DNA of 63,479 nucleotides, counting the filler, from Hyphochytrium catenoides (Eukaryota > Protista > Hyphochytriomycota): the NCBI GenBank assembly GCA_900088475.1. It is 9 parts of 9 records of this genome, joined end to end, with 100 filler letters (N's around TTAATTAATTAA, not from the genome) between each part and the next. Parts side by side here need not be neighbours in the genome. Positions count along the whole stretch, not along the records: positions 1,238 to 17,999 come from FLMG01000433.1; 8 more parts are not named here. One strand, 5' to 3'. The translations under genes and the position numbers were made by a program. The notes below the pieces were generated by a model, which saw nothing but the letters and a program-made list of their open reading frames with translations, searched no databases and was not told the origin of the DNA. This document shows positions 1 through 63,479 of this stretch, piece by piece. The number at the start of each line of letters is the position of its first letter. The first letter of the stretch is position 1.

Positions 1-884
1 CCGAGATGGTGGGCTTTGTCACTCTGGCAGTCGGAGGAACAAGAGCGAAGATGGTAGAGGCTCTCAAGAGACGATCTCTGCAGCCGCGACGGAGACTGTC
101 TCTGCACCGTCTCAGCTGTGGCTTGTATATGGCCGAGTGTTGTACCGAAAGCTATGATCTCCTAACCAAAAGTAGCTATTCTCAAGCACTAGACCTCACA
201 CATAGGTCATGTGAATTGCTGCACAGCCAAATTCTACTTGACCTATCCGATTTTATGCAAATTATGAAGGGTTGTGCCCGATTATAGGGGTTCCGCGCGC
301 TGATCTTGCCCGCTTGTGAGTCCTGTCTTTGGGTCTGCGGATCCGCATCTTCCATCAGCTTCTCTTTCTTTCTCTCTCTCATGGTCTCTGCTCACTATGT
401 AAGCCATTCCCTCACGCTGCCTCATACTCCGTTTGTTTAGCTAGCTTGCTCCTCCAACATCAGCCTCTTCTACTTGCCATTGGCCATGGACCTAGCATCA
501 GGTCTGCATGCCAGACTCTGCGATGATGGTCGCCTTTCTGATCAACACTAGTATTCTTGTTCCATGTCTGTCTCACGCTAGGGAGACAGTCGTAAGAAGG
601 TCAGGACCCGTTGATGGTGCCGCCCAGGCCCAACAGGAGACGTACAAAGTAAGAAATGTATAAGGCTAGCTATCCCCAAAGAATAGCACGAAGTATTACG
701 TCTACGAGAGAAGGAGACACCGTGGCAACGAAGCAGCAACGCCAGATTTTATTTACTGACGCTAATACTTCCTACTACTACTACTGATCTTACTAGAGAG
801 ACCTCCTTGACCTCATTCTTGGGATTAGCTCAGTGATTCTCCTCCGCTCTCCTCTGTGTCAAGCGAGCGCTTCATCAAGATCCT

Positions 885-1137
885 TTAGCACTTGCATTTA
901 CGGTACTCCCTTGCCTTCTCCTGGCGTTGCTCGTCCTGCTTATCGGCCAATTGTCTTTCCTCTTCCGTGGACTCCGGCAAGAACTCATTAGTCTGGTTTT
1001 GCTTGAACTCTGGACCAACGATGCCCAGACGGGTGCAGTATCCTGTCACCTTGTCCCAGTCCCTTTGTACATTCTCCATAGTAGGAGAGAGGTAAGGCAC
1101 AGATCTCTCGAACATCTTCTTGTTGACTGGATTGGCT
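885..1137 (-). CDS. THI5: HMP-phosphate synthase THI5/NMT1 family, C-terminal fragment (5' part lost at contig end)
   Basis: Translation ANPVNKKMFERSVPYLSPTMENVQRDWDKVTGYCTRLGIVGPEFKQNQTNEFL matches the recalled fungal THI5/NMT1 C-terminal signature (FERS.AY.S..L.NV.RDW.KVT.YG.RLG......NYTNE.L). The frame is open to the gap at 1138. Confidence 0.85.
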
Positions 1138-1237
1138 NNNNNNNNNNNNNNNNNNNNNNNNNNNNNNNNNNNNNNNNNNNNTTAATTAATTAANNNNNNN
1201 NNNNNNNNNNNNNNNNNNNNNNNNNNNNNNNNNNNNN
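1138..1237. other. Artificial contig spacer (N44-TTAATTAATTAA-N44, stops in six frames)
   Basis: The same 100-bp spacer occurs at 1138, 18000, 20169, 44922, 54223, 55398, 57634 and 59663. Confidence 0.97.
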
Positions 1238-1407
1238 AGTGACTACTGTACTACTGACAACGAACATAGTAGCACTCAACATAGTAGGACTGGTCACATT
1301 AAATGTGGGTTGTTGGGACTGCCGAGGAAGTACAAGGACAAGATGTTGAACTGTGATCGACGCTGAAACCAAAAATGTACAGCGGACGCAGAGGGGAAAA
1401 ACCCTGG

Positions 1408-1415
1408 TATATAAA
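1408..1415 (+). promoter_or_regulatory. TATA box about 30 nt upstream of the LTR tRNA-like gene
   Basis: TATATAAA at -30 relative to G1438; conserved in LTR2. Confidence 0.55.
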
Positions 1416-1437
1416 CAAAACCGAGATCAGTTAAAGA

Positions 1438-1518
1438 GTACGTTTGGTGTATGGTGCATACTGGTTAGGGTGTCGGCATCAAAGACAGAGGTCCTGGGTT
1501 CAAATCCCGGAGCGTACA
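1438..1518 (+). tRNA. tRNA-like gene (tRNA-Pro-derived, probably non-translating) inside the 5' LTR
   Basis: Acceptor stem GTACGTT/AGCGTAC plus discriminator A. A-box-like TGGTGTATGG. Variable loop AGGTC. T-arm CTGGG-TTCAAAT-CCCGG (B box GGTTCAAATCC). TT-AGG-G loop as in tRNA-Pro(AGG), followed by about 12 nt of intron-like insert. TTTT terminator at 1523-1526. D and anticodon arms are degenerate. Confidence 0.75.
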
Positions 1519-1594
1519 AAACTTTTCTCCGTTATATCCAGACACCCCCCAATATTATTTCAAAGTGCTCACCATCAAATGATAAAATCTAACA

Positions 1595-1612
1595 TGGTGT
1601 ACGCTCCGAGCG
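1595..1612 (+). promoter_or_regulatory. Primer-binding site (PBS)
   Basis: Starts with TGG directly after the LTR CA. The first 14 nt are the exact complement of CGGAGCGTACA-CCA, the 3' end of the LTR-encoded tRNA-like RNA. Confidence 0.85.
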
Positions 1613-1712
1613 ATTTAACTCGGGCAATATAGTGAGCCATTCGGTTTTGTGACCACGGATGTCCATCCACAGTTCCATTTGAATCTAGAGCTTACAGAGT
1701 TCTCTAGATTCC

Positions 1713-1719
1713 GGGGGAG
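1713..1719 (+). promoter_or_regulatory. Polypurine tract (PPT)
   Basis: GGGGGAG abuts the TG of the 3' LTR. Confidence 0.75.
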
Positions 1720-1974
1720 TGTTGAACTGTGATCGACGCTGAAACCAAAAAATGTACAGCGGACGACGCAGAGGGGAAAAACCCTGGTATATAAACAAAA
1801 CCGAGATCAGTTAAAGAGTACGTTTGGTGTATGGTGCATACTGGTTAGAGTGTCGGCATCAAAGACAGAGGTCCTGGGTTCAAATCCCAGAGCGTACAAA
1901 ACTTTTCTCCGGTATATCCAGACACCCCCCAATATTATTTCAAAGTGCTCACCATCCAATGATAAAATCAGACA
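1720..1974 (+). repeat. 3' LTR (255 bp)
   Basis: Copy of 1344-1594 with +A and +GAC insertions and six substitutions. Confidence 0.9.
1818..1898 (+). tRNA. tRNA-like gene, second copy in the 3' LTR
   Basis: Same fold as 1438-1518. T-stem is a perfect CTGGG/CCCAG. The anticodon position reads AGA instead of AGG. Confidence 0.7.
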
Positions 1975-1975
1975 C

Positions 1976-2298
1976 TGTTGGATCTGTATGGGATGATTGG
2001 ACAATGTCATTAGATCAGAGTGCTCTACTTATAAGCCCAACTGGGGTCCCATAATCTAGAGCTATTCTGACCATGCCAACTATTCCTAATAAAGTCTAAG
2101 ATATGGATTATAGAGATATCCCGGTCTGGAATAGTCAGTACTGAAGGTATTCCGGGGTACTGACCATAAGCCATAGATATAAACAGGGACATTTCGTTGG
2201 CTTCATATCTCGGCTTCTACTGGGAGTTTAGAGCTGAAACTTGGGTAGTTAAGCTTGCCAGCTTGTAGTCCACATAGCTGTGCCCTCAAACTCCAACA
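1976..2298. mobile_element. Solo LTR of a second family
   Basis: 323 bp bounded by the perfect 7-bp inverted termini TGTTGGA/TCCAACA. TATA-like motifs on both strands. Followed by CAAGA (2299-2303), identical to the 5 bp before 1344. Confidence 0.6.
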
Positions 2299-3442
2299 CA
2301 AGATGGTGTGTTATTGGTTGGCAGTAGTGATGGGTTATAGTAACCGCACAAAATAAAGTAGGTCTAGGCGCTACGTCATAACCACCCTTACCTCATAATC
2401 TACCAGACACATCGTCTGTCATCAATCAACAATTTTTTGCAAGACAAACGCCGATCTGAGCATTACGAGCTTCATGTATCTAACAGTCTCAGGTTTTTCT
2501 TACTAATACGGTTTTATTTGAGGCTGAGACAGTACCATAGCCTCTAGACCAGGAGTCTTGTCTACGAAGTAATACTACGACTGCTATTATCACCACGCGG
2601 TTGTATGAAGGAAAGAAGAAGGGGCGGGGCATTCATCATTCCTCGGAACGAAAAATTGCTTCTAGGTGAACTCAACTCACCAACCAAGACTGCGCTCCGA
2701 CCGTTGGTGCCGCAAAAGCCAGACCAGACCCCCCTCCCCGGCACGGGCATTCGGAACAGTACCATCGAGGCCCTATTAACCGTCCTCTAGAGATGGACCG
2801 AAAAACAGCGGTAGGTCAGATTGAGGTTAAAGGGGTCAAGTAGAGTCAGGACGGCGCAATGGCCCATCTGTTCTGTGTCGCGCTGAACCAATGTCTTATC
2901 TCCCTGTGAGCCTCATAACTGGTTGTTAACCCAAGGTCTCGCCGTCCTAAAGAATAATAACTTCCTTAAGGTGGCAGCGTTCCTCCTACTGCAGGAGTTT
3001 CTGGTGTGAACCGCCACACTACAGACATAAACTACCTGCTGAACTCTCGCTGCATGAGAGAGTGGATTTGGTTCAACCAATCGTGCTTGATTACGTCGAA
3101 GGTCGTGACAGGTGACCCAAATGTACCAACTCCTTCTGACAAATACAAAGGAGTCGACAGCTTCAATAACTAATAAGTCTAGAACAACTTGATTGTCAGG
3201 TTTTATATCAATCACCTCCTCCATTCTCGCAAGGACAACTGTAGGGACAGCCTAAGTTCTAACTCCAACAACTACCTAGAAGAAGAGAAAAGCCACTGAC
3301 CTACAGCTACGAAGAGCGGAAGCCCTTTCTACAGTCGTAACACAACATAAACCTGGAGGACGTATGCCCCTGACGCTTATGGTGCTGATTTAAAATGGAT
3401 GCAGCGGGGGAAAGTTAAAAAACGATGAATGGGGTGAGGCGG

Positions 3443-5339
3443 TCAAGGTCGTGTCCTCAGCAGTTTGACTTCCGTCGCCAAGTCTTTTTTAAAGTTGCCT
3501 CTCAAGAACTTGGAAAAGAATTGGCTCCTCATTAGAAGGGATTCGCCTTCCATAGATCGTCCTTGGTCCAGCATAAACTTGCCTAACATCACAGCAGAAA
3601 TCTTATAGCCGACGGTTCGTTGTAGCTATAACTCTCAGAAAGAACCCACCGAAGGTAAGGAAGAGCATCGCCGCTTCTTTGACGAAACGCGGAGTCAACT
3701 CCTCTTCTCTTCCTCTCCGAGCTAAGAGTTCAGCTTCCACTGCTGTGGCTGCGGAAATAAAGTGGGAAGTGGCTCCATCAGGATCATTCCTGTTCACGGG
3801 AGGATGAATCATGCAGCCAACAATTATTTGTTAGAGGAGTACCAAGATTGACGACGGGTCCTCAACAGAGAGAGATCAACTTCGCCCGTCCTGGTAAATG
3901 CACCTTACATCTTGTCGAGACACTGCGCGATGCGGCCTAGCAGTACAAAGCGATCTGTAACAATGTTCATGTATTCCTTGGTAGCATTATCCTGGGAGGT
4001 AGGACGAATATCCATAGCTTCATAAGCTCGAAGTGCCTAAGATCATCGGTGTAATAGCAGCAAGTGGCAGGTGAGGTGAGAAGTACTCCACGGTAGGTCA
4101 GGTTCATTACTTGCTGTAAGTATAACAGGGCTTCGGGGGAATGGTTGAGGTCTTCCTCCAAATCAGCTGCGGCAAAGGAAAGCAGAAGGTACTGGCTCGC
4201 GGCTCTCGACTGCTGAAGATTACAGCGCTCAAAGCGAGCCAGAGCCTGCAGGAGAAGAGGACCACCGTGAGGGAAGGACCACCGTGAGGGACAAGTCATC
4301 AGTAGACTAAATAATTGACAAGGAAAGTCGCGCGGAAGAAGATGGGCTCTTTTCTGACTGTGACCTCGTCGAGGAAGGCCAGCGCGCATTTCTCCCTCTG
4401 CAATCGACTTAGTAGGTCAGCTGTCTCATAAAACACCTTCCCTGACACCTCGTGGTCTTACCAAAAGGTGTAGGCGATGTCGGACATGGAGAGAAAGGTA
4501 ACGAAGACGGTGTTAGCAAGGTCGTCCAGCGCTAGCTGTTTCAGAAGGTGAGCGTAGAGATCCTCTCGCGTACCTTGAAACTCTTGCGGAGCTGCGAAGG
4601 AGGCGGCGCGGAGGTACAACTTCAGAGCACGGGGATAGTCTCCAGCCTGATCCGCGTTCTGCGCTCCCAGAAGCGCTCGAGCGATCTCCTGACCGTTAGG
4701 CCTCTTGGGTTGCCCTGAAAACTTCTGCAGTCGAATAGAGGGGACGCCCAAATCAGAATAAGGGAAGAGCAAGAGAAAAAAGTGAGACAGGAGAGGAGCT
4801 TCACGGCCGACTGGAGATACTGCGGACCTGAAAAGCAAGGAGAGCTGCGAGAGCCAGGAGAGTCCAGTAAAGGACGGAAGAAGTGTCGGAGCGCGCCCAG
4901 CTAGCGAACCGTCCTCCGTGCTCAGTAGAGAAGTGCCGCCGACAGTTAGGGAGCAGGCTGCGAGGTAGGGTGGAAGGGTTAAGAGGGAATACATACGAGT
5001 CAACCAGTTGATGTGCTGTTTCCTCCGCTGTCCGCTTCCTTACCGCCTTGGCTGGCTTCCACCGCCTCTGGTCGATCCTGTGTGCACAGCAGCAGAGGAG
5101 CTCCGACGGAGGACAAGAAGAGCTGGAAGCGACGGGTTCATCATCATTTGGCTCCGACAGAGAGGGATCTGTGAGGCTGGTCCCAGACAAGAGAGACTGG
5201 TGTGCCTGCTGCTGCCACGCAGCCGCTTGAGAAGCAGCGATGAAGGGGTGCGCTCCGAGGCCGAGGAGGTGGAAGAGAAGGAGCGCCGAACATGTGCTCT
5301 CCAGCCCAGTGTCGAGCCGCGGATGAGGTGCCGCGCCAT
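3443..5339 (-). CDS. Multi-exon TPR-like helical protein with predicted mitochondrial presequence and one TM segment (TTC19/Mgr3-like architecture)
   Basis: GT-AG exons join into one protein: MARHLIRGSTLGWRAHVRRSFSS (R/S-rich presequence) ... SVLYWTLLALAALLAFQ (TM) ... ALLGAQNADQAGDYPRALKLYLRA ... EALLYLQQALRAYE ... GKFMLDQGRSMEGESLLMRS, stop at 3443-3445. Confidence 0.55.
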
Positions 5340-5639
5340 CACCTCTCGAAGGGTGAACAGCAGAGGAAGACAAGTAGGAGCCCTGTCGATCGTGTGTTCA
5401 CTCCGCCTTCAGCTCTTCATCCCTTCGTCGTCCCTCTTCTTCCTCTCTCTCTCTCCAGCTCCACTAACAGCGCCTACGGAGCGCTAGTGATCTCAAGAGC
5501 TGCTGCAAGGGACCAGGGAGAGGAAGAGCAGCGCGAAGCGGGAGGGAGAGCAGGGAGGGCAAGAGGAGAGGGAAAAGCGCCAGATGAAGGAGGAGGAAGA
5601 AGAAAGAACACACACCCTGTAGAACTAGGATACCTCTTG

Positions 5640-6190
5640 AGCTTTTCTCCCTAAAATAAGTTCCTTTCTCACCTTTCCCTGTCTTCCTTCCTTTTTCTCT
5701 CTCCCTCTCTCTCTGCTCCTCTGTCTCTCTCTCCAGCTCTCTTTTTCTCTCTCTCTGTCTCTCTCCCCCTGTCTCTCGCTGTCTCTCTCAGTCTCCTCTG
5801 TCTCTCCCTGTCTCTCCCTGTCTCGATCTGTCTCTCTCTGTGTCTTCCCCTTCTCTCTCTCACCCTCTCTTTGCCCCCTCTCTCCTCTCTTTCTCTCTTT
5901 CTGAGATCTCTCTCTCATCTCTCTCTCGCCAGGAAGTTTCAACACCGTCCTTGTTCGAACGCTGCCGTACTAAGTGTACGGCCCCTGACTGAATAAGTCT
6001 GTAGAGCGGCCGTTAGCGGCTAGGCAGCTGCTGGCAGAAGAGAAAAAAACTCTCACTTCCTCTCTCTTCCCGTCCCTCCTCTCCTCGACCTCTCCTCTTC
6101 TCTCCTCCTCTCCTCTCTCCTCTCCTCTCGCGTCCTCTCGTCTCCTCTTCTCTCCTCCTCTCTCCTCTCCTCTCCTCTCCTCTCCTCCTT
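5640..6190. repeat. (CT)-rich simple sequence in the divergent intergenic region
   Basis: Long CT/CTC(T) tracts flank a short unique core at about 5930-6050. Confidence 0.85.
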
Positions 6191-6269
6191 GGCATCGGCC
6201 GCCATTGCCAGTTTCCAACGCGCACACGGACGGGGAGCCCACGGCCTCTGCATCTCACGAGAGGGAAGG

Positions 6270-7672
6270 ATGGGAAAGAAGCGGCGGAGGGAGGAGCCAC
6301 ATGAAGGGAAGGGAGGGTCCAGGCTAGCGGTGAAGGAGGAGCGGCCCGCCAGCGGTGCGCGTGACACTTTCCGTCTGATCTCCGAGTCCAATCCGAACCC
6401 GCGGCGAGTGGGCGCTTTCTCCAGCTCTCAGGATATTCTATTGGTCGGGGAGGGCGATTTTTCCTTCTCCCTTGCGCTGGCCATCCAGCTGGTGAGCCCC
6501 AGATTTAGAGCGAGCGAGGGAAGGAAGTGATGTGGAGCGTGAGGTGATGGGGGGAGAGAGAGTGGAAAGAAGAAGAGGTGGTGGCAGAGGAGGTACAGAG
6601 AAAGACAGAGTTGATGCTCACCCCTGACTCACTGGCCGTTGTGCAGGGCGGACGTCGGCTTTGGGCGAGCTGCTATGATTCGGAGTCTGAGCTGCTGGCG
6701 AAGTATGGGGCTGCGGGAGCTAAGAATGTTCGCTGCCTGGCGGAGACAGAGGTGACGATTGGCAGCTTATCCTATACCCGCTGGGTCTCTTACATAGATA
6801 TGTCTGGTAGTGTCGCTGTCTGTACGCTCTCTCTTCTGTTGGTGGGTCCCCTGCTGACATCTCCGTGTCCTCATCGTCTAGGCGCAGGTGCTGTACGAAG
6901 TGGATGCGCGACGCCTGGCAAGCTGCCCGGCGCTGACTGGTCGTCAGTTTGACCGGATTGCTTTCAACTTCCCGCACCTTGGCGGCTCCACGGAGGTCGC
7001 GGTAAAAGAGAACCAACGGCTTATCCGTCAGTTTTTCCGCTCTGCAGTTCCTCTGCTGGCGGGGCCATCAGGACGAATCTTGGTCACATTGAGAGACACG
7101 TCCTTCTACCGCTCCTGGGACCTTCCAACACTCGCAGAGCAGAGCGGTCTCCGTTTAGTGAGGTAGGGCTCTCTGCACTACCCGTCACGAGCATGCAGTG
7201 AACTAACCATAGTGCCTCCTCCCACGGCCGAATGATGATCACGGGTTCTCCCCTTATCTCCACTACTTGTCCTGCTCTTTTCCTCTTCCGGGCCTTCTTT
7301 TCTCCGTATAGTAAGGAGAAGTTCGACCCTACAACGTTCCCCACATATCAGCCTGTGCGCACCGACCCCGCCTTTAGAGAGGCGCCCAGCACAGATGACG
7401 CCGTTGTCTACAGCTTTGGCCTAGATGCAAAACAGCCATCTCACGGTGCCAAGAAGGAGGCAGATTCCTTTCCAAGAGCGAAAATGCACGAGGAAGGCAA
7501 GGAGGCCAAGCAGCCTCCTGGTCAACCGCCTTTCAAGACTCCTCAGCCAAGCAAAGAGGCACTTCGCTGCCTTCCCTGTGGCCAGAGCTTCGCTTCTGAG
7601 AAGAAGTATAAGGGCCACATCAACTCTAGGAAGCACGCACAAAGGCTCCGACAGCAGAGAGGAAAGAAGTAG
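6270..7672 (+). CDS. BMT5: DUF2431 / BMT5-like 25S rRNA uridine-N3 methyltransferase with C-terminal C2H2 (matrin/U1-like) zinc finger; 4 exons
   Basis: Motifs ILLVGEGDFSFSLAL, SCYDSESELLAKY, VDARRL, FDRIAFNFPHLGG, NQRLIRQFFRSA, YRSWDL. C-terminal CLPCGQSFASEKKYKGHINSRKH. Three GT-AG introns. Confidence 0.8.
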
Positions 7673-7856
7673 CAGAAATCAGGGCCAAAGGATTTTGAGA
7701 GGAAGGTTAAGGGAACGACGATGGTTTGAGTCTTGATTACTAGGTTACAGGCAGGAGAGACAAAGCTCCCTGTGACTAAAGATTCGAGCTGTTGGCCACG
7801 CCAGGAGAGGAGCTGGTATTGAGACTTCAGGAGGCGGATGGCTATTCCTGTTTCTA

Positions 7857-10208
7857 TTATGCGTTGTCGCCGCCCCAGTAGGTGTTCTTCAACTTAATCT
7901 TCTTCATCTCCCGCATATCCAGTTCAGCAGCCGCGCCTTCCGCACCCTCAGTGGCTGGTTGAGCATCATATGAGGACAAGCCAACTCTCGTCAGCAAGAG
8001 AAGAGGTAATCTGACGGATAATGCAATCGCACGACTGATGATGACGAGGTCAAAGCCTTACCCGTACGCCGAATCTCGGCGGCTATTGCGGCAGCGATGT
8101 TCCCCTTCTCCCGTGAGGCTTGTATTCCGAGCTCCCCCTCTTGCACTTCAGTCCGAAAGACCATAAAGAAAGGCTCCGCCGAGAGCAGAACGAATAAATT
8201 TCCTTCACAGTCAAATTGGACGCCGCCAATAGTAGCAGGGCACTCCACGTCAGAGGACAGCGGCGAGAGTGAGGATCCATCGGCGGCCAGCTGATAGAAG
8301 AAGAGTTGCTTCTTCCTGAGGTTCAAGAGAGAGAGAGACGGAAGTTAACGCCAAGCGCGAGAAGGTTGAGAGAAGGTTGAGAGGAGCTCGAAAAGGAAAG
8401 AGTTAAAAGATATTAGCATAGGCTGCGGAAGACAGCCTCCAAAGCGCTTTTACGTACGCGTAAGTCCCAACGGCGAGGAGTCTGGAGTTGGGGCAGAAAG
8501 CCATGCACGACGGAATAGTCTTCGATCTGTCTTCCCACCAATTTGACCACTTCTCCTCCTCTTCCCTCTTCCGCTTAGACTCATCCACAGCCTGAGGTTG
8601 CAACAGAAGTGAGAGGATGAGCGTGAGGGCATCATGAGGCGCGGGCAGTTGAGAAGACCATCGGGCAGAGTGCCGCGGGGATTGCAGTGTGACTTGGCGA
8701 GGCAGAGACAACTAAGAAATGGAGACTGTAGAGAGGAAATTAAGGGATACATAGAGAGAGATATGAGAAGGGTGGCCGTTCTTGGACGTAACCTCTTGTG
8801 GGAGCTCTTCCTTGTGTAGCTCCTTCCCTGCTTTGAAGTCCCAAAGGCGGATGGTCGTGTCGCCTGAGGCAGTGAGCAGCACAGACGGGTGCGCTGGGGG
8901 CAATATCATGGAAGAGATGAACCTTCGAGCGGTTAAGGAGAGACAGATAAACATTTTTATCGACCGACAGAGCCAGCCTTGAAGGAGCAGAGAGCTAGTG
9001 GGACGAAGGTGTGAAGGAGACAGAGATAGAATCAAGGGCGCCAAGACACGCCAGAGACAATAATGGGAAGTACGAGGTGGGAAGGGACAGCCACGCAAAG
9101 CACTGCAGCTAAGCAGGTAAACGGAACAGGAAGTAGAGGGAGATAGCTAGCGAATAGGTAGGAAGCGTAGCTGGTGCTAAGGATACTGCTTATGTCCAAG
9201 GCAGAAAGAATGAATGTTGCTAGTGCGCGGGAAGTGTGAAACGCGCACTTTCTCGTCCCTGTCCGCCGACAGCAGCAGCGTCTCTCCCTCCGCCATAGCC
9301 TGGACCACCGACCACCGGATATATCGTCAGCCGGTCAGCCACCCGCCTTTCTCATCATCTATTCGTCAGCACTCACCAGGGCGGTGATGATCGATGCAGT
9401 GTGGCCTAAGATTAGCTTGCTCCTGCCCTCTTCAGGACCCACAGAATATGCACGGACGTCACCCTGGCGCGCGAGACAAAGGGGACAAAAAGAGTGGGAG
9501 AGACTTCCGGTCAGCAGCAGATCTCCTACTATCCTGGCCTTGCCCTTTGACCTCTTTCTCTCCTTCCCTCTCCTCGTACCGTCTTGTCCCCAACCAGTAG
9601 CACCTCCTCGCTAGCTCCTTGCGGGCTGGAGATGGATGTGAAGGTGCAGGCAGAGGGCTTCTTGCTCGTTTGTCTAGAAGTAAAGTGAACCGTGAGGAGG
9701 AGGCCGTAGCAAGTGGGAAAGGGAGAGATACAATGAAAGTGAGAGAGAGCGGCGCAGAGAGAGAGAGGAGATGAGAGGAAGAAGAGAGAGAGGAGTCACA
9801 CGAGGACTAGGAAGAGCGGCACAAAGAACCTGCTGAACAGCAGCCTTCCCTCCGCGTCCCAGATCTTTGCGCATTTATCGTCGGCACAGCTGGCGAGGCT
9901 CCTGGATCGGGCACTGAAGGCGACGCATCGCACGGTCCCGCTATGTACCCGCGACTCGTCCCGCTCTGCCTTCACTTTGCCGGTCCTAGGGAGGAGGAGG
10001 AGGGGGAGTCAGTGCTGCGGGAAGAGCGAGAGATACAGCAAGAACAGGAACTGAGCAACACCTCCAGCAGGAGCTTCGGTAGGAAGAGATAGAGCGAGGA
10101 GAGGCACTCGGGATGGAGCGACTCTGACCTGAGGTTTGCGAGGATGACATGCGGCCCTGTCGCCACCGCGAGCAGTTCGCTGTCGGCTGAGATGGCGATG
10201 AGCGTCAT
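7857..10208 (-). CDS. WDR4: WD40 non-catalytic subunit of tRNA m7G46 methyltransferase (Trm82/WDR4); multi-exon
   Basis: Exons give SCADDKCAKIW, KKPSA, LGHTASIIT, LSADRDEKVRVSHFPRTSNIHSFCLGHKQFIS and LLTASGDTTIRLWDFKAGKEL, which are diagnostic Trm82 motifs. Confidence 0.9.
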
Positions 10209-10454
10209 GATGGGAGGGGAAGAGGAGACTGAGAGAGAAAGAGAGAGAGGAAGACAGAAAGAGAGAAGGGGCCCGGTGCAGCGGGGCTCTTGAGCGCCCC
10301 TTGACCTCTACAGACTGAGGTGCAGTGTGGTTCTATTGGAAGAGGAGGCTGACAGAATTGAAGGCTGACAGAGAGGCGGAGGGGAGCTATCCTAGTGGGC
10401 GACGGAGAGCGAGGACAGAGAAGGATGAAGCCTCTGAAAGAGCAGAGACGAAGT

Positions 10455-10582
10455 AAGGGTGAGGAAGAGAGAGAGAGAGAGGCAGATGGAGAGCGACAGA
10501 GAGAGAGAGAGAGAGGGAGAGGGAGAGAGAGAGAGAGGGAGAGGGAGAGAGAGAGAGGGAGAGAGAGAGAGAGAGAGAGAGA
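10455..10582. repeat. (GA)n microsatellite upstream of WDR4
   Basis: Visible GA dinucleotide run. Confidence 0.9.
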
Positions 10583-10860
10583 CAAACTTTCTGATTCTGA
10601 TGGCCACTGCCAAGCCCAGATATCTAAAATATACAGCTCTATATTAACGATAATAGGTCAAAGACACCCACACATTTTAAATAGTAAAAGTTGATCTCCC
10701 TCCTCTGCTAACCGACACAGCGCTGCTCCTGGTGCTCCACCTCCGCCTCCCTCCCTCTCCCTTTTCCCCTCCCTGGCAGCAGCAGGTCTCAAGCTGCGGG
10801 CCGCTCTCTGGTCGCTATCTACGCTCTCTTCCTCCGGCTGACGCCTCGCCCTCAGCCATC

Positions 10861-13800
10861 TCACTCCTGCTCCCTCATCTCTTCCCCAACACTCAGGCTC
10901 GCGCGCCGCAGCAGCTCCTCGCAACCAAGGATCCTTAACAGCGGCAGCTCGCCCCCCTCGATCTCTCCCAGGCATCGCATCAGAAGCGCGTCCTCGACAG
11001 CGGCAGCGCGATGTAGAAGCTCCCGCCAAAGCGCATCCAATTGGCGACAATCGGGTTTGAGACTCTTCAACATCTTCAGAGCCCGTGCTTCTGTGAACAA
11101 GCAGCGGGGAGATGCTTGGGCCGAGCTTCTTGCGCTTTCAAGAGCGTCGACCACCTGGCACACGTCTCCCTGGCCACGCCGACACCGCCGCCAGAGCAGT
11201 GCAGCCTTAAGGAGCATCCTGCGGCTTCGGTTCACGCAGAAGTGCGCATCTGAGAGGAAGTCCTCAACTCTTTGAAGAGCGGATGCCTCTCTGCCTCGAC
11301 GGAGGTCCCAGAAGGCGGGAACCAGCGCTGGGTCCAGGAGCGAGAGCTCTGTCAATGTCGCGTACGGTGAGCGCTGGAAGGTCTGCGGCTTGAGCGCCGT
11401 GAAGTCCAGCTGCTCCCTTGTTCGCTCCAGGTCAGCGGTGGAATTTGTGAGATAGGTGAGCCAGACCTTGACCGTCCGCGTCACAATCTGCAGGTAGAAG
11501 AGAAGGTGAGAGGAGGTGAGTGAGCCAGATGGAGGCAAATGGAGCTGACTAGTTATTGAAAAGCAAGTCTTGCAAGGCGTTACTATCAATCGGCTTACAT
11601 TGAGTTCCTTATGCAGCGAGTAGTGCAGGACTTTGCTCCGGGAAGCGATGAAAGTCCGCAGCTGCTGCTCAAACTCTTCGACCAGCTCCAACGCCTCCTG
11701 CGTCCGGTTCACTTCCAAATAAAAATTGCATAGCAGCAGCACCGCGCGCTCGCAGGTCAGAGGATGGAAAGGTAGGGATCGCAGCAACCGCAGCGCCTCA
11801 TCAGCTAGTTGGCTAGCCGCCGTCATTCCCCCTTTCCGACACTGAAGAAGAGCACGGCGAAGGAGTGCAAGTAGTGCAAGGTCCATACCATAAGCGGCGA
11901 TGAGCTCAGCAGATATCTCGACAGGACTGGCCGCGTAGAGCGATTGGATGGTCTCACAGCGCGTCTCTGCTGCTTGAAATTCCCCTCGGAGGAGATGCAG
12001 AGAGCACAGCTGCTCAAGAGCCTTCACTAATGGAGGTAGAGAGCCCAATGCCCTTGCCTTCTGATAAAACTCCTCGCAGACTTGACCGGTCTTGAAGTAT
12101 TGCGCGTCATCCGGGACCAGCCGCGTGATCAGGCAGAATGCTAAGTCGAGGGATGGGTGAAAGAAGGAAGAGAACAATAGGTGTTTAGAGCTTAGAGAGA
12201 GCTCCCATCGGCAGGCGACGCGAGAGAAGCGACGACAATGAAGAAACTAACAGCAGACAGTGGGGATATTGGCATGAAAGGCAAGAGAACAGGAATGGCA
12301 CTACTAGGTCATCTGAGTCATGAGTTTTCACATCCACCGCGAAAGAAGAGACAGAGTCAGCGAGCTACCTACCCATGCCTCCTAGGATGTCGAGCTGCAG
12401 GCGAGGTGGCACTGCTACCATAAAGCCAGCTGCTCGTTGGAAGCAGGCTGCGTACTCTCTAAACTCTCGGCGAAAGAAGTGGACCCTGGAGAGCAGCAGT
12501 AACAGAGAGACTTGCGCCTCCGCATCCACTGCACAGATCCCCTCTGCATCCTCAACCCCGCACTGTTGTGCGGCAGATAGAAGATTCTTGGATTCCTCTA
12601 ACATTCCAGCATCCATCAGCGCCCGTCCTCGCTCCAGCAGCAGGCGGAAGGCTCTGGCCGGGCTGGTGCTTCGGATCCAATGGAACATCAGGCCTCCCTC
12701 TAGCCCCACAAGCCCGGCGTCTGAGAGCTCCTGCAATGCCTCCGCAATCTTTTGGTGGTAAATTTTTCTCTGAGCGTCCGGGATAACGGAGTAGATAACC
12801 TCATGGAAAATTGAATGAGTGAAAGAGTATACTCGGTCCTCCTCGTGCAGCTTCTTCAGCTCCAACTCAGGGTTCTCCTGCACCATCCCATGGAGCACCG
12901 TCATTCCGAGCACGAGATCCAGATCCATCTGTTCCGATTCATGCAGGGTCCGGACCAGAGTAGCTGAGAAGTCAAAGCCAATTACACTAGCAGACTTGAG
13001 CACAAGCTGCTCCGGCGGTGTTAGAGCGTCAAAGCGCGTTAGGATCAGGTCCTTCACACCGGTCGGAAGCTCCAGGAAGTCCAGCCGATCGGTCAAGATA
13101 CACTCTCCTCCCTTCACTAAGAGGTAGCCCTGCTGGAGCAAGACCTTCAATAGGGTGGTGAGGGCGATTGGATGTCCTTCTGTCCGCTCATGTAGCCAGT
13201 CGACCAGTTGCTCTGGTACATGACGGACGTTCATGATCTCTAGACACGCTTTCAAGCATGCCGCTCGGTCGAGCTCGCCCAAATGGATCTCATCCGTGTT
13301 CCGATGGTGCCCCACAGCCTAGATCAGGCAAGTAGTCAGGTCTCCAAATAAACAGAGAGCTCGGTAGTAGGATGTCAACGCAAGAGTTTGTCCTATCGAC
13401 AGCCAAGAACCGCCGCCGATAGAAAGAAACAAGGGCAAGAGCTGCCAGAGGAGAGTAAAGACAAAGGGACTGATCACCACATTCGTTGGCTCACCTCCAC
13501 AATATTTAGGCTTTCATTGTTCACCACCGTGTATCGCGTCGTGAGAAGAACAAGCACTTTCTTAGGAAACTTGTTAAGGATGCGGAGAATGAGCTCCCAA
13601 GAGACCTTATCTAGCCAGTGCCCGTCCTCCACCATCAGAACTAGTGACCGCCTGTTTAGCACGAACTTCTTTAGAAAGCCGGTAACTAATTCGTTGGACA
13701 TCCATAGCCGCTCTTTGCCTACAGGGTTAAAGGGAACGAATGAGGAGACGTCAGCAAGAAGTAAGACGATGACATTCTCATTCGCAGACCAGAGGAAGGA

Positions 13801-16800
13801 GCTACCGCAGTGGACTGTACATACGTAGCCTTAGTTCTGGTTGCTAAGATAAAGACAATATAGGCGCGGCTGACTCAGGGCAGAGGGAATGGTGCAAGCT
13901 TGAGGAACAGAGGACGCATAGAATGGTGGCGTCTCAAAGGGAGAAATAAATCGGGAGAACACTGCTGTTCCCTGACCTTTCAACTGTGCTGTCACTTCTG
14001 TCTCCTTACAGCGCACCCATGGAAGAACCAGACTGATCAGCGGGCTCAAGGCCGTCAGTTGAGGGCATTCGTGCAGCATGCACCGCAGAGTGCGCTCAGC
14101 AAGAGGAAGTGCCGTCTTCAAATCACCGTTTTCTGGGTAGTCATTCTTCCTAATCTCAGCGCCTCTTTCCTCCTCGTCTTCCAGGCCTAGCAGGATCTTT
14201 TTGAGCGAACCCTTCTCATAGCTTCCGCGCTTTTGACGGAGGCGAACAATGGCCTGAATGAGCTCCTTGCCTAGAAAGTTGATGTTGGAGCTCTCCTCAG
14301 GGGAGGCGTTGACAGTTATAACCTATGGTATCGATCACCTTAGATTCCGCACCCTCGCCATGACAGTAGGCACATGAAGGCTAAGCAAGAAAGAGTGGAA
14401 AAGAACTAGAAGACACTGAGAGCGCAGCATGAAAGATCACTGCTCAAAAGACCGGCCATGACACGACACAATGACGGTATGACGGTCACCACATGAACAG
14501 GGATGAAAACAACTAGAAGATGCTCCACCACCTCCGGCCCTGCGGACTGCAGGTAATTTTCCTTAGCCTTCTGCAGAAGTCGCGACTTTCCAAACCCGGC
14601 GTTAGCACAAATCAGCACGCAGCCGCCCCTCTTTCCTTTCTTGAGCTGTCTGATCCGTTTGTCTATGAGCTCTACCTCCTTGTCGCGCCCTACAAGGAGC
14701 TTCAGGGAGGAATGTCGTTCGATTCCTGGCTGGTCACTACTTGAAAAGCACGTTAAATGGGAGGGGACAACGTAAGGGAAGGGATAGGCATGACGACGGC
14801 AAGGGAGTAGGCACTCTTTATGTAGAATGGAACTCACAGCTGAATCAACTGCAGGGGTCAATACATCTATGAGAGGATGACCTTATGATGTGGACAAAAA
14901 CTTACTCGGAAAGTCTTTGTGGAAAAGGCTTGTATGCCGAGACAACTCCAGGGTAGCCTTTAGCAGCTATTGGTTCGCTTTTTTCAAAAGTCAATGAAGG
15001 ATCTTGCTTGCAAACATCATAAGTCTAGGACAGCAGTGACAGGATTGAGTGGAGAGGTATGATAAACATGGCATTAGTGACTTTGGAAAATCATAGGCAA
15101 GGCTGAGAAGAGGAATCACAGATTTTTAGAGAGCGGACGTAGGGAGAGCAGTTCCAGGCACAAGACAGAAAATTGGAACACAACGAAGGCCATCCGAGCC
15201 CATAGAAAGACGACCCCTCCCACCTGCTGGTCACAGAGGATACCCTCGTTCGACTCTGACGCCATCAGAGCCGCGCTGAGGTTGACGCTGGGTCCAATGA
15301 CGCAATATTCGCACCTCTCCACAGAGCCTACTAATCCGCAGTGCACATCTCCGTACGTGACCCCAATCTTGGACGTCAGGCCCCTTTCCTGTAGCTCTTC
15401 TCGAACGTCCAACGCGCAGAGGAGCCCTCGCCGCGCGTCATCGCGATGCTTCAGGCCCGGCAGCCCAAAAGTTCCGATGAGAACGGTTCCCTTGTCATCC
15501 ACAATAAATTGTCTGAGCTCACCGCCCGCGCGTCTAAGTGCTGTGACTACCAGAGAGAGAGTCTTTTGCATGGCAGGCAGAGGCCCAATCTCCTCCTTGA
15601 GGATTGATAGAGAAGACTGACTGATGGAGATAAAAAGAACAGCCACTGGTCGGAGCTCAGAGATCATTTCTCCAATGGGATCACTCAGCGTCTGGACTAT
15701 AGACCTGCGAGCGCATTCTGGCACGTAACCTGCGCAATGCAGCATTACAAACGCCGAGAGAAAACCGTGAGTATCGATACAATGGCAAATGACGGGAGGA
15801 GGAGATGATGACAAAGTGCCCAACTCATTATAAAATCAAAAGGTCGAATTCTCAACCGACTATGGAGGTGAGACAGAAAAAAAGTTAAGACAAACGAACT
15901 GTCGAAGCCGCCGAGGAGACTAAGAGAGATATAAGAGATTGGCTGGATGAATCCCTCAAAGAAGAAAAGTCCGCCAATAAGGTGGATACGATAGCACTCC
16001 TGTCCCACCTCTAAGAATCGGTTCAATGTCTCCGTGATAAGTAGGCGTCTCGTTCTCCGTTAGCTGCAGAGAGCTGGACCGCCGCAGTCCGGGAGCAAAA
16101 GACAGAATCCTCACGGTTCCGGTGTACAGCTCTTCCCCCTGGTACATGTCCCTATGTTTGCCCAGCAACTGCCAGGTTTGAGGAGAAAGACAAAGCTGGC
16201 GTAACACGGGTCAAATAGTTTGTCAAAGGAACAAAATGAAACAGAGTAAGACGCTAAGGAGGCGGCGTATAGAGGTTATAAGTTACAGGCGCGGCGTACT
16301 ATCAAGGATGAAGGATATCAAGAGGTCAGGCCAACGATATAGATAATGGGGAGGTGGCCTCGTGGTCCTACCTGTTGGGAGCCTGCTTCTCTCTCTGCGG
16401 CGGTCACCTGGGTTATCGGTTCTCCTTCACTGACAAACTCCCAACGCCCTTTGGAACCTACATAGTAGGCAACCATCTCTCCAGAGCCAACCCCGCCATG
16501 TATAGTAAGCTCCAGCGGCTCAGAGCTTGAAATGGAAGGAGACAGGGAGGGAGAAAACCCATCGTCCACCTCGTCCTTGACAAGAAAGGAGCCAAATTTC
16601 TCGAACATCTCAACAGCACAGGAGACCGCGACCTCGGCCGTGTCTCTCTCGTCTCTCATCTCTGTAGCCCTCCACCAGATAAATATTGCGTCACCTATGA
16701 GCCCACGAGCGAGGTAGAGATCAGCAAAGCACACAGAGCGATCAGAAGCAATAGAGAAGACAGATAAGGCCACTGGCAGGGACGGCAGTGGACAACAAGA

Positions 16801-17945
16801 GCGACTTCATGTCGGAAAGCTATGGACACGATGAATGTCATGGGCCAGGGTCTGAGTGGTACAACCATTGGTGCCTAGTTATTGTCGCATACCTGCAAAC
16901 TTGAGGACATCCCCACCGTGTCGGAAGACCAGTTCCAGAAGCCTCTCAAGATAAGAGTTGATAAAGAAGTTCAGCTTGTCCGCTGCTTGCTCAGGTCTAA
17001 AGCTCTCTCTCAGCCTTTCTCCCAGTATGGTGGAGCCGCTGATGTCGATGAACAGCATCGTTCCTCTCATCCGCTCCAAGTGAGGCGCAGCACGCCGGCA
17101 AAAGAGGGCGGCGCCTGAAGCTGAAGAGGAAGGATCCACCGTCGGACTCTGTAGATTGATGTTGTCGCTGATCCGCCGACCAACCACCGGTGGGTCCGGC
17201 AGGAGATAGAGGTTGCAGTGGTCCATGACCAGCCTGTGGGGAGAATGATATGTGAGACTGAGACATACTAGGCCGAGAGGAAGAAGGTAAAGAGCGGAGA
17301 TAAAGAGAGGAGACGGAGATAAAGAGAGGCAGCCAGAAGAGAAATGGAGGGCAAGAAGACGAGGGATTGATCGAGGTCACAAGGCGTCGAGAGCAAGAGT
17401 CCATAGGGTAAGGAAGAGAGATCCCTAGACACAAGGAGGAGAGGTCACTTAACACAAGCTTACACGCACTGCTGTTAAAAGAAGAGGGACACATATCCCC
17501 AAAAAGAAGAAGCAGCGAGCACTCGATGAACAGAAGAACGGCGGGCACGCTGAGTATACCGCTGCTTAGCTCCACCGCCTTACCTAGGGACAAACGGTGC
17601 GTAGGCGGTAATGAGCCGCTCTTGAACGTCAGCTCTATCCAGCGCCGCATCATAGAGAAGTGAGTCTTCTCCTGCCGGTCTCTCCGAGGAGAGAGGCGAA
17701 GGGATCTGCTGGTAGTGGAAGATCTGTCTGAGAGACGATGGAGAGTCAATGGAAGAAGGAGACGTGGTTGAGCCATCACTGGCCTCAGAGAGGGATTTTC
17801 TCAAGAAAGAAAAGTCTCTCTCCCTGTCTCTTTCCGGTTCCCCGGCGCGCCAAAGCCGGCTCAGCCTGCGTGTGAGGCCCGTCGTAGTCTCTCTCTCCCT
17901 CATGCTGCTTAGCGCTGAGATGGTGAGGAGAGGGGCTGCTGCCAT
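10861..17945 (-). CDS. Soluble adenylyl cyclase (ADCY10)-family nucleotidyl cyclase: two class III cyclase domains, STAND/AAA NTPase, helical repeats; multi-exon
   Basis: C1: MLFIDISGST, HGGDVLKFAGDA. C2: LRQFIVDDKG, KIGVTYGDVHCGLVGS, EYCVIGPSVNLSA. NTPase: LVGRDKE, ANAGFGKS, LVLMVEDGHWLD, RTEGHP, LKSASVIG, YSFTH. The N-terminal exon is S/R-rich and the start codon is tentative. Confidence 0.88.
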
Positions 17946-17999
17946 GAGTTAGAAGCAAGGTAGAGCCGACCCTGGAGCTGTGTCAATGTCTCTGCTAGC

Positions 18000-18099
18000 N
18001 NNNNNNNNNNNNNNNNNNNNNNNNNNNNNNNNNNNNNNNNNNNTTAATTAATTAANNNNNNNNNNNNNNNNNNNNNNNNNNNNNNNNNNNNNNNNNNNN
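18000..18099. other. Artificial contig spacer
   Basis: N44-TTAATTAATTAA-N44. Confidence 0.97.
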
Positions 18100-18121
18100 T
18101 CTCTCTCTCTCTTCTCTCTCG

Positions 18122-18152
<31 letters not shown>

Positions 18153-18522
18153 TCTCTCTTTCTCTCTCTCTCTGTCCCTCTCCCCCTACACCCTACTCTC
18201 CTTTTGCAGTGTTAACAAACCACCTATAAAACCTTTATAAAAATGTCCTCATCGATATTAGAGTTAACATGCCTCCCGCAGCAGCGCGAGAGGCGACCTC
18301 ACTGGCTCAGCAGAAAGCCCTAACTATCCACCAGCACCGCAGGACATCATTCCATCATCAAGCTCACTACTCACTCTCCACATATAAAGGCAATGATGCC
18401 AAGGTGCCAGGCAAGCCAAAGCGGCAAAAAGAGCAATCTCTCTCTCCTCCTAGAGACGATGACGATGAAGCCATGAGGGCAGTGGTGGTTGAGGAGAGGG
18501 CTTGCTCTTTCTGAGAAGAAGG

Positions 18523-18582
<60 letters not shown>

Positions 18583-19020
18583 TGCCATCTCTTCTTTTGT
18601 CATTGTCTCCTGACGGGACGTGTGAGAGTGAACGCTGGCTTTCTCTTGATGAGCAGAGAAACGTCTCTCTCTTCTGTGCTCTTCTACATGATGTGTCTCT
18701 TCCCTAGTTCCTCCTCCTTCACTCCGAGCTACTGGTGGCAGCTGTCGTCTCTTGGATAAGAGGAAAGCGAAAAAGAAGAAGAGAGAAACATCGCTCAAGA
18801 TTTTGGCTCTTCTTCTTCTCTCTTCTTCCTCGTCGCAAGCTGCTGCTGCGGCCGGAGGAGAGAGAAGAGAGAAGGAGGAAGAGGAGATGACTTCTCTTCT
18901 GCTTATAATAATAAGACGGGCATCTCTAAAGTTTGACAAAGGTTTATTCAGGGAGATGGCAGGCTCCTAGCAGCGAGAAGAAGAGGAGACACCTCCCCTC
19001 ATCTCTCTTCTTCAGCTCTG

Positions 19021-19057
<37 letters not shown>

Positions 19058-19801
19058 TTCTTGTTCCAATATTCTTAGAGCTGCGACATAAGAAAAGAGT
19101 GAAAAAGATAGAGAGAAGGAGGACGAAAGCCTCCTTTGCCATTGACAGGGAGAGGAAGTGCTGCGGTGCTGTGATATAGCGCAAGAGGAGAGAGACCGGG
19201 AGAGAGAGAGAAAGACCACCGACAAGGAACTTTCTCCAAAGCAAAGAGAGAGAGGGAAGCATCAGCAGGTAATAATAATAAGACCTTGGAGAGAAAGAGG
19301 AGAGAGAGTACCTTCTTCTTCTCTTTCTCGCGTTGTATATATAGATAAGTCATAATGGGAGTCGTCGCGATAAAGGAAGAAGAAAGTCTTCAAGAACCTT
19401 GAAGATCTGGTGCAGATAATTCTGATAGAGAAACAGTCTCTCTGCTGCGTGGCCTTTGATTGCCGCCCGCCGCCAGAGAAGAGATCAATAAATATATGTT
19501 TTATAATAGGAGGAGAGAGAACAGAGAGAGAGAGAGAGAAGGTAGGGGGGAATGTGGAGAGAGAGAGAGACAGAGAGGGACAGAGAGAGACAGACAGAGA
19601 GAGAGAGAGGGAGAGAGAGAGAGAGAGCCAGACAGAGGGAGAGAGAGAGAAGAAGAAGAAGAAGAAGAAGAAAAACTGTGGTGTAGGTGGTATTTACCAG
19701 GTAGATACCGGGGTGGGTGTAGCAAAAAGATAAGCAGCAGTTACACGTTTTCTCTCTCTGGTCCCCCTCCTCCTCTCTCCTCCTTTCTCCTCCCTCCCTA
19801 G

Positions 19802-19844
<43 letters not shown>

Positions 19845-20168
19845 TTCCTTAACCAACTCTTCTCTTCTCTCACACTACTGCGCCTGCTCTCTGTCTATTA
19901 TTATGTGTGTCTCTCTCCTCTCTCTTTCTCTCTTTTCGTCTCTTCTTGTTTTTTCTCTCTCTGGTGCTGCTGCCTCTTCTCTTCCCTCGCTTCCCGTCTT
20001 CGTGTTTCTCTCTCTCCTCTCAACCACCACGGGCCCTGCAGCATTAGCTTACACCGCAGACCACCGTTCTCCTCCAGGCCCTCGACCGAGGTAATAAGAT
20101 CAGCTTTCTCTTCCCTCTTTCTTTCCTTCGTCATCTCCCTCTTGTTGTCTCTCTCTCTCTCTCTCTCT
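18100..20168. repeat. Contig dominated by (GA)n/(CT)n/(GAA)n simple repeats; no supportable gene
   Basis: Multiple GA, CT and GAA runs. ORFs are poly-ER/poly-LS artefacts. Confidence 0.7.
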
Positions 20169-20268
20169 NNNNNNNNNNNNNNNNNNNNNNNNNNNNNNNN
20201 NNNNNNNNNNNNTTAATTAATTAANNNNNNNNNNNNNNNNNNNNNNNNNNNNNNNNNNNNNNNNNNNN
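20169..20268. other. Artificial contig spacer
   Basis: N44-TTAATTAATTAA-N44. Confidence 0.97.
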
Positions 20269-21072
20269 TCTCTCTCTCTCTCTCTCTCCCCTCTCCCCCC
20301 CTATAAAAAGATCACAGCGGCAGTCGTTTTTGTGTCTCTCAGCGCAGCTTCAAAGCCCACGCTTCCCTCTAAGGGACATGCTGGCCGTTTTCCCCTGAAT
20401 CCAGATGGTAAAACTTATCAAGAGGGGTCACAAAGCAGACCAAGCGTCTTATTGAGAATGTTAGAGGTAATATCCCGAATTAAATTCAATCTGTCCTGGA
20501 TACAGAGCTAGGGGTCCCGCCTACTTGAACTTTGCAAGCTGCTCCACTCTGTCTTGCACTTTCATCCTTAACACATCTCAGCCCTCAACTGCCCAAACAT
20601 TAGTGTTTGCCTATGTGACTCTGGCTTCTCTTTTGGATGATTGGCGTCTCTCTTTCCAGCTTTCATCGCATCTCCTTCGCTATCTCTCAAACTATTCCTA
20701 CTCTGTCTCTTAGTCTAGTGGCATAATGTATACTCATCGGGAGCTTCCGTTTACCTCGTGACGCTCTTTCTTGATTTCCTTGCTTCTGTCTCGCCCAACT
20801 TTTGCAATCTGTACAAACTGACACTCTATCTCCTGACTATCACCCCGTCTTCCTACATCTTGCCGCCTCTAATTGGGGTTCTCTTCGTCACTCTGTCTCT
20901 CATTCACAAATAGTTAGATCACAGTCATTGGCCTATCTCAGTCTCTGCTCTGGCTCAGTGTTAGTGTAGCTCTTTCTCCCGAAGGTTGTTTCTGAAAGGT
21001 TCTCAAGTGTTCTCAATCATCAGCACAAACAGACAGGTGGGAGATGACAACTGCAGGAGAGAGAGAGAAAGA

Positions 21073-21115
<43 letters not shown>

Positions 21116-21513
21116 TAGAGATCGAAGCTGAAAGAGATCGCCATGCTAGTGCAGACGAATGTATGTCTCCCGAAGTGTCTTTTCTTGAAGCTGTGCCCTT
21201 TCTCTCTTCTCTCCCACGCGCGTGTCGCGGCGTGTCTCTACTTGCGACCTCTGTCTCACCCTTTTGCTGAAAGCTTTCCTAGTGCGTGCCCGTGAGCTCT
21301 AGAGTGCCATCTTGCTAGGTAGTGCTCGTAGAGGAGGTTGGCACTCTGAGCGAGAAGGAGAGAAAAGGGCAAAGAGCACCACTAGCCGGCAGAAAGAAGA
21401 GAGGAGGAGAGAGAGAGAGAGACTCTGGGTGGAGACATATACTTAGCAAAGTGCATAACCCTTGAAGAGCGAAGGACGAAGCACCATCGATAGCAGAGAT
21501 CCCAGTGCTTACG

Positions 21514-22512
21514 ATGGCGGCTGTACTCTCTTCCCCTACCGCCGCAGAGACACAACCCTTCCTGATAAAGGTGCACTCTCCGAGGAGAGACAAAGGAGAT
21601 GACGAAGATGATCGCCGCGGCCTTCTAGGTTAGATAAGGCTGCTTGCTCTATCTTGTTACTTTGTCCCACACCTCTCCTGCCACCTCGCTGCTTATCTTT
21701 CCGGTGGTTCCTCTTTTTCCCTCTCTTTCTCTCTTCCACGGCCCGCTTCTCTCCCGCTCTCTGTCACTCTTACCCTCACTCTTCCGTAGCTCTCGATCTC
21801 TCTCTCAGTATTATGGTGCTCTAAATTCTTGCTTACTCTCTAAATCTTCTGCCCTTTCAGTCTGGTGCTAAGGTATATACACCCAGCTTCTTACTTTTGC
21901 CTGGAGTCTCCCTCTCTTTCTTTCCCTATCTACTTGGCCACTCATGGCTGGCTCAGACTCTGTCTGCTCTGTTGTGCAGGGTTGTTCCGCACCCGGTCTC
22001 AGCGTCCTCTCTTGTCTTCCTGTCTCCCATGTACAGCCTTGGAACAGCTGACCTGCTTGATCTCACCATCACTTCTTTCATTCTGCCGTTCTCTTCTACA
22101 TTTTTCATTCTCTCTTCGGGTCAATTCTTCCCCCTGCAGACGGTGAGATCAAGCCGGAGGTGAAGCTCTCTATCTTGACGCTCCTGCCCCTGACTCTTCT
22201 GCAGCTGTTGGGCGCTGGGCTAATCCTTCCCTACATGCCCCAGCTAAAAATACACTTCTTCGGAGGAAGGTAAGAGAGGGGTAGTCTGTCTTTTCCTTGT
22301 GCTCTCTCTCTGCTCTCTCTCTCTCTCTCTCTTCCTCCTCTTCGCTACTCTCTTTCTTCTGCCCCTAACTCTTTGGCCCACTGACTACATAGTTATACAA
22401 TGTACAATGTTCTGGTTGGCCATCGTCCACCACTTTCTAGAGTCCATTACACTGCGGCTTGGAAACAGCTGCTACTGTTTGTTTTTTTTCAATCCTTCCG
22501 TTCTTCTTCTTT

Positions 22513-22543
<31 letters not shown>

Positions 22544-25271
22544 TTTTCTCTTTCTCTCTCTCTCTCTGCGATTTTTCTTAGACTGCTACGTAGTTTCCTA
22601 CTATGCGTAGCCCTTAAACTTTTCCTTTCTCTATCTATTCTCCCTCCTTGTAGTGCGAGAGCAGCGAAAATCAGCGGCATCTTTGACTCTCTCGCCAACT
22701 TCTTCGGCTTCTTCTCTGCTCCGGTCGTGGGGAAGCTCTCTGACTGCTATGGGAGAAAGCCTCTCATCGTTTTCATCGTCATCGTGGGGAACATTCCTCT
22801 TCTGATGCTCCTTCTCTTCCCTGAGAACCTCTATGTTTATTACGGCTCCTACCTTCTGGTGGGAATCGCCGGCGCTGGGGTGGGCAGTAACTCGCTGTTC
22901 TCTGCCTATCTCGCGGATATATACCCTGGCAAGAAGGTTAGCAGAATGTCTCTCCTTCGTCTCTCATCGTCTGTCGTGTGACTCCCTCTCTTCTCTCTCC
23001 TCTTCGCTTCCTGTTGTCTTCTCTAAAGTAGTTGTGCGTTTATACCTGACCGTGGCGGACACTTCGGCCCTTGCACCTCCATCCCTTTCCCTCTCCTCTG
23101 TAGTCTCTCTCTTCTATCTATCTATCTAGCAATATCTCACATATACGCACACATTCTCTCATTCTCTCAACATGCACACAGAGAATCGTGGCGTTTGGGC
23201 GCCTGATGGGAATTGCAGGAGTGGGACTCTTTCTTGGACCTCTCGTATCTCTCATTTTCTCCTACTTCAGCGTTCCGCAACCATTTGGTGTGCTCTGTCT
23301 CGTTGCCAACATTCTGTCGGGCGTATCAATCCTTCTCGCCCTGCTCCTTCCGGAGTCTCTCCCTCAAGGAAACAGAGCGCGGTTTGCCATGTCGGATGCC
23401 AATCCGTGCAATAATGTTCTCTCGCTTATGACAAATGACCTCGTCTGCTGTCTGGGGCTCATCCTCTTCTTCACTGGACTTGCGGAAGGAGGCATGACGG
23501 CTTCGCTCTGGTTCTATCTTGACGTCAAATTTGGTAAGAGAAAAGAACACACACACGCATACATACTCTCTCTCTCTCTCTCTCTCTCTTTACCGTGACG
23601 AATACATTCCTGCGCCAGGGGCTGCGGGCCAGTCTTTCTCTCTTGTGCTACGCGTTCCGTGCCTTTTCTCTTCGTTTGCTCAGCCTCTCCCCGGATTCTC
23701 TCACGCAGTAAGCCTTATCTTTGCAAGTTCGGTCCCCGTGTCTTTCGAAGCTTTGGCCACCCGATTCCCCTATCCTCTTACAGTCTCATATCTCGTCGTC
23801 CTTCTCCCTCCTAACCTGTGGCTCTCTTCTAGGCATTGACGCAAAGACTAATGCCATCATGCTCCTTTTGGTTGGAGTCTTCGCTTTTATTGTACAAATC
23901 TTCCTTCTAAAGCCTCTGCTGGAGAAGACAAGCGAGCTCTTCGTCCTCTTCTTCTCCCTCTCCCTCACCACGCTCCATATTTTTCTCTATGCTATCGCTT
24001 GGAGCCGCTGGGTAGTGTATGTTAACTGTGCCATGGCCAGCCTTACGTTCATTGCATCTCCTGCCATCTCGGGGATGCTCTCCAGACATCTGAGCAAGTC
24101 AGACCAAGGTACAGTGTGGACAGTCATGTGGTGATGTCCTCGCGAATTGTCCATCTCTGTCTCCCTTTCTGATTGTCTCTTCTCCCTTCCGGCTCTTTCT
24201 TTCTTCTCTCTTTAGCTCTGTCCTTGTCCTTCGATGTAGTGGCTTCTCTATCTACAAACATCGTTCATTTTATTCTTGGAACCGCCAGCACGTTCTTTTC
24301 ACCTCCGGGCTCTCTCTCTTTCTCTCTGTTGGGGCTGTTTCCTTAAATTTACCCTCTGCGTGATTTGCCTACCTTTTTTTCTCTCTTTACTCAGGTCCCC
24401 TTCTCACCTAGTTCTTCTTCTCTCGCGTTGTGTCTCTGCCAGGTATGGGTCTGGGCGTCCTGGCAAGCGTCAGAGGCGTGACGACAATGGTTGGGCCTGT
24501 TCTCTTTGGTTATCTGTACAGGTAGTGCCAACCCAGCTTAGAGTCTGAGCCCTAATCCTAACGCTGACACAGACCATTCTCGTCTTGTTGTTCTCTTCCC
24601 TCGCTCCCCGGATCATACTACACATAATTCCTCTTCCTGCGACGTTATGGCGATCTTCATGTATCTGTTAGTGTCTTGAGCCAGCCGCCTTTCGACTCTC
24701 CAGCTGCAGTTCTCTATATTGGGACCTTCTTGACGCTCATTCCCCTCATTCTGGCGGCGGCCTGGCTCCCCAAAGCTCTCAAGCAAGGTACATAAAGCAG
24801 TCGCGTATCACTCTGTTTCCCACTCTGCCTGTGCTTTCTCCACCTGTGAGACAATAGTTTGGATTGGATGTTCTCTTGCTTGGCCAACACTGCCTTTAAA
24901 GCAGTCTCTTTCTTTCATAACTCTCATTGGCTTGTTTGGGCTCTGTATCTCTGCGTGTGGTGATAGCGTTGTACCTTCCTGGGTTCCCTTCTTTTCCTTT
25001 GCCTTTGTTCTCATTCAGCTGTATGGCACTCTTATTGCTGGTGTTCTAACCTAGAAGGTTCTTCTGACTCACTCCATCTCCATCGCTCAATCTAGCGGAG
25101 GAAGCGCTTCTGTTGGAGAAAGCCCTGGCAGCTGCAAAGGAAGGTGTCCCTCTGAAGGTGGCAGATCCTTTTGGGAGAAGGGGAGAAGATGACAGTGAGG
25201 AGTGGGAGGAGACACTCAAGGAAGAGTTGGAAGAAGTGCCCCGGGATGTGGAGCAAGTGCGACATTTGTAG
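21514..25271 (+). CDS. Major facilitator superfamily transporter (TetA/HIAT1-MFSD14-like); multi-exon
   Basis: Motif A GKLSDCYGRK, AYLADI, GLFLGPLV, LLPESL, SPAISGMLS..LSKSDQGMGLGVLASVRGVTTMVGPVLFG and many hydrophobic helices. The first exon (ATG 21514) is tentative. Confidence 0.85.
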
Positions 25272-26015
25272 ACAGAGAGAGGAGACAGAGAGTGACCACC
25301 GTCGCTGCTCCCTACCCTCCCGCCATTCTTCTTTCCTCTGACGCTTTGCACCGATGCAAGAGCTGTTTCTTCGGCTTAAGATGCTCTGTTCCCCTCCATC
25401 TCTTCCAGACAAAGAGCAGAGTCAGTCCCTTCCCAGTTGACGCGAATCGTCTTTTTTGAACATCTTCCCTTCTTTCCAAGGTCCTCATCGTCCGGACACT
25501 GGTATAACTCGTTGACCCCCATCAGCTTTCAGTTCTACCCGCGGATTTTCCCCTCTCTCTCTCTTCCTGTCCTTAAGTGCTATGCCGCCTTGCTTTGTAT
25601 ATAGAGTCGACGCCTTGTACCTGTCCACAGGACACCTTAGTGTTAATTATAGTCAGGCGCCCTGCCTGGAGCTCTCCATAGAGCTAACTATCACTAATAA
25701 ATGAGCATTTCTAAACGCCTTGAGGAGTTTGCTGTCTCAGAGCCCTCTCCCTCTGTCGCCTTGAGTTGTTTGCTGTTTCAAAGCCCCCGCCCTCTGGGCG
25801 ACGGCCTCCATTGCTTCTCTTGTCGCTGCTGCTACAGTTGCTTTCTCGCGTTTACTCTACTTGATCTTCTCGTCACACTCCATGTTTTCCTATAAATGAG
25901 CTCTGACGAACACTTGTCTTAGTTGAAGTGTGCGTCCGTCCTCTGGCTGTTACTCTTCCTGTTAATTCTGCTGTCTTTGTCCTTCCCCTTACTTCTGGAT
26001 AGTTCGTGATCTCTC

Positions 26016-27438
26016 TCAGTGTATTGTCTGCCAGGGTAGAGGCGCCATGACGTCGATGTTGCCTCCACAGAGAATGACTCCAATATTCTTCAGCTCGCCT
26101 TCTGGGTCGACTTGAGGCAGTTTCAGAAGCACAGCTACTCCTACTGCGGCACTGGGCTCAATGGTCTGCACACCCAAAGGTTGGGCAAGCATGCAAAGAA
26201 AAAGAAATCTGAGAGAGATAATGGAAAGGAAGGGAACAAGGACCTTCCGTGCAGATGAAGCAGAGAGGCTGCAATGTAAAGAAGCACCAGATGGCCGTTC
26301 CTGGCCATTCTGTGAATGGCGACTATCCCTCTCCGAGTGTCATCAGAAGAGGTTTGGGCTATGCTGAAGGTTCAGAAGAGGCGAGAGACCTAAATCAGCT
26401 GCCAGGTAAGGAAGGCAGCGGGCAGAGTGAGGATGGGAATTTGCTCAGCAAGAGAGCCGACTATCAGACAAGTAAGAGGGCAGAGAGAGCGATAGCAGAA
26501 GGAAAGGATAAGAAGAGAGAAGCGTACAATCTTCATTCTCTCCCAAATGAGCTTCATAGCGGCTATGATCTCCTCCTCCTCCACCGTTACTATCCGATCC
26601 ATGAAGTCCCGCAGCACTGGGAAGGTATTGCTTCCTGAGTTCAGACCAAGGGATCGGCGGAGGCAAAGTGAGTGAGAAGGGATGGGATAGATGGCACAGC
26701 AAAAGAGAACGCTGTGTCGGTTAGTCCGCTGGCAATGGTCTCCATGCAAACAAGCAAAGGAGTTCATATAAACTTTCTAAAGAGGGGTATGGAGTTAGGC
26801 GAAAGCATGTACCCAAGGTACTCCTGAGCCCATCTGCTATAGTCTTCGGCGGAGTCGAGTGACCTCGTAGATCTCCAGCAAGAAGAGAGCAATAAGCGTC
26901 GGCCGCGCCTGCAGGCTCAGCTCCAATGATCTTTATCCCTGGTTGGAGATGCTGTGGGAGAGTGACAAGTCACAGAAAGATGTGAGAAAGAGGGAGGGGG
27001 ATATGTCACAGGGAATGGGGAAGTCAAAATGCGAGACTCCGAGTGCCGCAAGGTGGTAGTCCTGCTATGGTGTGGCACCATGTGTAGTCAAGGTCTTACC
27101 TTAGCTGCAAGAGCAATCCCTGAAGACAAGCCTCCTCCACCTACAGGGACGATAATTGCATCCAAAGCTTCTCCCAGTTCCTGCCAAGACAAGATAAGAA
27201 CCACGGCATACAGACCAGTTGAGAAATATCTGGTTGGTCATGCTATGCAGCTTCTCGCTTCTTTGGCCACTGAAACACCGTTTCTCTTCATCATAGCAAT
27301 TCACCTCAACCTCTATTCTTGCTCATATACACTATCTCTTCGAGGTAGAACGATGAACCTTATGTCAGACCTTATCTGTTTTCCAGCCTGCTTCAGTGCT
27401 TCTGACCTTTCCGTGTTCATCTTCTTTTTCTCTGATCC

Positions 27439-27473
<35 letters not shown>

Positions 27474-29176
27474 ACGTTCTATCTGTCTATCTCTCTTAGT
27501 CGACAGCTTTCGCCCTGTTCTGATATCTCTTTCTCAATCTCTTGTCTCTTGGTCCTTGTTTCTGTATCGATCACCTTCATTTGGTCAAGAAACTCTATAC
27601 CAACAGTTCCCTGTCCAGCCATCGTTTCGGGGTCATTGGAGGGATGAATTAGCACTGCTCCAGGATGTGAGTCAAGCTGCTCCCTGCTAACTCGCTGATT
27701 GGGGAAGAGAGAGAGGTCAAAGAAAGAAAACAACGGCGTAGAGCGAGAAGAGACACCGGCCATGGCCGCCGGCCCATATTGGCAGGACATAGAGAAGCAG
27801 TGACCACCAGCTCCGAAAGAGTTGATCCGATGACAGAGGCAGCGAACAAATAAGAGAGAGAGTCTCCGATGTCTACCTCTCTGTCTGCATTCGTATTCTC
27901 TGATAGGACCACCGTGGCTCCATAGCTCTTGGTGGCAATCTTCTTGCTCTCATTACTGTTCTGAGGCTGTTGGCAACAAGGATAGGGTGCGAAGGTAAGT
28001 GCATCGCAGAGTGTGGGGTCTAAGATTAGGACGACGACATGGACTTCCCCGGCCATCTTTTAGAAGATCTCACCATCACGGTGATCGCTTTCTTTCCCAA
28101 TAATTTAGCCGCCAGCGCCACGGCCTAAGGGAGGAAGGAAGGAAGCGACAGAGTAGGCACCACAGGTGAGGTGACTTTTACGGAGAGAGCGGGTCGAGGT
28201 GAGTAGACTCCGCTACTAGCAGCGAGAAGAGGGCAATCGTGCTGCCAGTGCAGGCCAGCTGAGGTTCTTAGGCGCACCATAAAGCGTATAGATAGGGGAG
28301 AGATAGTAGCGGGCTGATCAACAGAAGAGTCTCACGACCGGAGAGGTGAAGAGGTGGAGACGAGTCTAAAGTTGACGGCTAGGCTGCGGAGCGAAAGGCA
28401 GCAAACGAATAGAGGGCTGACATAGAAGGGAGAAGACGGACAGGTACAGAGCGCAAGGGGGCGGTCAGAGAGACGCTGACGCCTCAGACCTGCGCATGGT
28501 TGCCGCTGGAGTGGGCGACAAAGGTCTCAGCCTCTTTCCCCTTTGTAAGCGCGGCATTGAGAGCGCCTCTGACTTTGAAAGAGCCAGTCTTCTGGAAGAG
28601 CTCACACTATGCACAACAGAGAGCGGGAGAAAAAGTATAAAGAGATAAGGTTCCCGAGTGAGACAAATATGTTGAGAGACACCGAGCATGGAGGCCCGTG
28701 GAGGTCAGTGGAAGGTCCAAAGGAGGCAGACACGCCAACAGAAAGAGTATGACAGCTAGCAGGCAGAATAAGCTTAGAGAGCAGACGAGACATGCCCACG
28801 AGGAGGTTCGCCCATAAGGCATAGAGAATAGCAGTTTATGGCAGAGGTGTCTAGACGAGGCGGAGCATCTACAGAGGAAGATCCTCCATCTCATTTTGCC
28901 TATCTTTATCCCTAGCTGGAGAGGGAATCCGGAGAGTCCGTTGCGCAGGCAGGAGACAGCGTTGCACAGGGACAGTGGGGAGGAAAGTGTTACCTTGAAG
29001 AACGCTCTAGGCTGCTGCTCTCCTTCCTTCTCTATCTTCTGCTTCTCATCCTTTAGCAGGCAGTCGATGCTGTCGCTCGTCAAGACTGGAGTCCGATGGA
29101 CCAGCTCTTGCAGCCGCGAATAGGCTGCCTCGATGTCAGAGAAAGAAATCGCGTAAGACTCTGGTGCTGAGCCCAT
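26016..29176 (-). CDS. SRR: PLP-dependent serine racemase / serine-threonine dehydratase family; multi-exon
   Basis: HRTPVLTS, FFKCELFQKTGSFKVRGALNA (PLP Lys), HSSGNHAQA, HPSNDPETMAGQGT, VPVGGGGLSSG, GAEPAGAADA, TIADGLR, IEPSAAV, ILCGGNID. Confidence 0.88.
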
Positions 29177-29390
29177 TGCACCCTGTCAGGGAGATCACTT
29201 GGCCGCTTCCCCTGGCCTTTCAAGGTCTGCTGCTGCTTCTGGAAGACGAAGACTAGTCAGAATTTAGATGCCATCTAACAAAGAAGCTCACGTTCGATTG
29301 CTCAGGAGACAGCATAGATCGACGATCGCACTTGCAGATTTGGACAGAGGAAAGGCAATGAAAAGCTTGGAGAGTGAAAGGAAGAGAGAA

Positions 29391-29461
<71 letters not shown>

Positions 29462-29885
29462 CNNNNNNNNNNNNNNNNNNNNNNNNNNNNNNNNNNNNNN
29501 NNNNNNNTGAGGACCTGCACGAGATACGAGGTTATCAAGTCAATTACACACAATTCCACAAAGACAGAATCAGTCCCTGTACCTACCTACTTAGCGTTAC
29601 CGGCTAAATATAACGGCACTATGGCTTGTGCGTTGTGGACCGACAGAGGCTGTTCGGTGCGAGAGGGAGGTACAACAGGGAGAGCAAAGGAACAGAGAGA
29701 ATTTATTTCCACAGAAAGGCGCAGTCTCAAAAGAGAAAATCGATCTCTTTTCGCCTCCATTTCTGAAGCTTTTTCATCGGCCATTTGCGCTCTCTGCATG
29801 CCAGCAAGGAAGTGAAGAGGATAAAGACGCTTTGGCTCTTCTTGCACTAATTATAAAGACAGCAGGGCAAGGCTATGACAGTGAG

Positions 29886-32076
29886 ATGAAGCTAGCTGTT
29901 GGAGTCTCTGCTGCTGTGGCGGTTGGGGCCATCTTGTACGGTCTTCAGCATTACCTCTCAACAAAAGGTAAGCAAATAGGAATACGTACCAGATGCCGGG
30001 ACCTTACAATATATACTTGCAGAGCATGGCGGGCGGACTAGCACCAGAAGAAAGAGAAAGGTAAGAGCTGTCTGTCGTGAGAATCGCGTTTCCGGAGTTG
30101 GAGAGAGCGTTTTGAGAGGACTCGAGGCATATGGGCATTAACCTCTTCATTGGCCACTCGTCTGTGCTAGGGTCTTGATGCTAGGAGGACGGAGGAAGCT
30201 TCAGATCCTGATTTGCAGAAAAAGTTTGACGAAGCAGTTACCCGCAGTCGGTCGCTTAACATCCCGGACTCCATGGTAAGGGCTCTTCGAATGCAATTCG
30301 TTAATTGAAAGTTAAGAGCGTATGAGTGCAGAAACTGTGTCTCTACGGGCTCTACAAGCAGGGAACGGTCGGAGACTGCGCTACAGAGAAGCCTGCCTTC
30401 TGGGATATGGTTGCAGTTGCAAAATGGTCAACTTCGCTGCCCCTTACCTTCATTCTTCGATTGCTCCTTTCGGTTCGTATCTGCCTTCGCATTCCTTCTT
30501 ATCCGTCATTTGTTTATTTTCCTTTCTTTCAGTTATCTATTCAATGCTCGTTGTTTGACATCATGCAGGGACGCCTGAGAGGAACATTGATTGACCGTGC
30601 TATTGTTTGAACGTCATGCAGGGATGCTTGGAAGGAGTTATCTGGCATGCCATGCCAAGAAGCCCAGTCCGCGTACGCGGCGTTAGTTGCAGAACTTTCT
30701 GAGCAGCCAAGTAAGGGGAAGCAAGGCCAAACACGGCCGGAGAGCAAGGGTGGAGAGGGCTTAGGCATGTCAGTCAGTCTCCCTCAAGTCAGGTAAGCCC
30801 GCGGTCAGTGCAAAGGAGGACAAAAAGAGTTTGCTAAATTTATGCCTACTGGATCTCCATTGGCACTGTGCAGTGATGACCCTCGGGACTGGGAAATCAT
30901 TGATGATATCTTCCATCACGCGAGCGTAGGTGATATGGATAAGGTATGAAAGCTAAAGGGTGGACGCAACATTTGGAAGAGTAGGAGTGTATATATACTA
31001 GCTGTTTATGAAGAGATATCGAGACGATTCAAGGATTAAGCGGCAGTAGAGGGTATGCATATCTATTTGCTTGCGTTGCTGGAGCCGATAGAAGAGGGAT
31101 GGGTGACGACAAAAGGTCCAATCGTAACGAAGCATATAGAAGCGAAGCTTTGGCAGGAGAGATCTTTATTGACGGCGACAAAGGAGGGGTGAGATTGAGA
31201 GAGCGAATGAGTCTATGGGCATCTAGAGTTCCACCATCCTGCGGCCTCGCGTACCTCTAAGAGATTCTGTAGGTGCTGCAGTGCTTGGACTCTGGCGTCG
31301 ATATTGACAGTCAGGTACGAGAGACGGTCAGATAGAGAAAAGAGGATTTAGTGCAAGCGAGGCAACACTGATCGGCCCCTCCATGCAGGATGTTGGAGGC
31401 AGGACGCCCCTCCACTGGGCTGTGGACCGACAAATGACAGATTTGGTGAAATGCTTGTTAGGAAGAGGAGCTCAGATCGATGTGAAGGTAGCTTTTGCGC
31501 TGTCACCCCGTTGCCGTTCTCTTGCTATGGAATCGAGTTTTAATCGTAACCTGTAGGACGGAGAAGGCATGACGCCGTTATATTATGCTGTGAACTGCGA
31601 ATATCCAGACATCGTTGAACTCCTGGTATGTGATTGTTGGTCTGCTGCTGTGCTCCTGCTCACTGGGTTGACCCTGTTCACTGTTTCTTACCTCGCGTTC
31701 TTCTTCTTGCAACTTGCAACTTATCGGAAGCTTAAGATGCTTACCTTACTCACTATGAGATGGGCCTTGCCGCTTTTGCTACTGCACTGCGGTCTCTTGA
31801 CTTGTCAGCCTTTCTTGGCACCCTCAGTATGCAATATGCAAGCTTCTTCTTAACAGTTGGGATCTCCTGACATACTAAGCTTTTCGTCTGCCGATCCTGT
31901 GCCAATCTCATTATTACCTTCTGTAGCTGGAAGCTGGGGCAGATCCATCAGTTGCGGATAATCAAGGCGAAGCTCCTGCGGTCTTGGACACCAGCGAAGA
32001 GATACAGCAGCTTTTGGCGAAGCATTTATTAGAGAGAACGACCTCCATCAGCGTTAGGAGACCGGAGGGGTCGTAG
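29886..32076 (+). CDS. Acyl-CoA-binding domain protein with N-terminal signal anchor and C-terminal ankyrin repeats; multi-exon
   Basis: ACB: KLCLYGLYKQGTVGDC..KPAFWDMVAVAKWDAWKEL. Ankyrin: GRTPLHWAVDR, GMTPLYYAVNCEYPDIVELLLEAGAD. N-terminal hydrophobic AVGVSAAVAVGAILYGL. Confidence 0.9.
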
Positions 32077-32730
32077 GCCTTTGTTATCGTCTAGGGGACC
32101 CCGCTCGAAGGCATTGTGCGCTCCTGGATCATTAACTTCTGTCTCCATAAGGCGTATCCCACATCTCTCCTCTCCTCTCTTGCTTCTGAGCTGTGGCGTG
32201 GCTGATACTAGGCTGTACAACTGTTATTTTGTAGGGGAAGGCCACCTCGGCCCTACACGGCATAGTTTCACCCTTTATCTTGCAGGGTTAGGAGAGTCGG
32301 CCCTTTGAGCATAGCTCTTTGGTGCTATCTCAATTTCAAGTATAATAGATGCGCACAGTGTCCCAGGTTCTTCGGGTGCTGATCTACTCATCTCGCTCAC
32401 CCGCTATTGCCGTCAACACCGATATCCGCGTCTTATCTATGTGTTGGACCGCTAGAGGGGCCATGAGGGCGGGGACGAGAGAATGTGCGCCAAGAGAGAA
32501 GGAGACCCCTGGCTAGAAAAGACATGGGGTTATAAGCCCGTGCTAAGAGAAGAGAGAGAGAGAGAGTAGCGTTCCGCAGCCCGCAGATAAACAAATGCCT
32601 CTCGATTAGAGTTCAAAAGAAGGTAGAATAATAGGAAACTGGTCAGGTTGACTACTTCGATCTCTCCATCCTCCTGCCTCTTCTCTCTCCGTCGCTGTAT
32701 CAACATCACGAAGAGGAAGAGCCCACCAAG

Positions 32731-39011
<6,281 letters not shown>

Positions 39012-39542
39012 GACTTCCTCTGTTGCTAATGAAGGGAGGACAGACGGCTTGCGTCCAGCACACTTTAGGTCTCTCTCTCTGTCTCGGTCTCGCTGTGTGT
39101 CTCAATGTCTCTCTGTCTCTCTCTCTCTTCAACCTTGCTCTATCTTTTCATTCGCCTTTGTCTGCACTACTTCAGCCACCTGGTGCAGGGACGAACAAGA
39201 TTGGTCGTGTATCTTTGTCCAGAGAGCTGCGGCGGCAAGTCGATGCTGAGCGGAGAGACATAACCTAGCGCCTCTCTCTCTCACACACACACAGAGCTTC
39301 TCCTTTCCCCGCTGCTTGATCTCACACTCCTCTCTGGTGCCCACTGCTGGTGCACTCCTCCCTTCTTTCCCGATGCCCTCCCGTTCAGGATGTGTTATTA
39401 CGAGCCCGAGACAGTCCGAGAGACAGACAGTCAAAGGACAAGATGCTTCATTCAAGCTTCAACAGGGACTTCGGTTTGATAGAATCTGACAGAAGATAGA
39501 CAGAGAGGCGGGAGAGAGGAGGAGGAGAGAGAGAGAGAGAGA

Positions 39543-39579
<37 letters not shown>

Positions 39580-40213
39580 GAGAGAGAGAAGAAGAGAGAG
39601 AGAAAAAGAGAAAGAGAGAGAGAGACAGACAGCGTATGCCCTTTCTAGACTGCTGGGGGAAGGGAGGAACCTCAAACGCACTGATAGCCGCTAACGACCT
39701 CTGGATTTGGCTGGAAGGTTACAGTTGTACCAATTTTAACCTTCGGCAATTGATTGCTATTTACGGTTATCCTATCATGGTTATCCTATCATTTTCATTG
39801 TTGACTATGGAGGAGGTGAGCCCATGTTGCTATTTTGGTGAACAGGCACCTGCCCTTAACTTCGGTAAGTTCATTGTCAGAAAGTTCCAATGGTATATTC
39901 AGCAAGAATCACTGTTTCCCACAACCCCTTGTGTCTCTCTCTCTGCTCTCTGCTCGCCCTCGAATTCCTTGGTCCGTTGCGGCTTGTCAGGCCCTTCTGC
40001 ACTCTCTCTCTCTCTCTCTCTCGCGCGCGCACTCTCGGCATACGTGCGCGTACTTGCGCTTGCTTCCTCTCTCTCTCCTCTTCGCTCTTCCATCCGCTAG
40101 GATTACCTGCTTGTCAATCACTCTCCCTATCTACATGTGAAGAGATCGCCCTCTTTGGGTCTCTTTCTCTCTGTCTGTCTCTCCGTCGTTCGCTGCCCAT
40201 TCCCGACGACTTG

Positions 40214-42737
40214 TTAGAGTTCGGTGCTTCGTCTTTCAAGCAGTTCGAAGACAAGGCTTTCCCAAGGAGCGAGACGGAACCAGCAGCCTTCCTCATCCAT
40301 CGTCTTGTCCAGCGGTCGAATATAGGTCGGCCCCCCATAGATGTCGTGCAGGATGATAGAGCTGCAAAGATGGTAACCAGAAGGAATCGGGGAAAGAGAT
40401 AGTGTTTGAGCAGGAAGGTGAGAGAGAGAGAGACTAAGGAGTCAAAGCCTGCTGATACGACGTGGAGCAGAGGAGATACTTGACAGCAAAAGACCAGTAT
40501 GGAGAGAGAGCACCGAAGACAAGGTGGGGTTGGAGAGAGAGACTAAGACAATGATGTGGAAAGGGAGAGAGAGAGAGAGAGAGAGAGGAGATAAGAAACC
40601 GACGCACCTGCAGCCTCTTTGTGTCAGCTGTGAGAGAAACTTCGCGGGAAGTCTGACATGCCCATGGGTGTCATGCTCGGAATAGTTCACCAGGATGAGG
40701 GTCCCGGAGCTGACCTCTGATGCCTGAGGCGTATAATGTTAGGCCACCTCGCCCACAGAGGGGAACATAAAAGAGTCTTTTGGTCTAGAGTCTCTGGACA
40801 TTCTACCCCTTTTCCTCTAAACCACTTCTTTGACTATCTTCCTCTTTTGTTGCTCTCTTATCACTCTCTTTCTCTCTCTCTCCTCTCTCTCTCTCTTTCT
40901 TTCTTTTTCTCTCTCCACTCACTCTCTCGGTCTCCGCTACATCCGTGTCGCCAATCTTCTACTCCCGCTCTTTCTCTCACTTCTATCTTGCCGTCCACTT
41001 CCAGTCTTTCTTACCTTGGTCTCTCTCTTGCTGCCATTCTCTTCCTTGATGGCGAGTCTCGCTATAAGCGACCTAAAAGAAGAACTTCCGTCCTTCGAAG
41101 CGGTCGTTTCCAGCAGTTGTAAAGTTCTGGCAAAGGACGTATAGAAGTGAAAGAGAGACGGGCATGAGAAAGAGAAGAGAGAGACGAGGCAAGAGAGAAG
41201 AGGCAAACATTCTGCAAAATGAGTGGTTCCGTTGGTGCTTGCAATATCAAGAGGGACTTTTGTGGGTAGCAACGTCGAGGCACATGCGAAATGAGAGAAG
41301 AGATAGAGAGATAGAGCAGAGAAAGCGAGAGAGAGCACAAATAAGTGATGACGTAGAGGCCGGTCCTTGTCCGACCATGGACGTCACAGCCTTACCCTGT
41401 TCGTAGCTCTGGCCGGGGCAGGACTTGTTTGAGCAGCTGCAGGTATTTCCCTAGCACCTGCTCATCCATGGGCTCCTCCCGCCTCTGAGCCACATGCATC
41501 GAGAGAAAGGACTTCCGTCCCTAAATAGGGGAAGGCAAGAGAAGGAGGAGTATGGAGCACTGAGTGGGAGGTAGAGCTCCATGCCTTGGCCCTTCCACTA
41601 CTCTCATGGTTGAGAGATCGAAAGAGGAGAGTAATCATCAATGAACTTGGTAATGCAGAAGTTAGAAAGTAGAGATTGTTTCCGCCCTACTCAATGGTCA
41701 AGAGCGCATGTGAGAGAAATTAAGAAACGCAAACAGAGAAGAGGAATTTTTGTCTTGACCTGCAGTTGTCCTTGATGGAAGAATCTGAGACCTGGGGACG
41801 TGTAGCAGATTGTCAGGGCCGCTGTGTGTCGCTTAAGGTCCGGGAACTCTGCGGCTGCTCGATGTTCGTCATGATTCTCTAGAAAGCGGACTGACTTTTC
41901 CTATTGTTTGGGGAGCAGTAGTGAGCACAAGGGAACAAGAGAAAATAAATGACGAGAATAGCGGAGAATCCATTGTAGGAAGATGTGAAGGACAGAACAA
42001 GAGCAGCAGCTAGATGTTGTTCGCATTTCCCTTCAAAGATGGTTAACTCTTAAGGGAGGGGAGACATTATTCTTCCTACGGAAGGGCAAGGCTGAAAGGA
42101 AGAGAAGAAGAGAGAAAGGACACCTGAAATGCCATGTCCGCCCTCAGATGCCCTGTTACTTCCTCTGCCGGGCCACTTTTGAGCCGGTCGTAGAGCCGCT
42201 TGTCGTAGGTGAAGTCAAATCCCAGCGTTTGAAGCTTGTGCTCCATGTCCCAGTATACCTGATTGTAAGCGAGTGTTAGTATCTTTGTCCCTTGACCTAT
42301 CCCGAGTCCTTCTCATCTTTGGCATAGTCTATAGACTAGGCAGTGTCTAGCACGCTACCCCTTCTCTTATGCACTATAAACCATAGGAGTCATCGTCCTG
42401 CAACACTCTCGATCACAGGTCGGCTGCGCCGATTACCTCTGCCATAAAAATAAAGTCCGGGTTAGCTTTCTTGACTTTCTGGATAGCTTCAGGCCAGAAT
42501 TCCCCAAGCTTCTCAGGAAGGTTCGTCGGCCGTAGTTGCTCTGAAGCATAGTCGAAAGAGAAAAAGTGAGAGAACTGAAGGCGGAAGGACTGGAGAATGA
42601 GAGAAAGAAACAGACACCAGAGACGACGCTTAGAACAATCAAACGCCGCAGAAGAATAAGATTGCATAGAAGTGAGGCCCTTGTTCCTTTGGAGATACAG
42701 ACAAAGAAACACAGAGAGAGAAAAGAGAAAGAGAGAG

Positions 42738-42768
<31 letters not shown>

Positions 42769-44489
42769 CCGCCCCAGCCTTACTCCACGTTCTGTCAAAG
42801 ATATCATTGAGAACTAGCATCGCCATGTCGCATCGCACACCGTCCGCTAATCCTGCAATTGCTACCAGCACTCTCTGGAGCTGGAACCAGGAGGTGGAGT
42901 TAAGGCAAACGAGAGCAAAGAGGACGGGAGAGACAAGACGAGAGAGAAAGAGAAGCAGAAACAAGAAAGCAAGCGTATGTTAGCATGAGGAATTTGCTTC
43001 CTGGCACATCAGGTCAGAGAATCGCACAGCATTTCGGGGAAACTTTATTGGAAGGTAAAGTGATTCTGCTCGGAAAGGGCCAAAGGTGGTCAAGGTTGCT
43101 TGAGATATGAGCATGAAAGATAGAGAGGCCAAGGAGAACAGGGTACGTCGAGCAAGAGATTGGTAAGAAGAAGGAAGAGGAATGAGGCAGGATAGCGGTT
43201 ACCTCTTTACGTAGCTCTGGATCGTAGTAGTTCAGCTGACGCGGGAGGGAGAAAGATTAGGAGAGAGTTGGAACGTCAGTATACTTTATAGAGTGCTATA
43301 GAAAAAGAAGGGAGGCAGATGAGAGAGAAAAGAGTCCAATGACTCGGCGATACACAGCGTTTAGAAGATCTTTGTTTCCCAGACCGTCGTAAGAGGAAAA
43401 AACACGGGAGAAGAATGAGAGAGAGAGAGAGAGAGAGCAGAGAGAGAGAGATACAAAAACAGAGGAGCGCAGAGAGAGAAGAAGGAAGAAAGAGAGATAA
43501 AATGCGAGAGAGCGGTACGTGAGACTTTGCAAGAGAGAGTGAGACCTGTGCTGTGTCAGACCAGCCGTCGAAAAAAGGGTCTTTTCCATGCGCGAACACT
43601 TTGCCTTCCGCCTCATAGAAATTGTGAGGCTCTCTCTTCAGCCAGTCCTGAAGAGTACAGAGCCTTTCAGTTTCATGAGATGAGAGAGAGAAAGGTAGAG
43701 GGCAAAGGTGACGAAAAGGTTGAACTTAACTGCGCATCAGCAGCGGAAAGAAGGTCACAAACAGGCTGATGAAGAAGAGGAAGAAAGCCAGATATAGCAA
43801 GGTACGAGAGAGAGGTCGAGAGAGAAGGAGGGAGAGATAGACCAACAAGGGCTATCTGCAATGAAGCGAAGAGGAGAAAGGTATCGAGAGAGCAAAGCGC
43901 CCGAAGTGGGACAGAGAGGCAGCGAGTGAGAAAAGGAGGAAGAAAATGGAAGAGTACAAGAGTCGACCTGACCTTATCTCCCTGCATAAGGAACTCTGGC
44001 CTTTCTTTGGTCCACACATGGTCCCGCGCCACGTGGTTGGGCACAAAGTCCACAATGACAGCGAGTCCCCGAGCAATGAGACGCTTTCGCAAGAGAGAGA
44101 AAGACTTCTCACCGCCGAATTCGCCATTCAAGCGATAGTCTAACGGGTTCCGGGAGAGAGAGAAGGGAGAGAGAGAAAGAGAGAGAGAGAGTGAGAGAGA
44201 GAAAGAGAGAGAGAGTACATGGAGGTTGTGTGTGTGTGGGGGGGGGAGAGAGAGAGAGAGAGAGAGAAAGGGCAGAGAAGGGCAAGGAAGGGCAGGGAGA
44301 GGAAGAGAAGGAGAGGGAGGAAGAGTAGATTAATTAGATCCTAAATCATAGAGATGACGACACGGATAAGTTTTAATAGGCACCTGTGATAGCGAAGGGA
44401 GAGCTGCAGAGCTCTTCTCTTTTGAAACCTTCAGGAGTCATCTTCCTGACAGACATTTCCAGGCCGGCGGCACCTGTCTGCCATACCCC
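40214..44489 (-). CDS. Glycoside hydrolase family 13 (alpha-amylase-like, bacterial-type uncharacterised subfamily); multi-exon, 5' end not resolved
   Basis: GVWQTG, SPFAI, VDFVPNHVARDH, FAHGKDPFFDGWSDTAQLNY, DGVRCDMAML (nucleophile), FMAEVYWD (acid/base), GFDFTYDKRLYDRL, RFLENHDE, PGLRFFHQGQ. Confidence 0.9.
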
Positions 44490-44889
44490 TGACGTACGAG
44501 AGAGGAAGAAGGGAGAAGAGGAAGAGAGGGACAGACAAGAGAACAGAACGAGGGCGAGAAAAGGAGAAGAGAGAGAGACAGAGAGAAACAGACAGAGAGA
44601 AACAGAGAAAGGGAGAAGGAGGGAACAGAGAGAGATCGGGACAGAGAGAGAGGAACTGAGAGGGTCAGTGCACTGATGATGGACTGAAAAGGAGTTTGAA
44701 GACCGCAAAGGAAAGTAGAGGCAACTGCAGCAGAGAGCGAGGCAGACAAGAGATAGTCATAACGAGGCATCCTCCAGATCAAGACGAATAAATAACGACG
44801 AGGAAGGGCGTGTTAATATGTTCAAAGAACAGCTTGGGATAGGTCTACATGCAAGGAAAGCAGACAGGGCAAAGAAGATAGAGACAGAC

Positions 44890-44921
<32 letters not shown>

Positions 44922-45021
44922 NNNNNNNNNNNNNNNNNNNNNNNNNNNNNNNNNNNNNNNNNNNNTTAATTAATTAANNNNNNNNNNNNNNNNNNNNNNN
45001 NNNNNNNNNNNNNNNNNNNNN
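44922..45021. other. Artificial contig spacer
   Basis: N44-TTAATTAATTAA-N44. Confidence 0.97.
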
Positions 45022-48000
45022 CAGCATCTGTAGAATGTTGAAGACCTCCATACCCTCACGGTTAGAAGACTCACTGACGACCGCAACATCCTTAAATGGT
45101 GGGATGATCTCAGCTCGGGATACGGGCTTGTCCTCTAAGTCACATCGCACTGCACTCTCAGTTTGTAGACACTCCGCAAGCCTGAAAAAGTGCGGCGGAG
45201 GCGAGAGGCCATGGTTTACTCTTACGCAAGACGGACAAGGGACGAGCTCTGCTACACAGAAAAGACCAGGGTAGAATTCTGAAAGCTTGAAGATTGCGTC
45301 TCGAATAAAGTCGAAGTGCGCCTTGTCAGCCGCTGCCACAACTAAATGGATCTGCCGTTGCCCATGAGAACGCATTGATGAAGGTGAGGGCTCGTCTGTC
45401 GCGGGAGCTTGCCAAACAAAGCCCTCTCTCTGAATGACATTCGGAGGAAAGACACCTTCAATGTTCTTCACATCAGCTATGAAGACCCCAGTTCTCTTCC
45501 CGTCCTTAAAAAGGACGGCCCCCACGGGAGAGATTCGCACGTGAGAGAAGAAGGACCGGGAGCGGCCGATGATCCGATAGAGCAACCCATCAGGCACGTT
45601 CGGATAGACAAAACGGCAACGGAACACATTGCTGGACAGTTCAAAGGCATCAGGATCAACATTCAAATGACCGGCATCCTGCAAGCAGGGTGGAACGAGC
45701 AAGCGACCGGAGCCGTCGTCCACAATGATGTCGAATGCCTTCAGAAGCTCTACAATGAGCTCAATCACCTCCGATTGCTTCCCAGCCCAGATGTATTCCA
45801 TCAAATCCTGATGCAAGATCCCATGGGTCATGAGCTCATTGACATAATGCCTTAGTCTCTTCAGTGTCTGGTCTGCTTGCTGCTGGGCCTGTTTCCTTTG
45901 CTCTTCCTTCTCTTGTCTAGTCATATCAATGGCCTTGATTTGTTCTGCCTCTTTGTAAGCCCTGATCAGTTGGCCTGGGTCGTGGTTTAGCAGCTGCTTC
46001 ATGACGCCTATGATCCAGTCGGACCTTAGGAAGATTGTATCCCGAATGAGTTCATGNNNNNNNNNNNNNNNNNNNNNNNNNNNNNNNNNNNNNNNNNGTC
46101 CATGTCTTCGGGTACTGCTTCTCAAACAAAGGAGAAGCTCGCAGAGCCTTCAGCATGGCTTGCTTTAATTCTGAAACTCCCAAGCCCTCTATGGAATCAA
46201 CTAAGTAGGAGGCTCCTCCAGAAGCAAGCTGCACTGGCGGATAGCTCTGAAGCTGTTGAAGCTGGTAGTCGAGGCGCGCAAGTTCCTCTGGATCCGTTGT
46301 TACCATCTTCTTTTTGATGATCAGGTCCATCTGAGCACGGAAGCTTGAAAAGTTCTTTTCTATCTCTTGTGCCGCGTACTGCTGCGCCCTATCTACGAGA
46401 CGTTTGATACCAGCCTCGGAAAGTAGAAGCCTCTCCTTCTTCCCGACGTGAGTACCTATCAAGAAGACAGTGCAACCGGGTACCCGTATCTGGAGCTTGC
46501 TAAGCCAGTCTCCAATTTGTCTATCAAAGACTAGACATCCCTGAGCAAATGAGAAGAAAAATTGTTACGGTCCAATAAGCACAAGGCGTTCAGAAGAGTA
46601 CAGATAAGCTTTAGGCAAGCAAGATGAGGCTTAGATGTATGACGGAGAAGGCCCCAGGAGGGAAATAAGCCGGTGAAAGTAGACGAGCAAGGAAGGGCTA
46701 AGCATATCTGGCACCAGATTGGTTATAGCGTTGATGAGTCCATCATAGTAAGCGGTATGGAGCCTAACCTCATGGGTGAGCCCGCGCTTTGACTCCATAA
46801 AGACAACCTCAGGTGCTTCGACATCGCATTTCGCACATCGGACCCCTTGGGAGAAGTCATGGTCATAGTCTTGCCCTGCAGAGGAGGGCGACTTCGTCAA
46901 TGGAACGCCGCCAGGAGCCCCTGTACATGCCGAGCAGATGATTTCCTGCTTACAGCGGCTGCACTGAGGTATTGCTTCTCCTAGGCCGTAAAGCTCCACG
47001 ATCTTCATCAGGTTTCTCTGCTGCTGCTCGAACTTGTTGAGGGCGGATTTCAAAGAGTCTCGTCGTAGCTCTAGAGCTTTCAACTGGTCCCTCAATTCCT
47101 CTTTCGTGCTTCCTTCCTTCGTGCCGTAGTAATCATTCTGCGTCACGGTGACCTGCGCCTGAAGCGTTCGCCATTCTTGGAGCTTCCTCTGCCGCTGGCG
47201 CTGGAAGCTGTACAAAGCCACAGTCTGATCCCTCATCAATGGTGTGTGCATCTTCCACACTAGCAAATACACAGCGTTATTCGTCAGGAAGAACTGGTGA
47301 GTGGTGTAGTAGATCTTCTGCCCAGCAAAGTCCCAAAACTGGATCTCCATCGGACTTGGCTTCGTCACTTTCCAAGGATGTAAGTCAATACCAACCGTCC
47401 TGGCGTCCTTGTTGACACCCTCAGCTCGCATTCTCTTCGACATGAGAGCACGCATTAGGCTTGTCTTCCCGACCTCTCCAAGGCCAACAAACATCACCTT
47501 TAACTTCCTGTTGACGTCCACAGTTGAGTCTGTACTGCTTGGCTTACTCTCGCTCTTGGAGCTCCTCGTGGTAGTTGACTCTCTTCGCTCCTGGGCCTTC
47601 CTTCTCTTCTTTCCCTCGGTGCCTACATTCTTACCCTTTTTCACTCGAGACTCTGGGTATCTTATACTCAGACCCAAGGCCATTCTTAAGCTGATGGGGG
47701 TCAGAAGTATGGACTTTGTTAAAGAATTGATTGCGAGGTCATCCAGCATACTTCTCGCCGATTGAAGGTGCTTCAGGTGGCTTGGAGGTTCCGAGGTGAC
47801 AGATGGCACAGATTGAAGGCCTTCTCTTCCAGGTCCAGCCGGTAACAGGTGTGGCCTCAGAACAGCGTCATCCGGAAGGAGCTCTTGACCCTTCCAGCAC
47901 CAATCAGCGATGCCACCCTTTTGGGCAGAAGAGGCAAATGAGCGTGGACCGTCTGTGACTTCAGTTGACGCTATCGAAGAAGCTGTACCAAAATTCGCTG

Positions 48001-51000
48001 CTGTCCTTTGAGCCGCTTCTTCACATGCCATAGTCAGGCCCTCCAAGAGAGTGCCTTCAAGCTCTACGCCATGCGCCAAACAAACTAGTCGGAGTTCGGG
48101 CTTCCCCAACATGGGCATGCCATCCCTGTTCTCGCCCAGCAAGAGAGCTGAAGCCGTCTGCAGCAAGGCGGGATCCTGCGGACTTTGAAGCGCAGAAACG
48201 GGTAGAGCTTTACCGACTATTCTAAGCGTATTGCTACGCAAACAGAATGAGAGCAGCGACCGAACAAAGCCTATATCCTCAGGACACCGCGTGACGTAGA
48301 GGTGCTCCAACTTGTCCAGTTTTCGAAGGAAGTAGGTGACGTATGCTGCGCTCATGCCAGATAAGTCAATGACCAACAAGGTCAAGTCACCCAAAGAGGA
48401 AAGCAGGCTAAACAGTTCGTTGGTGAAGAGTATACAATCCGCACAGGAGACCATGAACCTTTTTTCACCTCCGTTGCTCTCTTGTGGGCTGCTTTCACGC
48501 TCTTCGCCAATGGCCGGTGTGGTCTTCTTGTAGACAGCATACCGTAGTCGGAGAAGAGTAAGAGGAGCCCAAGGAGAGCGCTCAAAGTCTCGGAGGAGGG
48601 ATGTTTCGCCTGCAGTCAAGGGACCTTTTATCAATGCTTGATCTTCCAGTGCGAGAGTCTTTAGCGCAAGTAGAACTGACAAGAGCGAGTGCTCCGTTCG
48701 CAATGATGGATTAGGCGACTGCAGCTCAGCGGCGGTCGCTCCACTCCGTTCTGGTTCTCTCGGTTTCGGCTCTTTTCCTCCCCAAAGTTTAGGCAGAAGG
48801 CTAGCGATATGTAAGATGTCGCCAGCCATGATGTGTGGAAGGCGGATGCTGAGAACATATCGGGTCCCGTCTCTAGGCGCCTCAACAGCACTTCCATCCT
48901 CCTTCTTCTGTGGAGGGTTTAATCGTATACCCTCCTCGTCCTTCAGCTGTCGTAGCCAGAAGCCCTGTGCTCCATGGCTCCGATTATCTTCGACAGAGAG
49001 ATCCTCGCTTAGATCCAGGTCCTGCAAATCACAAGGATGACTGGAGAACTGCACCTCCAGATCATGACGCATGGCTAGCGTCTTCCCAAAGGATAAGAGG
49101 TGGAAGCCAAAGACGGAGTCGAACTTCTTGATTAGAAGTGGATTGCACCATACCACTCCTTGAGGCGGGACACAAAGCCTTCTCAAGCGCTTCAAGCGGG
49201 TCTCCAGAAGCCACTCTGTAAGTATGGAAACCGCTGGAAAAGCCACGGCGGACCGTGCGATTGCGCTCATATGAAAGGTGTCCATTGTTTCTAGCTCCAC
49301 CAGGTTGATAGCATTGAAGCTTTGCAGGTTTGCCAAAGTCTTAAGAGCTTGACGTAGATTAAGAGCTTGAGAAATAGTTAAAGCAGCTAAAGTTTCCGCA
49401 TCAAGCGTCAGTGATACCAGGCTAGGAAGGTGATGAAGTAGAGCCCCTGGCCCTGCAGCCTCTCTTACTTGCCGAGGGAGCCCACAGCTGAAGTGCTCAA
49501 GAGTGAGCTCCTCAACAGCTTTGCCACATATTTCTAAGGCGGAGCAGATTCCTTCCATGAGGCTCGGGTTGACTGGCTGCAGGACGAAGCTACCCGGTTT
49601 CTTCGAGGAGGGTACGCGATGATGTAAGACGATTCGTTTTAGATTGTCTGAACGAAGAGCAGCCTCGTTAATTCGTGCGCGGTATGACTTCCACGTCGCC
49701 TTGAGCACTGAAACCGTCCCAGTAGCACTTGAAGAAGGACAGAGTACAAGGGTTTCAGGATGGATCTCTGCTGCCGGCTCGATCACCGGCGCACGCTCAG
49801 CTACAGCTACTGTGGACGATGCAGCATCAGCAGTGAATGCACCAGCTTCCTCACTTGGCATTTCCGGTCCTGGCTTTCCTTGGTCCGAAGACGTCCCATT
49901 ATCCGCCGGCATAGTAGACAGATTGAAACCTTTTTCTCTTCTTCTCAATCTTCTCAACTCGCTCCTTTTCTTCTTCGTGAGTTGCTTTGGTCTCCTCTCA
50001 GGAGGAGCACCGTCAGCAACAACGCTGTCAGGGATCAGGTCCCACGCCGACTCTCCACTTTGAAGCTCGACGGTGAAAGGAGGTCTCTCTGTAGAAAGAG
50101 CCGCTTTTCGTCCTTTCTTCCCTGCTAACACTGATGACTGTTTGCGAACAGGGAGCTCTCGCACCTTCGCCTTTCGTCTCCTTCTCTTCTTCTGGCGGTT
50201 CCAGAGGGTGGAGAGAACAGCAACCTGGGGAGAGAGGGGAGATCGAAGTTTCCCGCTCCCCACTCTTCCTTGATCCTTATCCTGAAGGAAGAGCGTTGTG
50301 GCGATGTGACGGAGTGCCGAGCTCCTCAACAAGGCAGTCTCAATTCTCTGCTCCAGCTCCTGCACGCTCTCCCGGTATTCCAGTGACCAATCGCTTCGTC
50401 TCCCGTCTTCCTCCATATAACTATCACACTTCCAGTTCAAGGAGCGAAGGAAGTTCTTAACTCTCGATAAACCTTTAGCAATGGGGCGCAAAGCTTGGCA
50501 TTGATCAAAGATGCTACGTAGCTGCTCCTCATCACAGCCTAGCAAGCTGCATAGCTCCCGAAGAAAAGTATAGCGCTGAAACCCAAATATGGAGGGGAGA
50601 ATTTCTATCAAAAGCGAAGAGTTGGGGTCTAACAAGTCGGGAGAGGTGCCAGGCCGCTCTTCGGCAGCAGATTTATCTCTAAGTTCTTCACCCATCTTGA
50701 GAGAAACCGGGTCCCGCTGTCCTGTTTCTGCATGTCCTCCTCCTTCCTTCTCCATGATAGGTTGAGAAGAGCCCTCGACTGGAAGCCTTGGTTCCACCGG
50801 CCTGTCAGGTTCAGTAGGTGGCGGATTGTCCCACGAAGGCGCAGGGGGAGGAGAATGCCCATTTTTAGCACGCCTGGGATTAGGCTTGCGCCAGCTGTTT
50901 CTTATTATCTGCTGTTCTCTCCTTCTCGCCTTCATCACGTGATCCTTAGACCGCAATGCTGGCAAAGGGCTGAGACGGAGGAAGAATTCCAAACAGATGC

Positions 51001-54000
51001 GGAAGCAGACAAGGTTGTTGCGCATTACCATGAGAGAAGCTAGCTTTGCCCCGGAAGCAGCGTCTAGACTGTGGGCCAGTGAAGAGGGAAGCTTCGTCTC
51101 AATGATATCGCGAATGAAGTCGTTGGACTCTTTCCCTCCCACAATCATGCCGTTGACGTGAGTCTGTCCTCGGGTGCCGGATTTCGGTTCGCTACCAGCG
51201 CTACCACTGCATTTCCNNNNNNNNNNNNNNNNNNNNNNNNNNNNNNNNNNNNNNNNNNNNNNNNNNNNNNNNNNNNTTCCATGTGTTCCTGCAGCCACAG
51301 GGACCAATGCTGAAGTCAATTTCATCAGCAGGAGCTCCACTAGCTCTTGATTTCCCGAGTTGGCAGCTAAAGCTAAGGCGGAGGAGCAAGCACTCGATCT
51401 GGCTCTGATTAGGGAACCCTGGCAGCTGGATCCGTCTGTCTCCTTCAGCAATTGCGCCTGCTGCAACAGCATAGGCACCAGTATCGATGACTCTCCATAG
51501 CCCAAGTCTTGAATAAGACGCTTGGCCAAGTCCAGACGCCCGAAGAGGCACGCCGAGTGCATCGCGGTCCATCCCTGCCAGCTTGGAGGTCTGCCTTCTG
51601 GCTCAACATTACCCTGTTCCTCGGAGGTTCGTGAGAAGGGGACGCATGTTCCATGCCAGCGGATCAAGTCATCAAAAGCTAGACTGTCCGTCATAGAAAG
51701 AAGACCATATGAGAGTAGCAGTGCCGCCATTGAATGCACAGGATCTATCTTAAAGAGAACGAAAAAGAGGTCACTGGCCTTGCTGAGTAAGGTCGCTTGA
51801 ACTAAGCGCTGATGCAATAAAGGAGGGAGCTTGAAGTTTCGTTCGGCTTCGCAATATTCAAGCAGCAGCCGGATAATGGTTCCGTCAGGGCTCCGACCAC
51901 TCTCTTCTTGCTCGTCCAAGTACTTTCTCCCTTTCTGCCGTGCGTAGTTCGTCCAAGAAACTTTGAGTCCTTGGCATGAAGGTTCTAGCAATACACGCTG
52001 CTGCCGTCTCCTGTCAATCTCCCAAAGGTCCAACACTTTGGTGATGGTAGTAAGCTTCGTCTCCTCTCTACTCAGCCCTGCTTCCACGGAAGATTTGGAG
52101 GGTTCAGGGGTAAGGTTCTGTCCCTTAGCAATTTGAACAAGGCGGCCGAGCACCGCAACCATTGACTCGTTAGAAGGAAACCAATAAGGGACATGGCTGC
52201 ACAGCATCGTTCGCCAAAGTGAAGCCTCTTCTTCTCCTATAGAATCGTCTGATACTCCTTTCAGCTCTGCAGCATTGTGAAGAGGTTGGCCCTGAGGAGT
52301 TTGGGAAGTGTTGGCTACTTCTTTTATTAGGCCAAGAACCACTGCACGCTTCTTTCGATCCAGATAGTGTCCGGGAGGGCAAATGTCGAGAACGCCGCCT
52401 AACACCTTCACGCGAACATTCCCATTGAGGGATAGAAGTTCCTTTCTTTTCAGCAGCCTCAAGAGGTTTGGGCTGCCCATCTGCAGCTGCTGAAGCACAG
52501 CAGGAACCCATGTGCGTTCCACTGGAACTTGAACCGCGCAGCGCTGAAAGGATTGTGTGAGAATGTCAAGATAGACGTCCTTGTTACTGCATGAGAGCAA
52601 AGCTCGAGGACTCATTGATAATAGCTGTTTGCTGTTGGCACCACGAAGAAGTGCAGAAGCGAATGCACTTTGTTGCAGATCAAGGGCTTCCGCCAGAATA
52701 TCGTTCCATGCTCTGTGTGATAGGAAAGGCACCAACGCTTCACATTGTGGGTCCAGCAGCTCAGGATGGCGCTTTGAGTTCTGTAGACTAAGCTTCAGCA
52801 ATGCCGGAAGCTCATTGAAGGGATCGAATAGGTAGTCAAAGGTCAAAGCTCCATCCACCAACGGTAAGCCCTCTCTCAATGCTGATGAATGGCTTGAGAC
52901 CGGGCTTTCATTCGACCCTTCCTGGTTGTCTGGTCCAGTGGTTTCCTCCTCCGAGCCTACGGTAGCCTCTCCGTTTCCTTGAGACGCAACCTGCAATAGG
53001 GTATATAAAAGTCTGTCCAGCCGAAGAAACCGGCCGAGAAAGCTGTTTGGGCCAAGCGTGCATAGAGCACTCACAGCCTCCTCCAGGCGGCATCTATATT
53101 CTTCGGACTCCTGCTCTAGAGTGACCTCATCTTCTCCACCCTCGACAGAGGTGCTAGCTGACAGCTTGACATCCCTTAAAATGTCTCTCAAGAGGCCGTC
53201 ATCAAGGAGGAGTTTGCTAACCGCAACCTCCTCGCCACCTAACAATAGCAGAAGGCAGCCAATGACCTCCATTCGTAAGCTTCTGGAAGCCAGGGGCTTA
53301 GATCTATCGGCTTCTACTGCAGACCGAAGTCCATAGATATGAATAGGTAGGACGGCGCTCTGCGTCCTCTGGTGTCCCGTATCAAACAGCTTCTTCCACA
53401 GCCGCATTTTTGGAATGTTCCCTAGGAGACAAGTCTGCAAGGGAGCGCCCAGGAGGTCATCAAACACGGCTACCACTACCTGGAGAAGATCAATGGAAGC
53501 GTATACAGGCTCAGCAATAGCAGAGCAAAGCGTCCTGGGCACCGGGCTCAACTCCGGACTTATTGACGGCCAAGGCCGGCAAGGCTGAGGGAAAGTTGAT
53601 TGCCAATAATAGTACTTCCAGATCGCAAATAGGCCTGCCACCACGTTGTTAGGAAGCTGCAGCGACTCCCGCGCCCCTCCACTATGGACCTGAACCTCGT
53701 CCTTATCCTTGCCATCGCCGCCACCATCTTTGGCCTTCTCCAGCTGTGTTGAGTCCTGTTCAGTCTCTTGCTCTTCCAATGACATTCCCACCATCCCACG
53801 AAGAAGTTCTGACCACCTTGAGGTGAGGGCCCGTGGTCGAAGTGATCGAGGGAAGCAGGCTACCTCCTTGTCTGATCCCTTCAGCCGCTGTTGCATGAGA
53901 CGTTGTCCTTTCTCGGTGAAAATCCTCGCTTCTAGCAGTTCAGCCCCTGCCTCGTACGCGACACTGCGATGATACTCTAGCTGTGTCAGAATGACGGGAA

Positions 54001-63479: not shown

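Follow-up and report, generated by a model that had tools for sequence, protein, structure and literature searches.

A miniature LTR retroelement of Hyphochytrium catenoides with a PBS complementary to the predicted CCA-tailed 3' end of a tRNA-like RNA encoded in its own LTRs

The choice of the primer is among the few steps in the life of LTR elements and retroviruses that need a specific host RNA, and it is also a point of host action, for example by tRNA fragments that target the PBS. A TRIM located in a stretch of 63,479 nucleotides of Hyphochytrium catenoides DNA (assembly GCA_900088475.1; this whole stretch is referred to as the window) raises the question of which RNA primes an element that carries a tRNA-like gene in each of its LTRs. 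A first-pass annotation of the window had proposed that the element makes a private, orthogonal primer tRNA. The element spans positions 1344-1974 and consists of 631 bp, that is, LTRs of 251 and 255 bp around an internal part of 125 bp with a PBS and a PPT (Table 1); no ORF or other coding capacity was found in the 631 bp. The LTR-PBS-125 bp-PPT-LTR layout given by the annotation could be confirmed: the LTRs are direct repeats (97% identity over the 210-nt repeat that was found), the PBS TGGTGTACGCTCCG abuts the terminal CA of the 5' LTR, and a purine tract precedes the 3' LTR. Both LTRs run from TG to CA, with TGTTGAAC as the first and ACA as the last bases.

Table 1. Coordinates of the element and of the adjoining LTR, in positions of the window
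Feature	Position	Strand	Basis
5' LTR, 251 bp, TG...CA	1344..1594	+	direct repeat with 1720-1974; 63 near-full copies aligned
TATATAAA (upstream TATA), -30 to -23 from the tRNA-like start	1408..1415	+	sequence reading; conserved in the family consensus
tRNA-like Pol III-type gene (predicted), 5' LTR; derived from tRNA-Pro(AGG), with rebuilt acceptor stem and discriminator A	1438..1518	+	ARAGORN; alignment to host tRNA-Pro-AGG
T4 run, candidate Pol III terminator; sole T run of at least 4 in the LTR consensus	1523..1526	+	sequence and consensus
PBS, 14 nt, complementary to the tRNA-like 3' end with CCA	1595..1608	+	sequence comparison
PBS extension; T-arm of the tRNA-like sequence in antisense, diverged; potential hairpin of its own (CCGAG/CTCGG)	1609..1625	+	alignment to the antisense tRNA-like sequence
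PPT core GGGGGAG, abutting the 3' LTR	1713..1719	+	sequence reading
3' LTR, 255 bp	1720..1974	+	96.8% identical to the 5' LTR over 250 nt (consensus-stage comparison)
tRNA-like gene (predicted), 3' LTR; G64->A turns T-stem pair 50-64 Watson-Crick	1818..1898	+	ARAGORN
Solo LTR of Copia family 'B', outside the TRIM but adjoining; likely autonomous partner	1976..2298	-	comparison with B copies elsewhere

The tRNA-like sequence detected by ARAGORN in each LTR is 81 nt long and has an acceptor stem of 7 bp with one G-U pair and a D stem of 3 bp. Its T-arm is normal, contains GGTTCAAATCC and consists of a 5-bp stem and a TTCAAAT loop; T-arm and B box are canonical. The anticodon stem of 4 bp carries an oversized loop, for which ARAGORN gave an anticodon of 4 bases without assigning it, and the extra arm is long. 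A TTTT run follows five bases past the discriminator. Most parts of the Pol III-type gene that had been claimed for each LTR were therefore retained, namely the TATA at -30, the 7-bp acceptor stem, the T-arm, the TTTT and the B box; the A box, however, deviates from Kojima's TRGCY consensus by a T in place of the C. As the Rfam tRNA model fails to match the tRNA-like sequence at E<=1, and given the irregular anticodon arm in the ARAGORN fold, the LTR sequence is not a decoding tRNA. Among the aligned LTR copies, the tRNA-like segment is conserved to 96.4%, compared with 92.5-92.7% in the remaining LTR.

The 3' end of the tRNA-like sequence reads ...CCCGGAGCGTACA, and the next bases of the DNA are AAAAC, not CCA. 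If CCA is added to this end, it is complementary to the PBS at 14 of 14 contiguous positions in register and at 15 of 18 overall. This complementarity, which had been noticed in the first reading of the window, holds up and is also found in the family consensus derived from 63 LTRs and 28 internal regions. The same is true for the statement that the TGG of the PBS pairs solely with an added CCA, since the LTR DNA reads ACAAAAC at this point. The chance probability that two fixed sites match over 11 nt in register is approximately 2e-7. The duplex of the PBS with the 3' end of the LTR tRNA-like RNA has a predicted energy of -31.3 kcal/mol, compared with -13.6 kcal/mol for host tRNA-Pro-AGG. The exact PBS 14-mer is kept in 19 of the 29 full internal regions, and all 23 PBS loci at which it occurs genome-wide belong to the TRIM family.

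An alignment of the LTR consensus with host tRNA-Pro-AGG shows that the LTR tRNA-like sequence descends from host tRNA-Pro(AGG). Both have the A-box region TTTGGT.TA..GGT, the anticodon loop TTAGGGTG and the T-arm in common; the homology takes in the A-box region and GGTTCGAATCC, and the variable region of the LTR sequence contains an insertion of 13 nt. The acceptor stems are GGCGCTT/AAGCGCC with discriminator C in the host tRNA and GTACGTT/AGCGTAC with discriminator A in the LTR. In acceptor pairs 2-5, both strands are altered with respect to the host tRNA and pairing is kept, while pair 6 has changed from U-A to U-G. Since pairs 2-5 have changed on both strands and still pair, the acceptor helix must have been rebuilt under selection for pairing. 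The PBS tracks the new acceptor 3' strand base for base and not that of host tRNA-Pro-AGG. Measured against the parent tRNA, the 5' strand of the acceptor, its 3' strand and the PBS thus covary in a three-way manner, which is the strongest single argument for a functional link between the LTR gene and the PBS. Covariation of acceptor stem and PBS had been expected across related families; it emerged in the comparison with the parent tRNA, against which four pairs and the PBS changed together. Within the family, no copy with a mutated PBS or acceptor stem was found to carry a matching second change, and these mutants look like decayed copies.

The similarity between PBS and tRNA-like sequence continues beyond the PBS. 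The following 17 nt align to the antisense strand of the T-arm with one insertion, one deletion and two substitutions, and in the variant locus L093 (contig C4384), 19 contiguous nt correspond to the antisense tRNA-like sequence with CCA when compared with the consensus T-loop, a match that rises to 20 nt against the TTCAAAT T-loop form of the window copy. In its entirety, the PBS region is thus the antisense of about 30 nt at the 3' end of the tRNA-like RNA, CCA included. A duplication at the DNA level would not account for the TGG, because the LTR reads ACAAAAC and an inverted duplication would give TTT beside the discriminator. During plus-strand strong-stop synthesis, the 3' end of the primer is copied, and synthesis normally halts at the modified A58 after 18 nt. 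The PBS and the adjacent 17 nt, antisense and with a non-templated CCA, are what such copying of a primer leaves; the PBS region thus took up a copy of a CCA-tailed product of the LTR gene. This is read as evidence that the matured LTR-encoded RNA sat at the primer position at least when the PBS of the family arose. The intact 14-mer in many transposed copies, for which no other candidate primer was found, argues for continued priming by this RNA. If the PBS were continually re-copied as far as position 58, a contiguous match of 18 nt would be expected; it is 14 nt long and the T-arm part shows divergence, so that the copying beyond nucleotide 14 is historical and not ongoing.

BLAST locates members of the element's family at 60 or more sites in the 61-Mb assembly; about ten of them are full length and 84-95% identical to the window copy. 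The extracted loci comprise 110 LTR matches (66 of them near-full) and 29 full internal regions. Clean 5-bp TSDs flank four full copies (AGAAG, CTAAA, CGTAG and CTTCA), showing that the TRIM family transposed; the copies with TSDs carry the TRIM PBS. For the window copy itself, no TSD of its own was found. The LTR pairs within copies are 88-97% identical; therefore, the family is not young, and it may be extinct. The composite TRIM + C + B, in which B is the solo LTR of the Copia family next to the TRIM, has CAAGA on either side (1339-1343 and 2299-2303). Most simply, this would mean that the TRIM inserted at the border of a B solo LTR that was already there, and that the duplication it made was aberrant.

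B is an abundant family. In its copies elsewhere, the LTR has the PBS GGTTATGGGCCC after it and a PPT (...GCGGGGAGG) before it. Judged by its sequence, the B PBS is of the Copia type that pairs with the anticodon loop of the initiator tRNA; it is unrelated to the TRIM PBS, which belongs to the classical 3'-end (TGG...) type. The termini of both elements are alike (B, TGTTGGA...AAATCCAACA; TRIM, TGTTGAA...AAATCTAACA), the PPT core of B resembles the GGGGGAG of the TRIM, and both have 5-bp TSDs, which makes B the likely source of integrase and reverse transcriptase. Another locus, L026, was considered as a cDNA end healed by telomere repeats and was rejected; its TTAGGG units are a short palindrome beside a decayed Copia integrase.

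Sequences related to the genome were also found in environmental data. A soil metatranscriptome contig, the single match in an RNA library, spans positions 1480-1640 and may represent read-through or DNA. Near-identical DNA is present in soil and rhizosphere metagenomes, and a metagenome scan with a 20-nt motif from the tRNA-like body returned one match, which is unrelated according to BLAST. A 48-kb contig rich in tRNA genes, the mtDNA, encodes ribosomal protein L5; a related metagenome contig carries rpl14 beside rpl5, and the mitochondrial rpl5 matches metagenome contigs only. A search with a 438-aa ORF yielded no homologues, and the Atlas went no further than 'eukaryote, cyclase domain'. 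Fungal and animal mtDNAs are not known to carry rpl5. The Hyphochytrium host is neither a fungus nor an animal, because its mtDNA encodes this gene.

How might the LTR-encoded RNA act? In the proposed mechanism, the TRIM would be mobilised in trans, most likely by the Copia family whose LTR adjoins it. The tRNA-like sequence has lost decoding, as its oversized anticodon loop and the 13-nt insertion show, and has kept the acceptor/T-arm half that is recognised by RNase P, RNase Z and the CCA-adding enzyme; the sequence of its rebuilt acceptor stem occurs in no other tRNA found in the genome. Pol III would transcribe the LTR gene, the transcript would be trimmed after A73 and CCA would be added, the 3' 14 nt of the tailed RNA would pair with the PBS downstream of the 5' LTR, and the reverse transcriptase of the partner would extend the primer. 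Two RNAs could serve as this primer, namely a free small RNA and the genomic RNA of the element itself, through its tRNA-like 3' end. Priming by a free small RNA is given a probability of roughly 60%. A point against it is the T4 run directly after the tRNA-like gene, which should stop Pol III before a full-length genomic RNA is made. The primer/PBS pair would be uncoupled both from the host tRNA pool and from the primer of the partner. A private orthogonal primer is the best-supported reading and not a demonstrated one, as we infer the production of the RNA, its 3' processing, its CCA tailing and its use by a reverse transcriptase from sequence comparisons. The original proposal to this effect has gained support from the screens for host tRNAs described below, the covariation with the parent tRNA and the contrast with Helenus, and it stays a proposal. 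The more general idea of a third primer route for LTR elements, beside host tRNAs and 5' self-priming of the Tf1 type, has about even odds; here, the element itself would encode, in a Pol III gene, an orthogonal tRNA that does not decode and that co-evolves with the PBS at its rebuilt acceptor end.

An alternative that is considered unlikely places the primer in cis. Pol III would produce a genomic RNA that runs from the tRNA-like sequence of the 5' LTR to that of the 3' LTR, and its trimmed and CCA-tailed 3' end would fold onto the PBS or pair with that of a co-packaged copy, so that no free small RNA would be involved; this would be the 3'-end counterpart of the 5'-end self-priming of Tf1. 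The 14/14 complementarity supports this possibility equally. Two unusual loci are also in line with it. In L090 (contig C1131) and L091 (contig C2516), the LTR starts from its first base beside unrelated flanking DNA, comprises U3 and the whole tRNA-like sequence and ends at the discriminator, which is followed by CCA and then by unrelated DNA. These are the sole two LTR copies that are cut exactly there, which also speaks for priming by the free RNA, and a product consisting of U3, tRNA-like sequence and CCA that begins with the first LTR base has the ends expected after cleavage at the PPT. The LTR-type end CCGGAGCGTACA followed by C exists at only three loci genome-wide, all of which continue as CCA; the third one is the PBS of L093. 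The CCA of L091 could belong to a 4-bp repeat of the left flank (CCAT), which is impossible for L090. Both loci look as if the cDNA of an RNA with tRNA-like-CCA at its end had been captured, or as if synthesis had switched template to the PBS, and are no more than suggestive; a clean derivation from the trans or the cis priming model, and thus a simple route to these products by cis priming, was not found. Cis priming would furthermore be in conflict with RNase Z, whose action on the 5' copy would remove R from the genomic RNA. There is one T4 run per LTR and none in the internal consensus, which speaks for cis priming, but the depletion of T runs was rejected as a sign of Pol III read-through, since it is not significant (2 runs observed, shuffle mean 1.4).

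It is rather improbable that the PBS is a relic. In this scenario, the PBS region received its copy of a CCA-tailed tRNA-like RNA a single time, at the origin of the family, and the elements were later primed in another way or inherited the match without a role. The indels and substitutions in the T-arm part of the extension would fit such a history, as would the age of the family, whose copies are 84-95% identical to the window copy. Against it, the 14-mer is intact in the consensus and at the 23 loci, no other primer for this PBS was found in the genome, and the copies with TSDs, which have moved, carry the TRIM PBS. Moreover, no second PBS-like site and no site resembling GGTTATGGGCCC of B was detected in the internal region of the TRIM.

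Priming by a host tRNA of the same isotype, with the LTR copy as a captured tRNA or SINE head that serves as a promoter, is very unlikely and already largely refuted, even though LTR elements as a rule, and all published Helenus families, are primed by ordinary host tRNAs (PMC10886601). Such a rival would be a genuine host tRNA ending in ...GAGCGTACA(CCA). The tRNA census was based on anchored pattern screens of a fragmented assembly (4759 contigs, 61 Mb), with Rfam tRNA scores for 63 of 1710 candidates, which leaves some room for a host primer; the pattern census is blind to a tRNA that combines a non-canonical T-loop with an imperfect acceptor stem or that is absent from the assembly. The 11-mer CGGAGCGTACA occurs 129 times in the genome, compared with 14 times for its reversed control, and none of the approximately 75 distinct contexts that were read is an ordinary tRNA; apart from 3 chance matches outside tRNAs, all are LTRs or PBSs of the family. 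A screen anchored in the T-loop (TTCRA, 7 nt and AGCGTACA) gave 90 matches, which were followed by A in 85 cases and by another base in 5. They belong to the TRIM family, its diverged copies or relatives and have its T-arm, in some cases mutated, with one chance match and no ordinary tRNA, and all 20 matches extracted from large contigs lie in LTR context. Screens anchored in the acceptor stem with cloverleaf spacing (GTRYGCT...AGCGTACA and GTRYGC...GCGTACA), which would also pick up tRNAs with odd T-loops, returned only non-tRNA sequences and one family copy. Thus, the pattern screens of the whole assembly found no tRNA ending in GCGTACA outside the TRIM family. Host tRNA-Pro-AGG, encoded by three genes, ends in CCCGGAAGCGCCC and tRNA-Pro-CGG in CCCGGAACAGCCC, and their 3' ends AAGCGCCC and AACAGCCC match the PBS at scattered positions only. 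The expectation that no host tRNA has the same 3' end was therefore borne out by the T-loop, acceptor and 11-mer screens, with Pro-AGG as the closest candidate at less than half the duplex energy given above.

The least probable of the alternatives is a role outside priming, in which the 3' R pairs with the PBS for circularisation, dimerisation or packaging, or 3' tRNA fragments target the element's own PBS: the 14-bp duplex is strong (-31 kcal/mol) and PBS-targeting 3' tRNA fragments occur in mammals, but the register, with the discriminator beside the TGG directly past the CA of the LTR, is exactly that of a primer, and selection would act against self-silencing in a family whose LTR copies came to number at least 100.

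A free LTR-encoded primer would differ from the primers of known systems. Tf1 of Schizosaccharomyces pombe is primed by the first 11 nt of its own mRNA, which are released by RNase H and have neither a tRNA-like fold nor a CCA. As in Tf1/Tf2, the TRIM would owe its primer to a transcript of its own, without recourse to host tRNAs; unlike in Tf1, the PBS pairs with the tRNA-like 3' end plus CCA and not with the 5' end of the transcript. Indeed, the RNA is predicted to start with GTACGTTTGG, which resembles the PBS and lacks complementarity to it. Gammaretroviruses are primed by tRNA-Pro, and in plant RNA viruses and the Mauriceville retroplasmid, CCA-tailed tRNA-like 3' ends are used by the polymerase. 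The TRIM has the proline-tRNA body in common with the former and the predicted CCA-tailed tRNA-like 3' end with the latter; in these systems, however, a host tRNA is used or copying starts from the template's own CCA, whereas the putative primer gene of the TRIM lies within the LTR. The 5S part of Cassandra and Ajax is read as a promoter only, and their PBSs match host tRNAs. Like Cassandra and Ajax, the element is a TRIM with a Pol III small-RNA gene in its LTR, but this gene is derived from a tRNA, while the LTRs of Cassandra and Ajax carry promoters derived from 5S rRNA (PMC10886601).

The closest resemblance in structure is to Helenus, or TRIMp3, which are TRIMs with tRNA-derived sequence in the LTR (Kojima 2024, PMC10886601). 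Helenus elements are found in Pucciniales, a few Agaricomycetes, several animal phyla and Selaginella, and have TSDs of 5 bp in fungi and plants and of 4 bp in animals (PMC10886601). The Hyphochytrium element likewise has no ORF and, at less than 1 kb, comprises two LTRs, a PBS and a PPT; in each LTR lies a sequence of tRNA origin with a B box and, less well matched, an A box. Its 5-bp TSDs are as in fungal and plant Helenus, and a likely Copia partner is a further common feature. It differs in its LTRs, which are about twice as long, and in its host, which is neither fungus nor animal. Fungal Helenus elements have their PBS in common with Copia (PMC10886601), whereas the TRIM PBS differs from that of its partner. 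Complementarity between the LTR tRNA-like sequence and the PBS was looked for in Helenus, was found in no family, and the tRNA-like sequence was said not to contribute to initiation (PMC10886601). Here, in contrast, it amounts to 14/14 including the CCA, and unlike in published Helenus elements, the PBS fits the LTR tRNA-like sequence with CCA and no fitting host tRNA was found. Six motifs from the LTR, the tRNA-like sequence and the PBS gave no relevant match in the Helenus consensus file DataS1 (PMC10886601). Because the Helenus group is defined by structure, this points to an independent family and not to a non-member of Helenus. Full-text literature searches brought up no LTR element reported to have a PBS that fits a tRNA encoded in its own LTR. 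Of the novelty suspected at the outset, the architecture has to be given up, as it is known from Helenus/TRIMp3; the matched primer/PBS pair is not known so far and contradicts the published generalisation (PMC10886601).

If the LTR-encoded RNA is indeed the primer, the element would have a primer gene of its own and would be independent of a host RNA and of host action on the primer step, and it would show that a PBS and its primer can form a closed pair that co-evolves. According to the model, there should be an RNA of about 84 nt with the 3' end GCGUACACCA, and a marked change of the LTR acceptor strand should be inherited in the PBS of new copies. Such an element would also be a direct answer to the question to which the Helenus study answered 'no' (PMC10886601), and a natural orthogonal primer/PBS pair could serve retroelement-based tools. 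If the third primer route exists, the non-autonomous TRIM of Hyphochytrium would use the enzymes of a Copia element with a primer that comes from neither the host pool nor its partner.

The window TRIM is directly followed by a solo LTR of the Copia family B, a family that has the PBS GGTTATGGGCCC and the PPT ..GCGGGGAGG. The 5-mer CAAGA is present on both sides of the composite of TRIM, C and B LTR (window 1339-1343 and 2299-2303), and within this interval (window 1339-2303) neither the TRIM nor the adjoining B solo LTR has a TSD of its own. The repeat whose end opens the contig upstream is found again beside TRIM and B copies, and inverted pairs of it are located in L090, a locus with a cut-off TRIM LTR. 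Rfam matches to MIR2118 and the Hsp83 3' UTR in the low-complexity tracts of the window were sub-threshold and spurious. In the cyclase gene of the window, another exon is also cyclase-like and a further one has a P-loop.

Features in the window and at further loci of the assembly
Feature	Position	Strand	Remarks
End of another repeat (...GACAACGAACATAGTAGCACTCAACA)	window 1238-1281		contig begins inside repeat
Solo LTR, Copia family B	window 1976-2298	-	abuts TRIM, single C between
Long GA/CT-rich low-complexity tracts	window 5540-5770 and 9700-10600		
Multi-exon gene	window 14400-17950	-	adenylate/guanylate cyclase catalytic domain (Pfam PF00211, E 2e-6)
L090	C1131:955-3975	minus	cut-off TRIM LTR
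L091	C2516:1-2957	minus	cut-off TRIM LTR
L093	C4384:460137-460757		Copia pol gene broken by ~330-bp piece
L101	C4311:9729-10349		TRIM copy with internal deletion
L069	contig C4759		48 kb, tightly packed with tRNA genes; carries a gene for ribosomal protein L5

In both L090 and L091, the LTR starts at base 1 and stops precisely at the discriminator of the tRNA-like gene, which is followed by CCA and then by unrelated DNA; they are the sole truncations of this type in the genome. A different junction is found in L101, in which the tRNA-like 5' end GTACGTT is fused straight to the PBS. This fusion is a deletion between copies of the 7-nt repeat TGGTGTA, which lie at tRNA-like positions 8-14 and at the start of the PBS.

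B LTRs have inserted independently at least five times (L029, L107, L108, C520 and C3699) into the tRNA-like segment of Helenus LTRs, which is 81 bp long, and further insertions are located elsewhere in the LTR; since the sample is skewed to TRIM loci, no targeting of this segment by B is claimed.

Nuclear tRNA genes form tandem clusters (Ile, Asn). The tRNA-dense contig C4759 is probably mtDNA of a non-fungal, non-animal eukaryote, because it encodes L5 and because a related metagenome contig (L115) carries rpl14 beside rpl5.

The piece in L093, which is bordered by TAGCT, interrupts the Copia pol gene between motifs just upstream of RT. It comprises a B-type PPT region, an LTR hybrid in which the first 16 nt of B are fused to a Helenus LTR including the tRNA-like gene, a TRIM PBS variant in the form nearer to the antisense tRNA-like sequence, and a B-LTR-like end. 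The piece looks like a recombinant of TRIM and B, an outcome that co-packaging of the two elements would allow.
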